Below, in pieces: positions 1 to 64,000 of a DNA stretch of 64,000 nucleotides; the stretch's first letter is position 1, and each line of letters begins with the position of its first letter. The stretch lies in the IMG/VR virus record IMGVR_UViG_3300024346_000004; one strand, written 5' to 3'. Source of the stretch: a virus (Duplodnaviria > Caudoviricetes). Both the position numbers and the translations under genes were made by a program. The notes below the pieces were generated by a model. That model was not told the DNA's origin, did no database searches, and saw only the letters and a program-made list of their open reading frames with translations.

Positions 1-89
1 GAAGCATCTCTCGTAGATGAAGATATAGTCCGACACTCCTTAGAAATGAGGAGGTAAGCTTAGGATAAAGAGCCTAAGTCTAACAGGAG
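1..89 (+). ncRNA. Group I intron, 3' portion (P8, J8/7-P7, P9, P9.1 and terminal G); 5' part lies outside the window
   Basis: P8 hairpin CATCT/AGATG (5-9/15-19); canonical S element AAGATATAGTCC (20-31); P9 stem CTCCTTA/TGAGGAG with GAAA tetraloop (36-53); further stem CTTAGG/CCTAAG (59-64/73-78); candidate terminal G at 86, 87 or 89. Confidence 0.87.
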
Positions 90-129
90 CATTAACGATT
101 ATTCAGTCAGCAGAATTTCTGTTGCTTGA
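90..129 (+). CDS. Terminal exon (INDYSVSRISVA*) of the intron-interrupted gene, probably major capsid protein C-terminus
   Basis: Short frame 91-129 between the intron 3' end and a strong terminator; peptide resembles capsid C-terminal strands as I recall them. An alternative frame ending at TGA 143-145 is not excluded. Confidence 0.5.
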
Positions 130-147
130 CGTTTTGTCATGGTGACT

Positions 148-186
148 ATAGTAGGGGAAGTTTTATACTTCCCCTACTATTTTTTT
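148..186 (+). terminator. Rho-independent terminator
   Basis: 14-bp perfect stem ATAGTAGGGGAAGT/ACTTCCCCTACTAT (148-161/167-180) followed by a T run. Confidence 0.9.
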
Positions 187-197
187 AAAATAACAAC

Positions 198-229
198 AAA
201 AAAGAGGAGAATAAATCTCCTCTTTTTTT
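198..229 (-). terminator. Rho-independent terminator (bidirectional shape) for the 1411-aa gene
   Basis: AAAAAAGAGGAGA-ataaa-TCTCCTCTTTTTT, about 20 nt past the minus-strand stop at 250. Confidence 0.85.
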
Positions 230-249
230 ATAACTTCTAACCTTATCTA

Positions 250-3200
250 CTAATAATCATCTTCAACATATTCATTATCATCTTCTGTATATTCATTATT
301 TCTATATTGTTCTAATAGTTCTCTTCGTCTATCATAATCAAACAATGCACTGTATCCATCATCACCATGATCGAATGAAGCGTTATGACTTTCTTTTTTA
401 GCTTTTTTGCTTCTATTATCAAGAATTAAGGCTTGATTTGATGAATCTGTTTCATATACTTCAAAATTAATTCTATGTTCATCATCAAAGTATTCCATAG
501 ATTTATATGGATTATATAAAGATGGAGTTTTTTTTGCTGTAGAATCCACTCTTAAGGTGTATGCATTATTATATGGTCCTTCACCACCTGTAACTTTTCT
601 TTCACCCATTTTAGAAGCTAGTTCGTGGATCATCTCTTTTAATAACTGTTTTCTGTTTTCGCTATGAAAGAAATCATTAGATCCTGTTTCAAAAGAGTCA
701 AAGCAGACATTACCAAAACTATCTTCCCATACATAGCTTTGCATATGAATTTTACCAGTCTTATCTTCTACAACAAAGAAGCAAGCTTGAGGAGAAACTT
801 GTCCATCTAGAGCAGAAGTAAAAGCTTCTCCTTCTGGGTGTTGACAGCAACTTGTATATTGACCTAAGAACATACCTCTGGTATCACTTCTAGGTAAAAA
901 TCTAGCTGTATATTTTCCTCTTGTTGAAGTGTTATCAATAGCCCAATCAGGCATAGGTACAGATTGACTATCTATAAATATTCTTTCTAGTACTTCATAT
1001 TTATGATGTGCAATAGCATTTTGCGATTCTTCATTTGCGTGTGTATGATCTCTTACGAAAGTATCAAAATGTTCTGCAAATTCAACAGCAAAATTAGTAT
1101 CTTTTGGTTCTAAATGGATCAATCTATTTGTAAAGTTATCATATTTAATAAACTTAACTAAATCAGCTGGAGAATATTGTTTTGATAATTCTGATACTAT
1201 TCCTGAGATATTAGTATTTGTTGTAGCGTCTATAAATGAAATATTTCTATTCCATCCTGCTAATATAGTCTTAATTAAATCTTTTGTAGTAGCTTGATAA
1301 TTCTTAAGAAAATATTCTTTAGCCCCTTTTAACCGGAGACTATTTTCTGGCACAATTTGAGCTAATTCGTTTATAGCACCATTAGCTTCGTTAGAATCTA
1401 GCTCAACAAATTTAGTTTTATTTTCAGGATCATCTTTTGTTCGTTCAGCGTTAAAATGTTTTACAGTTACATATTTGTTTAATCCTTTTTCACTTTCATT
1501 ACCAAAGAATTCTGTAATTTTTAATATATTTTTAATTTGTTCATTATTAATATTTCTAAAATTAATATTATTTGATAATTCTTGTTCTAATTTTTGATTA
1601 ATATCAAGAGGTTCTATATTATATTCTTTATTTAATACTTCATCTAGAACATCAAATAAATAATCATATTTATTATTTTTTGTTTGTTCTAATAGGAACA
1701 TTCTAACTTTATTTTTTTTATTTACATCATTTTGTAAGCTGGCAAAAAATCTAACTTCGGATTCATTTAATCCAAGAACACTTTTATAATTGTCTTGAAA
1801 TTCGATTGGATTTGAAAATTGTCTTGTATTCAATCCACCTGGAAGGGTGTTATTTCTTTCTTCTTCTGGAGTTTTTGTATACCAATTAATAAGCCAATTC
1901 GCTTGTTTTATTTGAGTGTCTAAATTATTAAATTGTCTATTTGCAACATTTAAGTTTTCTTGATTTTTATCATAGATATTTTTTAGAGAATCGTTTTTAT
2001 CATCTATTAAAAATCCATATTCTGTGGGTGAAATATTTTTAGAAAATTCAGGTAATGAAATATTATCTTTTTTATATATTCTTTCAATATATTTAATAAT
2101 AGCTACAGGAGTGTGGAAATTTGTAATGTTCGGATTTTTTACAAGCAGAGAAGAGACTAAATTATATTCTTCATTATCTGGGGTTAGATTAGGAAATTTT
2201 TGTTCAATAGCTTTTTTTGCATTTTCTATTTTTTCTAAATCTAAAACATGCAATAAATCATCGAAAGTATATTTTTTGCCATCTTTTTCTAAATTATTTA
2301 AATTATTATAGAAAGATTCAGCATCTTTAAAACCAAAGAACATTAATAAAGGAATGATATTTCTATTTAAAACTTTGATTTTATTTGTCTCAATAAGAAT
2401 TTTATTATTACTATTTTTATATCCTTGACCAATAAACTTTGCAAATCTTAAATCTAAACCAACTAAAGATAAATTGCCTAGAATATAATCATAACTGTAA
2501 TCATTATCAAAGAATACAAATCTATTCGCTGTTCTATTTACATCAATAGGGTGTTCAGTATTATTTGTATCTTCGTTAAATGATTCTAATAATTTAATTT
2601 TATCTTCTTTAGATAGATCGAAAACACAGTAGTTATTAATAATTGATTGTATGAATAAACCATAATTAGGAATACTGTAAATATTAGGAAAATATTCTTT
2701 TATTTTATTTATTTTTTCGTATCCACCTTCAGTACCATGAGATTTTATTAATCTGATTTCTTCTGGTGATAAATTCATTTGTTCAGGTTTTAATTCTCTG
2801 ATAATGAATTTCAAATAATCTGTCCCACTGTTATATATTGCTAGAGTATTATTAGTAAAATATTCTAGCACTACAGATGGGTTTATTCCGGATAAAGTTT
2901 TACAAATCTCATTATCTTTTATATATAATTTATTAAAAAATGAAAATATGCTTATATTATTATCAGCTAAATTTTGGATGAATTGTGCATAAAGTTCTGG
3001 ATTTCTTTTAAAATTATCATCAAGTTTTTTAACAGAAGAAATCAAAGTCATAGTTTTGCTGGCAGAATAAGGTGATATATCATTTTCATCTTCATAATTT
3101 GGAGTTATTAAGTCATTATCACTATTAATAAGATTGTTGTTTTTTAAAGTCAAATTTGCAATATTAAAATATGTATTGCTGTTTTGTATTTCTTCAAAAG

Positions 3201-4485
3201 ACACCCCGGAATCAAGAGCATATCCTATAGCATCAGCACCGAAACGATCATTATTATTGAAATTTAATTTTTTAATATGTGCTAATTTGAGTATATCAAC
3301 TACAGTCTGTGGTTTAAAAGTATCACATAACTTAACAGCTCTCTCTTTGTCAATTTCTAGCTTATCAATACCATAATCTTTTAACTCATCATAATAAGCT
3401 ACTAAAATTTCTTTTAATTTATCTCCTAATAAATTAAATCTTGAATTAATAACACTTTCTGCTTGTCTTATATCTTTATAATAAACGTTTGTATTAAATG
3501 TAAATTTGTCATCTGGTTGTAAGCTTACTATTTTAATAAAAGTATCAAACCCATTTTTCATAGCATATTGAAATCTACTTTTAAGTTCATCTATTTTATT
3601 TAAAGTGGATTCAATAGGAACTTTATAGATTTGTAATATTTGATCATTATTCATTACATCAAAAGATTGCAATAAACTACTACTTAAATTATTTCTAATG
3701 ATAAATGAAATTAATGATTGAACAGTAGCGGGATCTTGTTTATATTCCTCTTCAAAAACTTTCATATATTTATCATAGTCAGATTTTGCAGTTTCTCTAT
3801 CTTTAGATTCAACTTTTAAAGCCATATTAATACGGCTCATGACATAAATAGCTATTTTTTCTGGACTATTTAATTCTCTAGCAAAATATTCTAATCCTAA
3901 TAAAACACTTTTATTGTAATAATAAGCAAGTGCAAGCCCTAGTGCATAATTAAAATGAGTAAATTGGTGATAATATTCTTCTTGTTTTCTAGCATTATAA
4001 GGTTCTACTGAATGTTGAAGATATGTAAGAGCTTCAACTAATCCCTCTTCAACAGTATTTTTAGATTTCAAAATACTTAATAAAGAATTAGCTATACTTG
4101 TAACTTCTTTATCTTTTTCAGGCCCAAATGAAGATAAGTTTGATTTATGATGAAATATTTTTTCATCAAATTCTCCTAGACTATCGGATTTTAAGAATGG
4201 TAAACCTAAGTCATCATGTAATCTTTGTCTATTTAATACTTCTGGAATTTCGGCATCAGGATTAGGTTGCAAAGTATTTGGATCGTTAGATTTGATTGGA
4301 GGAACAATATCTTCATCTACTTCAATTTCTTCATCTTGTTCAGTTTGAGATGTGATTATTTTTGCATGGTAATTAGAAACTGTAGTAAGGTAAGAAGATA
4401 AAGAAAATTCACCTTTGTTATCTAATATTTCTGAGTATTTAATAAGCTTATCGAAAGTAGCTTTAGCTGATTTGATTCTTGACAT
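250..4485 (-). CDS. Large protein with C-terminal PcfJ-like domain; candidate head-packaged/ejected protein
   Basis: 1411-aa ORF with AGGT SD-like site; C-terminal motif MFLGQYTSCCQHP...FFVVED...QSYVW...CFDSFE; acidic tail; N-terminal LIKxSxxLDxxG motif. Confidence 0.6.
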   Translation of the reverse strand: MSRIKSAKATFDKLIKYSEILDNKGEFSLSSYLTTVSNYHAKIITSQTEQDEEIEVDEDIVPPIKSNDPNTLQPNPDAEIPEVLNRQRLHDDLGLPFLKSDSLGEFDEKIFHHKSNLSSFGPEKDKEVTSIANSLLSILKSKNTVEEGLVEALTYLQHSVEPYNARKQEEYYHQFTHFNYALGLALAYYYNKSVLLGLEYFARELNSPEKIAIYVMSRINMALKVESKDRETAKSDYDKYMKVFEEEYKQDPATVQSLISFIIRNNLSSSLLQSFDVMNNDQILQIYKVPIESTLNKIDELKSRFQYAMKNGFDTFIKIVSLQPDDKFTFNTNVYYKDIRQAESVINSRFNLLGDKLKEILVAYYDELKDYGIDKLEIDKERAVKLCDTFKPQTVVDILKLAHIKKLNFNNNDRFGADAIGYALDSGVSFEEIQNSNTYFNIANLTLKNNNLINSDNDLITPNYEDENDISPYSASKTMTLISSVKKLDDNFKRNPELYAQFIQNLADNNISIFSFFNKLYIKDNEICKTLSGINPSVVLEYFTNNTLAIYNSGTDYLKFIIRELKPEQMNLSPEEIRLIKSHGTEGGYEKINKIKEYFPNIYSIPNYGLFIQSIINNYCVFDLSKEDKIKLLESFNEDTNNTEHPIDVNRTANRFVFFDNDYSYDYILGNLSLVGLDLRFAKFIGQGYKNSNNKILIETNKIKVLNRNIIPLLMFFGFKDAESFYNNLNNLEKDGKKYTFDDLLHVLDLEKIENAKKAIEQKFPNLTPDNEEYNLVSSLLVKNPNITNFHTPVAIIKYIERIYKKDNISLPEFSKNISPTEYGFLIDDKNDSLKNIYDKNQENLNVANRQFNNLDTQIKQANWLINWYTKTPEEERNNTLPGGLNTRQFSNPIEFQDNYKSVLGLNESEVRFFASLQNDVNKKNKVRMFLLEQTKNNKYDYLFDVLDEVLNKEYNIEPLDINQKLEQELSNNINFRNINNEQIKNILKITEFFGNESEKGLNKYVTVKHFNAERTKDDPENKTKFVELDSNEANGAINELAQIVPENSLRLKGAKEYFLKNYQATTKDLIKTILAGWNRNISFIDATTNTNISGIVSELSKQYSPADLVKFIKYDNFTNRLIHLEPKDTNFAVEFAEHFDTFVRDHTHANEESQNAIAHHKYEVLERIFIDSQSVPMPDWAIDNTSTRGKYTARFLPRSDTRGMFLGQYTSCCQHPEGEAFTSALDGQVSPQACFFVVEDKTGKIHMQSYVWEDSFGNVCFDSFETGSNDFFHSENRKQLLKEMIHELASKMGERKVTGGEGPYNNAYTLRVDSTAKKTPSLYNPYKSMEYFDDEHRINFEVYETDSSNQALILDNRSKKAKKESHNASFDHGDDGYSALFDYDRRRELLEQYRNNEYTEDDNEYVEDDY

Positions 4486-4586
4486 TTATTAACCTGAAAA
4501 AGAGTTATAGTATATATATATTTCTACACATTACTATATCTTTCTTCTTTGTATGGATATTTGATAATTATATAGAATATTATTAT

Positions 4587-5048
4587 ATGACTCAGCAAGA
4601 AGCATATGGTGAATTTTATCCATTATTACAAAGCTCTGGAAAGATATATAACAAATCATCATTAGTTTATGTATATAGAGCTTTTGTAGGTGAATATATA
4701 GAAACATGGACAGCTGATGGATTAGAAACCACAAATTATGCTTGTGATGGTGATTTTGTAGTACAGAATATTCAAACATCATATCAGGAAAAATATATTG
4801 TTCCTGAAGATATGTTTTTTAAAAGGTACAAATTCTTTTATTATCATGAAAAAGGAGCTATATACATGCCAATTGGAAGTGTATTAGCAACAAAATATCA
4901 TGGAGAAGATTTATGTTTCGTAGCTAAGTGGGGTAGATTGATGTCCCTAAAAACAGGGGATATTATTGCTTCTCCTATGCCTGATTGTAAAGAAGTATAT
5001 AGAATAGCGTCTCAGGAATTTTATGAGTCGTATGGAGATTTATTGTAA
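4587..5048 (+). CDS. PGDYG-like domain protein (internally duplicated)
   Basis: Likely start ATG 4587 (MTQQEAY); two similar halves GDFVV...EKYIV...FFKRY and GDIIA...EVYRI...FYESY. Confidence 0.6.
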   Translation: MTQQEAYGEFYPLLQSSGKIYNKSSLVYVYRAFVGEYIETWTADGLETTNYACDGDFVVQNIQTSYQEKYIVPEDMFFKRYKFFYYHEKGAIYMPIGSVLATKYHGEDLCFVAKWGRLMSLKTGDIIASPMPDCKEVYRIASQEFYESYGDLL

Positions 5049-6145
5049 TGTGGTATAAGATCGCAAAATATGGATATATAGATGTTCAAAAATACATAGA
5101 AGATGGATTAGGGTATGAACTTAATTTCAAGGTGGATGAATATTTAAAATATATTATTGTTAATTCAGCCAATTCTGTCGGCAATAATATGGTAGTAAAT
5201 TTTGACAAATTAAATACCCAACTTCAAAATTCTCCATTCAATAGTTTTGTATCCGGATTTGCAGCGATAGATCCTAATGATGAAAGTGGGCTAGAGGGAG
5301 CTATAGGGTCTTATGAGCCGGAAACAAAAAATATGTTTATAATCCCTCAATTCCCAAAATTTATGATTCCTAAAATGGTTGATGTTTTATTACATGAATT
5401 TGCTCATGCTTTAGATCCTGGAATGAATAAAAGAAAACCAGATAAACCATACAGCAAACATAACATAATGAATATACTTCCTTATGTTATCAATAATATT
5501 AATCAATTCAAGCAATCTTCAGGAAGAATGTTATCAAAAGAGCAAATTTGGAGTGTTTTTATTGAAATAGCTGTCAAAGAAAAATTTGGAGCTAATTTGC
5601 CGGAATCTGTAAAAGCTCAATATAAAGAAGATGTTAATGATATTTTAAGTAAAGATAAAGATGCAATCACTGATAATATTCTTGCAATCTTGAGCAATAA
5701 TGTTGTTGATGAAAAAAGTGCGGATGATTTCGTACAAAAAGAATATCTTAATCAGAGAGTTGAAGCTCCAGCTCAATTATTATCATTACATAGAGAATCT
5801 ATGCCTTCAGTATTACTTAATTATTGTGCTACTTCTTTATTAGCATTTTTGATGCAAAGAAAGCCTAATTTATTACAAATTTTAGGAGTTACTTCTGAAA
5901 CAAATGCTGTAGAAGTATTACGTAAAATTAAAGAAAAGTCTCCTGGTTTCATTGACAGTAATATGAAACAAAAAATGATGAGTATAGTCAAAGAAGAATT
6001 GTTTACAAATATACAAAATTCAGATATTTTACAAATAAGTAAAGACTTTGTTTTAAAAACACGAAGAAAGCATGAAAAGAGACAAATTTATAAAATCCTA
6101 AATGATAACGTTACTGAATTCAAAAAACTTGTTGATGAACTTTAG
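5048..6145 (+). CDS. Zincin-like metallopeptidase (HEXXH)
   Basis: LLHEFAHALDP preceded by GSYEP strand; distal YLNQRVEAPA may supply a third Glu ligand; N-terminus MWYKIAK. Confidence 0.7.
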   Translation: MWYKIAKYGYIDVQKYIEDGLGYELNFKVDEYLKYIIVNSANSVGNNMVVNFDKLNTQLQNSPFNSFVSGFAAIDPNDESGLEGAIGSYEPETKNMFIIPQFPKFMIPKMVDVLLHEFAHALDPGMNKRKPDKPYSKHNIMNILPYVINNINQFKQSSGRMLSKEQIWSVFIEIAVKEKFGANLPESVKAQYKEDVNDILSKDKDAITDNILAILSNNVVDEKSADDFVQKEYLNQRVEAPAQLLSLHRESMPSVLLNYCATSLLAFLMQRKPNLLQILGVTSETNAVEVLRKIKEKSPGFIDSNMKQKMMSIVKEELFTNIQNSDILQISKDFVLKTRRKHEKRQIYKILNDNVTEFKKLVDEL

Positions 6146-6178
6146 ATTGTAACATAAATTTCTGTAAAATTAAATTTA

Positions 6179-6205
6179 AAGGTTCGATATAACTTTTAGA
6201 AGAAT
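6179..6205 (+). promoter_or_regulatory. Putative phage late promoter
   Basis: AGGT(6180-83)-N18-GAAT(6202-05) in the intergenic gap before 6236. Confidence 0.6.
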
Positions 6206-6235
6206 CAAATATTATAAATTGATTGAGGTATTTTA

Positions 6236-6574
6236 GTGAGAGATAGGGATTTTGATTTTTATCCCAAGATTAATAGGGGTGAATTTGCTGATCGTAAGAA
6301 AAGTAAATATAGTGTTGAAGATGACGATGATCTTAGAGATGCATTTGATGAAATTGTAGATGAGATTTCTGAAAAATTTCTAGGCATGTATGGAATCCAC
6401 AATGTTACAAAAAGTATTTCAAGTAATGCTGTATTTGTATATATTGACAATCCTTCTGATTTACCTGAAGATGAATTAAAAGAAATTAAGATTCTTTCAA
6501 GACCTCATAAATTAGTTGTCAAGCAATCAAAAAATAAAGAAAATACAGAACATTTAGATAAATTAATTAAATGA
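6236..6574 (+). CDS. Hypothetical protein
   Basis: 112 aa, GTG start with GAGGT SD. Confidence 0.75.
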   Translation: MRDRDFDFYPKINRGEFADRKKSKYSVEDDDDLRDAFDEIVDEISEKFLGMYGIHNVTKSISSNAVFVYIDNPSDLPEDELKEIKILSRPHKLVVKQSKNKENTEHLDKLIK

Positions 6575-6786
6575 AAAACGAACTTATAACCAGACTTATT
6601 AAAGTGTCAGCTCTTTTGGATGAAGAGGGTGAAGAAGATTTATCCACTCACTATTTAGATCAAGCTGAAGATATTATGAATGATCCTGATTCAGAAGGTG
6701 ATGAAGTATTACCAGAAGATACAGAAGAAATTTCAGCTGATGATTTTAAGTCAATGCTAGAAGAAATGGGTATAGAAGTTAACTAG
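6571..6786 (+). CDS. Small acidic protein with LIKxSxxLDxxG motif
   Basis: 71 aa, ATGA overlap with the upstream gene, strongly D/E-rich. Confidence 0.75.
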   Translation: MKNELITRLIKVSALLDEEGEEDLSTHYLDQAEDIMNDPDSEGDEVLPEDTEEISADDFKSMLEEMGIEVN

Positions 6787-7481
6787 ATTTTTGGCATACT
6801 AGACATGTATTGTTGTAGCATTTCATCAGATACATTACTTTGCTGTGGAATAGTCTGATTATCCATCATTTGTTGTGGAGCTAAACCAAAAGCATCAGAT
6901 CTAGCGGTCATAATTAATTGTAATCTTTCAAAATCGGATATTGACATTTTCTTAAATTCATCTCTTGTCATAGTCAATATCCCTTTTGTCATATAGTCCA
7001 CTTCTATAATTAAGGGCAGCACAGGATAACCGTCTTGTGTTTCGCCCTTAAAGTATTTAAGGGCAGATGTATATATAGAATTAGCTTCTTTAGCATCTAG
7101 AGTAATTCTTTTGTAATATTCAGACCAAAATGATTCAATGTATGGCTGAGAAATTTTAGATAATAAAGTCCCATAGATATCATTATATTCAATTCTATTT
7201 TCGCTAATTGAATAGATCCATTTTAAGACTTTTTTGATTAGTTCTCTTTTTTCATATTCGCCGTTAAAATAAATTTCATCATCATCTTTTCTAAACGATA
7301 ATGCTTCTATTCTTAAGGCTTCTTCCCAAGTTAAATCTTCACAGCAAAACAAGATTGAATTATCATTTAATTCAATCTTAATAATGTATTCGTCATCTTT
7401 TGCTTTTGGGGGAATAGAGTTTTCTTGATTATCGGAAGAAATTAACTGCAATAATCTTTCTAATGCTTCGTCTTTTGTCAT
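6783..7481 (-). CDS. Putative tail assembly chaperone (long form)
   Basis: Follows a tube-like gene; LTWEEALRIE...KRELIKK helical pattern plus C-terminal MTRDEFKKMSISDFERL segment. Confidence 0.45.
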   Translation of the reverse strand: MTKDEALERLLQLISSDNQENSIPPKAKDDEYIIKIELNDNSILFCCEDLTWEEALRIEALSFRKDDDEIYFNGEYEKRELIKKVLKWIYSISENRIEYNDIYGTLLSKISQPYIESFWSEYYKRITLDAKEANSIYTSALKYFKGETQDGYPVLPLIIEVDYMTKGILTMTRDEFKKMSISDFERLQLIMTARSDAFGLAPQQMMDNQTIPQQSNVSDEMLQQYMSSMPKI

Positions 7482-8749
7482 TTTACATCCTTGAATGGGA
7501 CAGCAAATTCACTTACTCTTGCATCTTTAGTTATATCAGATAAACCAGGATTAATTACACCACCATTAGCTAATCTTGCAACAAAATTAAATGTATGATA
7601 ATAACCGCTTTCAGAAGATATTTCGTGTGTAGGTTGTTGCCATTCGATATTATCCATAGGGAAGAAAAAACAACCACCAAAATATAGTGTTAATGCTCCA
7701 GAATTGCTTATATCTAATATTTCTTCTTCGCAAAAAAACGTAAAACTTCCACGTACAGTTCTACTTTTTAATGAAGCATATTTCGGACCGACATGATCGC
7801 CTAAATAGCTACCTGAAATATCTGTAGGATTTGTATATGTAAAATCGATTTCATTAGAAATTTCAAGATCCATCTTGACTAGTTTATATGTAGGAATTTT
7901 TTTAGTATTAAATCTATTTTTTACAGCTTTATATAAATTATCAACAGATGTATGAGCTTTAAAGTCAATCAAACAATCTATAATATTGCAGAATCTATAA
8001 GGTAAAAAATTTGTGGTAGGTTCTTGCGCTGATGTAGGACTTTGAGTATTTTCATCTATTTTAGGAACAAATGAGTAAACATTAGGCTTTGTTTTATCCA
8101 AAAATGGCTTGACTAAAAATTTACCACCAACAAAAGATGCTGTAAATACAACAGGTTGTAATTTACTGGATCCATCTACGGAAATAGTTATGCTGGACAA
8201 AAACGCAGGACCATACGATAAATGTGACTCTATACTAGTTGCAAGCATAATAGGATATAAAGGTACTACACAAGCGGAATATAATATCTTTTCTGATTCT
8301 AAAACTTCTGGTACACCTTTGTATGTTGCAGAGTTAGAAGATTCTATTGTTACTAAAGGACTATACTTAAAAGTCCCACTATACTTCTGTTCACCATATC
8401 TAGGCATATTAACTTGGCTAACAGATAAACCAGTTTGAACACCTGAAAATATTTGCGATCCTGTATTGTCTGAAAATGAAGAAACCCAAAATGGATGAAA
8501 ACTTTCTACAGCATCAAGATAATAATGTTTTGTAAAATCATCATATACAACAGGCAATAAGCTTCCAAACTTAAATAAATCCCATCTCCAAATATCTTTT
8601 TTTACTTTACTTGTGCGAATTTTAGATGTTTCAACACTAGCATATAAACTACTCCATATACTTTTATTAACTGCTGGAATACCTAATATATAAGCAGTGT
8701 TATTAGAAGCGCTAGAAGGGTTAAAAGTATTTGTTAAGTACGTAATCAT
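7478..8749 (-). CDS. Putative tail tube-like protein (paralogue 2)
   Basis: AFLSSITISVD...KMDLEISNEID...SRTVRGSFTF...LTLYFG strand pattern, colinear with the 452-aa protein. Confidence 0.55.
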   Translation of the reverse strand: MITYLTNTFNPSSASNNTAYILGIPAVNKSIWSSLYASVETSKIRTSKVKKDIWRWDLFKFGSLLPVVYDDFTKHYYLDAVESFHPFWVSSFSDNTGSQIFSGVQTGLSVSQVNMPRYGEQKYSGTFKYSPLVTIESSNSATYKGVPEVLESEKILYSACVVPLYPIMLATSIESHLSYGPAFLSSITISVDGSSKLQPVVFTASFVGGKFLVKPFLDKTKPNVYSFVPKIDENTQSPTSAQEPTTNFLPYRFCNIIDCLIDFKAHTSVDNLYKAVKNRFNTKKIPTYKLVKMDLEISNEIDFTYTNPTDISGSYLGDHVGPKYASLKSRTVRGSFTFFCEEEILDISNSGALTLYFGGCFFFPMDNIEWQQPTHEISSESGYYHTFNFVARLANGGVINPGLSDITKDARVSEFAVPFKDVK

Positions 8750-9147
8750 TTCGCCCCAGTAATTCTAACCCATTCTTTAGCTAATGCCTTAACTATCTCG
8801 TATCTCATCCTGCCCAATGTTTCTAGATTAATTGGAATTTGTCTATTAGTTTCTGAATCTTTTAAATTCCAGGATTTGAAGAAATTAAGGAGAATTAATT
8901 TACAGAATACAGAAATTCTCACCATTGGATTTCCTGTCACCGCATTAATAATAGTAGCTTCTTCTAAAATTTTAGACATTGTATCAAAATCTCTTCCAGT
9001 AACATCGCATACAATTTCCAAAACATCATCACCATCTTCATCAGGCTTTAAGATTTTGATAGAAGTAGCAATATCATCAATTTTCCCTGTGATTTTTAAT
9101 TTAACTGTAATAGGAAAGGTCTGATTAGGATCAATAAATATACTCAT
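8746..9147 (-). CDS. Putative tail assembly chaperone
   Basis: 133 aa after a tube-like gene; FKSWNLKD...QIPINLETLGRM motif typical of tail chaperones. Confidence 0.55.
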   Translation of the reverse strand: MSIFIDPNQTFPITVKLKITGKIDDIATSIKILKPDEDGDDVLEIVCDVTGRDFDTMSKILEEATIINAVTGNPMVRISVFCKLILLNFFKSWNLKDSETNRQIPINLETLGRMRYEIVKALAKEWVRITGAK

Positions 9148-9149
9148 GA

Positions 9150-10508
9150 TTAATAATTATTCGAATATTCCAAAATAGGCAATGTAGTAAAGTTTTCTGA
9201 TAACAATGAGAATTTTACAGTTTTAATAATTTGTCCAGTAGAATCCATACTAGACTCTCCCACTGACCAGGCTAATTCTCTCAACGTTAACTTAAAATCG
9301 CCACAATTTATTTCTATACCGCCATTATTTATACTACTACTACCAGACATAACTTCAGCAAATGTATGTGGAGCTAAAGGAGATATATATTTGATAGTTC
9401 CTGATAACTTTTGACCATTACAAGAAAAAGCAATAGGATGAGCATTATATCTCTGTCTGGATAATCTAGATGTATTTACAGATGGCTGACAATACAATTC
9501 TTCAAAATTATTTTCCAATGTTATATCAATTTCTTTCACTAAAAAAGAAGAAATACTCAATCCTTGAAAACCGTTAAAGAATTTATCATCCAAAGGTAAA
9601 GCTAAACCAAATGTACCAGGATTAGCTGAAATGTAATTCAACCTAGTATTACTTCCATGTATTACTCTTGTTCCTGGGATTTTTCTTATATTATTTTGTA
9701 ATGTCTCGAAATTGCTATATAAATAGGCTTGTGGGCTTCTATTTAAAAAAGATGATTCAATCTCTACATTTGCACTTAAATCATTGTCAGATGTAATATT
9801 TAAGCTTATTTTTGAGACAGCACAGTTAGATATTAATCCTTCTCTTAATGATAAAAGAGAAAATGTAGGATCTTTATCAACATATTGGTCTCTTCCTACT
9901 ATAAATGTCTTACTAGTAGTGCGTTGAATAGTAGTGGGAGATTGAAAAGTAACGGTTCTTGTATTTTTGTTAATATTAGTTATAGTGACGTTTTCATTAA
10001 CTTCTGAATTATCAAAAGAAGCTAGAGTAACTTGTTTAGGTAGAGTAAAAGGTAAAAACTCCACCATATTTTTAATTATAAGTTGTGTAGTTCCGATTGC
10101 GATTATAGAAGACGATACTACTGGCTCTACAGAAGATATGGCTCCTGTTTTAGTACCCATATATCCATGAACTGCAAAATCCCATAAGGAAGCAAATCCA
10201 TTTTCTACACACCCAGATATATTAGCTCTAACAGGCATATCCATAGATAACTTCAATGTTTGTTTAGCTATTGAAAAAGTATTAGGTAATGGACCTTCAC
10301 CAGCTAATCTTTTGTCAAATTCAGAAGATTGTTCAGTATTTAAAGTTAATGATGCTGGTTGAACAACATATTTATAATCTAGAGCAATTGGATTAAATGC
10401 AAAATCAGGTTCATAAAATTCATCTCTAACAATAAATAATAGATCAGAGAAACCATTATTTAAAGAAAGATTAGAATAAAAATTCCTAAATTCATTTGTG
10501 TAAGGCAT
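9150..10508 (-). CDS. Putative tail tube protein (paralogue 1) with inserted beta domain
   Basis: NCAVSKISLNI...KEIDITLENNFE...QKLSGTIKY pattern of tail tube folds; insertion around IGTTQLII...TVTFQSPT. Confidence 0.6.
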   Translation of the reverse strand: MPYTNEFRNFYSNLSLNNGFSDLLFIVRDEFYEPDFAFNPIALDYKYVVQPASLTLNTEQSSEFDKRLAGEGPLPNTFSIAKQTLKLSMDMPVRANISGCVENGFASLWDFAVHGYMGTKTGAISSVEPVVSSSIIAIGTTQLIIKNMVEFLPFTLPKQVTLASFDNSEVNENVTITNINKNTRTVTFQSPTTIQRTTSKTFIVGRDQYVDKDPTFSLLSLREGLISNCAVSKISLNITSDNDLSANVEIESSFLNRSPQAYLYSNFETLQNNIRKIPGTRVIHGSNTRLNYISANPGTFGLALPLDDKFFNGFQGLSISSFLVKEIDITLENNFEELYCQPSVNTSRLSRQRYNAHPIAFSCNGQKLSGTIKYISPLAPHTFAEVMSGSSSINNGGIEINCGDFKLTLRELAWSVGESSMDSTGQIIKTVKFSLLSENFTTLPILEYSNNY

Positions 10509-12898
10509 TATGGGACCGTTTCAACCGTAATTAAATCATATATTGACCAGTTGACTAAACCACTTGTAAACAATGTCAAATTTGTACCTGGATTTACATA
10601 TACTTCATCAACTCTATCAAATAAATCTGTAGCAGTACCCAAAAGAAATCTAGTATTTCTTGCTGTGTTTTTAGGAACTGTGATAGATAAAGATTTAGGA
10701 GTGCCATTTTCACCGTTTCTGGCTATTACAGTTACTACTAAATCATTTTTTGTAAATGTTTCTAAAATAGTAGAAGTAACTAGTTCTCCTTGCAAATTAT
10801 ATGATGGCAAGCCTGTATTAGTTAATGTTTCTACAGGAGGCACATATACTGATAATCTAGAGGGAATGTGAGCTATATCTTCAGTTAACTTTACGCCTCT
10901 GGTAATAGTCTTAGATGGAGCAATACCATTATCAATAAAACCTAATGGCTTGTAATAAATTGTTCTATTAGAAGCAGCTGTCCAGAATGAGTTAAAAGGA
11001 TCATTTGTTGTATAGACTAAATTCGTTCCTGAAGTTATGGAACCAAAGTAGAATGTTGTAGCCGGAATAGCTGCTACTGGAACCTTAATAACAATCCAAT
11101 ATGTTGTTCCCACTAATAGATTCGCACCATTAGTAAAAGCTACAGAATAGTAATCAGATGTAGTAGAGATAGAACCGAATTTAAGATTACCTGTTTGTGT
11201 TATTGGAAAGTCAGTATTAGGCTCCCCACCAGCATCAGGACATATGTTAATTTCAAAACCAGCATTAGGATTAGTAAGTGTTGTAGCAGATCTATGAATC
11301 TGTAATCTTACTCCGCCACAATAAACTTTATCTCCATTTGACAAACTTGAATTTGTAGGAATAAACTTAAGTGCTACGAATGTATTTGCTAATGTGTATG
11401 GAGCAGTAGGAGTAATCGGAACATTACTAAACTTAGGCGGGCCTTGTATTCTATTTACAGGAGTTATTCTATAATCAATAGACTCTGAAGAATTAGTAGA
11501 TCTTCTATACACATGATAAAAGCGAGCATTAGATGACCCTGACCAAGATAATTCGTTCATAAAATAATCAGTAGATGTTGATTTTGATATGAGAGAATTC
11601 TTTACTATTGCTGTTTCACCCGTATTTGTTATTGTAGAAACACCATAAATATATGTTCCAGTAGTAATAGTAGAATAATCAGAAGTTGTGTTATAAGATG
11701 ACAAAGTAAGATTCGAAACTGTAGAGCCAGTCATTACAGGACTAGTTGAATCATACAGATCTCCTCTAAAAATAGCAAATGTATGTACTAGATCAGATTC
11801 TGTTTCATCATAATATGCTTTTGTAAATTTTTGATCAAAATCGAATCTTTCTAAACCGTTAAAACTTCTACCAATATTATATAAAGAGGTAGGTCTAAAA
11901 GGTTGTAAATTCCAGAATCTTTTAAAACTAACTTGTGATCCTGATTTAGCTCTAGTGAAATTTATCAAAGATTGTATTAGAGTATTAATTCCAGCGATAT
12001 TCTTCAATGAATTTAAGTCTTGTAATGCATTTGAACAGGCAGACAAAACATTGCTTCTATCTTCAGAGTCTCCCAATATAGAAGTACTAGAATCTGCATT
12101 TGGCATATCTAAAGCTGTTCTAAGTATTTGATAAGCATTTGTGATAGTTGGGTCATTAGGATTTTCAACAACTATTTTGCATAATTCTACATGATTGTCT
12201 GGAACTAATGGAAAATATTTAAAGTCTGCTGGATATAAGGATGCTGTACTAACCGCTGGACCAGAAATAGATTTTATTCTAGGCTCTATTACAAAACTGA
12301 TAGGTGTATTTTTATAAATGATAGATGTTACTGATGAAAATGTTGTGTCAATATTTAGATATGTAGATGATTCAACACCAGTAAATAAATATAGTTTAGT
12401 ACCAATGTAAGCTTTGACTGGATATGTTAGATTATCTGGAATGACATCTAGCTTTATTTTGGTAGCGGAAATACTAGCTTGTTCAGATACTGTAGCGTTT
12501 AGATTAGTAGAAGCGCTTTCCAATTCAGTATGAGAAACTGCTAACACAATACCGTAAACATGAGTAGAAGGATATGTGGCTGAAAAATATTTTTTTATGC
12601 CTATTCGTTGAGAAGGGACAATAACGACATTACCAAGATATCCTATTTGACCACCTGAGTTTACAATATAATCTCCATCAGAAGGATTGTAAGAAGTCTC
12701 AAAAGATAGTGGAGATGTTTCAATTACACCCAAATAAGGTATGCCATTTTCAGCAATTGACAACAGATTATTAATTTCAAAAACAGATGTACCGGGAGTT
12801 TTTTCATCACCAATTGCACCACTAATAGATTCGTGCAATTCACCTATTGTATTAGATACTGTTTTTACTACTTCTTCTATTTTTGAATTTACAGCCAT
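10508..12898 (-). CDS. Virion structural protein with beta-sandwich (choice-of-anchor-R-like) module
   Basis: 796 aa, S/T-rich; module VALKF...INICPDAGGEP...GTTYWIVI at about 10950-11390. Confidence 0.6.
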   Translation of the reverse strand: MAVNSKIEEVVKTVSNTIGELHESISGAIGDEKTPGTSVFEINNLLSIAENGIPYLGVIETSPLSFETSYNPSDGDYIVNSGGQIGYLGNVVIVPSQRIGIKKYFSATYPSTHVYGIVLAVSHTELESASTNLNATVSEQASISATKIKLDVIPDNLTYPVKAYIGTKLYLFTGVESSTYLNIDTTFSSVTSIIYKNTPISFVIEPRIKSISGPAVSTASLYPADFKYFPLVPDNHVELCKIVVENPNDPTITNAYQILRTALDMPNADSSTSILGDSEDRSNVLSACSNALQDLNSLKNIAGINTLIQSLINFTRAKSGSQVSFKRFWNLQPFRPTSLYNIGRSFNGLERFDFDQKFTKAYYDETESDLVHTFAIFRGDLYDSTSPVMTGSTVSNLTLSSYNTTSDYSTITTGTYIYGVSTITNTGETAIVKNSLISKSTSTDYFMNELSWSGSSNARFYHVYRRSTNSSESIDYRITPVNRIQGPPKFSNVPITPTAPYTLANTFVALKFIPTNSSLSNGDKVYCGGVRLQIHRSATTLTNPNAGFEINICPDAGGEPNTDFPITQTGNLKFGSISTTSDYYSVAFTNGANLLVGTTYWIVIKVPVAAIPATTFYFGSITSGTNLVYTTNDPFNSFWTAASNRTIYYKPLGFIDNGIAPSKTITRGVKLTEDIAHIPSRLSVYVPPVETLTNTGLPSYNLQGELVTSTILETFTKNDLVVTVIARNGENGTPKSLSITVPKNTARNTRFLLGTATDLFDRVDEVYVNPGTNLTLFTSGLVNWSIYDLITVETVP

Positions 12899-13764
12899 TA
12901 TATTACCATGTTCAAGTCGTTAATAATAAAATTTCTTAGATCTGTTGGCAGTTCATATGGAGATGTCTGCCAATATTGTGAGAATGAAGGGTTCCAATCG
13001 GGTAATAAAACCCATTCTCTAACTATAGTTTTGATATTATTGTATAGTGTATTATACTGTTCTAAAGTAAGTGATTCCGCTCTTATGATAGAAGGTGTCA
13101 TTTTAAATGCTAAATCTTCTTCACTGAATCCAAATACTCCCCTTTGTTTTCTTATATCTTTAATGTAAACATTATAGGATGAAGTAAGAATATCTCCATT
13201 GTATTCATTTATATCAATAACAAATCTAAATATTGGTATGCTATAAAATTCAGAATATGGGCCTGTATTAGCAGGAGTAGGAGCATCAGGTATATTCAAA
13301 CTCATAGCATCCTCTAATGAAATATCCTTAGATATCAATAATGGATCGCCTGAATTAGTGGTTCCGCCTCTTGAAAGATTACTAGTTATATTAAATACTC
13401 TTACAGTGCTAAAATAAGATGTCAAATATACTGTGCCAAAAGCATAACAGTTATAGTAAATAGCCCCAGTATTTAATTGTGTAAATAAATCTAGGCCTAA
13501 TTCTGTGGAATTTATAATGGAATAATTTAGTCCATTATCACCAGAAGCATATCCTTTACCTAAAATCATAGTTTGATTGATGTTAGCGGATAAAGATTGC
13601 TCTATATTAGCACATCCATATCCTAAAGATAAATTTCTAGTTTCTGTTAATGTTGATAGAGCATATTCTTTTAGAGCAACATTATAATCAAGAGTTGACT
13701 TATATTCATTGATTCTTTTAACCAATAAATCCATAATATATGCGGAGTAGCCATTAACATCCAT
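12898..13764 (-). CDS. Hypothetical virion protein
   Basis: 288 aa, TAATG-coupled within the tail operon. Confidence 0.7.
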   Translation of the reverse strand: MDVNGYSAYIMDLLVKRINEYKSTLDYNVALKEYALSTLTETRNLSLGYGCANIEQSLSANINQTMILGKGYASGDNGLNYSIINSTELGLDLFTQLNTGAIYYNCYAFGTVYLTSYFSTVRVFNITSNLSRGGTTNSGDPLLISKDISLEDAMSLNIPDAPTPANTGPYSEFYSIPIFRFVIDINEYNGDILTSSYNVYIKDIRKQRGVFGFSEEDLAFKMTPSIIRAESLTLEQYNTLYNNIKTIVREWVLLPDWNPSFSQYWQTSPYELPTDLRNFIINDLNMVI

Positions 13765-13766
13765 AT

Positions 13767-16700
13767 TTATATACTCCTAAATATTAATCTATCACCAGGA
13801 GGAGCACCATTTGTAGGAGTGTCTAACTCTTCCATAGTTTTGCCAACCCTAAGATATAAAATTTTGTCAATCTTGTGTGATCCAATTTGTACTGGATTAG
13901 GTGTTTGACTATTTGATGAATTCGAATTAATCAATGTTAAAGTTTGTGTAGGGCTGCTCCATTGCGCTTTCAAAATAAAAGCAGCACCAGAGATAGTAGT
14001 ATTAGTATAATAATATTCTATTTTAACATTATAAGTATTGCTATTCAAACAATTTAATGCATAAGTAAATATATTTTGTCCAACATTATTCCATTGATCA
14101 ATTACTAAATCATTATCGATATATACTCTAATACCTGAGTTTGCTGTAAATCTGAAAGTATATGTTTCTGAATATAATGGAGTAAAATTACCAATAGCTA
14201 CTGCATTAACATATGTAGGATTATCTAAATTATCATCAGCATTAGGATAATCAATACTTGTTTCTGTAATATCTAAGAATGGAGTAAAAGATGTAGTATC
14301 AACAATATGATAATTGCTTGCATCTTTTTGATACCACTTAATACGCCATTTAGGAGATGCTGAGAAGATTTTATTTGTAATGGTGTATATTTGTCCATTA
14401 GATAAATATTTGATACAAGCATATATATCATTACTTACTGGAGCATATTGCCAAACATTTGAATCATTCCTAAAAGCTCTTGGATATATGTAAAGATTTT
14501 GTGGAGAATCTAACTTGTTACATATATAGTTCCAATAACCATCTACATAATATATATCTGAGAATTCTCTATCTTTATTTGGTCCAGGCAAATATTTTGT
14601 AATGTTTAATGAGCTTCTGTTAAAGCTACCTAATATTTCTGTATCTATTTGATAGAACTTTATATATGCAGTTCCTGAAGAAATTGCCCAGACTGAATTT
14701 GAAATAGTAGCAATATTATTAGATGTTGTATTGCATTCTAAATAAAATGTTCCATCAATCGCAGGACTTGATAATTCTAATACTATCCAATAATCTTTGT
14801 TGAATGACAAGCTATAAGGAAGTATAAATGTTTCAGAATTATATGTATTGATATTTACATCTGAAAATTTAATTTCACTTCCGGATGATAACTTATTTCC
14901 AGGCAATCCATTATTATCTAAATAAATATGAGATTTTATAGTTGATTCAGAATTTAGTATTTTTGTTTTACCAGAATCTAATATTGCTTTTAAGTTTACA
15001 TCGAATCTTTCAATATTAGAGTTAACTGTAGGTGATATCTTAATTGCAATATAATCAGATATAAGTTTATTACTACCGCCTACTGTATTATTGATAGCAG
15101 AATCTATAGATACTTTAGCTTCTGTACCATATGTTTCAAGATCTCCGATAGTAATACCACTTGTAGCAATGGTGAAAGAATCAGCAACTATTTTCTGTGG
15201 TTCTGGATCTGGGTCTTGTACAGGTGCAATATTCTCACCAAAATAAGAGTTAAGATTAATATTCCAATACGGTGTTGAATCAAAAGTATATTGAGCTACA
15301 CAAACTCCTAAATTCTTTAATGCGACCCAGGATTCAGGATATTGACTATTATTAACATCATAAAATTCCCCACCCGCTTCTAGGAACTTCAATACTTCTT
15401 CATCTATTTGTGCTGATGTATAACCTAAATTTTCATATTTTTTTCTAAAATCAGCTTCAGATATTTTTGTTGAATCTGGAGGAGCTACAACTTTAGTTTT
15501 AATTTGCCTAGCTTTACCCATTTCTAAATCAGGGATAATTCCAGCATATCCTTGTAGTCTCCAGCTATCAATATTTTCAAGAACGCCATCACTAATAGAT
15601 GTTCTTTCTGCTTCTGTGCCTTTTTTGAAATATCCGATAGTATTAAGTTGCTGATTAACTCTATTATTATATTCATGATCAGAAAGAAAATACTTAGAAG
15701 CCATAATCTTGAGATCTTTTTGTAATACATTCTGATTACTATCTTCTAGTAATAATCTAAAAGTATAATCTTCACCAACTTTATTTCCAGAAGTATTATC
15801 TCCCACTACCTCACATAGATATGATGGTTCTAAATATACTTCGAAATTTTCTGATGAACTAAGAGTCTCATTAGTTATATCTAATTCATCAGATTTTAAG
15901 TAACCTAAAATAGTCGATGGCTGTTTTACCGCTAAAGACTTAATTGATTCTCTTCCATAAATATCAAATTGAATTGCTTTTGGTTCTTCATTATTTGCAT
16001 TTTGTAATAATTCTGTAGATGGTTTTTTGATGTTGTAATGTAATAGATTCTGCTTATTAATATCAAAAGAAAAATCGCTAGGTAATGAATCTGTTAATGA
16101 TGCTTGGTTAAAAGAATCAATAATAGCTTGAAAAGTAGATGTTCTAAATGTATCTGTTAAATCTAAACTTCTAAAAAAGTCTACGGCATTAGCAAATCCA
16201 GGAACTAATATTTTAGCAACATCTTCATCGCCAATATTTTTCTGGGCATAATTAGGTAATGGTTGATCAAATTCAATTATTTCATTGATATAAATAATAT
16301 TATTTTCAATTGGATTTTCAGGGTCAGGTGAAAGAATAAATGTCTGATTACTGCCTTCTACTACACCATACAAATATCCCGGAGCTTTAATCAAATATAA
16401 GGTTACTAGAATATCATATTCTTTAGGAACTACTGGTAAGTATTTATATTTGTTAGAAATAAAATCTTTATGAATAGGATTACCAATAAAAGATTTATAT
16501 TCTACATAAGGATCTTGCCCATCTAATCCTTTATTGTATCCAGCCAGCACAACAGGCAAAATTTCATCTATAGATAATTGAGCTATATTGTTATAACTTT
16601 TTACAATACCTTGATCATACGAAGGAAAATTATTTGTTATTCTATATTTGTCTGGTGCGGTCAAATCAGAATATTCACCATCATAAAGATAGTTATGTGT

Positions 16701-17753
16701 CTTATTATTAGATACTAGATAAGGATCAGATAAATTTTCATAAGTAGGATCTAAATCAAATCCACATCTTAATGATTTTATGAAAAAATTCTTTCTATTC
16801 CATACAAGAATATTTGGACTAGTAGGTGCAAAGGTATTTGTTTTATTAACAAAATTGATAACTGACATATCATCTCTACTACACCAATATGCAGCAATAT
16901 GCCAATATTTATCTGGACCCCAAGAAAATCCAGGACCTAAGTTAAAGTTAAACTTAAGTAACCATGTATTACCATTATCAGTAATACTATAGTCTAAAGG
17001 TAACAACATATCACCTATTGGAATGACACCTGTTGCTGGTTGCCATGTATCAGTAGTTGTGTTATAACCTTGTATTAGATATGCATGTGAATAGAACTTT
17101 AAGTCCATAGCCACATCTGTTATATGATCATATCTTTGTATACCTAAGAAAAGATTTTTATCCAAGGTTAATGTCAAACTATAATCTGATGTATTTGTGA
17201 ATGTCAATCCAGTGGTATTTTTTATAGAAAGCCATCTAGCAGAAGAAAAGAATGGAACTCTTAAATAAGATGGAGCTGAATATCTAACGGGTGATTGCTG
17301 AGTTAATCTTCCACTACCAGAAGATGGCTCTGATAAATTAGTGGTGTAAAATTGAACACCACTGTTATTTACTGGAATATAACCAGCCCAAGCATTATAT
17401 TCCCAATATCCCCAACCTTCAGTACTAGGTGGTCCATAATAACCAGGGAACCAGTTATAAGAACCAGATTGAGGAAATTCTAAAAATGGATGAACATTCT
17501 TTTGATCAATTTTATAATCAGTACCAAAAAGACCTAATCCAACATTTTCTGGAGTTTCATATTGTAAGAAGTTTTTTGCATAATCATCATCATGAAATTT
17601 TGTTGACCCTCTTAAATAAGACAAAGTTGTTTCTAAATGTAGTCTAGACTTAAAATTTACTGAAGTCGTTCCTACACTATCGGAAACATATTTTTGTGCT
17701 TTGCCTAGAATAGAAGTAATGTATTCTAAGCCTGTTCGGGTCATATTACTCAT
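13767..17753 (-). CDS. Large virion protein with PA14 domain and beta-sandwich module
   Basis: C-terminal GNFTPLYSETYTFRFTANSGIRVYIDNDLVIDQW (PA14); IYLDNNGLPG...KDYWIVL module. Confidence 0.7.
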   Translation of the reverse strand: MSNMTRTGLEYITSILGKAQKYVSDSVGTTSVNFKSRLHLETTLSYLRGSTKFHDDDYAKNFLQYETPENVGLGLFGTDYKIDQKNVHPFLEFPQSGSYNWFPGYYGPPSTEGWGYWEYNAWAGYIPVNNSGVQFYTTNLSEPSSGSGRLTQQSPVRYSAPSYLRVPFFSSARWLSIKNTTGLTFTNTSDYSLTLTLDKNLFLGIQRYDHITDVAMDLKFYSHAYLIQGYNTTTDTWQPATGVIPIGDMLLPLDYSITDNGNTWLLKFNFNLGPGFSWGPDKYWHIAAYWCSRDDMSVINFVNKTNTFAPTSPNILVWNRKNFFIKSLRCGFDLDPTYENLSDPYLVSNNKTHNYLYDGEYSDLTAPDKYRITNNFPSYDQGIVKSYNNIAQLSIDEILPVVLAGYNKGLDGQDPYVEYKSFIGNPIHKDFISNKYKYLPVVPKEYDILVTLYLIKAPGYLYGVVEGSNQTFILSPDPENPIENNIIYINEIIEFDQPLPNYAQKNIGDEDVAKILVPGFANAVDFFRSLDLTDTFRTSTFQAIIDSFNQASLTDSLPSDFSFDINKQNLLHYNIKKPSTELLQNANNEEPKAIQFDIYGRESIKSLAVKQPSTILGYLKSDELDITNETLSSSENFEVYLEPSYLCEVVGDNTSGNKVGEDYTFRLLLEDSNQNVLQKDLKIMASKYFLSDHEYNNRVNQQLNTIGYFKKGTEAERTSISDGVLENIDSWRLQGYAGIIPDLEMGKARQIKTKVVAPPDSTKISEADFRKKYENLGYTSAQIDEEVLKFLEAGGEFYDVNNSQYPESWVALKNLGVCVAQYTFDSTPYWNINLNSYFGENIAPVQDPDPEPQKIVADSFTIATSGITIGDLETYGTEAKVSIDSAINNTVGGSNKLISDYIAIKISPTVNSNIERFDVNLKAILDSGKTKILNSESTIKSHIYLDNNGLPGNKLSSGSEIKFSDVNINTYNSETFILPYSLSFNKDYWIVLELSSPAIDGTFYLECNTTSNNIATISNSVWAISSGTAYIKFYQIDTEILGSFNRSSLNITKYLPGPNKDREFSDIYYVDGYWNYICNKLDSPQNLYIYPRAFRNDSNVWQYAPVSNDIYACIKYLSNGQIYTITNKIFSASPKWRIKWYQKDASNYHIVDTTSFTPFLDITETSIDYPNADDNLDNPTYVNAVAIGNFTPLYSETYTFRFTANSGIRVYIDNDLVIDQWNNVGQNIFTYALNCLNSNTYNVKIEYYYTNTTISGAAFILKAQWSSPTQTLTLINSNSSNSQTPNPVQIGSHKIDKILYLRVGKTMEELDTPTNGAPPGDRLIFRSI

Positions 17754-17755
17754 TT

Positions 17756-18532
17756 TTAATATGCAGTACTTGGTACGTTATCAGGACCATAAATAGTTTG
17801 TTTTACAACCTCTTTAGCTGTAAATGTAATTTGTCCAGTTTTTAATAAAGCTTGTCCTCTTCCATCATCAGAGGGCTTATTATCACTAACTACACAATCA
17901 TAAAGCATCCTAATAGGTTCTACGTTGTCTTTTTGCATAGATAATATATTATTTTTAGCATCTGTAGGTAAATTATTTACTACTACGTTATTTCTTACAT
18001 CTTCATACAATAAGTAAAAGGCTTCTGTAGCTAAACCTGAAGCTGGAAGTGCCGGAGCTGGATAAGCATTAGTATGTGTTATATTCCAAGAATTTTGAAA
18101 ATTAGTAGTAGCTGTAGATACATAACTATTTAAAATAGTTGGATGTGTGGATGTAAAGTGAACAGGAGATAATGATTGCTTGCTACATATCGGGCATAAG
18201 TCTACTACCCAAATTCTTCTATGTTTACGAAGTGCGGTAATAATCAATCTACTGCCTTCAAGAGCAATTCTTTCAGACAATTCAGTTTCATCTGCCCCAG
18301 CATCTACGCCTATAATTATTTTATATTCGTATTCCTGTAATCCAAATGCAATATCTTTAATATTTAAATTGGCGGAATAAATCATGATAGATAGATTTGC
18401 AGGTTTTACATCTCTATCACCAATGAACCAATTTCTTACTGGTCTGTCATAAATTACAACATTGCCAATTGCATCTTTGGGCAAATCGTTATATAAGATA
18501 CCTTTTAAAGTATCATAGATTTTTTCTACCAT
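17756..18532 (-). CDS. Putative tail completion/terminator protein with inserted CxxC...H...H motif
   Basis: Directly downstream of the gp36-like adaptor; alpha/beta pattern ending KTGQITFTAKE; CPICSKQSLSPVHFTSTH insertion. Confidence 0.45.
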   Translation of the reverse strand: MVEKIYDTLKGILYNDLPKDAIGNVVIYDRPVRNWFIGDRDVKPANLSIMIYSANLNIKDIAFGLQEYEYKIIIGVDAGADETELSERIALEGSRLIITALRKHRRIWVVDLCPICSKQSLSPVHFTSTHPTILNSYVSTATTNFQNSWNITHTNAYPAPALPASGLATEAFYLLYEDVRNNVVVNNLPTDAKNNILSMQKDNVEPIRMLYDCVVSDNKPSDDGRGQALLKTGQITFTAKEVVKQTIYGPDNVPSTAY

Positions 18533-18535
18533 TTA

Positions 18536-19030
18536 TTACTGTGATTTTCCCTTAGATCTCTTGCCTTCGGCTGGATTTACAGGAACCCCTCTCAATGTAG
18601 ATCGAACGAATCTATCTCCACGAGTATTTCTTTGTCCAAACAATCTCAATTCGCCATTTTGAATTCTGATTAGCTCATTCATAGCCCAATCAAATCTTTC
18701 TTTTTGTATCTCTGAAGATTGTCTATCAGCTCCCTGTAAACCTTGAGCATAAAATAAATTAGCAGCCATAATTGCGCATATGACAGGGAGAGGATGAGGA
18801 TAGCTTATTTCTCCACCAAGATTTACCTGTTTCAATGGTACATCATATTGTGTAGCTAAATTACCATCTATTTCTGCTGATGCTTGTTGAATAAAAAAAT
18901 CTACATCAATATTAGATGCTGTTTCTGGAGATGGATTACGGAAATTTGGGACAGGATTTTCACCTTCTAGAACAACATTTGGTGGTAAATATTTCTTTAC
19001 ATCATTAACGGTACAGTATGCTCTAGCCAT
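18536..19030 (-). CDS. Mu gp36-like (DUF1320-type) head-tail adaptor
   Basis: YCTVNDV...IQQASAEIDGNLATQYDVPL...ICAIMAA...FDWAMNELIRIQNGELRL signature. Confidence 0.75.
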   Translation of the reverse strand: MARAYCTVNDVKKYLPPNVVLEGENPVPNFRNPSPETASNIDVDFFIQQASAEIDGNLATQYDVPLKQVNLGGEISYPHPLPVICAIMAANLFYAQGLQGADRQSSEIQKERFDWAMNELIRIQNGELRLFGQRNTRGDRFVRSTLRGVPVNPAEGKRSKGKSQ

Positions 19031-19032
19031 TA

Positions 19033-19701
19033 TTAAACCCCTTTAAGGTATTTTGGTGTGTAATCTACGCCTTCTTCTTCAGCTAAAAATCCCATTTCTA
19101 CCGCATCTTTTCTATCTAATAAAGTAAAAATATTCATCTGTTCTAGATCATTAGCAGATAAAGCTCCTGATGAAACAAATCTTGGGAAATCTATATCAAC
19201 ATCCTGATAAGATCCAGCCTTAGCGTTGAAAATTTCGATAGCGTCTGGGGCTGAAGGAGAGCCTACAAGTTTATTAAGAACTTGTGCTTTTCTTTTACCA
19301 ACATTTCTAGCCATTACAAAGCCTCTAGACTTATGAACTAGATTACAAGCATCAGCGGTAGTCAACCCTTGTTGAATTGGTTTATTTAAATTATAAATAA
19401 ATAATTCTTGTTTGTCGGATGTAGTATAACTTTGACCAGCAACAACAGTAATATCCATCTGCTGTACTCTAGCCATTTCTTTAGCAACTAACCCAATGTG
19501 AGGTCCTGCAGTATTTACTATACCTATAATGTCTAAACCTTTAATCACAGCAGATGTAAGAATAGACTTAACTGTAGATTCCATTGTGTTTTTGTTTGTG
19601 AAATTTTCAATATCATCTATCCACAAACATAGGTCTGCTCTTAGAGTGTTTTTTCTAAGAGAAGTGCATTCTTTAGCAGTGGCGTACCATTTCTTGATCA
19701 T
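19033..19701 (-). CDS. PHP-fold protein lacking canonical metal ligands
   Basis: LRADLCLW...AVIKGLDIIGIVN...VVAGQ...VHKSRGFVMARN...PDAIEIFNA...VSSGA follows PHP strand order but lacks HxH, TDH, HP and SDAH. Confidence 0.7.
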   Translation of the reverse strand: MIKKWYATAKECTSLRKNTLRADLCLWIDDIENFTNKNTMESTVKSILTSAVIKGLDIIGIVNTAGPHIGLVAKEMARVQQMDITVVAGQSYTTSDKQELFIYNLNKPIQQGLTTADACNLVHKSRGFVMARNVGKRKAQVLNKLVGSPSAPDAIEIFNAKAGSYQDVDIDFPRFVSSGALSANDLEQMNIFTLLDRKDAVEMGFLAEEEGVDYTPKYLKGV

Positions 19702-19710
19702 AATTACTTA

Positions 19711-19738
19711 ATTCAAGAATAAAGGTATTTTATTCCTG
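19711..19738 (-). promoter_or_regulatory. Putative phage late promoter
   Basis: Minus strand AGGA(19737-34)-N19-GAAT(19714-11), 9 nt before ATG 19701. Confidence 0.55.
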
Positions 19739-20257
19739 CTATCTTTTGTTCCCACAGTCAGAACAGAATTTGTCATTAGGCTTAAATGAACTGCCACATT
19801 GACTACAAAATTTACTTATTTGCTGATTACCACATTCTGGACAAAATTTACATGTATTATTGATAGAAGATTTACATGAGCTGCATACTCTATCATTATT
19901 TTTTACTTCTATTTCATCATCGTCGAAAGTAGCAAGCATTCTTTCAATATTGCTTAGTTTATTTTCTATTTCAGTAGGTGCAGATTCTTCTTCTGCGACA
20001 TTATGAATAGGATTAATTTTAAGTTGTAGATTATCGATGTATTCTTCAAAAACAGGATGTTCAAATGGGCTTGATTTTGGATTAGCAGTTACAAGCCCAT
20101 TTTCATCGATATCTATATCAATGGAAATAACATCATTAGGTTCGTTGTCTACCTTAGTAGATAGAACAGTGTGACCGTACTTATTCTTTTTGGGAATAAG
20201 CATATCTGGATTCTCTGTACCTGTAAATGATGCTCTTAGATTTTTAATTTCTTCCAT
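19739..20257 (-). CDS. Double zinc ribbon domain protein
   Basis: C-terminal CSSC, CPEC, CSQC, CSDC. Confidence 0.85.
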   Translation of the reverse strand: MEEIKNLRASFTGTENPDMLIPKKNKYGHTVLSTKVDNEPNDVISIDIDIDENGLVTANPKSSPFEHPVFEEYIDNLQLKINPIHNVAEEESAPTEIENKLSNIERMLATFDDDEIEVKNNDRVCSSCKSSINNTCKFCPECGNQQISKFCSQCGSSFKPNDKFCSDCGNKR

Positions 20258-20273
20258 TGCAAACTATTATATC

Positions 20274-20588
20274 TTACTTTTTATCTTTATCAGCGGATTT
20301 CTGCCAAGAGAACTTTTCAATCTCAATATTCAAACTGGTACAAGCATTCAACACGCCTTCCATTACATCTGATTCTTTGATTTTGTCTGATGTTCTGAAT
20401 GAGACTGAAAAAGTATGGATTGTATCTGCAGTATCTGTTCTGCTAATCTTTGCCTTATTAACAAAGCTTTCGATTGCCGGATTGATATTCGGTTCTGTAT
20501 TTTCCATTGTTTCTACAGGCATATCATCTTGTCCAAATTCGCCAAGAGATTCTGCTGTGTTCATGTAGTTCTGATTAAGTTCGTCCAT
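20274..20588 (-). CDS. Hypothetical protein
   Basis: Likely start ATG 20588 (MDELNQ) after AAGGT SD, rather than 20651. Confidence 0.7.
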   Translation of the reverse strand: MDELNQNYMNTAESLGEFGQDDMPVETMENTEPNINPAIESFVNKAKISRTDTADTIHTFSVSFRTSDKIKESDVMEGVLNACTSLNIEIEKFSWQKSADKDKK

Positions 20589-20744
20589 AATATTACCTTT
20601 AAGAGGATTTCTACATACATTATACAGATCAAACATCCTCCTTACCTTCAAAGGCGATATTCAATAATTAGTTCGGTTTTTTACACCCAATAGTATAAGG
20701 GAATTAATAGTATTAACTATATAGTAATTTAAAATTATTAAATT

Positions 20745-20817
20745 AAATTCTTAAATTTAAAAATTCTTAAATTTAAAAAATTCAATATATATTAATTAAT
20801 TAAATTCTTAAATTTAA
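20745..20817. repeat. Three copies of 16-bp AAATTCTTAAATTTAA
   Basis: Copies at 20745-60, 20761-76 and 20802-17; each contains the palindrome TTAAATTTAA. Confidence 0.9.
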
Positions 20818-20829
20818 AGAAAATGAATA

Positions 20830-20942
20830 TATAATATATGTTACATTAAATTAATAATTAGAATTAAGGATAAATTGTATAATATATGTTACATTAAATT
20901 AATAATTAGAATTAAGGATAAATTGTATAATATATGTTACAT
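20830..20942. repeat. 48-bp perfect tandem repeat, about 2.3 copies
   Basis: TATAATATATGTTACATTAAATTAATAATTAGAATTAAGGATAAATTG at 20830-77 and 20878-925, partial at 20926-42. Confidence 0.92.
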
Positions 20943-21179
20943 ATTAGAATAGATAATAGATTCATACAAATGTAATCTACTAAGAGTATCTTCAGGTTTA
21001 TCAATAACAATAATTTCAATGAAGCTTTTGCCTTCTTTGAATTTATCTATAATCCCAGGATATATTGTATTGATAGGACTAAGACATTGTTCTTCATAAG
21101 ATAGATCTTTAACCCTTTGATATTCAGAGTAAGCCCATATAGATAAATTTGCTATTCTAGATACGAGATTATGTTTCAT
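20937..21179 (-). CDS. Hypothetical protein
   Basis: 80 aa, ATGA overlap with the ligase gene. Confidence 0.65.
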   Translation of the reverse strand: MKHNLVSRIANLSIWAYSEYQRVKDLSYEEQCLSPINTIYPGIIDKFKEGKSFIEIIVIDKPEDTLSRLHLYESIIYSNM

Positions 21180-22054
21180 ACAGGTATTGTCAAAAACATT
21201 CTTACATTATTATTGATTTGATTGAGCTCATCTATTTCATTTCCAGTAGATAAAGAATTCATTCCATCCACATATAATTTATTTCTAAACTTTACTCTGT
21301 TAAAATGCTTGTCTACTAAAACAAAACCTTCATACTTGTTTGGATTACTATAAGCTTCTAAATATCTTAAACATTCATCCATACTGTAAACATTGAAATA
21401 TTCAGGTCTGAAATAATTATCTTCTTCAAAAGAGGCTAGAATATCATCAATAGGCACTTCTTTTTGATCAATTAGACTAATAACTCCTATTAGCTTCAAA
21501 ATGTGTTTATCATAGCTAATAGCCCCTTTATTCTTAGGAGTGGCAATTTCAAATGTATAGCAAAGATTCTTGTCAAGATTTTTAGTAAATGATTCAAATG
21601 ATGTATTGATTGATTCAAGACATTCATAAAATAATTCAGTCCAGGTTATTGTGTTATTTGGACTATTGATAGAATATACTGTCCATACTCCTACTGGAAT
21701 AAATCTAGTACCTAATAGCCATTCTCCATTATGATGATATAATGTGATCTGAGTACCATCATACTTGGATAATAACCTTGAACTATTCCAATCTATTTCG
21801 CTTAATGTTGCTGCTGAATATTCACTATCATGTTCATAAAAGGCAGGTAATGACATACTTACAACATCATAAGTTTCTGTATTTAAAATAAGACCTCTAG
21901 CTTCTTTTGTTATCTCTGAATCTTTTGGAGACAACATAGTGTAATCAAATACAACTAGTGGATATTTTTCATCAAAGTTAAGATATAAATTAAACTCTTG
22001 CTTCAAATCAGTTAGTGATTTACCTGATAGTAAATATTCTTTTATTACGCTCAT
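21176..22054 (-). CDS. T4 Rnl1 (RnlA)-like RNA ligase, nucleotidyltransferase core
   Basis: EARGLIL, motif I KYDGT, TFEI (III), EGFVLVD (IV), RVKF (V). Confidence 0.85.
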   Translation of the reverse strand: MSVIKEYLLSGKSLTDLKQEFNLYLNFDEKYPLVVFDYTMLSPKDSEITKEARGLILNTETYDVVSMSLPAFYEHDSEYSAATLSEIDWNSSRLLSKYDGTQITLYHHNGEWLLGTRFIPVGVWTVYSINSPNNTITWTELFYECLESINTSFESFTKNLDKNLCYTFEIATPKNKGAISYDKHILKLIGVISLIDQKEVPIDDILASFEEDNYFRPEYFNVYSMDECLRYLEAYSNPNKYEGFVLVDKHFNRVKFRNKLYVDGMNSLSTGNEIDELNQINNNVRMFLTIPV

Positions 22055-23176
22055 TTATTTGCCTATTGTGTGCTTGATTTTATGAAATATTTTTCTTCCA
22101 ATATTCCCATTAAAATGTAGTATTTTTTCGTTAATATTATTTTCCAGTAGTTCATTGAAACTACCGTATATTTGTTTTTCATTAAAGAGTTGCTTGTTGT
22201 AAGATTTATCTAGTTCTATAATTGCTCTATTCATACAGAGAGCAATATTTAGCAATGCTTGCTCTCTCCAGTCAACATCTTTGTTTTCATTTAGATAATT
22301 TATTCCTAAATTCTCAAATGATCTTAATTTTGATTCTAGTCTTAAGAACGCTTTTCTTTTTCCTGCAATTACTCCACCATTGATTAGTATTGAATCTTCA
22401 GTAAGTAAATCTAATATCTGGTTTGTATACTCTGATTTAAAGTATGGCATTTGTTGATCCGAAATAATCTGTTTTAATGATTTATTTCCATGATCACCCT
22501 GTTCTTTGCATATAAGTATTTTTTCATCATTTAGCACTTTTACTCTATTAATCAAAGAATCTAAAGATGATTGAATATACATGTCTACATCAAAGAATAA
22601 TATTTCTTCTGCTAATGTTATTGATCCCAGACTATATATGATTGTTTTGTGCCACTTCTTATAATCTACTAAATTACTAGAGAAATAAATGACATTGACA
22701 TCTTTAAGTATATAATCTGGGATGTAATCATTTTCTTTACAAAACATAACCAGATTGAATGTTTTCTTCTTGTTTTTGATCGATTGTATGAATACATTTA
22801 CATATTCGATCATTTGAGAATCATATATAAAAGTTATTATTTTATTATGATTTGTTTTGGATAATTCGATTTTACATTTTTCATATGGTGCTAAGTAATA
22901 TTTTGGTATATCTGAAAATATGCCTTTTACTTCGCATTGTCCTGAATTTATTTTTATTTCTATATTTTTGTTTTTTATGTCTAATAAATATCCATGTGTA
23001 TTTGACTCTATATTATTCTGATATGAAAATAGAAGAGTTTTGTCAGCATAAATATCTATATCTATATCACTTGAATATAAATCAAAATATAGGGCATTAT
23101 GTGGTGATGTAAAATTTATGTTTTCATTCAGTAATAATGATTTACTACAATGATCTAAATATTCTGCTAAATACAT
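22055..23176 (-). CDS. GT-A fold glycosyltransferase (GT8-like) with N-terminal extra domain
   Basis: FFDVDM (DxD), INGGVIAG, EQALLN, YN and ILHFNG motifs. Confidence 0.8.
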   Translation of the reverse strand: MYLAEYLDHCSKSLLLNENINFTSPHNALYFDLYSSDIDIDIYADKTLLFSYQNNIESNTHGYLLDIKNKNIEIKINSGQCEVKGIFSDIPKYYLAPYEKCKIELSKTNHNKIITFIYDSQMIEYVNVFIQSIKNKKKTFNLVMFCKENDYIPDYILKDVNVIYFSSNLVDYKKWHKTIIYSLGSITLAEEILFFDVDMYIQSSLDSLINRVKVLNDEKILICKEQGDHGNKSLKQIISDQQMPYFKSEYTNQILDLLTEDSILINGGVIAGKRKAFLRLESKLRSFENLGINYLNENKDVDWREQALLNIALCMNRAIIELDKSYNKQLFNEKQIYGSFNELLENNINEKILHFNGNIGRKIFHKIKHTIGK

Positions 23177-23796
23177 TTATTAGTTTTTATCAAATCTTTT
23201 AGGAATGAACTTTCTGGATGATATTTTTGATATTTTGTAATATCTAATGATTTGAAATATATTGGTTTTCTTAAATAGCCTTCACTATAAATATCTATAT
23301 ATTCAAGATCTAATATTTCGTTTTCGTTGCAATAAAATTCATCTTCATGTGATAATCTCTTGTAGAACTTTTCACTTAATATCGCTTGTGATTTTGAGCA
23401 GTTTTTTAATGACAAAATATATTCTTTATTTCTTTGAATAAAATCATTAGAAAATAAGCCCATATTCCACCACCCAACTTTAGAAATACTTATATGATCT
23501 CCAGGACCAAAATTATTTATGTTTTCTATTGATTTATCACCAAAAGTTACGGTATCATGAGCAACAAACCAATAATCAGCGTAAAGATTGAGTTCCAGTA
23601 TTTCTATTAGTGCGGTGTGATCAAAAGAATTATGATTGCAATAGTGATGAACAATGTCGTTTTCATATTTTTGCATTCTATTCTCACAGCCTCCTATAAA
23701 GAAATGTACTGGGATTCCACCGCAGAGAGGTCCTATGACAGTATCTCTCTGCTTTGTGTTATTAATGTGAGAAGAAATAGCAATACTAAATTTCAA
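23167..23796 (-). CDS. Putative GT-A-like glycosyltransferase
   Basis: N-terminal Rossmann-like strand; NSFDHTALI...YWFVAHDT...NMGLFS...E pattern. Confidence 0.55.
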   Translation of the reverse strand: MKFSIAISSHINNTKQRDTVIGPLCGGIPVHFFIGGCENRMQKYENDIVHHYCNHNSFDHTALIEILELNLYADYWFVAHDTVTFGDKSIENINNFGPGDHISISKVGWWNMGLFSNDFIQRNKEYILSLKNCSKSQAILSEKFYKRLSHEDEFYCNENEILDLEYIDIYSEGYLRKPIYFKSLDITKYQKYHPESSFLKDLIKTNKCI

Positions 23797-24284
23797 ATGA
23801 TAATTCCGGTGTAATATAATTCGCCTGTTTTGTGCTTGTTATATTTGTACATTTTGGGGTCTATTATGGAATCGACCTTGAATAAGATATTTACAACATT
23901 ATCAATATTGTCTATGGCACTTTTATCTATTTTTGATACACATTTTAAATAATCAGGCTCAAATTCTGTGAAAGAAGTTTTTATTTTGCCAGTGATCATA
24001 CAGAACAAAATAAAAATATCATCATATTTGTTGGCAGCATATATTTTATTAGCATCTGCAGTTATATTTGTAAATTTTATTATCTGTTCTTTATTTATTT
24101 TGCATGTATCTTTGATGTAAATATATTCAGATAAATTATCCAAATTATTTATAAACTCGTAATTCCCATCTAAAGGTATGGTAAAAGGGCTAGATAATAT
24201 AAAAATCCTACTAAATTGATCTTTTATATCTAGTAGGATTTTTATTGTATTAAGCTTGGACGTTGATTTTATTACTAGGATCAA
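23793..24284 (-). CDS. Hypothetical protein (possibly degenerate GT-like)
   Basis: 163 aa, overlapping start/stop with both neighbours; YIYIKDT echoes FVAHDT of the next gene. Confidence 0.6.
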   Translation of the reverse strand: MILVIKSTSKLNTIKILLDIKDQFSRIFILSSPFTIPLDGNYEFINNLDNLSEYIYIKDTCKINKEQIIKFTNITADANKIYAANKYDDIFILFCMITGKIKTSFTEFEPDYLKCVSKIDKSAIDNIDNVVNILFKVDSIIDPKMYKYNKHKTGELYYTGIII

Positions 24285-25348
24285 ATAGCACCTGAGATAT
24301 TAAAGTTATATCTAAAGAATCTACTTCTACCACCAGGCAAGTTAAATTCTGGAACAGTGATAGTTCCAATACGTGGGTATCTTGCAATTGGTAATTTTTC
24401 GAGTTGTTTGTCGAATTCTTCCTTATACATTGTGGCAGAACTCTTCAAATCTTCAAAAACCTTAGCATCCGGATCTTCTAATAACAGTCTCTTCTGTCTA
24501 GCAGTCAATGATGTTAATAAGCTTCTCAGTAAATAATAACAAGCACCAGAAATCAAGGCTGGTTCATAGTAAAATGGAGCTGATACCACTGTTGGATATT
24601 TATTAGATCCTGGCTGTGCGTTTACGGATTGAAGTGCCATATTTAGGGCGTGATTCATATGAGAACCAGTAAATAATCTAATATTATATGAAACTAATAC
24701 AGTATCATAGGAATGCACTGACTGAGCATTATTAGCAGTATTTATGAAATAAATATTACCCATATAATCACTCTTGAACTTTAAACCACTTGTGTAGTTT
24801 GTAGTATCATTTAATGTTTTAGTGATAGAATCATATTCAGACAAAGTGAACATTGAATCTCTATTACCATCTTCAGAATATCCAGTTATTCTTACTTCAG
24901 GTCTAGGATTGTAATTCCAATAAGGGAATGCTACTGTACCTCTTGTTCTATTACCATTGAAAATAATTTCTTCATCATAAATAGGTATATTGAGCAATGT
25001 TTGCAATTCATATCTCAAACTACTTTTAATAAGTAATTCATCTCCAGATATCGGTTGGGAAGTTGATAAAACAGTATTGGCAGAATTAACTTCTTGAATA
25101 ACATAATAAGAATTTGGATTACCAGCTGTGTCTACATATTCATTAATAGGATATGCAACAGTGGCAATTTCTGTATATGTTCCATCAAAATATGAAGAAC
25201 GGAATACTTTATAATTAGCTACACCTGTGGAAGTGTATCTATCCCATTCTATATATATACCTGGATTACCAGCTGTAGTGTTATAAAATACTAATGGGCT
25301 TTCAACATAGGATTGAATGCTAACATCACTTCCTGAAATTAATTCCAT
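24281..25348 (-). CDS. Putative neck/head-tail adaptor with N-terminal FN3-like domain
   Basis: IEWD...YKVFRS...YVD...YYVI (FN3-like); C-terminal helical ALQSVNAQP...LISGACYYLL...YKEEFDK; GAGGT SD. Confidence 0.55.
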   Translation of the reverse strand: MELISGSDVSIQSYVESPLVFYNTTAGNPGIYIEWDRYTSTGVANYKVFRSSYFDGTYTEIATVAYPINEYVDTAGNPNSYYVIQEVNSANTVLSTSQPISGDELLIKSSLRYELQTLLNIPIYDEEIIFNGNRTRGTVAFPYWNYNPRPEVRITGYSEDGNRDSMFTLSEYDSITKTLNDTTNYTSGLKFKSDYMGNIYFINTANNAQSVHSYDTVLVSYNIRLFTGSHMNHALNMALQSVNAQPGSNKYPTVVSAPFYYEPALISGACYYLLRSLLTSLTARQKRLLLEDPDAKVFEDLKSSATMYKEEFDKQLEKLPIARYPRIGTITVPEFNLPGGRSRFFRYNFNISGAI

Positions 25349-25362
25349 ACATACCTCTTAAA

Positions 25363-25405
25363 TAATAAAACGGTTCAAGAATATTTTTCCTGAACCGTTT
25401 TATTA
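25363..25405 (-). terminator. 15-bp inverted repeat, terminator-like
   Basis: TAATAAAACGGTTCA (25363-77) / TGAACCGTTTTATTA (25391-405) between two minus-strand genes. Confidence 0.7.
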
Positions 25406-25413
25406 ATATCCTC
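25386..25413 (-). promoter_or_regulatory. Putative phage late promoter overlapping the inverted repeat
   Basis: Minus strand AGGA(25412-09)-N19-GAAA(25389-86). Confidence 0.4.
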
Positions 25414-25415
25414 TA

Positions 25416-26186
25416 TTACTTTTGTCGTTTGAAAGAGGGAGTTGAGCCCTCCACTAGATCAGCTTCTAGATCAATCTCATGTGCAATAGCTGCTTCATCT
25501 GGAAAGAAGTCTTCTGTGGGAATAGTCTTATACTCAAAATCACCACCCGCAATATAGCCATCCTTATTTAGATTGCTCATATTCATTTTTCTTGGTGAAA
25601 CATTTCCATCGCTATCTTGGGAAGCTACTACTGCACTACCCTTACGAATATCACCAGACACGGATACGCTTGTTGATTTTACTAATCTTTGTACGATAGT
25701 TGGATCTGACTTAACCATTGCAGCAAATTGTTCTACGGATAGCTCGTCACCTTGCATTTCTGCCTGATGTTGTGCAATATCAAGAGCTAAAGCATAAGTC
25801 AAGGAATCATTTGCATATCCCGAAATAGACACTGTTCCATCCTTGTTATATGGCTTCTCAGCATCTAATGATTCCACTTCGATAGTCTTACCATCGATTT
25901 CCATAGTTTCATAACCGGAATTCTTCTTTTGACGTAAGATCTCTTTCTTTTCTCTTTCAGCTTCACGAGATAAAATTGAATCCCATGCATCTGAGGAAAT
26001 TTGTACTAAAATTCCTTTTCGCAAAGAATTCTTAAGATCTTTCGATGCTTTGACAAGCTTAGGGTCTTCCCAAGTAAGATCAATTACTTGTAATGGGTCA
26101 AAACTTAGCTTGATGTCACTTACATAATGCGGCGATGGGGTTCTATTTTGAATGATAAATGTTTGTTCAGGTTCTTGTTCCATCAT
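25416..26186 (-). CDS. Hypothetical phage protein
   Basis: Likely start ATG 26186 (MMEQEPE) with GAGG SD and ATGA overlap with the upstream stop. Confidence 0.75.
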   Translation of the reverse strand: MMEQEPEQTFIIQNRTPSPHYVSDIKLSFDPLQVIDLTWEDPKLVKASKDLKNSLRKGILVQISSDAWDSILSREAEREKKEILRQKKNSGYETMEIDGKTIEVESLDAEKPYNKDGTVSISGYANDSLTYALALDIAQHQAEMQGDELSVEQFAAMVKSDPTIVQRLVKSTSVSVSGDIRKGSAVVASQDSDGNVSPRKMNMSNLNKDGYIAGGDFEYKTIPTEDFFPDEAAIAHEIDLEADLVEGSTPSFKRQK

Positions 26187-26527
26187 TGTTTCCTCTGTAT
26201 AGGCATAGAAGTAACACCATCTAAGCCTTCTTTCCCGGTCCAAATTTCATTTGATTTAGCTTCTCTGCTATTAGGATCATAAGTGTTTTTACGAACTTTT
26301 TTCTGATCTTTCATATAATCAGCCATTTCTCTTCTGTTAGTAGTTGTACCAAATTTTTTCTCATTAGCCGTTAAACCATTGGTTACAGATACCATATTAA
26401 ATACTCTTTTGGCTAAACATCCGTCAATACCACAAGGACATTCTATTTCCGGTTTATAATCTGAGATTTGTATACTGATCGTATATTTACGTTCAGCTGA
26501 TGCACATTTGAATTCGTATCTAGGCAT
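26183..26527 (-). CDS. FmdB-like zinc ribbon protein
   Basis: MPRYEFKC...IECPCGIDGCLAKRVF from ATG 26527. Confidence 0.75.
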   Translation of the reverse strand: MPRYEFKCASAERKYTISIQISDYKPEIECPCGIDGCLAKRVFNMVSVTNGLTANEKKFGTTTNRREMADYMKDQKKVRKNTYDPNSREAKSNEIWTGKEGLDGVTSMPIQRKQ

Positions 26528-26543
26528 TTTTGGTTCTTCTCTA

Positions 26544-26570
26544 AAGGACATTGTACAAAGTAAATAGAAA
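26544..26570 (+). promoter_or_regulatory. Putative phage late promoter at the strand switch
   Basis: AGGA(26545-48)-N18-GAAA(26567-70), followed by AGGAG SD and ATG 26597. Confidence 0.65.
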
Positions 26571-26596
26571 ATTTATTCGAATAGGAGAAAGTTTAA

Positions 26597-26779
26597 ATGG
26601 AAAATTCTCAAGAAGTTCTCGATGCTACTACTACACATCAAATGTACTGCGTTAAATGCAGGACAATGGTAACCGTAGTATCACCTAAGAGAATAGTAAT
26701 GAAAAGCTCCCGTCATGCGCTTCAGGGCAAATGTCCTCACTGCACCACACATACTTATAAAATTGTAGCAAAAAAATAA
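26597..26779 (+). CDS. DUF5679-like small zinc-binding protein
   Basis: MYCVKCR...MKSSRHALQGKCPHCTT; AGGAG SD. Confidence 0.8.
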   Translation: MENSQEVLDATTTHQMYCVKCRTMVTVVSPKRIVMKSSRHALQGKCPHCTTHTYKIVAKK

Positions 26780-26781
26780 TT

Positions 26782-28731
26782 ATGGAAAATATAAACACAC
26801 GTATAGCTCAAACTCCAGGACTAGCTCCAGGAAGAGCAAGCACCTGGGATTTTGTCAAAGATACATTAACAGATGGCGCAGCCAAAATTAATGAATTATC
26901 TAAGACAGAAAAGTCCGATAGTTCAGCTACCGCTAATATAGACAAAGATTTAGAATCTGGCAAGAGAATTGTCGAAGATGCACAAAAGATTTCTTCAGAT
27001 CTTATTGCTTTAGGAATCCCAGAAAGTGTTTATAGAACTTTATATTATGCTCGTTTTCAAGCTAACAATATCTCAATTGAAACTCAATCTAAGATATTCA
27101 AAGCTGCAGTTGATTTAGTAAGTACTTCAAATATCAACGCAAGACCAGCTGTCGAGATGGTCTATACTTTGTTTCTTAAACTAGGAACTAATATTGATTT
27201 AGTATCTGGTGTAATAGACGCATTAAAAAAGTATGAGCAAGAATATCCTAATCTTGGATTATGGCAAGTAGCTTTTAATATAGCAATTGGCGCACCCGGA
27301 GCTATGGCTAGAGCTAAAAGCTTGATATCCACATTTACTGGAGTCAAGGGAGAACTAAATGGTAAAAATTTAGCAAAAGCTTTACATGCTATTATTCAAC
27401 CATTTTCTTCAGCTGCTCAAGAATTAGTTAAGAACAGAATGATGCAAGAAGGGCGTAAGAAAGAAATGGAAACGCTCTACATGCAGAAGTTTAGAATTGG
27501 CCTAGATTTCCAAACCCAAAGATGGAAGCAAGAATCTGGCTATCTAAATGGCATCAGTAGTTTTATCCGTGGAGCAATGTCTGGTCCTTTTGGTACTCTT
27601 TATTTGAACTGGTGGAGAATGCTTACCGCAATCTCTGTTGGTGCTACTATGAAGGACCAGATATTCAAGACACTACCTGGTAACAAAATGTCTCCGCAAA
27701 CTGGCGGCGGTAAAACAAGAGGCGAACAATTTGATGAATTGTTAGGTAAAGGCGCATCTGTTGAACTGCTAAGAAAAGTATTAGCAGCCCCAGTTGTCAA
27801 CCCTTACGCTTCTACTATTACAGATTCTAATACATTATCAGGTTTAGGTGGTACTACTACAGCTAGAAATGTTGACTTAGAAGAAGCTGTATCCTTATAT
27901 GAGAGTAAGAAAAAGCAACGTGATGAACAATCTGCTGCTTTAAAGAAGTTATGGTCCGTTTCATTATCTGCAACTCCTGATCCATTTTCTGGTGAAGGTG
28001 TAGATATGAATAATATTCAACAAGCTTTACCGGCTGATGCTACACAATCTGCTCAAGTTTATTTGAATTTAGCTAAAGAAGTTGAATCTTTAGGCTCAAG
28101 AATTATTGGAATGCAGACTACATTACAAGGTGATCAATCAGCTCCATCTGCTCAGGAAAAGAATATTCTTGAAGCTAGATTGAGAACAATAAAGACCGAG
28201 CAAGTAGATAACAAACAACATGTACTTATGGGTACTAATATGGTTATTGTTATTCCAATTGAAATGAAGATTGTAGATGTTAAAATGAATAGAGCATCTG
28301 CTAAAATTTCATATGATGACTCTAAAGCTCGTGGTGGTTATGATATGAGAAGATTAACTAGTGAGTTAGTAGCTTCTTATAATGAAGAAATAGCTCTTAG
28401 ATCTCAAGCTTATACTCAATATATGACTTTATCATCAAGTGGAACTGCTGGAATGAATAATTTCTTTATGCAGTTAGCTAAGAGAGCAGCCTTAGCTTTA
28501 AAAGGACTGAGAACAACAGCAAGTTCTTTAGTATTAGGATTGTCTCCAGCATATAAAACTGCTTCAGAAAAATCTAAGTATTTAAAAACTGGTGATGCAG
28601 AAACCGAAGAGTACTGGGACGAATTACTACCAGGAATGGGAACTGCAATGGAACATCCCGGTAAATATCGCAAAGTCAAGACAGATGATATTAAACCACA
28701 TCATTCTAAGTATAAAATAATCAAAAAATAA
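26782..28731 (+). CDS. Ala/Gly/Met-rich helical virion protein (internal/ejection or tape-measure-like)
   Basis: 649 aa, helical composition, visibly higher GC than neighbours; N-terminus TRIAQ. Confidence 0.5.
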   Translation: MENINTRIAQTPGLAPGRASTWDFVKDTLTDGAAKINELSKTEKSDSSATANIDKDLESGKRIVEDAQKISSDLIALGIPESVYRTLYYARFQANNISIETQSKIFKAAVDLVSTSNINARPAVEMVYTLFLKLGTNIDLVSGVIDALKKYEQEYPNLGLWQVAFNIAIGAPGAMARAKSLISTFTGVKGELNGKNLAKALHAIIQPFSSAAQELVKNRMMQEGRKKEMETLYMQKFRIGLDFQTQRWKQESGYLNGISSFIRGAMSGPFGTLYLNWWRMLTAISVGATMKDQIFKTLPGNKMSPQTGGGKTRGEQFDELLGKGASVELLRKVLAAPVVNPYASTITDSNTLSGLGGTTTARNVDLEEAVSLYESKKKQRDEQSAALKKLWSVSLSATPDPFSGEGVDMNNIQQALPADATQSAQVYLNLAKEVESLGSRIIGMQTTLQGDQSAPSAQEKNILEARLRTIKTEQVDNKQHVLMGTNMVIVIPIEMKIVDVKMNRASAKISYDDSKARGGYDMRRLTSELVASYNEEIALRSQAYTQYMTLSSSGTAGMNNFFMQLAKRAALALKGLRTTASSLVLGLSPAYKTASEKSKYLKTGDAETEEYWDELLPGMGTAMEHPGKYRKVKTDDIKPHHSKYKIIKK

Positions 28732-28746
28732 CGGTACAATTTAACC

Positions 28747-31700
28747 GTGGCCAATGACAAAGAATGGGTCGATTACAGCGATATCACTAATAAGTCTGAT
28801 TCGTTTATCGACCCTAAAAAATTAGATTCCAACCTTTCTGACTCTTTTGAAACATTATCAGGTATGACTAGTGTTCGAGGTAAGAGTTTGCCTTTAGAAA
28901 GATACACTGCTGGTGATACAAATAATCCAGATCAGCTTTCTTCTATTGATGAAACTTCTACTCTACCTAATTCAAGAATTTCCAGAAGATATTCCCCTGT
29001 CAAAACAGATGATTATAGTGGTAATAGACCTGGTGACCCTGTATTTGTAAACTTTGCTTCTTCTAGTAAGTCAAATGAACTGATATCTATACCTACATTT
29101 GAAAAACCAAAATCTTATGAAGAAATTGAACAAATTCAAAGCATAAAAGATAAAAATATTTTTGTAAGAACTAAAAATATTGTTACATCTACGCCTAAAG
29201 TATCTGTAGACCCAATGGCTGCTCGATTGGCTGCTTTTATGGGCAAATTAGAATCAGAATATATGCCACAAGATGATTCTGAAGATGATGTATTAGTAGA
29301 TCAAGATTATGACAGAATATTCGATAATGAAATATCTGTTCCAAAAGTATCTCAATCTAAATTAGTAACAGAGGCTAAAGATGTTAATGTTTCCTTAAAT
29401 GGTAACAGTATAAAATCAGAAGCACAAGAAATTGTTACCAAAACGAACTATTATCATTCTGTTAAAAAGAATTCACCAGAAATTAATATTGATTCATTTA
29501 TTCACGCCGATATTGATGGCATAAAAAAAAAGATAAATAATCCTGTATTTCAATCACAGAATCAACAAACAACTTTAGACATCGCTTTACAGACATTAAA
29601 AACTAACCCTCTAATCAAGCAATTTATTGATAACGGTGGATTAGATGTATTTTCTAATATTGACCCAAACGATATTAGCTCACTTAATAGATCTACAACA
29701 TTCAAAGCGGTTCAAAAGACTATTCTTGAGACATTAGAAAAAGAAAATCCCAAAATATCTTCAATTAAAAATGAAGACGGGAGTATGTCATATTCTCAAT
29801 TCTTATCTTACTATGCTATTTCACAAGCTATTTTAAATAAATTTTTAAACGAAAAAATCAAGAATAAAACTTTCTACGATTCATTTGATGATTTTGTAGA
29901 AGCAATCAAAGAGCATTTTGAAGATTATGAAGAACTAAATGAATTTGTAAAAAATGCTGACTTTACAGAATATATCACTAATAACTATGAACTTAATAAT
30001 AATTATCCTAGTTACAAATATGATTATGAAACAAATATAGAAAACAATACATTAATTAACTCATTAGTAATTGATAATAAATTTGATAAAAATATACTTA
30101 ACTTAAAAGAAATATCTGCTCCAGTAGTCAATGTTATAAACTCTTTGTCTGCTGGTCAAGAATCTAATATTTTCGAAACATTAATCACAAATACTGAAGC
30201 TAAACAATTTAAGAAAATAATTGAAAGCACATATGAAACTACTTTTGGTGAAACAAAACAATTTAATAAAACAGAAGTAGACTATATCAATAATCTTTTA
30301 AAATCAAGTAAAATAATTGAACAATACGGCATTGAAACATTTAAGACTATCAATAGAGAAGATCTTAATAAAATTCTCACATCGCAAATTGATATCAAAT
30401 CCACCGACTATAAAAAGATCACTAGTATCATCAATCAGTTAGTCAACAGTACAACATCTGAAAATATTATCAATAGTCTCTCAACATCAAAATTTGACCA
30501 TAAATATTTGAAATTTATAGAGCTAATGAGTAATACTTTATTTACTAATATAAATAAAGAAAGTATTGAATTCGTTAATAAGATTAGCAGTAAACAAATT
30601 CAAAATCTACAACAACTACAATTAGATGTCATAAATGAAAAACTAGAAAAATTTTCAAAAATCAGTAATACTATCAAAGACTTTTCTGACATTACATTAA
30701 TAAGTGAATCAATTCTTTCTAATGTTAATGTATTAGAAAAAGTAATCACTAATAAATCTATATTAGAAACATTAGTAACAGATCATTCTATTGAAAATAT
30801 TGTCAAAAGTAAATCATTCAGAGAAATAAGTGAAGTTATATCCAACACTACATTTGATAAATTAGATGTAAAGCAAATTGAATATATCAAGAATCTCGTA
30901 TTATCTATTTCTAGTCTAAATATTAATGAAGATACATTAGAAAAAATAAACCAAAAGATTAGTAAAACAAAACTTACTAGCGAAGAAATCAACTCTCTTT
31001 CAGAAGTGTTTTCCAACATAACAGTAGTAAAAGATTTGATTTCTTCTGTAAGTAATATCAAGTCCACTTCGCTGGAATCTATTGAAGAATATATCAAAAC
31101 TAACAATATTCTTAAAAATATTTCCACTGAAGACATTATTAATAAAGTTCGTGTGATTAACAATATGATGAATATTCAAAATTTAGATTATTCAACTATC
31201 GAAACTGTTACTACCGAATTTAATAAGATTACCAATATGTCTACTGTGGTCGATGTAGCTAAAACATATGAGAAGTTAAAAACATTAAATATCACATCAC
31301 AGGTTAGTTCTATTGAGAAGCTAGCGAATATATTAAAAGTATCAGAGATTGAAGATTACGAAAATATACTAAAGAATTTTGTTACTCATAAGGTTATCAC
31401 TGATTATAATACTCAGAAATTATATACGACTGAAAATACTGTCACTAAATTGCAAACTATAGAAAAGATTATGGATAAATATCAATCTACTTTTGTATCT
31501 AAAAGTGAAATAGTAGATCGTATTACTAAGAATTATAACTATGATATGGGTAAGAAAGAATATATTTATGTAGAATCTGATGAAGAAAATATAACATCTA
31601 AAAACTTCTTATCATTTTTACGTGAGCTTTCTTATACTAGCTTTGCGTTTAGGGATTTAATTACCAGTATTGTAACAGATAGTTCTAGTAAAGTAATCAC

Positions 31701-32238
31701 CGAAAAAATTAAAGATATAGCTCCAAGTGTTGTTGTCAATACTTTTTATAATGAGAATGTTCAAAATAAGATATCTAAAAGATCCTTGATACAAGATAAA
31801 TTATATACTCAAATCATCAAAGATTTAAATATTGTTAGAGAACAAAAAATAGTAGATAATATTATAGAAAATAACGATATCATTGAAAAATTTGTTGAGG
31901 ATAAGATTGAGCATACAATTGAAAGTAAATCAGTAGTAAACGAAAAAGATACTAACAATCATACTACTGAAGAAATATTTCATCATCAAGAATATGTAGT
32001 AGACGAGATGACATGGAATAAAATTTACCATATTGTTGATGAGAAGGTAAAAGAATCCTTAGTATCAGTGGAAAATAAAACAATTAACAATAATGTAGAA
32101 TTAACTGTAATCAAGCAGAATATTATCAATGAGATTGTAAGTCAGACAAATATGAGCATGAGTCAGGCTATAAAATCTCTTGAGTCTAAAATTACTACTC
32201 AAACAGAAGAAATGTTTAGAAAATTCCTGAGATCATAA
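28747..32238 (+). CDS. Long low-complexity helical protein, tape-measure candidate
   Basis: 1163 aa, I/N/K/S/E/T-rich, GTG start, directly upstream of tail-tip genes. Confidence 0.45.
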   Translation: MANDKEWVDYSDITNKSDSFIDPKKLDSNLSDSFETLSGMTSVRGKSLPLERYTAGDTNNPDQLSSIDETSTLPNSRISRRYSPVKTDDYSGNRPGDPVFVNFASSSKSNELISIPTFEKPKSYEEIEQIQSIKDKNIFVRTKNIVTSTPKVSVDPMAARLAAFMGKLESEYMPQDDSEDDVLVDQDYDRIFDNEISVPKVSQSKLVTEAKDVNVSLNGNSIKSEAQEIVTKTNYYHSVKKNSPEINIDSFIHADIDGIKKKINNPVFQSQNQQTTLDIALQTLKTNPLIKQFIDNGGLDVFSNIDPNDISSLNRSTTFKAVQKTILETLEKENPKISSIKNEDGSMSYSQFLSYYAISQAILNKFLNEKIKNKTFYDSFDDFVEAIKEHFEDYEELNEFVKNADFTEYITNNYELNNNYPSYKYDYETNIENNTLINSLVIDNKFDKNILNLKEISAPVVNVINSLSAGQESNIFETLITNTEAKQFKKIIESTYETTFGETKQFNKTEVDYINNLLKSSKIIEQYGIETFKTINREDLNKILTSQIDIKSTDYKKITSIINQLVNSTTSENIINSLSTSKFDHKYLKFIELMSNTLFTNINKESIEFVNKISSKQIQNLQQLQLDVINEKLEKFSKISNTIKDFSDITLISESILSNVNVLEKVITNKSILETLVTDHSIENIVKSKSFREISEVISNTTFDKLDVKQIEYIKNLVLSISSLNINEDTLEKINQKISKTKLTSEEINSLSEVFSNITVVKDLISSVSNIKSTSLESIEEYIKTNNILKNISTEDIINKVRVINNMMNIQNLDYSTIETVTTEFNKITNMSTVVDVAKTYEKLKTLNITSQVSSIEKLANILKVSEIEDYENILKNFVTHKVITDYNTQKLYTTENTVTKLQTIEKIMDKYQSTFVSKSEIVDRITKNYNYDMGKKEYIYVESDEENITSKNFLSFLRELSYTSFAFRDLITSIVTDSSSKVITEKIKDIAPSVVVNTFYNENVQNKISKRSLIQDKLYTQIIKDLNIVREQKIVDNIIENNDIIEKFVEDKIEHTIESKSVVNEKDTNNHTTEEIFHHQEYVVDEMTWNKIYHIVDEKVKESLVSVENKTINNNVELTVIKQNIINEIVSQTNMSMSQAIKSLESKITTQTEEMFRKFLRS

Positions 32239-32239
32239 G

Positions 32240-35200
32240 ATGCCATTTGATAATATTGATAAATTACCTCCAGTTGAACCGTATACCTGGGTCCCTAATA
32301 TCACCCCTACAGGTAATGGTTCTCCTTATGGATTTTACACAACAGAAATAGGTGCTGGTCAATTCAGAAATGATGTTTATGGCACTACTGTTTCTGCTAC
32401 ATACAAAGGGTTATTAAAATCTGCAGAAAATAGTATTGATTATCCTTTTGTTAATGCGTTTAGATTTTTAGCCAACCCAAGTTTATTTGCAAAGTATCCA
32501 ACAGATTTACCATTTGTAATTCAGGCTATTAGTGGGTACTTAGAATATTCGATTGACTTAAAAGTAACTCGAAGAATTTCAGCTATTAAGCTTGTATACT
32601 CTTTATCCATATCTTCAAATGATTCGTCTATCAATAATATTCCATTTACTAGAGAAGATTTAGAAGATATTCGTAAAAATGCTCTTGATCCTAATCATTC
32701 CATTTCAGTGGATATGAATAAATATAAAATAGGGCAGGTTTTACTAGATGGAGTTGAATATCCAAAATACACTAATGATGAGATTAAAGAATTAGGATGT
32801 ACTGGATTTTATAGTACTAATACTAATATTGGGGAAGCTACAAAAGAAGTTATTATTAGATTTGGTGATGGTAAAAATTCAGGTGATTTCCCTCTTTCTA
32901 CTAATATAAAAATCAGATCTAGATATAATGTATTCTCTATGAAATTATCATTACATAAAGTGATGATATATAATGCTGAAAGAGCAAATATAGTAGATGA
33001 ACAATTACCATGCGGGATACTGTCTTATGCATTCCCTGTTAGATTTAATTACAATCCAACTTTATTATCACCATTAATTGTCCCTACTGATACATTAAGA
33101 CCAAATGTACACATTAAAGTATTTAATCCTAATTATAGAACAAACAGTCCAGGCTTTTCTCACTCTATAAACCTAAGATTTTTAGTAATAAATTTTCCTA
33201 TTTTAGCACTTGATCCATTTCAGGTTCTTTCAGGTTTTTCTACAACTTCTATAAATCTTTATTGGGTTGATTTGCTTGGATTAATGCCAGGAAGAAAAAA
33301 TATCAGAGCTAATTTTTTGCCTACTTATTTTTATAATGATGCAAAAGGAGCTGTAATTAACTATTCTTCTTATAAGGCTATAAATAAAAATTCTATCTAT
33401 TTGCAATCACAAACTACTGGATTAGATGAAAATGTTATAGAAGCAAACTGGAGAACTATAGAAGGATCAGAAGTTAGGGTAACTAGATTTGATAAAACAG
33501 TCAGTAATGAAGGACCTTGGATTGATTCTTACACTTATTTAAATGTAAATGATCCGACATACGAGCAAAACACACAACAAATTACAAGATATAGATTTGT
33601 TGAATTAATTGAGACTGGTGGATTAAGCTATTCAGAAGCTTTTATTGGACAATTGTACTCAGAACAGCGTCCATTCAAAATGTCAGATGTAGAATCCTCA
33701 ATATCTGCAGCATCTGGTACAAAAAAAGTTAATAGAAGAGTATATGATTTTAATTCGCAAACTGATTTAGACTTGATAAATCCTTTAGCAGTATTTAGTG
33801 TTCCTTTTGAAGATGCAGTTACAAATCTGTATTCAGGGTTTCGTAATCTGTTTAAAATAGGCAAGGGCATTGTCAAAATAAAATTAAAATCAGCTGTTTA
33901 TGATAAAGCAGGTACACAGCAGTCTCATTTAATTGTAAGAATGTGGTGGGTTCCTAAAGATTTTATTCCTTCAGGAAATGACATACATTTATATAGAAAA
34001 AATAATGAAATTATCTTTACTACAGATGCTGATGGTAATACGTTTACAAGCATCGGAAATCCCAAAGATATTTCTGAACTGTTAGTTAGTTCTCCATTGC
34101 CAGTTGTTTCAAGTGTTAATGATACTTTATATGATATCGAAATACTAAGGTATGTAGAGCATTCAGGTGTTATGAGTACTTATGACAAGATAGCTGTCGG
34201 TATTTATGCTGTATCTAATCTTGATAATAATCTTAATTATGATAGAGAAAATAATTTCTTTACTCCTTCCGCTATCATAGATGTTGAATCTTCTGGATAT
34301 ATTGAAACTCCATATTTAGCTAGTAATTCTAAAAGCATAAATCCACAAAGATCAAGCGATTTTAATTCGGCTAAATATAAAGATTACATAGAACCCATTT
34401 CTATAGTAAATAGATATGTGACAGATATACAAATAAAGCCTGAAGATGAATATTTGAATTACAATAAAAATTTTCAAGTTAACCCTAGCACAGGAAATGC
34501 TTTTACTGGTTTAGTAGGTATGAAAAAGCTTGAAGAAGGCGATTCATTACTAAAGGTAACTATTCCTTATAACGGGATTCCTACCAAAAACGATGGTTCC
34601 AATTTTGTTGTTGCTGATTTTGCTACATTTGATACTCCTATTAATGGAGCTAGAATTAACCCAGGGGAATGGAAGATATATATAAATAAAAAAGATTTTC
34701 TTGAAGAATCTTTTAGTATTATTTACAGTTATGAAATATCTTTGCTTTTAGTCAATTCTTCTGGTGATAATGTGCAGAGAATTTTTAGAACAAAAGTACT
34801 TGAAGCAGAAGCCGCTAAAAGTGAGATAACTATAACAGAGTATATATCATTTCCATATTTAATATCTAATTTCGGATCTCAAATGGTTTTGAGAATATCT
34901 GTCTACCCTAGATCTAAAAATGGTAAAGTAATAAATGAAACACAAATTGCTAATAACCTAAAACCTATCAAGATGGGATTTCACATTAATGAAATTACTA
35001 TTCTTAAGCATACGATGGAAAAGCTTGTTATTGATGCTACTGATAGTTTGTTAGGTAGTCCAGCTTTTTATGAAGATTTAGATCTAGTACCAAATAAAAC
35101 ATTAGATGGTCAAGAATTTTGGTTTTCTTCTACACCTGATATGAGACAGACATTGATTGTTGAACCTGGCAGAGGTGTCGATATCACTGGGTGTTTATAT

Positions 35201-36601
35201 TCTCCATCCTGGTTTACAAATCTACCTAAAGAAATGGAAGTAAAGGCTGGAGCTTTAGGATTTTTAGATAAAAACTTTTATTTTAGAACAGTGAAAGGCA
35301 CAGTAGATCAAATTGAATCATCTATCAGTGTCGGCGAAGATATACAGACAAACAAATTACACATTGTTTATGATGAAGAGTCTAGTGATGCTACAAATGT
35401 TACAACTACTGGCAAGCGTATTAGATATTTACAAACAAGTTATCAAAACTTAAATATATTACGTAATTATCAAGCTTCCGGAGTCAATCTTACTTCCGAG
35501 AAATTTATTGAGGGAAGAAATCCATCTATATATCATCACAATACTGAAGGTCATAAAACTCACCATAATTCTATGTCAATGGTTGTTGAAACATTAGCTG
35601 ATGGTAAGAGCTACACAAATACCTTTTCTAATATGGATGGTGGTCATAAGTTTTCTTGGAATAGGCCTATAGTAGGATCTATAGATAGACAATTTGATAC
35701 TAATCCCAAGATTGCTCAATATATAAAATATCCAGTTGCATGTCAGAATATTAGATTAAATAGATTAGCAGTAGTAGGTTATTGCGAACCAGCAGAGACT
35801 TTAAATGGCGGAGCTTATGTATTAAAAGTAGCCAGCACATTAAATCAGACTAATCTAGGTCAAACATTTGGGGAATATTATTTCATTGATGGAAATAAAG
35901 AAATCCAAATACCTAATTTTCAACTCAAGGGGATGCCCGATAATATTGAACAAGAAATGGATATAGATGGTTTATTATTTACAAATGGAAAAGCTAAACT
36001 AAACTTTATTGGTGCTGCATATGATAATGCTGAAAGAATGTTAATAGGCTATCCGTTACAATCTAAACCAGGAATCATTTATGGTAGATATTTTGATGGT
36101 TCCGGTCTTTCTAAAACATTTAAGATATTAGATTTATCTTTGTCAGGTATAGTAGTGCCGACCGAAGCTGAAATATCTAATATTGCTATCGCCCATTACA
36201 ATAAAGGAAATAATTTCTGTGTTTCATTTATGCTGGGTGGAAGATTATTTATTACCGTTTTTAGTAATCAATTATATTCATCTTTATCATCAGCATCTAA
36301 TAAATCTTATTTGGGTTCTAGGATATATTTAGTGGCAGGTAGTAGAGAGTTCATTACTGAAAATACAAATATAGGGAAATTTCTAAGGCAATTAGAATTG
36401 GCTGGATTTTTAGTCAACAAACAACAAGGCAATTTAGAAGAGAATATTCCCAATCAAAAGCCTGGTTTATTAGTAAGTAATCATAAAAACCATTCTGGCA
36501 ATATTTTAGTATGGTATAGAGACTCTAAAAAAATACTTAAGTCCAGAGCAGTTGAATATGATGGATTTGTTTCTAATTTTTACGTATATAATATTACATA
36601 A
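32240..36601 (+). CDS. Large tail-tip/baseplate protein, C-terminal propeller-like region
   Basis: 1453 aa, beta-rich, translationally coupled in the operon. Confidence 0.55.
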   Translation: MPFDNIDKLPPVEPYTWVPNITPTGNGSPYGFYTTEIGAGQFRNDVYGTTVSATYKGLLKSAENSIDYPFVNAFRFLANPSLFAKYPTDLPFVIQAISGYLEYSIDLKVTRRISAIKLVYSLSISSNDSSINNIPFTREDLEDIRKNALDPNHSISVDMNKYKIGQVLLDGVEYPKYTNDEIKELGCTGFYSTNTNIGEATKEVIIRFGDGKNSGDFPLSTNIKIRSRYNVFSMKLSLHKVMIYNAERANIVDEQLPCGILSYAFPVRFNYNPTLLSPLIVPTDTLRPNVHIKVFNPNYRTNSPGFSHSINLRFLVINFPILALDPFQVLSGFSTTSINLYWVDLLGLMPGRKNIRANFLPTYFYNDAKGAVINYSSYKAINKNSIYLQSQTTGLDENVIEANWRTIEGSEVRVTRFDKTVSNEGPWIDSYTYLNVNDPTYEQNTQQITRYRFVELIETGGLSYSEAFIGQLYSEQRPFKMSDVESSISAASGTKKVNRRVYDFNSQTDLDLINPLAVFSVPFEDAVTNLYSGFRNLFKIGKGIVKIKLKSAVYDKAGTQQSHLIVRMWWVPKDFIPSGNDIHLYRKNNEIIFTTDADGNTFTSIGNPKDISELLVSSPLPVVSSVNDTLYDIEILRYVEHSGVMSTYDKIAVGIYAVSNLDNNLNYDRENNFFTPSAIIDVESSGYIETPYLASNSKSINPQRSSDFNSAKYKDYIEPISIVNRYVTDIQIKPEDEYLNYNKNFQVNPSTGNAFTGLVGMKKLEEGDSLLKVTIPYNGIPTKNDGSNFVVADFATFDTPINGARINPGEWKIYINKKDFLEESFSIIYSYEISLLLVNSSGDNVQRIFRTKVLEAEAAKSEITITEYISFPYLISNFGSQMVLRISVYPRSKNGKVINETQIANNLKPIKMGFHINEITILKHTMEKLVIDATDSLLGSPAFYEDLDLVPNKTLDGQEFWFSSTPDMRQTLIVEPGRGVDITGCLYSPSWFTNLPKEMEVKAGALGFLDKNFYFRTVKGTVDQIESSISVGEDIQTNKLHIVYDEESSDATNVTTTGKRIRYLQTSYQNLNILRNYQASGVNLTSEKFIEGRNPSIYHHNTEGHKTHHNSMSMVVETLADGKSYTNTFSNMDGGHKFSWNRPIVGSIDRQFDTNPKIAQYIKYPVACQNIRLNRLAVVGYCEPAETLNGGAYVLKVASTLNQTNLGQTFGEYYFIDGNKEIQIPNFQLKGMPDNIEQEMDIDGLLFTNGKAKLNFIGAAYDNAERMLIGYPLQSKPGIIYGRYFDGSGLSKTFKILDLSLSGIVVPTEAEISNIAIAHYNKGNNFCVSFMLGGRLFITVFSNQLYSSLSSASNKSYLGSRIYLVAGSREFITENTNIGKFLRQLELAGFLVNKQQGNLEENIPNQKPGLLVSNHKNHSGNILVWYRDSKKILKSRAVEYDGFVSNFYVYNIT

Positions 36602-39576
36602 TGTCATTTACTCCCGATAAAAGAGAACTTAAAGTCTCATGCACTGTTTCAGCACTATATTTACCCGATGATGGGTATTTAGGTGGAACTTTTGTATCGT
36701 CAGAATCTAAAACAAATAATGATAGACCTGGCAATTATTATAAGCAGCATGTTTATGGTGGTAAATCAATTACTTTAAAATCAAATACCACAAATTGTAA
36801 TGCTTATTTTTTACCATTAAATCCCAATATAGGAGCTCCACAACAAACATTCGTATATGGAGCTATCGTAAATGAAGCTCACCCTGTATTGAATCTCATT
36901 AAAGGTCCTCCTGAGATGGGAGGGATAAATTTTGCTAGTACAGTACCATTATTCAATCTAAATACTCCTATCTGGAATGTTCTTCAAGGTAGTTTTTCGT
37001 ATTACAAATCAGCTAATCCAAATATTTTATCTAATAAAAATGATTATTTCCCACAATTTGTAAATGCTAATACTACATATAATATTTGGGTATTGGATGT
37101 AACAGGTCAAGAATCAAAAATATCTTATATAAAATATCAAGGATATGATTTCGATAAAACATATACTGGTGCCAAGATTATTCAAGAATATGAGGATGAT
37201 AATACTGCTTCTATTACAGTTCATGCAAATAATCGAGTAGCTAGATTAACACGCTATTACCCTATCGGTCAAGATCTTATGTATGAAGGATGCAGCCTTG
37301 TTTATGATGGTTCTGCTACAAGAATCATAAATGGTGCTGAAGTACAAAATAATTATAGATATTCAGAATCTGTATCAGCTTCAGCAGGATCATATAATAA
37401 TGGATTCTCTTTAAGATTTAAAAACTCAACAGCAAGCGAAGCAACTAACCCAAATATTAAAGCTAATAGAAGTGGGATTATTATATATTTTGGATCTACT
37501 GCTACAGATTCAGTTGCTGGATACCAGATACATTTATATGAAGATACAAAATTTATAAAATATTATAATCCTAGATCTGGAAGTTATGATGAAATGCCTC
37601 TGGGTGATTCCGGCGCTTTATCATCAGGTAGTGTATCAACTGAAGTACATGTTCATTTTACAGGGCCCAATATGATGGTTGGATTCAGCAGTGATCCTTC
37701 AGAGTGGAAAACAATATTTCCAATAAGAAAAACAGAGGCTGGAGATTATTCTTCTTATTACGAACATAAACTATCTGCAAAAGCTAAAATCAGTATAGAA
37801 TTTGTAAATATAACCTCAACCTTCACATATGCACCAATAGCTTTTTTAAATTTTGATTCTTCTAAAATAAACGAACTTACTGATGCCGAATTTACAGCAA
37901 GTAATTTTTCCTATTATGTTGTAAATAATACAAAAGCAAGAGTAAATTTTTCATATAATGTTCCACTCGAAATTGGACAACAGATAAACATTGATGATAT
38001 AAATAGACGTTTTCAATCTAAATTTTATAGTTTTAATCAGTATTGGTCGGCCATAAATACTGCAACATGTTTGGTAGATCATAGAAACCAGAATGCATTG
38101 CAAGCTTATATACCATCAATTCCAGCTACAAGTTCAACTAATCCCAGATCTGTTGTAGTAGATGGTTATGTTCAATACAATACTACAGTGGAATGTCCAG
38201 GATTCTTAAAATTCCTGGATGATGCAAAAAATGTAACTAATTATGCATTACCAACTTATGACATTTTATATCCGATGCCTTGGGGTGATTTAAGTCCATA
38301 TTTATCAAGTGCAATCGTACAATACGATGCTGCCGGTAAGACATTTGGCTCTTTATCAAGTACAGCTACGATTGTATTAAAAAATATTGATTCTACAGAA
38401 CGTGGCACTAGAATATTAGAAGCTTTAGAAAATAACAAGTTAGTATTCACTATTTCTGCTGGATATGATAATTTGCACACTTATTTTCAAGGTGTAGCTT
38501 CTACTGTGAATACAGATAGAAGTCAATCAGGCACTAATGTAACTATTACACTAGTAGATGTTGGTAAAGAAGTCCTAAGTTCAACAAGATTTATCACTAC
38601 AGCAAGATTTGGCGGTATGAATTTTGATGATATTTTAGATTCTATGATGGCAATGTCAGGAGCACAACATAAATATATTGTTCAAAGATCTAGTACTGAT
38701 TCGGCATTCTCCAGTTATCTTGCAAATCTTAACACAAGAATAGGTTACAATGGCTTTGCTGCATTGCAACAACCATTCTTTGAAGTTAATGGTAGAGATA
38801 GAATTTGGGAAAAGATTAGTGAAATTTTAACTTATATGAATAACGCAAAAGGATTACCAGTATTTTTCTGGGATCCTGCTGATAGTGTTTTTAAGTTATC
38901 ATGGAGATATGAACCAGTTAGTTGCGATACTTTAAAATTTGCTGGTTTCAAAAATAGATTTGGTGTAACTGAATATCCTATGAATTTTGAATTCAACAAA
39001 GATTCACCTAATGCATTACACGGTCTTATTGTAGGTAATTACACCGTTACGACAGATTTAGGCAATTTGCATTCAGGAATAGTAATGACTAGCTTGGATC
39101 AGACAGCTACAACATTGTTACGTCAAGAATATTATAATGGGTCAGCTCCTAGAACATGGGAAAATACAGCTTTGACCCTTAGTACTATATCAGTATTACA
39201 AAGCAGTATTGATGGTGAAAATAAAAATGTTCCGCAAGAAAATATTGGGTATGTAGGATATAGGAAATTCTTTTATCATCCAGAATCAGGATTACCGCCA
39301 GATCCTCATATTGGAGACAAAAATTCTCTAAATAAATATTTCAACACCATAAAACCTTTAGTAAGAAAAACATACTCTACCTTGAAATTTAGTGTATATG
39401 TAACTGAACCATTGAGTATTAACGGTACATTTGTTATAAAGACATTTATTGGTGAAAGGGAACCTATTATCACTGATAAGTATATTTATAAGAGTTGCAA
39501 TTATACTATCGATAAAATTAATAACCTTATCACAGCTGAAATTGAAGGCGTGAAAAACGCTAACATATACAATTAG
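36601..39576 (+). CDS. Putative baseplate hub/Tal-like protein
   Basis: C-terminal half STATIVLKN...ISAGY...YFQG...VTITLVD...FFWDPADSVFKL follows a hub-protein pattern. Confidence 0.5.
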   Translation: MSFTPDKRELKVSCTVSALYLPDDGYLGGTFVSSESKTNNDRPGNYYKQHVYGGKSITLKSNTTNCNAYFLPLNPNIGAPQQTFVYGAIVNEAHPVLNLIKGPPEMGGINFASTVPLFNLNTPIWNVLQGSFSYYKSANPNILSNKNDYFPQFVNANTTYNIWVLDVTGQESKISYIKYQGYDFDKTYTGAKIIQEYEDDNTASITVHANNRVARLTRYYPIGQDLMYEGCSLVYDGSATRIINGAEVQNNYRYSESVSASAGSYNNGFSLRFKNSTASEATNPNIKANRSGIIIYFGSTATDSVAGYQIHLYEDTKFIKYYNPRSGSYDEMPLGDSGALSSGSVSTEVHVHFTGPNMMVGFSSDPSEWKTIFPIRKTEAGDYSSYYEHKLSAKAKISIEFVNITSTFTYAPIAFLNFDSSKINELTDAEFTASNFSYYVVNNTKARVNFSYNVPLEIGQQINIDDINRRFQSKFYSFNQYWSAINTATCLVDHRNQNALQAYIPSIPATSSTNPRSVVVDGYVQYNTTVECPGFLKFLDDAKNVTNYALPTYDILYPMPWGDLSPYLSSAIVQYDAAGKTFGSLSSTATIVLKNIDSTERGTRILEALENNKLVFTISAGYDNLHTYFQGVASTVNTDRSQSGTNVTITLVDVGKEVLSSTRFITTARFGGMNFDDILDSMMAMSGAQHKYIVQRSSTDSAFSSYLANLNTRIGYNGFAALQQPFFEVNGRDRIWEKISEILTYMNNAKGLPVFFWDPADSVFKLSWRYEPVSCDTLKFAGFKNRFGVTEYPMNFEFNKDSPNALHGLIVGNYTVTTDLGNLHSGIVMTSLDQTATTLLRQEYYNGSAPRTWENTALTLSTISVLQSSIDGENKNVPQENIGYVGYRKFFYHPESGLPPDPHIGDKNSLNKYFNTIKPLVRKTYSTLKFSVYVTEPLSINGTFVIKTFIGEREPIITDKYIYKSCNYTIDKINNLITAEIEGVKNANIYN

Positions 39577-39584
39577 GAATTTAT

Positions 39585-39812
39585 ATGCCAAATTTTTTAT
39601 CTCTTTCTGATGCTATTAAATATCAAATCGATAAACACGATAGTGATACAAAAATAAAAATACCGGCATACTATGACTCTTCAGGATTATTTGGAAAACA
39701 AAATATTCCTATGATGGATGGTGCGCCAGACGAAAATGTAATTAGGTGGGGATATTCAACATGGGGCGATGAAAAAGTCACATTAGAATATAAACCAGAA
39801 GATAAGAAATAA
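39585..39812 (+). CDS. Hypothetical small tail protein
   Basis: 75 aa, AGGA SD, RWGYSTWG motif, TAATG coupling. Confidence 0.7.
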   Translation: MPNFLSLSDAIKYQIDKHDSDTKIKIPAYYDSSGLFGKQNIPMMDGAPDENVIRWGYSTWGDEKVTLEYKPEDKK

Positions 39813-42800
39813 TGGGAAAGACTTCTATATATAAGCTTGGTTATTTTGAACCAGGCATGAATATCGGTGAAGAATTAGATTTAGACGAATTACGCTTCAC
39901 CGCAATTGATACACAAACGCTTGCCCTATTTTCTATCTTTGGGAATGGGGTTTTAGATGACGACCCTGATAATCCTTCTTGGTATATTAATACCATACCA
40001 CAAGACTATCTAAATGTATCTATCACACCAGGAAAAGGTCATGTTGCTTGGAAATCTGCAGCAACCACAGAAACTAGAACTTTAACATTACCAGTATTGC
40101 CAACAGCTGCAACAACTGCTTTGTTCTGGATATATGCTATTGAAAATGATAATACACCGTCAACAAAGGATGTGGATTTTATTGTTTCTTTGATAGAAAT
40201 AAATGATCCAGATAATTACATTGGGCTAGGAGCTGTTTATTTAGATAAAACAACTAATCCATATACAATCACTGCTTATAATACTAGTGAATATGGTAGA
40301 AAAAATATATCTTTATTTTCAACTTTATCTGATATTGTAAATAAACATAAACATATTGGCGGAAGCAATAACCCTTCTCCTATCAACTTAAGAAGCCATG
40401 TCAGGGGTAAGTTGTCAGGTGATTATTTAGAAAACTTAGATCTATCCACTGTAACCTCTGGTGTATTATCAGCAGACAGATTACCTGTAATAGATCATAA
40501 TAGTTTATCTAATATTGGAACGTTAACACATACTCAAATCGATTCTTTATTAGCTTCATTAATATCTTTACCAGATAACTATAGATTATCAGATGTATCT
40601 TTAGCCAATAGATTAAAAATAATCTTAGCTTTAAAAAGACAAGCTGGTCTTGGAACAATTGACAATACACAAATTAATGCTATATTTTATGTTCCTGGAG
40701 TAACATCAAGCTCTTTTGTAGCTACTGGTGTCCCGGTTTATATTAATCTAGCTAATGTAGATACAGTTAATAAACGAATTGTTGGAACAACTTCATCTTC
40801 AATTAATGCAGATACATTGATTTGGAATACTTATGATGATTTTGATAGAGCATGGCAAGCAGCTCAAATAAGAACTATTGCGAATCAACCACCATCTGAG
40901 AATATTGCAATTATTGGATCTGGGGTAAATGGCTCTTTCACTGTATCTAAATCTGTTGATTATAAGCCAGTAGTAAATACTAGCCTTACAGATACAAAAT
41001 GGAAAGATGGCTATTTATTTATTGACAAAGCTACAAAAGAAACAATAGTTCCTCCACCACCTCCAACTCTTTCTGCTCCAGCATTCTATAATCAGTACTC
41101 GGATAATTTTGATGTGGAACGATATCTTTATTATGAATTCACAGCATCTCAAGATTGGTCTGCTCGTTCTAATATAGGATTTGGATTCGGTATTGCTGCA
41201 GGATCAATACCTGGCAATATTTATGCTTATTTAGTTCTTGAAAGCGGTGGAACTTCAAAAACAATAATGGTAGGCGGAAATGAAACTACCATTAATAGAT
41301 CTGCAACAGCTTTATTATTATCTTCTTCATATTCTGATTCTAAAATTAGATTATTCTTTTCAAAAAATCTTAGCGAGTTTAACATCACTGAATCGCAAAA
41401 GAAAAGAATTAAGGGTGTTGGATTTATATGGAGTACAGAAGAAAATTGGGATGGTAATGAACTTAACTTCTATTTACTATCACCAAATAATGATGAAATA
41501 TCTCCTGTATCTAATCCTAAACCAGATTTGATTGCAGCTAAAACCGCATATCCTGACACAACATCATCTATTTTTATATGGAATGAAACATTATATAATA
41601 GAACAGCCACTCTCGTTTTTAGATTTGATTCTAATAGCTCAAATACATCTTATAATCTTGTTCAATGGGACTCTACAATTCCAGCAGGTACACAAGTTAA
41701 AGTCTATGTAAGATCTGCTGCTAATGAAGCATCTCTAGGTAATTATTTGACAAATGAAGTATCATCACTTAATTATTTAGTACCATCACCAGCATCAACA
41801 GGACGATATTTTGATATTATAGTTGTGCTATCATCAAATAGTTCATATTCCTCAGCGCCAACATTAGATAGACTAATTTTGTCTTATGATGGTGTTGGTA
41901 GTTCCACAAGCAAAATATGGAATAAAACTGAAACAGATCTATCTACCGGGCAAACTGGATGGTATTCTACAGCAAGTAATTATTCTAACATTACTTACGG
42001 ACCAAATGTGATTGATGGTGGTTTGACTAAAAATTATCTTACTATTACAAATACATCCGATGTTGGTAAATGGAAATATTTGAGAGCTAATAATTTATAT
42101 CAAGCTCTTAACGCATCAGATGAAGTGCTTTTGGAAGATGGTGTTGATTCTGGAAACTTAAAAGCTTACCAATCTCCTGTTCAAGTATACAATAACAATT
42201 CCGAATATGGGTTTAATAATCCTAAAAGATATGTAAAGTTGTACGATGAATCATATTTATATGCTGATACCAAAAACGATAGAGTAATAGAAATATCATC
42301 TTCAGGATCAGTAAGCAGAATCTTTCAAGGAAATCTCAGACTTAAACAATACAATAGAGACTTTGTTGCTTTGAATGCTTATTATAATCCAACTGAGGGC
42401 AAATTTTTCATTAACTTCTCTCAGTATGTAACGATAAGCAATACCACTGCTATATACATTATTTCAGGCCAACAATCTATCAAAGCATCTGATATAGGTC
42501 TATCTACTATATTGTTTAGCCCTATAGTGGGACAATCATCTACAATACAAATAACTCTCAACAGTTCATATAAAACAATTGTAAATAGTTGGACAGCACC
42601 AATACAAATTATATTGGATAGTGGTAGTGTGACATCAAATGGTAATGATGGATTAACAATAGATGCGGGAACTACTTCATCTACGGGAACTCAAGCATTA
42701 GACTTTTTAGATATTACAACCTATACTACATTAATTGGTGAAGGTAAAAATATTACAGGGATTAGTACATATACCCCTGTAGTTTTGGATGATGCTGATT

Positions 42801-43387
42801 TTGATAATGATGGAGCTATTACAACAACATTATTAGGACCCAATAATCAATCTGGTCGAGTTACTTTAGGTGTAGTGTCCGGTCCTATTTATATGCTTAA
42901 TATTTTAGAACCAGTAGCCGTCAGTAAGACTAAGTATGATTTGTATTTAATTTCTAATGTTCATACAGACTCTATTATTGCCGTTGATACTACAGGTACT
43001 ACAATATGGTCTGTTCCAAATACGATTGCTTCATTTACATTAGATAAATTAGGTGGTGCTATCGAATTATCTAATGAGAATTTATTAGTAGCTTTACCAA
43101 GTGCTGCTAATGATAATGCTGGTAAAGTTTTATTGATCAATCGTATTTCTTCTAACACAGTATTGAATGATCTTTCTGTAATAGGAGATGCTATTGAAGT
43201 AAGAGAATCACCTTATGCAGATCAGTATTATGTATTGTTATCTGATACGGTTAATAATGGAGCACAATCCAGAGTAATAAGATTATCAAGTAGTGGTAAT
43301 ATTACATGGTCTTGGGGTACTGGAACTTTAATAGCACCTACTGGACTAAATGTGTTAGCAAATAATAATATTTTGGTTAGCGAATAA
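39812..43387 (+). CDS. Tail fibre/baseplate protein with HxH motif and C-terminal beta-propeller
   Basis: HKHIGG, VTSGVLSADRLP, YLYADTKNDRVIEI and NNNILVSE (NHL/PQQ-like blades). Confidence 0.65.
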   Translation: MGKTSIYKLGYFEPGMNIGEELDLDELRFTAIDTQTLALFSIFGNGVLDDDPDNPSWYINTIPQDYLNVSITPGKGHVAWKSAATTETRTLTLPVLPTAATTALFWIYAIENDNTPSTKDVDFIVSLIEINDPDNYIGLGAVYLDKTTNPYTITAYNTSEYGRKNISLFSTLSDIVNKHKHIGGSNNPSPINLRSHVRGKLSGDYLENLDLSTVTSGVLSADRLPVIDHNSLSNIGTLTHTQIDSLLASLISLPDNYRLSDVSLANRLKIILALKRQAGLGTIDNTQINAIFYVPGVTSSSFVATGVPVYINLANVDTVNKRIVGTTSSSINADTLIWNTYDDFDRAWQAAQIRTIANQPPSENIAIIGSGVNGSFTVSKSVDYKPVVNTSLTDTKWKDGYLFIDKATKETIVPPPPPTLSAPAFYNQYSDNFDVERYLYYEFTASQDWSARSNIGFGFGIAAGSIPGNIYAYLVLESGGTSKTIMVGGNETTINRSATALLLSSSYSDSKIRLFFSKNLSEFNITESQKKRIKGVGFIWSTEENWDGNELNFYLLSPNNDEISPVSNPKPDLIAAKTAYPDTTSSIFIWNETLYNRTATLVFRFDSNSSNTSYNLVQWDSTIPAGTQVKVYVRSAANEASLGNYLTNEVSSLNYLVPSPASTGRYFDIIVVLSSNSSYSSAPTLDRLILSYDGVGSSTSKIWNKTETDLSTGQTGWYSTASNYSNITYGPNVIDGGLTKNYLTITNTSDVGKWKYLRANNLYQALNASDEVLLEDGVDSGNLKAYQSPVQVYNNNSEYGFNNPKRYVKLYDESYLYADTKNDRVIEISSSGSVSRIFQGNLRLKQYNRDFVALNAYYNPTEGKFFINFSQYVTISNTTAIYIISGQQSIKASDIGLSTILFSPIVGQSSTIQITLNSSYKTIVNSWTAPIQIILDSGSVTSNGNDGLTIDAGTTSSTGTQALDFLDITTYTTLIGEGKNITGISTYTPVVLDDADFDNDGAITTTLLGPNNQSGRVTLGVVSGPIYMLNILEPVAVSKTKYDLYLISNVHTDSIIAVDTTGTTIWSVPNTIASFTLDKLGGAIELSNENLLVALPSAANDNAGKVLLINRISSNTVLNDLSVIGDAIEVRESPYADQYYVLLSDTVNNGAQSRVIRLSSSGNITWSWGTGTLIAPTGLNVLANNNILVSE

Positions 43388-44325
43388 TGTCAAACATATT
43401 TTTTACAAGAACAGAAAATTCAATTACTAATTCATTCAATGATTATAATATTAAATTTTCATTACTTTCCGCCCCAGTAAATTACATTATTCAAGAAGAC
43501 GAAATATCAGTATTTTATTTACGTGATAATTTTCTTGCTGTAGTCAAAAATGAAAATAATTCTTTTTACTACAGTTTGACTAATAACTCAAATATTTCTG
43601 TTACTGCTGGATTAGAAATAAATAATCTAAAAGGCTATTATTCATATTCTTCACAAAGACATGATCTGTATTTTGATGAGTTTAAAGTTGAATTATATTT
43701 AGATGATTGTTCTGCCGAAATTGAAGATTCAGGATTTATGCTATTACGAGCACAAAATGAATCATCAAGATTTTACATAAGATTCATTACACCTGAAATT
43801 CAAAGCTTATCATTTGAAGCAAAAGCATTACAAAATTCTGTTTTTGTAGAAGCTGGAATGAGAGAACCTGAATTTGCGATTGGTGTTTTTGATGATTCTA
43901 ACTTTACTAGACCAAGAGATGTAAGATTAGGTACTCCTGTAATTTCAACAGTACCAACATCAGGAACTACTACGACTACTGGAGAAAAAGACTCTATTGA
44001 ATTAGGTGAAGGTTTTCCAAGTAGAGTCATGCATTTTAAAATTGTATGCGACACTATCATTGAAACTGGTATGACAACAGGGTCTTTATCTGCTCTTAAA
44101 TTAAGTGTTTCAATGCCATCTGGATTAGATACAGTTAAGGAACCTGAATACGCTCCTATATATTTTGTTTCTTATTCTGCTGACAATACAACTTCTGTTT
44201 ATAGAGCATCTTTTGAGTTCTATAAAGAAGATACAATTAAATATGTGGACGGCTATCTTTACTTAGATGTTATTTGTCCTATGATTGTACAAAAGACATT
44301 ACCTATATCATTTGAAATAATCTAA
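43387..44325 (+). CDS. Hypothetical virion protein
   Basis: 312 aa, TAATG-coupled. Confidence 0.7.
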   Translation: MSNIFFTRTENSITNSFNDYNIKFSLLSAPVNYIIQEDEISVFYLRDNFLAVVKNENNSFYYSLTNNSNISVTAGLEINNLKGYYSYSSQRHDLYFDEFKVELYLDDCSAEIEDSGFMLLRAQNESSRFYIRFITPEIQSLSFEAKALQNSVFVEAGMREPEFAIGVFDDSNFTRPRDVRLGTPVISTVPTSGTTTTTGEKDSIELGEGFPSRVMHFKIVCDTIIETGMTTGSLSALKLSVSMPSGLDTVKEPEYAPIYFVSYSADNTTSVYRASFEFYKEDTIKYVDGYLYLDVICPMIVQKTLPISFEII

Positions 44326-44350
44326 GGGTTTAATCATCCTTAAACAGAAT
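44324..44350 (+). promoter_or_regulatory. Putative phage late promoter
   Basis: AGGG(44325-28)-N18-GAAT(44347-50) in the gap before 44385. Confidence 0.6.
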
Positions 44351-44384
44351 AATTAGGTAATCAAAAATAAAACGGTGTTATTGA

Positions 44385-47300
44385 ATGCCTATAAAAGTTC
44401 AACTATTACTTCCAGACAATCTTAAGAGTTCTTATCTTCGGGCAAACTTTATTGAATCAGGCTCAGTTTATTCAACTAAAAAGCCTTCATTAAATTCAGC
44501 TATTGATAATAATAAACATACATTACAATTCAAATTTGAATTAACAGATAATGTCACAAGAGAACCTGTAGCCTTAAACAAGATTGTAAGTTTAAAAATT
44601 TCAAATGATCCTGAATTTTATTCAGCATCAACTGTTGAGCTTTTAAGCATTCCGTCAGATGGATCTTATTCATCCACTACTAATTATATAGTAAATCTAA
44701 ATCCAAATTACTTTTTTGGAACATCTCAAACATTAGAATCATCAAGATCTACTGCTGCTGGAGATGGTAGATTTATTGTAAATAATTGGCCACTATCTGC
44801 TACTGGCGGTCTGTCAACAGTTTATATGCAAGCTGTGGTTCAATCTGTCAGTGGTGATGAAGGTACTTATCCTGAAGGTTATGCTATTTATGATCAGATA
44901 GCATGGCAGGGTGAATTACCGTCAACTCCAGGAAGAGTATCATTATTATCTAACAATAGTGATTGGGTAGGCTCTCAGACATTAGCTCATTTCAAGCAAT
45001 CCTCTGATGCTTTTTCAGGTATCTCTTCTACTGGAGTTTCAAGCTATATTGGAGACTTTGTAGAATTTTTAGAAACAAACTTAAAATCTACAAGAGTTAC
45101 AACCACTGGCAATTTCAGAACTCTTGGCTCAAAATATGCAGCTACTTTATTATCTTTAACAGCCAATAGAGTAGATTATAATGGAGATAGCCCTACAACA
45201 GGCACTGGTGTTGCTATTGCATCTAATATAACATTAAATGCAGGTTCAGGTAGAGGAGCTTTATTAACTTCAGCTACATCTACTAGAACAACATCTACTC
45301 CGGGATATTTTACTCAAGGATATATTTCATTAGCTCTAAATACTAGTACATCAGAATATAGATACATTGGCAAGTTAATTGCTGGTGCTGAAAATATTAC
45401 AATAAAAATCACATCTGCTAATAATGCAGCTCCAGTGGCAGTACTATCAAGATCAGGTTCGGCTTTTACTCAAACAACTACACTACCTGAACATACAAGA
45501 TCATTATTTCTATTAGGTGGTCTATTTGAGATATTTGTAGCAAAAACAAGTGATTCACAATTAATTTGTTCAGCTTATTTCACAGCCACTGATAATCAAA
45601 GTTATTTGCTATGTGATTCTTTATTACCAGATTTTACAACCGATGTTATTTCATCTGCTTTTGGTGTTTCTATCAATGCAGCAGACGGAACAGCTAGAAT
45701 AGAAGAAATCTCACAAGCTATAGGTAGATCATGGTTGTCAGCTGATTTAGGTGATTGCGAGACAGAAGATTATCATCCTGTCAATTTCCCTGTAGTAAAA
45801 GTGGACAATTGGTTAACATCCGTAAATGTGGATGACGATTGGATTTATTATAACACAAATATATCCGTACCTACTAAAAACCCCGTATACACTTCATATT
45901 TGATTTTCCCCAAATTAGATAGTGGCGAAATTGCTGAATTACAATGTGGAAAACCAACTTTATCTTCTAGATTTAGATTGGATATGTCATTTACACATGC
46001 TAATAATATTTTATATACTTCATTCTCCACACAGCATACCCAGGAGCTAAATTCCGAAAATAATCAAAGACCAATGGTTTCTAGAACGATGCCTGGTTAT
46101 GTACCTTCTACAGAACCATTTGATTGTTCTACAGTAACGGTGTTTTTTGATGCTACTAGAAGAGAAATATATGCAGTAAGCAGATTATTTAATAATACTG
46201 TTAGCACACATGTTTTAGCAAGATATACCCCCGACACCACAGATACATTTTCTATAGAAATATCTGATACTAATCCAGTAGGTTCTGTAGGTATTACAAA
46301 TGATTCAGTAGCAAATGGTACATGGATTATTCTTAGAAAAAATAATTCTTTTGAAGGGTCCGTGCAATTATCTAATAAACTTTTACCACATGATTCTGGA
46401 TTAGGTTATTATTTTTCTATTGGTTGTTTGGCTAACACATTTGGTGATGTTTCTTCCAATACTATTGTTAGAAATTTAGCTGTTTATGGTTTACCTGAAT
46501 TAAACAGAGATGAAATTTTAGATCCAGTCAATACCAGACATTTCTTGAAATCTGATACAGGCACAACAAATGGTAAGCCATGGTTAGGCCAATATTTATT
46601 AGCAGGAGCTACCGATTTTGATAAGTGGGATTATGTAGTACCTGAGGCTAATGGTTATGAAATTCTGGTACAGGTAACTACTACCGGTAATAATATAATC
46701 GATACCGCTACGCCGTCTATAGTTGATGGATATACTGTTAAAGCTGGAGATGTAATTCTTGTTAAAGATCAAACAGAAATATCAGAAAATGGTTTATACT
46801 TGGTCATCAATGCTGGAACTAACGGTACATGGACTAAGCTTTCATATGGTTCTCCTTATCTTACAGGACAGAAAAATCAACCTATAAGTATTGTTAATGG
46901 AACTGTTAATGGTGGAACATTATGGTATTCAGATTATCCAGAAGGCCTTGTTTCTTCGACAAGTTTGATTTTTAAATCTACTGTATTTGCTAAAAGAATA
47001 GATTTTTCTTCTTTATCCGCTTTTTATTCTTCAATTAGCCCTACATTGATGGAGATTAAAGCATTATGGACATCAAGAAACTTACCAGCTGAAGCATTTA
47101 ATATAAAGTTTAGATTTTTTGCAGATAATATAAGTACAATTGGTAGCGCAAAAACAGATTGGTTTGAGCTAGACTTGAATCCTTTGAATACTACTGCTAT
47201 TTCTGGAGCTTATAATGAATTATTGCAGAAGATTTTGGTGTATTCTGATGCACAAACAGTTCCAGGTTTAGTATTTACAGAACCAGTAGAAGACCCTAAC

Positions 47301-50300
47301 GATCAAACAGATACTGGATCTAGACCTCTTACAATTACAAATAATGAAAAAGTTTGGTCTGCTATAAGAATGCCTATGGGATTCAAAATGGCAAGTGCTA
47401 TATCCAAAGAAACTACAGATCCAGAAATTATTGAATCTGGATCATATAGAGGATGGAATTTAGCTCCTAGACTATGGTTTAAGTTATTTGCTAAAGCCAC
47501 CCCTAGAGAAAGAAATAAAACTAATAATGTTATTCAGCAAGCAAGAACAAGAGCTTTTTCTCACGCTTTTGTCTCAGGCTCTGCTAATAATTTATCGTTA
47601 CCAAAAAAAGTAGATATAATAGCTCCAGCAGATACAGACAGTTTACGACCTACTATCTCAACAGTTATTGACCCATCAGTTAGATCTGCTGTACTTTCTA
47701 TCTTAGCAAATGACTCACAATCTGGAAATCTTGCTTTTAGAGTAGGAAAAGAAACAGATTATGGCATTGTTGAATATTCTCCATGGCAATCTTGGTCTCA
47801 GTATAATTTAGGTGGTACTACTAAATATTCTGTTTATTTATATGGCACTTCTAAAAAGAATCTATTAGGTTCCGTAGATGTTAATACTGCAAACTTAAAT
47901 GCTGGTATGATTGGTGCTAGAAAAGTCTGGGTTCAAGTCATAGATAGGGTTGGAAATATATCTGAATCTTATCCTCTAACATTATTTGCCCCAGGACTAT
48001 CTATTGTCGATACTACCGCTCCTTCTGGAACAGCAGAATTTTATAATACTACTACAGAATCAAAAGCAGAATATACTAACAAAACATGGAATTGGCTTAA
48101 GCTCGACACTCAGGATAGAGTTACTACAGTCAAAGATTTCCGTGTTAGAATTATCACAGCAAATGGTCCTGGAGGTTGGTCAAGCTGGAATTACTTAAAA
48201 GAATTCAATCCAGTATCTTTCACAGGATTACAAGAAGGCATTAGACAATTAGAAGTTCAATTTAGAGATTATGGAAATAATATATCTCCAGCACAAGATT
48301 TCTACTCACCATTAGTTAGTCAAGATAACCTTGTATTTGTTTCATCTACTGTGTGGCAAAAAACTTCAACAAATCTTGAATCAGCATATTTTGGCGGTGT
48401 CAAGCAACAAACATTTACTGGTATGAAATTAGTACCAGCAACCGGTTCGCAGTATACATCTCTTACTGCTTTTACATTATTGGATACTGTTACAGGAAGA
48501 ACACTTAATTTAAGAACAGTTGATAATTTGACAATCAATGGTACAGCAGTATCATACGTTATAGATTCTACTTCTGGCTTAATTATATTTGCTAGCGCTA
48601 TATCTAACTACTCTTCTGTTACTGTAAATGTAAGTAGAAATTCTGCTATCTTATATGAATGGGATAATAATACATTTTCACAAATTGCTGATCTTGGCAA
48701 TTATAATGAATTATGTATTACTAGTATGACATCTTATTCAGGTGGTATTGTTATCGGCACTGCTTCTGGAAATATTTATTTATATGATGGCAAGGTTATT
48801 TCTGGTAGTTATTTTACTGCACAAGATGTAATACGCTTACCGATTGCTTCTTTAAAGATCCATAGATTTGAACATGAAACAAATTCATATGTTTATGCAA
48901 GCACTGACAAAAAGCCTAGATTATATAGATGTTTAGTTGATGATTTGAAAACAGGATCATCTTGGGTTAGAGTAGCTTCTTCAGGAGATCTTGATTTATC
49001 TTCTGGTGGTGCTTTGTCAATGGTTTCATCATTCAATAAATTATTTATCGGATGTAGAAATTCAAAAATCTTAAGATATACAAGAACATCAAATAAATAT
49101 GCAACAGAATCTGAAATATTAGAGTCAAGTTTATTAGTATCACAAAATCTAGGGTTAAATGAAAGCACAAACTCTACAGCTATAACATTAAGCGTAGCAC
49201 CAAATTCTGTTATAGCCGGTATTTCTGAAAGACCTGAAATTTGGACATACTCAGAAGAATATGTAAATAATCCTGAATCATCTGATTTATGGACTAAAAT
49301 TAATTTTGATGAAATGTTTGTTCAAGATCCAGCTCCTGCACAATATTATTTCACAGATACAAATTACAAAGGCAATACTACACAAAGAATTTCATCTTAT
49401 ATTGGTCAAATTGGTCTGTATGATGAGTTTATGCCTGGTAAAAAGAAAGATTATTTAAAATTATCAGCTACTTCTTCAGGTATTTCTCTTTATGATTTTA
49501 GCTTAGGTACTGATTGGGAACAAATTATAAATGCAAATCAACCTGCTGTTCTATTAGATATTCCTGTAAAAGTTGCAACAACAATTAATGTAACCTTATC
49601 TGGTTTGCAATCCGTTGACGGTATATCTGTATTGAATAATGATAGAGTATTAGTCAAGAATCAAACTGTTCAATCAGAAAATGGTATATATGTTGCTTCT
49701 TCAGGTATTTGGGTTAGAGATGGCGATTTTAACCAATCATCAGGTTTAGTTTATAGAACAGGTGTATATGTCACATCCGGTTTGATAAATAGTAAATCAA
49801 CATGGATATTAACTTCCCAAGCTCCTTATGTATTTGGTACGACTGCATTTATTTTTGAAAAACCTAAATATACTATCGATATAGAAACACAAAATGTTTC
49901 AGGTACAGGTAAGCAGGGTGTTTCAGTTAGTGATTCATATTGGAATTATAATGTTAAATATTCTACTGCTGGATTAACAATTGATAGCGGTAGTAACAGT
50001 AAAACAGTATCATTCCCAAATATAGATGATTCATATTTTGTTTCTATGTCCGTTACTGACTCACAGCCAAATCCCAATAGTCAGCTAGTCAAAGCATGGA
50101 CATTTGCAAGCATTGGAGGTAATGAGGATACTGGGCCTTATTGGGGAACTGGTTCAACAGGTACATATGATGCTTGGTTTGCTGGTCCGTATGTCGTACC
50201 TGTCACATCTGGAACGATAACAAATACCGCAGGAACAGTTTTATCCGAATCAACATCCTCGGAAGCTTCTTTTACTACTACAAACTATTTTCTTAGAGTG

Positions 50301-51245
50301 TCTACGGATACATCACTTAAAAGTGGTAATCCAAAAGTAGTTTGGCAAAATACTGATATATATTCAAACAATGTAACTAATTTTTCTGTAAATACTACCA
50401 AGAGTATTGTAGTGGATAATATGTGTTATATCGAAATTAGATTAAAGACAGTATATTCATCAACTTTAAACACCAATAATTCCTCTGCTAAAATAAATCT
50501 TTATTATTCTAGCAACTCTGGACAAAATAAAAATTATATTTCTCAACCAATTGCTAACAATGAAGAATATAATACTTATAGGTTTAGACCATCTTGGAAT
50601 GGAATCGTAAATTACATAGCATTTGAATTTGCAGATTTTGATGTTATCCCAGCTAATTTTGATATTGATTATATCAAAATAATTAAAATAAATGGATATG
50701 CTTCAATAACGAGTGCACCTTCAAGAATCAGAATAGGTGTTGATGGGCGAGATTTATCTATTTGGCATGGTAATAACAACGAGCCATTATTCTATCAAAA
50801 GAATTTCTTAGATCTTAAATCTTCTCAAAAATCATTAAAATTTGGTAAATTAGATTCTGAAGATGGAGCTAGTGAATATATTTATGGTGGATTGAAATTT
50901 ACTGTAGGAAATGTTTATTCTCCAACTAAAATTAATATTAGTGATTTTCATATGACATGGAGATTCCCTTCTACTGGTGGTGTCAGACAATTAGTTCATC
51001 ACATGGGCTCTATATATGCTCTCACTGATGGATCTATCACACAAAGAAAATCTGATAACCCAGATGATAGACAAATGAAAACATTTAAATATGATAGCGG
51101 TAGAGAGGTATGGATATCTGAAACCAATTTCCATGCCAGAGAAATTATAAATAATGATCTATTAGGAGTGATTAGACCACTCACTTCTTTAAGTCATAAC
51201 GGCATAATGTTACTTTGTGGGCAGTATGGAAGTATTATTGAGTAA
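44385..51245 (+). CDS. Giant tail fibre/baseplate protein (2286 aa)
   Basis: Two DG...D.[VI]LVK.Q...ENG.Y modules, Ig-like DxxAP repeats, propeller blades. Confidence 0.7.
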   Translation: MPIKVQLLLPDNLKSSYLRANFIESGSVYSTKKPSLNSAIDNNKHTLQFKFELTDNVTREPVALNKIVSLKISNDPEFYSASTVELLSIPSDGSYSSTTNYIVNLNPNYFFGTSQTLESSRSTAAGDGRFIVNNWPLSATGGLSTVYMQAVVQSVSGDEGTYPEGYAIYDQIAWQGELPSTPGRVSLLSNNSDWVGSQTLAHFKQSSDAFSGISSTGVSSYIGDFVEFLETNLKSTRVTTTGNFRTLGSKYAATLLSLTANRVDYNGDSPTTGTGVAIASNITLNAGSGRGALLTSATSTRTTSTPGYFTQGYISLALNTSTSEYRYIGKLIAGAENITIKITSANNAAPVAVLSRSGSAFTQTTTLPEHTRSLFLLGGLFEIFVAKTSDSQLICSAYFTATDNQSYLLCDSLLPDFTTDVISSAFGVSINAADGTARIEEISQAIGRSWLSADLGDCETEDYHPVNFPVVKVDNWLTSVNVDDDWIYYNTNISVPTKNPVYTSYLIFPKLDSGEIAELQCGKPTLSSRFRLDMSFTHANNILYTSFSTQHTQELNSENNQRPMVSRTMPGYVPSTEPFDCSTVTVFFDATRREIYAVSRLFNNTVSTHVLARYTPDTTDTFSIEISDTNPVGSVGITNDSVANGTWIILRKNNSFEGSVQLSNKLLPHDSGLGYYFSIGCLANTFGDVSSNTIVRNLAVYGLPELNRDEILDPVNTRHFLKSDTGTTNGKPWLGQYLLAGATDFDKWDYVVPEANGYEILVQVTTTGNNIIDTATPSIVDGYTVKAGDVILVKDQTEISENGLYLVINAGTNGTWTKLSYGSPYLTGQKNQPISIVNGTVNGGTLWYSDYPEGLVSSTSLIFKSTVFAKRIDFSSLSAFYSSISPTLMEIKALWTSRNLPAEAFNIKFRFFADNISTIGSAKTDWFELDLNPLNTTAISGAYNELLQKILVYSDAQTVPGLVFTEPVEDPNDQTDTGSRPLTITNNEKVWSAIRMPMGFKMASAISKETTDPEIIESGSYRGWNLAPRLWFKLFAKATPRERNKTNNVIQQARTRAFSHAFVSGSANNLSLPKKVDIIAPADTDSLRPTISTVIDPSVRSAVLSILANDSQSGNLAFRVGKETDYGIVEYSPWQSWSQYNLGGTTKYSVYLYGTSKKNLLGSVDVNTANLNAGMIGARKVWVQVIDRVGNISESYPLTLFAPGLSIVDTTAPSGTAEFYNTTTESKAEYTNKTWNWLKLDTQDRVTTVKDFRVRIITANGPGGWSSWNYLKEFNPVSFTGLQEGIRQLEVQFRDYGNNISPAQDFYSPLVSQDNLVFVSSTVWQKTSTNLESAYFGGVKQQTFTGMKLVPATGSQYTSLTAFTLLDTVTGRTLNLRTVDNLTINGTAVSYVIDSTSGLIIFASAISNYSSVTVNVSRNSAILYEWDNNTFSQIADLGNYNELCITSMTSYSGGIVIGTASGNIYLYDGKVISGSYFTAQDVIRLPIASLKIHRFEHETNSYVYASTDKKPRLYRCLVDDLKTGSSWVRVASSGDLDLSSGGALSMVSSFNKLFIGCRNSKILRYTRTSNKYATESEILESSLLVSQNLGLNESTNSTAITLSVAPNSVIAGISERPEIWTYSEEYVNNPESSDLWTKINFDEMFVQDPAPAQYYFTDTNYKGNTTQRISSYIGQIGLYDEFMPGKKKDYLKLSATSSGISLYDFSLGTDWEQIINANQPAVLLDIPVKVATTINVTLSGLQSVDGISVLNNDRVLVKNQTVQSENGIYVASSGIWVRDGDFNQSSGLVYRTGVYVTSGLINSKSTWILTSQAPYVFGTTAFIFEKPKYTIDIETQNVSGTGKQGVSVSDSYWNYNVKYSTAGLTIDSGSNSKTVSFPNIDDSYFVSMSVTDSQPNPNSQLVKAWTFASIGGNEDTGPYWGTGSTGTYDAWFAGPYVVPVTSGTITNTAGTVLSESTSSEASFTTTNYFLRVSTDTSLKSGNPKVVWQNTDIYSNNVTNFSVNTTKSIVVDNMCYIEIRLKTVYSSTLNTNNSSAKINLYYSSNSGQNKNYISQPIANNEEYNTYRFRPSWNGIVNYIAFEFADFDVIPANFDIDYIKIIKINGYASITSAPSRIRIGVDGRDLSIWHGNNNEPLFYQKNFLDLKSSQKSLKFGKLDSEDGASEYIYGGLKFTVGNVYSPTKINISDFHMTWRFPSTGGVRQLVHHMGSIYALTDGSITQRKSDNPDDRQMKTFKYDSGREVWISETNFHAREIINNDLLGVIRPLTSLSHNGIMLLCGQYGSIIE

Positions 51246-51247
51246 AA

Positions 51248-54200
51248 ATGGCAAACAATAAATCTAGAAAATCTAAAAAAAATCAGGAAGAAATTGTAAA
51301 AATCTTCAATGTAGATCCTAGCAACTTCTTTGATATTTACTCTTGGATTGATACACTTGGCTCACTTCCAAAAACTACAGTATCACAAAAAAAGTCAAGC
51401 TATTCTACAGCTCAGATTGTTTATGATATTACCGCACCAGAAGGAATTGTTATACTAAATGAAAATAAAGACTCTGGAGGAATTGCTGTCCACCAATTTT
51501 CAGCTTTTGGCTCCTCCACTTCTTCAGATTCTGCTACAACATCAGATAAAGTACTAGAAAAAAGATATGAGGGATTTAGATTCTCAGCTACTGCATCACA
51601 AACAGTAAAGTCCCTCATATTAAGACTTAAAAGATCTGCTAATATAACAAACAATTCTAATTCTATAAAGCTATTACTATATTCAGACAATAACGGCACA
51701 CCTGATCAGTTATTATCATCAAGCAGTAATCAGATATTATTTTCACAACTCGGTACTACTTATGCCGAATTTGAATTTGATATTACTTCAGATATTGTAA
51801 TTTCGAATTCTTACTGGTTTGTATTAGATATTCCTACTTATCCATTAACCAGTGATAATGCTTTTATTTCATTAGCTTATGTTTCAGATTCTTCATTGTA
51901 TTCTACTTCACAAGATTCTTTAACATGGACTAAATCTGCAGGTAGAGCATTTTATAAAATCACTGGAGAAAATACAGATTCTTTATCAGATACAACCGTA
52001 GCAGTAGATTTACTTGATAATCCTGTAAGACCTGCTGTTTCCTTTGGTGGATCTGAAAATGAAAGTTCTTATGAGCTAATTGGCTACGGAAATGTAAATT
52101 ATCTTACAAAATATTTTGAGCTTACTAATGGAGTATATCCTGAGGTATCTTCAATAGTTGTTGGAGCTACAGCATCTAAAGCTAAACAATATTCTATAGA
52201 AATTAAAACATCTCCTACCGATACATGGAAATCTGTTTATCGAACTATAGCTGATGAATATTCTACTGATTTCTTAAAGTACACATTCTCTACACCTATT
52301 AGATTATCAAATATCAGAATGTCATATAGGGGCGATTATTACACTAGTTCTAATACTGGATCATTCACATTAGCTGGTCAAGATTCATTATCCGACATAG
52401 AATCATTTCAAGCTAGTCATTACACTGATTTTAGAGATGCTATAGATTTCCCAAATGCTTCAACAGATGGATGGGTTTCGTTTACAGAAGGTATATCAAC
52501 ATTTAATTGGGATTTTGTAAACGAAAGCAGAGTATGGACCAAGCAAACAAATACATCTACAAGCCCATTAACTGAAGTTATTGCTTATGGATCAAAATTA
52601 ATTATTGCGTCAGGTAATAAGTTCTACAAATATTCTGAAAATCAATTATCTTTAGTACAGTCATTAGCTGGTACTGTAACTATCACATGCATAACTTTAC
52701 ATAAGGGTTCATTGTATGCTGGTACTTCTAATGGTATGGTTTACTATTCATCTTCTGGAGAATCATGGGTTATTATCAATCCACCTATATCTTCTTTAGA
52801 CCTTACACCTGTTCCGTTACAACCTATTAAAAGTCTTGGATCATACAGAGGCTTATTATGGGTAGGAACTAGTAGAACATCCACTCTAGATTCTGCAATA
52901 TATTCTTGGGATGATACTTCATTTTCTAAAGTAAAAACATTTTCTTCTAGGGATATATTATCTTTATCTTCTGGCAATAATAATCTTTATGTCGCTACTG
53001 GTGGAAGATTAGATTATATGGAATCTGCTATTTATAAATATAATGGCAAAGATTGGTCCTTGATATTAGATACTGAAGATGATCGCTTAGACTGCTTATA
53101 TTATTCATCTAATCTATCTTTACTTTTTGCAGCTACAAGTAATGGTAATATTTGGACATACGATAATACTACATTTACTAAAATATTTGAAACTGATAAT
53201 ACCGGATTCTTTGACATTTATGAAGACATATCAGGTACTTATGTTTGGTTTGCTGGTGATAAAACAGTAGTCACATACAAAAAATCTGATAAATCTTTTG
53301 GTTCATTATCTTATCCTTCATCTATACAATCAGGATTAGCGGCCACATACAGATCTTCTGATATTATAAATTACAAATCTTTTGATTATGAAGTTTCTAG
53401 AAATGATAAATTTGAATCTGACTTTAACTTCACCAATTTAGATACATCCAATCCGCTATCTGCTACATCTTATTATAATGTTGTCTATACAGGATATATC
53501 AATCCCGTATCAACCAATGTATATGACATAAAACTATCTACAAATACTGGCGTTAGAGTGTATTTGAACGATGAATTGTTTATTGACTCATGGACTAACA
53601 AAACTGTATCTGCTGACGTTATAGATACCTTTAATTTTACATTGAATTCAAAAGTAAAAATAGAAGTTAGATCTTTCATTGATACAGTTTCAACCCCTGC
53701 TATTTCTTTATTATGGAGAATTTCAGGTGTAGGATCTTATGTAACAATACCATCTTCTGTATTTACTAGACCGGGTGATGTTTATGGAGTGTCAAAATAT
53801 TCCACTTCTTTATATACGGTTAACAAAGACGGTAATGTTTATTTATTAGATGATAGTAATCTTAATACTACTGACAGAAATATTTATGTCAGATTGAAAG
53901 ATAAAGCAGGTAATTATCACGGTAGTCCTGTCTATACTGGTGTCTATAATTTTTATCAAGACTCTGACCATATCAAAGACAATATTAGCATAGGTACTCA
54001 GACTGTAAATGGTACTGCAATTTCTGATGGAAAGATTTATCAGATAGGCGAAGATAAACAAATTAAATCATTATTTGTTGCTAAAACTTCCGAAGCTTTA
54101 TATTCTCCAGATAGAGTTGTAAGAGCAACAGGTACATATGAAGTATTACCTCAATATATTGCAACGCTGACTAGATGGGATACTCTTACTTTATTAACAT

Positions 54201-54820
54201 CTACACCAGCTGGAACTACTCCAATTGAAGGATTAGATTCAGGTACAGAGGTAAAAATATACATACGTTCTGGCAATTCTAGAGATGAATGTTTAGCTGC
54301 TGATTGGGGAGTTCCATTTTCTTATGGAACTATTGGCAATTCTACTAACGCAGGATTGAATACCTCTACGTTTAATATATCTACAGTTCCAGGAAAATGG
54401 ATTCAATATAAAATTGAATTAGTATCCGCAACAAATAATTTATCACCAGAAGTTAGAGCAGTGACAATTTCTTATGTAGCTGCGGATTCTAGTTATTTCT
54501 TTACTAAGGTATTTGATACATCCGCTGAGACTGCTGATGCGATATTACCAGAGTTTAGAAGAGGGTTATTAACATCAAATCAAATCCCTAATGGTGGTAA
54601 TCTTGTTTATGGATATACAATTGATACAGATCCAGCTGTAACATTTGATTTTACAAGATATACAATAATTGAGCCTAATAGGGTATTTGAAATGCCAACC
54701 ACATCTTCAAAAATTAGAATCGGAATCTTGTTTGTATCAGTAGGTGTTAATCCAGCTATTGTAAATGATTTCGCAGTACAATTTGATTTAGGTGAATCTG
54801 ACCTTAAATTAATGGACTAA
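51248..54820 (+). CDS. Tail/baseplate protein with beta-propeller and PA14 domain
   Basis: LYAGT/LWVGT/LYVAT blades; YTGYINP...YDIKLSTNTGVRVYLNDELFIDSW (PA14); LYSDNNGTP...SYWFVL module. Confidence 0.7.
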   Translation: MANNKSRKSKKNQEEIVKIFNVDPSNFFDIYSWIDTLGSLPKTTVSQKKSSYSTAQIVYDITAPEGIVILNENKDSGGIAVHQFSAFGSSTSSDSATTSDKVLEKRYEGFRFSATASQTVKSLILRLKRSANITNNSNSIKLLLYSDNNGTPDQLLSSSSNQILFSQLGTTYAEFEFDITSDIVISNSYWFVLDIPTYPLTSDNAFISLAYVSDSSLYSTSQDSLTWTKSAGRAFYKITGENTDSLSDTTVAVDLLDNPVRPAVSFGGSENESSYELIGYGNVNYLTKYFELTNGVYPEVSSIVVGATASKAKQYSIEIKTSPTDTWKSVYRTIADEYSTDFLKYTFSTPIRLSNIRMSYRGDYYTSSNTGSFTLAGQDSLSDIESFQASHYTDFRDAIDFPNASTDGWVSFTEGISTFNWDFVNESRVWTKQTNTSTSPLTEVIAYGSKLIIASGNKFYKYSENQLSLVQSLAGTVTITCITLHKGSLYAGTSNGMVYYSSSGESWVIINPPISSLDLTPVPLQPIKSLGSYRGLLWVGTSRTSTLDSAIYSWDDTSFSKVKTFSSRDILSLSSGNNNLYVATGGRLDYMESAIYKYNGKDWSLILDTEDDRLDCLYYSSNLSLLFAATSNGNIWTYDNTTFTKIFETDNTGFFDIYEDISGTYVWFAGDKTVVTYKKSDKSFGSLSYPSSIQSGLAATYRSSDIINYKSFDYEVSRNDKFESDFNFTNLDTSNPLSATSYYNVVYTGYINPVSTNVYDIKLSTNTGVRVYLNDELFIDSWTNKTVSADVIDTFNFTLNSKVKIEVRSFIDTVSTPAISLLWRISGVGSYVTIPSSVFTRPGDVYGVSKYSTSLYTVNKDGNVYLLDDSNLNTTDRNIYVRLKDKAGNYHGSPVYTGVYNFYQDSDHIKDNISIGTQTVNGTAISDGKIYQIGEDKQIKSLFVAKTSEALYSPDRVVRATGTYEVLPQYIATLTRWDTLTLLTSTPAGTTPIEGLDSGTEVKIYIRSGNSRDECLAADWGVPFSYGTIGNSTNAGLNTSTFNISTVPGKWIQYKIELVSATNNLSPEVRAVTISYVAADSSYFFTKVFDTSAETADAILPEFRRGLLTSNQIPNGGNLVYGYTIDTDPAVTFDFTRYTIIEPNRVFEMPTTSSKIRIGILFVSVGVNPAIVNDFAVQFDLGESDLKLMD

Positions 54821-54823
54821 TAA

Positions 54824-57800
54824 ATGCCTCTCAGGACTTCTACTTATAAATATTACACTCTTTCTTTAGGCGATAAATGGTATCCAGGTTATGACTATGA
54901 AAATATGTCAACATCTGAAAATCAATTATCTGCTCTATTTAGCTTTGTTGGGCCTGGAGTATTAGAAGGCTGGCTAGTAGAAGCTCTATCTAATTTTAGA
55001 GATGAGCAAATCTCTTTAATAGATGGATATTTGAATAACCCATCTTCTGATTTAGGACAAAGATTTTTATATTTAGGTTTTAGACCAGATTCAACATGTA
55101 AATTAGCCACTACTACAAATATCGCCTCCTTATCTGGGTTATTAACAGTTGATGGAGTTGCATTAGCTGCAGATGACAGAGTATTAGTTAAAAATCAAAG
55201 TACAGCATCTCAGAATGGCATTTATCTAGCAAAATCTGGTGCATGGGTAAGAGCGTCAGAACTAGATAATAGATCTGAATATAATTCTAATTTTATTGTT
55301 TTAGTATTACAGGGAACAAATAATACTAAAACTGTTTGGGTAATGTCAAAACCACCTTTAGCAGGAGTAGTAGTTGGAACTACAAATATATATTTTGCTA
55401 ATGCTTTCAATCAGGTTGTAAAAGTAACTCCAGGATATGGTATTGTTGATTTATATTCAGCAAGAACTTATTACACAAATTATCTTAGAGTTACTACAGA
55501 GAATACTTTTTATGTTTGGGCTGAACCAGGATTGTGTTTGATATCTGATGGCATTTGTTCTATATCATGTCCAGCTGATCCAAATGAATTTTACGATGTA
55601 TCAAATCAGGCCACTTATTTAGCAACACTTAATACCTTAGCTGATCCAACCACTGGTATAACATCTATATCTGAAATCGTATATGAAGATCGTAGAAATG
55701 ATCTCAAATATCTTGCCGGGGCTCTAAAGAACGCATTAAATAAAGCATTCTATAGACATGTTCATACTGGTACTAATTCTACTCCAACAAAGATTTTATT
55801 ATCTACAACTTTGGTTTTAGACTGTTATGCTCCTACATCTAGCACTATTTTCGAAGTTAGAGATAGCACTAATACTTTATTTAAGTGGACTAGTAGTAGT
55901 TATGGCATTCCTGAAGTTCGCATCAATAATATTCCGTTATTATCAAGTGCTTATAGATTAGATAATACTAATGGGAAACTTTACTTAAAAAATTCTGTTG
56001 AGAGCGGAAATCTTGTTCAAATTATTCTTCCATTATCTCCACAAAGTAAATTATTTACAAATACAGATGCTACTACAGCTTTTACTGGAACAATTTATCT
56101 CACTGACGGCACAAAATATACAGATTCAAACAATAATACAGTATATAAAACATTTTCATGGTCTGATACAAAATATTTACCAGCTACAGTATATTTGAAT
56201 GATATTTTAGTTAACCCAGAATATTATGAAGTAGATCCTAATCAAGGTTCTATTCTTTTTTCAACTAATCTACCAAACTATTCTTCATACACTTTGAGTA
56301 GTGTTGGGGTAGTAGTAGAATCTGTAGGAAGAGAAATTGAAGATAAACTAACTGGCAAAAGAATTGAAGACATTAATGCTGCATCTTTCACCAGAGGAAC
56401 AGTAGACGCTAAAAGATTACCAGCAATAGATCACCTTGGACAGTATAGATATAAGAATAGTACATATTTATCACCATCCAATAATCTAATATCATACGGA
56501 GATTCTTTTACATATTATCCACAAGTAAATTCAGATCTACAATTTGATTCATTTATTACCAAAATATATCCCTCACAAAATATTGGTAATTTGATTTCTT
56601 CTAAAAATGGTTTATGTGTTACCAAAGATTATATTACTAATAATTTTACCAATACTTGGAATGTTGATAACGGTTATATCAAGGATGTAATGGATGAAAT
56701 ATTACAAACTGATTCTTTTGATAATCATTTTGTAAGAACATGGGCTCTGACTTCTACAGGCCGATTATATTCCACTCAAAATAAAGGCTTAACTTGGTCA
56801 ATCACTAAACAGCCTACTCAAGCAAATAATATTATATTAGCTAATGCTTTTTATGCTTCTACTATGAAAGAAGAAGTAGAACAGAATAGTATTATTAAAA
56901 CTGTTTATTCTACAAATCTATATCAAGGTACTAATTCTGGGTTTTATAGTGCTCACATTCAAGATGGGTTTACCGAGAATGAATGGTCCTGGTCAAAACT
57001 AACTCGAATTAAAGATGAAAACAATGCAGTTACATCTTTCAACGTTGTATATGCTGTTCTTGAAATAACAACATTAAGGCAAGTAACAGATGCTCAAACT
57101 GGTGATGTTAAAAAAACATACGACACAGCTATTTATCTTGGGACTGATAACGGTTTCTTTGTCGGTTCTGCATATGAAGTTAAAAGAATATATTCAGATA
57201 TTGTCAAGGGCTTTTATTGGATTCAATCAGGTACATCAAATCAAAACCTAAATGATATACTTTGGCATACTGACACTGAAGCATTTATTACACATACAGC
57301 TATTTATCAAGATGATGGACAAGGTAATACTTCTTGGATTCCACCTCTTTCAAATACTGACTTTTTTGGAGATTGTAGATTAGCCACTACAACAAACATA
57401 AATGTTACTCCTGGAAGTTGCCCATATTCAATAGATGGAATTAATTTACAGTCTGGTAATAGAGTTTTAGTTAAGAATCAAACAGATGCTAGACAAAATG
57501 GTATTTATTATGTTGTTACTTTGGGATCTAGCAATGATGGTACATGGTTAAGAACTGCTGATGTATTTACAGCTGGAAAACAAGTAAGAGTGACAGCTGG
57601 TAACACAAATGCTAATTCTTCTTGGGTATTAAAGTACTCTCCAAATTATGTATTCGGTTCAGCATATATTAATTGGGGCTTAGGAAAATATAGAGTATAT
57701 ACAAGTGCTAATACTATAAAGGGAATTACGCAAAGAAAATCTACTAGCCAATACTTAGTCTATCATACTGGTGGATTAAATATCGTAACAGATTCTTTTG

Positions 57801-60800
57801 ATCCTAACATCAATCCATCAACATCTTCTTTATCATGGAATTTAGAAGGCGGAGTGATTAATCATATTTATTCCATTACTGATTCTTCTACAGATTATGG
57901 GATTTTATATGCTGGTACTAATAAAGGTTTACTTAAGTCTACTGATGCTTTATTTGATTCCACATCTTTATTGAATCCTTGGACTAGAACTCAAAAATAT
58001 CTGTATGAATCAGATGAATTGACATTGTTTAATTCATACACTAATATTGAAGATCTATCTACATTTTCAGTGTTAGAAGACTATCAAGCTGTTAAATTCG
58101 ATAATGCCAAAAATAGTTGGGATATTTTTACATATGAAAGAGAATATGTAAATTTTTACACAGATCCATGGAATTCAGAAAATGCAGATGTTATTGTTTA
58201 TGTTAATGATATTGTCAGTAACATTCCTTACACAACAAATGCTAGTGAGGGTAAAATCTCATTCTTATCATCTTTATTAAAATCTGATAAAAATGACGTT
58301 ACAGTAACTATTATTCGTAAAGGCGCATATATATCTAATACTGGTGAAAATCCACATGCTGAAGTATTGAGATATTTAGTCACCGAAGAACAAAGTGTAA
58401 CAAAATTATCCACTGATTTACTACCCACAGATTTAGTAATGTATGTTGATAATCCTTCAGCAATACCTACATCTACAAAAATTTTAGAAATTAGATTCGA
58501 TACTATTGTTGAAAAAGTTACAGTTGATGTAAATCCTGTAACCAGAAAAGTTACATTACCATTTGCTAGAACAAGTACAATCACATTTCCAGCTTCATCC
58601 ACTATTCATTTAGTTGTATATAAGAATGTTTTAGGTATTGAAGATCTTCTTTACAAAAAACAAAATAACCTTACTTACCACTTGACATCGGTAGATAATG
58701 CTAATACATTACAACTAGCTTTAGCATCTAAATCTAATTATGCCAATTTATTCTCATTTTCAGAATCACCAGCGATTGGAAATGATGAAAGAGGTTTAAT
58801 TAAAACTCTATTGGTTGATAGTACTAATTTATCAACCATATATGATAAAAAAGCCTCAAATTCAAGCACATACTCAGGCTTATTACCTTCTTTGACTGAT
58901 AAACCATTTAACCCAGTTAGTATATATGCTGTTTATAATGCATCTAAGACGGGTGCAAATATGAAAGTTGCTACTGATTCTGGATTATGGAATTACAATG
59001 GTACAGCTTGGGTAAAAGAATCTGATTTAGGTGGTAGTAGTAGATCGTACTATATTAAGAATATAGATGGATTGATATCTACAGGTTCTGATACTGGATT
59101 ATGGCAAAAAAATGTTTCTTGGTCACAGAATGCAGTATATCCTCAAACTCAATTTGCTTATTTATCAGGATCATGGTTTACAGGTACATTCCAAGCATAT
59201 GGTAAAGAAGATGGTTTAGCTTTTGTTAATGTAGCTTCTGGATCATCTACTTTTACTTCTGACCATTTTGATTTAGTAGATGGAAAAAATGTCTACGGTT
59301 TATACAAAGATCAATTTATTAGAATAACTACAGATTCACAAGGCAATTCACAGCAAACAAAAGTAGATGCTTTATATTTATGTGCAGAAGATGGATTGTA
59401 TGCTGTAACTAATGGAAGTAGATCAGGTTCTTTTGCATCTATCTTAAACGGTCGTGAAATGCTTGATAACGCATATAAGACCACTAAATTTTATGATATT
59501 TTTAGAGCATTAGCAACCCCACCATCTACTACTGCTCCTGTACCGATGTTTATATTGACATCTAATGGGATATTAAAAGTACGCAACTGGAGATGGTGTG
59601 ACCCTACTGAAAATGATTTAGCATTTACTGTAGAAAATACATTCTTATCAGGTATCAGTTGTTATTGCTATGCTTTATCCACAGAAGTAGGTCCTCCAGG
59701 CAAAAGTAAAATATTTATAGGCACAAATGATGGTGTTTATAGATCATTTAATGAGGGTAATACTTTTGAAAAATGTGAGAGAATTCTTGGTGGTGCTGTT
59801 ACAGTATATGCTTTAAATATATTTTCAAGCACATATACAGAAAATTCTATCTCTGTTACAAAGAATGTTCTGCTTGCTTCTACTGAAAAAGGCATGTGGT
59901 ATAGTGCAGACGATGGAGATACATGGTATTTATCTGGAAAACCTACAGCAGAAAATTCTTATCCTGTTACATTTAACTCCACTATCAATTCAAATCTTAG
60001 TTTAGGTTCTACAGATACTACTGGTGGTTGGGTCGCACAAACATTTAAACCACAATCAGGTCAGTCGCAAGTATTTAAAATATCCGCTTATTTTGATTTA
60101 AAACAATTACAAACAGATCCAGCATATAGCTTATCTTTAGGTAATCAAATACAAGCTTATATATATTCTACTGATGTAAACGGAGTACCATTAACACAAA
60201 TAGCAGCAAGTGGATCTGGTACTATTGCTACTTTAATCTCACAAGGATATTTACCATCTGGATTTACCTCGGATTCACTTACTGCTAATTCAATCAAATA
60301 TCCAGGCTTCTTATCAATCTATCTACCTGTGACGTTGCCTAATTCTACTAGTACTTATGCATTAGTTATCAGAGAAGTAGTACAGGTAGGTGGCATATCT
60401 TTAGTACAATGGAAAAAATCTACTCTTGCAAACCCTTATTCTGATGGTAGATCTTATTCTAGTACAAACGGAACATCTTGGGCAGCTTTAAATACAGCAG
60501 ATGATTTATTCTTCCAAGTTTATTTTACTGGACAATCACAATATTCAGAAACAAATGAAATTGTAGGTTATAAATCAACATCCTCAATAAATGGATGGGC
60601 AGATGGTGAATTTAATGGATTGATTGTTAATGATTCTGGTGCTTTAACTACAGACTTTAAATTCGCTACATCTTTCTTGATAGATGATACAACATCTATG
60701 GGATTTGCTTTTGATAATATAAGCAACTATGAAAATGAATTAAGCGGTCTTGTTGATAGAATCTGGAATAGAACAACTATTTCCTCATTACCATTAAGTT

Positions 60801-63427
60801 ATGCGGATGTTTGGGTATATGGTAACTCTATACTTCAAAAAACACTCACTGGTTTTATTAATGATTCTGTTATTATTAAATCTTATATTTCAGCTTTAAA
60901 ACAAAAGGGCAATCAATCTACACAAAATGAAGCAATTGATATAGCAATAACAACATTAAGTCCTCAAGGTATTGCTGAATCTATACTAAAATCTAATGAT
61001 ATTGTTGGCAATTTATCTAGAACAAATACTATTATAAATTATCTAACATCTATATCTTCACTTAGATTTAATGAATTAAAATCTTGGTATTCAATAAGTT
61101 CTAATGCACAAGTCAATCTAGTCCCATTATCATCAGCTAATATTACACAACCTAACATTGGATTATCTAAAGATGGAATAACTTTATATAAATGGATAGA
61201 ATCTTCTTATTTATATATTGAAGTTAGTGTTAATAATGTTGTGGTTAATAGCGGATATACAATTAATCCTAATAATGGACAGATAACATTTAGCCCCGCA
61301 TTATCCTTGGGAGATTCTGTTTCTGTAGTGCTGAGACAAGACTGGGATGGTACACAAGCTAATATTGCCTCTTCAAATATATTATCAACAGAATTAATAA
61401 GAAGATGGTCGGAATCATATTTACCATTATCATTTGTATTTACAGATGGAAAAAATATATCTGTCAATACGGCTCTAGAAATTATTGAGAATTCAGCTAC
61501 AGCCTGGAATGATGCGGGTGTAAATATAAATGCGTTCTTATTAGGAAAGAACACAACTCATTCAGACCTTCTCAAGATTGGTCAGAGTGGTAAATTCTTT
61601 CACATAGGTACTGATGCTAATTCATCTGATTTTGATAATGCTTTTGATTCTTTGATGCATGGAAATCTAAACACAATCTTTGCTGGCAGTTGGACTAAAA
61701 CAATTGATTACAATGAGCCAAAATACATAACATCAGTATTTACAAATTATTCTGCACCTACTTCTACTGTTAATAGTAGTTGTATTGTGAAATTTAGATG
61801 GACTTCAAATCGTACAAATTATTCTTCATGGATTACTTTGACATCTAATACCGCTTTTGTATTAAACAAAGATGTATTAGCTATTCAATATAGTGTTGAA
61901 ATGAAAGACGGATGGAATGGCACCACAAGAGTAAGACCTGCTATTACTGAGCTTTATCATACTATTATTAATCCAGCTATTGAATATCATATTACTAATT
62001 CAAATACAATTGATGGCAGTTTATTTGAATACATCCATTCTCATGATAAAGGTAATCTAGCAGCTAAATTTGAGTGGGGGATTTGTAGAGGAGATTCTAC
62101 AGACTGGTCAGATTTCTATACTATCAAATCTGGTAGAAATGGTGTTATGCCTAATAGACAATCTTCTATTCTATACACTGACCCACTAAGCAGATCAGAC
62201 CTAAAAACTACTACTACAGATTATTTTATATATCAGGTTTATGAATCTTCTGGTAGTACAGCTTCTTGGACTGACACTGATGACGTTACTATTTATATTA
62301 ATGGTTTAGGAGTTGGCAAAAATTCAAATTACTATTCTTTGGATTCTGCTAATGGATTGATTTATTTCACATCAGAAAAACCTGTCACTGCTATTATTAC
62401 AGTAGATATAGTAACACCTGAGTCAGCTGTTAACTATAATGGTGAAACAACGTCTACTATAGATAATAGAACATATTACCTAGCAAATGGTAGATGGCCT
62501 AGTGATAGCAGTGTAGTAGTTCTAGTTAATGGTTCTATAGTAAGAGGCGGATATTTTACTAATAGAGAAATGGGTACTGTTACATTTACTAAAGAATTAA
62601 ACTTTACAGATATTGTCACTGTATTTGTTCTTCCGTCAAATAAATTTAGAGTTGGCGTAAAAATTTCTAAATACACTAACTCTACTGTAGATTATCAAAA
62701 GTTTGGTTTGACATATACTAGTGTAGCGAATAAAGAAGTTGAATTGGATTTCTTATCCTCACCGTCTCCTACAATATATCCTGACTCATTGTCACTATTG
62801 CCATCTCCTGCTATTTCAACAGAGAGAATATATATAGATTATGATTTTGTTTCTGAAGAAAACAATAAGGAATTAAATAGTAGAACAGAATGGTATAGAA
62901 GAAGAGGCGGCGGATCTTTCTTAAGAGTCAATGCTTCTAACTCCTTACCGAATTATGATAATAGAACAGTTGAAAAATTATCAGATATTAATAGCTTGTT
63001 TATTGAGAATGATCAGGTTAAAGTTATTGTGTATCCATCTGACGGTTTAACAGAAGGTGTATCTTATGAATCTTTACCTGTTACAATCGGTGGTAATAAA
63101 AAACCTTATGTCAAATCCTTAACTATTACTGGTGCTGGTAAAGTAATTACTAGTGGTGTAAATTATATTTCACCAAATGTAGAACTAAAAGCAAAATATA
63201 TTTTCAATGATGGCGAAACAGGTAGTAGCGATATTACTATAGAGGGTATAGATTCTACATCTATTATCAATTGGTATGTAAATGATTCTAAAACATCTAT
63301 TTACACTGGTTCTATATTACCATCTAAGTATGTCAGCTCTGGCATTGTTATCTCTTACAGAATTACTCCATATGACGGAACACTTTATGGCACGTTGGTT
63401 CAGTCTGAAGATATTACTGTTTATTAA
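54824..63427 (+). CDS. Giant multidomain fibre/adhesin protein (2867 aa) with Asp-box propellers, vWA-like and Ig-like domains
   Basis: Two DG...RVLVKNQ...QNGIY modules; Asp boxes (STQNKGLTW, SFNEGNTF, SADDGDTW); IDDTTSM...FTDG; two C-terminal WY...PxDG Ig-like repeats. Confidence 0.72.
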   Translation: MPLRTSTYKYYTLSLGDKWYPGYDYENMSTSENQLSALFSFVGPGVLEGWLVEALSNFRDEQISLIDGYLNNPSSDLGQRFLYLGFRPDSTCKLATTTNIASLSGLLTVDGVALAADDRVLVKNQSTASQNGIYLAKSGAWVRASELDNRSEYNSNFIVLVLQGTNNTKTVWVMSKPPLAGVVVGTTNIYFANAFNQVVKVTPGYGIVDLYSARTYYTNYLRVTTENTFYVWAEPGLCLISDGICSISCPADPNEFYDVSNQATYLATLNTLADPTTGITSISEIVYEDRRNDLKYLAGALKNALNKAFYRHVHTGTNSTPTKILLSTTLVLDCYAPTSSTIFEVRDSTNTLFKWTSSSYGIPEVRINNIPLLSSAYRLDNTNGKLYLKNSVESGNLVQIILPLSPQSKLFTNTDATTAFTGTIYLTDGTKYTDSNNNTVYKTFSWSDTKYLPATVYLNDILVNPEYYEVDPNQGSILFSTNLPNYSSYTLSSVGVVVESVGREIEDKLTGKRIEDINAASFTRGTVDAKRLPAIDHLGQYRYKNSTYLSPSNNLISYGDSFTYYPQVNSDLQFDSFITKIYPSQNIGNLISSKNGLCVTKDYITNNFTNTWNVDNGYIKDVMDEILQTDSFDNHFVRTWALTSTGRLYSTQNKGLTWSITKQPTQANNIILANAFYASTMKEEVEQNSIIKTVYSTNLYQGTNSGFYSAHIQDGFTENEWSWSKLTRIKDENNAVTSFNVVYAVLEITTLRQVTDAQTGDVKKTYDTAIYLGTDNGFFVGSAYEVKRIYSDIVKGFYWIQSGTSNQNLNDILWHTDTEAFITHTAIYQDDGQGNTSWIPPLSNTDFFGDCRLATTTNINVTPGSCPYSIDGINLQSGNRVLVKNQTDARQNGIYYVVTLGSSNDGTWLRTADVFTAGKQVRVTAGNTNANSSWVLKYSPNYVFGSAYINWGLGKYRVYTSANTIKGITQRKSTSQYLVYHTGGLNIVTDSFDPNINPSTSSLSWNLEGGVINHIYSITDSSTDYGILYAGTNKGLLKSTDALFDSTSLLNPWTRTQKYLYESDELTLFNSYTNIEDLSTFSVLEDYQAVKFDNAKNSWDIFTYEREYVNFYTDPWNSENADVIVYVNDIVSNIPYTTNASEGKISFLSSLLKSDKNDVTVTIIRKGAYISNTGENPHAEVLRYLVTEEQSVTKLSTDLLPTDLVMYVDNPSAIPTSTKILEIRFDTIVEKVTVDVNPVTRKVTLPFARTSTITFPASSTIHLVVYKNVLGIEDLLYKKQNNLTYHLTSVDNANTLQLALASKSNYANLFSFSESPAIGNDERGLIKTLLVDSTNLSTIYDKKASNSSTYSGLLPSLTDKPFNPVSIYAVYNASKTGANMKVATDSGLWNYNGTAWVKESDLGGSSRSYYIKNIDGLISTGSDTGLWQKNVSWSQNAVYPQTQFAYLSGSWFTGTFQAYGKEDGLAFVNVASGSSTFTSDHFDLVDGKNVYGLYKDQFIRITTDSQGNSQQTKVDALYLCAEDGLYAVTNGSRSGSFASILNGREMLDNAYKTTKFYDIFRALATPPSTTAPVPMFILTSNGILKVRNWRWCDPTENDLAFTVENTFLSGISCYCYALSTEVGPPGKSKIFIGTNDGVYRSFNEGNTFEKCERILGGAVTVYALNIFSSTYTENSISVTKNVLLASTEKGMWYSADDGDTWYLSGKPTAENSYPVTFNSTINSNLSLGSTDTTGGWVAQTFKPQSGQSQVFKISAYFDLKQLQTDPAYSLSLGNQIQAYIYSTDVNGVPLTQIAASGSGTIATLISQGYLPSGFTSDSLTANSIKYPGFLSIYLPVTLPNSTSTYALVIREVVQVGGISLVQWKKSTLANPYSDGRSYSSTNGTSWAALNTADDLFFQVYFTGQSQYSETNEIVGYKSTSSINGWADGEFNGLIVNDSGALTTDFKFATSFLIDDTTSMGFAFDNISNYENELSGLVDRIWNRTTISSLPLSYADVWVYGNSILQKTLTGFINDSVIIKSYISALKQKGNQSTQNEAIDIAITTLSPQGIAESILKSNDIVGNLSRTNTIINYLTSISSLRFNELKSWYSISSNAQVNLVPLSSANITQPNIGLSKDGITLYKWIESSYLYIEVSVNNVVVNSGYTINPNNGQITFSPALSLGDSVSVVLRQDWDGTQANIASSNILSTELIRRWSESYLPLSFVFTDGKNISVNTALEIIENSATAWNDAGVNINAFLLGKNTTHSDLLKIGQSGKFFHIGTDANSSDFDNAFDSLMHGNLNTIFAGSWTKTIDYNEPKYITSVFTNYSAPTSTVNSSCIVKFRWTSNRTNYSSWITLTSNTAFVLNKDVLAIQYSVEMKDGWNGTTRVRPAITELYHTIINPAIEYHITNSNTIDGSLFEYIHSHDKGNLAAKFEWGICRGDSTDWSDFYTIKSGRNGVMPNRQSSILYTDPLSRSDLKTTTTDYFIYQVYESSGSTASWTDTDDVTIYINGLGVGKNSNYYSLDSANGLIYFTSEKPVTAIITVDIVTPESAVNYNGETTSTIDNRTYYLANGRWPSDSSVVVLVNGSIVRGGYFTNREMGTVTFTKELNFTDIVTVFVLPSNKFRVGVKISKYTNSTVDYQKFGLTYTSVANKEVELDFLSSPSPTIYPDSLSLLPSPAISTERIYIDYDFVSEENNKELNSRTEWYRRRGGGSFLRVNASNSLPNYDNRTVEKLSDINSLFIENDQVKVIVYPSDGLTEGVSYESLPVTIGGNKKPYVKSLTITGAGKVITSGVNYISPNVELKAKYIFNDGETGSSDITIEGIDSTSIINWYVNDSKTSIYTGSILPSKYVSSGIVISYRITPYDGTLYGTLVQSEDITVY

Positions 63428-63454
63428 AGGAACTTAGTATATAAACTAAGGAAA
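63427..63454 (+). promoter_or_regulatory. Putative phage late promoter
   Basis: AGGA(63428-31)-N19-GAAA(63451-54), then AGGAG SD and ATG 63481. Confidence 0.55.
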
Positions 63455-63480
63455 TTTTATAGTAGTACAAGGAGAATAAA

Positions 63481-64000
63481 ATGGAAGACAATATCAAGTT
63501 CATTCCTGATGAAGAATTAGTTCCGATTCATGTAATGCAATCTTTTTCACAAGTTGTTGACTGGGGTTTGATGCAAAGCTCAATTCCTGAAGCATGGAAA
63601 TATACCATGGGTGAAGGTATTAACGTAGCTATTCTTGACACTGGTATTGCAGATCATCCTGACATGGAAGGTGCTCTTTTGCCACCTTTGAATTTTTCGG
63701 GAGAAAATGACCATCTTGATAGAAACGGTCACGGTACCCATTGTGCATCAATTGTTGCTGCAAGAAACAATGAATTGGGCATGGTTGGCGTTGCTCCAGG
63801 CTGTAATATTATATCTGTAAAGGTTCTCGGCAATAATGGCTCCGGCTCTTATGATGGAATTATTGCGGGTATTCAAGGCGCTATGGATGCTGGTGCCGAT
63901 ATTATTAGTATGTCCCTTGGTTCTCCTACAGAAGCCCCAATAGCTCTACATGAAAAAATAAAAGAAGCTACAAATAGAGGCATTATTGTTTTAGCAGCAG
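63481..64000 (+). CDS. Subtilisin-family (S8) serine protease, 3'-truncated by window edge
   Basis: Manual translation MEDNIKFIPDEE...VAILDTG (Asp)...NGHGTHCASIVAA (His)...GVAPG...VKVL...IISMSLG...IVLAA; not in the ORF track. Confidence 0.93.
   Translation, partial: MEDNIKFIPDEELVPIHVMQSFSQVVDWGLMQSSIPEAWKYTMGEGINVAILDTGIADHPDMEGALLPPLNFSGENDHLDRNGHGTHCASIVAARNNELGMVGVAPGCNIISVKVLGNNGSGSYDGIIAGIQGAMDAGADIISMSLGSPTEAPIALHEKIKEATNRGIIVLAA

Follow-up and report, generated by a model that had tools for sequence, protein, structure and literature searches.

A group I intron twelve codons from the end of a phage major capsid gene encloses an in-frame look-alike of the ending that it displaces, a candidate fail-safe

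How could a phage carry a group I intron close to the end of its major capsid gene, and what would become of the capsid protein whenever the RNA is translated unspliced? This question is raised by the first 129 nucleotides of the window, i.e., the whole 64,000-nt stretch of DNA analyzed here, which derives from the IMG/VR virus record IMGVR_UViG_3300024346_000004 (Duplodnaviria; Caudoviricetes). A sequence-only reading had proposed that these nucleotides contain the 3′ part of a group I intron inserted in a probable major capsid gene, and that completion of the capsid protein would depend on splicing. Our results support the intron and its host gene, and point to a different fate of the unspliced RNA. 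With a probability of roughly 0.68, the locus could be understood as a group I intron with guide-defined splice sites, in which a look-alike of the displaced coding end is kept as a selected fail-safe and which spreads together with an endonuclease gene.

Window 1-89 (plus strand) corresponds to nt 200-288 at the 3′ end of a 288-nt intron without an open reading frame. The fragment begins with the end of P3′ (1-4), followed by the P8 hairpin CATCT/AGATG (5-19) and by AAGATATAGTCC (20-31), which comprises J8/7 (20-25) and the 3′ strand of P7, i.e., P7′ (26-30). These are followed by P9 (36-53), in which 36-42 pair with 47-53 (7 bp) below a GAAA loop (43-46), and by P9.1 (58-79), in which 58-64 pair with 73-79 (7 bp), and the fragment closes with the terminal G89 of the string ACAGGAG, where G86 and G87 are also present; all of these elements lie on the plus strand. 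Thus P8, AAGATATAGTCC, the GAAA-capped P9, a further stem, the candidates for the terminal G, a small exon and a terminator, all of which had been named from the letters alone, were found at the places given for them. The 89-nt fragment had no group I match in Rfam, either in a permissive scan of window 1-3000 or in a scan of the whole window at the gathering threshold, because it is too short, and Rfam on the window alone returned only weak terminator-driven sRNA look-alikes at 107-252.

The window edge cuts the intron, and everything 5′ of window position 1 (intron nt 1-199) was read from sibling contigs. No near-identical phage record emerged when window 1-3000 was compared with phage records by megablast, and window-specific strings had no match in exact-pattern scans of viral contigs. 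Exact look-up of the 365-aa protein of the window led to the sibling contig L003, in which 3750-3875 is 100% identical to window 1-126 (window position 1 being L003 3750), and which is 99.74% identical to window 188-16145 (15,958 nt). The intron variants were found by a metagenome scan for a 30-nt intron motif together with protein-cluster look-ups, and a wider search pattern for the intron's 5′ part matched only an IMG/VR contig that was already known.

The complete intron in L003 (3551-3838, 288 nt), with its 5′ splice site within codon Leu272, matches the group I intron model RF00028 with 88.2 bits (E 3e-22; gathering threshold, 50 bits), which bears out the proposed group I identity. Other variants score 91.6 (L099), 91.0 (L105) and 80.1 bits (L092), and a variant in L111, whose element is cut by the contig end (L111 1019-1264), scores 58.6 bits. 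The P3-P7 core and the GACTA motif that the sequence-only reading had looked for upstream are both present, as read in the siblings, and no homing endonuclease lies within the intron, where one had also been looked for. In an alignment of five variants (alignment A2), 73 base pairs were identified, and 99.7% of the 365 pair cells are paired, versus 35-47% in slid controls. Double-compensatory changes occur at four pairs, in P2, P6a, P7.1 and P9.1, a number matched by only one of 500 shuffles, and a sixth variant (L114) contributes one further compensated pair in P6a. Within the conserved core (P3-P8, the P3/P7 pseudoknot, P4-P6 and J8/7), all helices are 93-100% paired, with P7 formed by GACUA/UAGUC. 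Between P7 and P3′, where introns of subgroup IA have the P7.1/P7.2 insertion, two helices fit (intron nt 161-190 and 171-181), and one of them shows a double change from G-C to A-U. No part of the locus is better conserved than the ribozyme core, which diverges by 4-7% among the variants. Taken together, the comparison of variants establishes the identity of the intron: window 1-89 forms the 3′ terminus of a group I intron that has no ORF, a candidate member of the IA type, for which activity as a self-splicing ribozyme is predicted from its fold. The intron as such is another member of the documented class of group I introns in phage late genes, for which cases in capsid genes are already on record in the literature.

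The splice sites are specified by a guide sequence, UUAAUGGGGGC (5′-UUAAUG-GGGGC-3′, L003 3587-3597), which is complementary to the ligated exons GCCCU+CAUUAA at 11 of 11 positions, including one U·G. The GGGGC part pairs with GCCCU at the end of exon 1 (L003 3546-3550) to form P1, with the U·G pair at the splice site and three extra pairs reaching into the intron. The resulting helix, GCCCU and the following UAU with AUGGGGGC, has 8 bp and is 100% paired in five variants, and folding of the 58-nt segment at minimum energy gave this long-range P1 in four of four variants. The UUAAUG part pairs with CAUUAA at the start of exon 2 (window 90-95) to form a P10 of 6 bp, in which 93% of the cells are paired in five variants and the single change, A to G, leaves a G·U pair. 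By these pairings and their conservation, the splice sites are established after GCCCU and after G89, so that codon Leu272 is split into CU and C. Of the three terminal G candidates given earlier (G86, G87 and G89), G89 is the one chosen by the P10 register and by conservation, being unchanged in all variants, and G87 is U in three variants. A 3′ splice site at G86 was rejected, as the product would gain a Ser found in no homologue and P10 would fall out of register. A search for the exact spliced product among protein matches, as a proxy for cDNA, returned nothing usable.

The exon side of P1 also distinguishes the alleles, since GCC CU at the end of exon 1 occurs in five of five intron-bearing alleles versus one of 28 close intron-less alleles, the remainder of which have other Ala and Leu codons at this position. 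The exception, L005 (3001-3855), has GCC CTT GTA at the insertion site and ends with VNDYAVSRISVA and a stop codon; these bases equal the exon/intron start of L092 and L099, and L005 could represent either a natural target allele or an allele after loss of the intron. At the identical insertion site, in a capsid gene of 87% identity, L111 carries an intron of a more diverged lineage, where the exon sequence GCUGU faces the guide GCAGU. Both sides have thus changed in such a way that the P1 pairing is preserved, a covariation that rests on direct reading, as the L111 guide could not be aligned to the others by MAFFT. L111, too, forms a long-range closing helix (z −3.85), with the energy-minimal fold in a slightly different register.

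The ORF upstream of the intron (L003 2736-3590, 284 aa) matches phrog_2522 over residues 5-280 (E 4.2e-67), reaching position 314 of 318 in the PHROG 2522 profile, and matches PDB 6wkk_A, the major capsid protein gp27 of Bacillus phage G, with an E value of 1.8e-90; the identity to the phage G protein is 50% (tblastn). On these matches, the host gene is that of an HK97-fold major capsid protein of the phage G gp27 type, which agrees with the host gene proposed earlier, and the insertion 12 codons ahead of the stop likewise agrees with the distance that had been given, about 12 codons before the end. Uncultured contigs as long as 488 kb carry relatives, indicating that the phage is an uncultured jumbo phage whose capsid protein is of the phage G type.

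The predicted spliced product has 284 aa and ends with GFAL-INDYSVSRISVA, and it is colinear with about 78 intron-less relatives in IMG/VR, which end with GFAL(I/V)NDY(A/S)VSR(I/V)(T/S)V(S/A). Exon 2 occupies window 90-129 (plus strand), where C90 completes Leu272, 91-126 encode INDYSVSRISVA and 127-129 are the TGA stop. Among the variants, 15-44% of the bases of exon 2 differ, with only 0-3 residue changes. The second residue of the tail, Asn, is found in 115 of 120 cluster representatives, is invariant in an alignment of 60 sequences and is retained in phage G. In a structure model of an intron-less allele, which is moderately confident (mean pLDDT 60.9) and was used for the C-terminal strand only, residues 278-283 form a predicted beta strand, and residues 281-284 have an average pLDDT of 90. 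Downstream of the stop, the intrinsic terminator of the capsid gene lies at window 148-186 (plus strand; a 14-bp stem at 148-180 followed by a T run), and the terminator of a convergent gene at 198-228 (minus strand) marks the end of the capsid-gene locus; these two terminator-like sites were found in a terminator scan, versus 0.1 expected in shuffles. The convergent ORF (window 250-4485, minus strand) encodes an Asn/Lys-rich protein of 1411 aa with a Cys/His-rich C-terminal domain. Farther along, window 26782-63427 (plus strand) holds an unbroken series of very large ORFs of 649, 1163, 1453, 991, 1191, 312, 2286, 1190 and 2867 aa.

The 36 nt enclosed by P1 extend the frame of exon 1 by 12 codons and a stop, giving an ORF of the native length of 284 aa. 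In L003, this look-alike ending reads IQDYAVSRISIN before its stop codon, as compared with INDYSVSRISVA before the stop codon in the real exon 2. An in-frame copy with the same stop position is present in all seven full or nearly full variants, which belong to two lineages, and the six look-alike peptides that they encode, IQDYAVSRISIN, IQDYAVSKITIN, IQDYAVSRISVN, VQDYSVSRVTIN, VHDYSVSRVSVS and VTDYAVARIICN, all consist of 12 codons before the stop. The copy was seen in the siblings only, of which the closest, L003, is 99.7% identical to the window. Copies within the L003-type family show up to 14 differences in 36 nt among themselves, and 15-19 in 36 nt in comparison with L111. With up to 19 of 36 nt different, only 5-7 residues change, and the variable sites fall at codon positions 1, 2 and 3 in numbers of 5, 2 and 9, including switches of Ser between AGU and UCA. 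Random mutation at equal density would keep the peptide so well with P ≤ 0.0005 for L003 versus L111 and P ≤ 0.04 for most other pairs, where the sample is small, the seven variants share ancestry and the permutation P values are not independent. This pattern of substitution indicates that the copy is under protein-level constraint. Its length is not simply a consequence of the guide: the stop of the copy overlaps the guide sequence in L003-type introns, and in L111, whose exon 2 is off the contig, the stop lies 22 nt ahead of the guide with an extra hairpin of about 20 nt in between, so that the position of the guide does not force the length of the copy. One residue sets the copies apart from the real ending, as Asn at residue 2 is replaced by Gln, His or Thr in every copy. 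The reading frames and the conservation of both endings are thereby established by comparison, and both endings look usable.

These observations do not support the view that completion of the capsid depends on splicing, as the unspliced ORF reads into the look-alike tail and stops at 284 aa. Unspliced mRNA had been expected to yield a protein without its last strand; in each of the seven variants, this strand is replaced by the 12-codon in-frame copy. The term is apt in that residues 278-283 form a predicted beta strand, and what fails is the claim that the strand would be missing from the unspliced product. An upstream ORF already complete without the exon had been regarded as an argument against the intron, and the unspliced ORF is formally of this kind, being of full length. 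Nonetheless, the conservation of the ribozyme and of the coding end indicates that the intron and exon 2 are real and under selection. Gene callers take the unspliced ORF for a complete capsid gene, and annotation thereby misses the intron and the true C-terminus. In literature searches, no published description of a surrogate C-terminus within an intron was found. A related capsid gene in L112 contains a different intervening sequence of about 270 nt (L112 2368-2637), two codons upstream (after GFG), which Rfam failed to match even at E 1 and which lacks a look-alike ending, its frame reading 16 unrelated codons; exon 2 of this gene is VINDYSISRILVA followed by a stop codon and then by an HNH-like ORF. 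Since the L112 insert has no copy, the look-alike ending belongs to this intron family and not to the site.

In protein-coding genes of bacteria and phages, ribosomes trail the polymerase and disturb the folding of ribozymes, so that some RNA is translated unspliced. The conflict between translation and ribozyme folding, and the role of in-frame stops, have been reviewed (PMC3984707). By the sequence of the capsid locus, ribosomes reaching the 5′ splice site before or without splicing would read through the copy and stop at the native length. Unspliced RNA would then yield a full-length capsid protein with a near-native tail, differing mainly at Asn, and spliced RNA would yield the canonical tail INDYSVSRISVA. 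The copy may have been kept since incomplete splicing would be unavoidable in a very heavily translated late gene, in which truncated subunits would be harmful and could poison assembly; by supplying the missing end, it could make the intron less costly to the phage in a late gene that is polymer-forming and the most heavily translated.

Splicing itself seems still to be selected, because the ribozyme core and exon 2 are both conserved, and the Asn-less tail is likely second best, which could be the reason why splicing has been retained. The phage may use the look-alike protein, but Asn is invariant in 60 homologues and kept in phage G and is replaced in the copy, so that this protein may be poorer or even unusable. 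A stronger form of the proposal, in which the intron is "splicing-optional", two capsid isoforms arise from spliced and unspliced RNA and the copy is a selected stand-in, is tentative, and we would put it at somewhat less than an even chance. The replacement of Asn by Gln, His or Thr may be forced by the RNA, which is plausible because AUU AAC, if kept exactly behind the 5′ splice site, would match the guide no less well than exon 2, hindering P10 and the second splicing step. If the fail-safe reading is true, a stand-in exon removes the cost of truncation and would explain the persistence of introns in late structural genes. The locus is also well suited to testing, as its natural variants differ in the presence of the intron and of the endonuclease gene, two C-terminal peptides can be predicted and a relative of solved structure exists (6WKK).

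Other explanations give the copy, or the intron, a lesser role. The copy could be a neutral relic left from the arrival of the intron, for example by an illegitimate recombination that duplicated the last 36 nt, in which case it would be functionless and only the spliced RNA would matter. The absence of the invariant Asn from every copy would suit such a relic, and some of the conservation could come from the RNA itself, as the start and end of the copy overlap the P1 extension and the guide, which impose a constraint of their own; endonuclease-driven repair next door could also make duplications. However, a relic at up to 47-53% base divergence would be expected to show stops, frameshifts or radical changes, whereas all seven variants retain 12 codons and a stop, with changes that are mostly at third positions and replacements that are conservative, and the copy also persists in the separately diverged lineage L111. 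A neutral relic is therefore considered unlikely. Repeated gene conversion from real alleles could also mimic protein-level selection, but is disfavored, because conversion would restore Asn, which is never seen in the copies.

It is also conceivable that the intron is dead, i.e., that the upstream ORF with its look-alike tail is the real capsid gene and that the ribozyme and the 12-codon exon are a decaying remnant in the 3′ UTR. The full length of this ORF (284 aa, matching the PHROG profile up to position 314 of 318) and its annotation as complete by gene callers would be in line with this, but decay is hard to reconcile with a ribozyme core that is the best conserved part of the locus (4-7% divergence) and whose helices are held by compensatory changes, with an exact P1 and P10, and with an exon 2 in which 15-44% of the bases diverge but frame, length, stop and Asn are preserved. 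Furthermore, the tail of the upstream ORF departs from all 78 intron-less relatives at Asn, and a dead intron appears very improbable. Both endings might, in another arrangement, be read in tandem. The cmscan alignment of Rfam places P1 locally, which would put the 5′ splice site after AGUAU, five bases before the stop, and, with a join at G86 that stays in frame, would give a product ending with DYAVSRIS-MS-INDYSVSRISVA. This local helix has two mismatches in L003 and no adjacent P10, its exon strand varies (AGUAUU, ACAAUC, CAGUAA and CAGUCA) while the guide is invariant, with no matching change, and its product would exceed every homologue by about 12 residues, all of which makes it scarcely credible. 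The reading of the copy as a selected fail-safe behind a long-range P1 is thus preferred, and it remains to be considered how the intron and its copy could have spread.

Exon 1 of L003 and that of L004 are 84% identical (130 differences in 815 positions, with 8 residue changes), as compared with about 95% identity of their introns and one difference in 39 nt of the copy. The intron being much more alike than exon 1, it has moved, together with its copy, between diverged genomes. In L003, a free-standing LAGLIDADG gene (ORF L003 3971-5146) is located about 130 nt downstream of exon 2, with matches to Pfam PF14528 (33.5 bits; cut-off, 22.5) and phrog_4645 (E 1e-35). This endonuclease cassette is absent from the window, where the corresponding site at 185-187 is empty in comparison with L003. 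All mismatches and gaps between window 1-184 and L003 are packed into 127-184, and the cassette is located between the two matching stretches. The divergent tract together with the empty site spans window 127-187, and its L003 counterpart is 3876-5140, with the 1.2-kb insert at L003 3934-5140. A divergent tract beside an empty site is as expected for an endonuclease target or a co-conversion tract. Across the alleles, the endonuclease gene follows five of eight intron-bearing versus ten of 78 intron-less ones (Fisher P 0.003). The intron thus has probably spread by co-conversion with the neighboring LAGLIDADG gene, in the manner of trans or collaborative homing.

Systems of collaborative or trans homing have been described for cyanophage psbA with F-CphI, for the DNA polymerase gene of phage phiI and for T4 mobE with the nrdB intron (PMC3984707). 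The capsid locus resembles them in that an ORF-less intron is accompanied, in the siblings, by a free-standing endonuclease gene about 130 nt downstream, that this gene is enriched at intron-bearing alleles and that the intron is more alike than the exons. It differs in that the divergent tract follows the stop codon (window 127-184) and is not at the intron insertion site, and in that the two also occur apart, the endonuclease gene at alleles that lack the intron and the intron, as in the window, where the endonuclease gene is missing. Another parallel for the copy is the mobile element in atp6 of Allomyces macrogynus, for which Paquin, Laforest and Lang reportedly described, in 1994, a foreign copy of the C-terminal part of the gene. 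In both cases, the 3′ end of an essential gene holds a mobile element that is associated with a second, diverged C-terminal copy. At atp6, however, the duplicate is a pseudogene displaced at the level of the DNA, and no ribozyme decides between endings, whereas the capsid intron places both endings in one transcript and would leave the choice to RNA splicing.

As a ribozyme, the capsid intron belongs to the same RF00028 family as the introns of T4 td, nrdB and nrdD and other phage introns of the IA type. It differs from these in sitting in the major capsid gene, 12 codons from its end, and in having a P1 that closes over a coding loop of 36 nt that mimics the displaced exon. An in-frame stop soon after the 5′ splice site is typical of such introns (PMC3984707), and in this respect the capsid intron is like them. 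The same review cites Hayakawa & Ishizuka 2009 and 2012 for group I introns in flagellin genes of Bacillota. By blastn at lower stringency, window 16-76 is 85% identical to sequences of two crAss-like Bacteroides phages, and in Kehishuvirus 'tikkala' the match falls between two halves of thyX, within a bona fide group I intron (71.8 bits). The thyX intron has the J8/7-P7-P9 sequence in common with the capsid intron, but differs in that the frame runs about six unrelated codons into the intron and then stops, with no mimic of the exon.

The exact 30-nt J8/7-P7-P9 motif of the capsid intron also occurs in introns of psbA and of ribonucleotide reductase (RNR) genes. The psbA introns with this motif (L085, L086, L088, L090, L091, L094, L096, L097, L100, L102, L103 and L107) are flanked by cyanophage-like sequence encoding NPFHMMGVAGV, and two such introns lie about 400 nt apart in L091 and L103. 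Ribonucleotide reductase genes of huge uncultured phages contain related introns in L002 (1887-2056), L093, L106 and L110, and the gene in L002 has, besides the intron, an intein-like insert and an endonuclease-like ORF.
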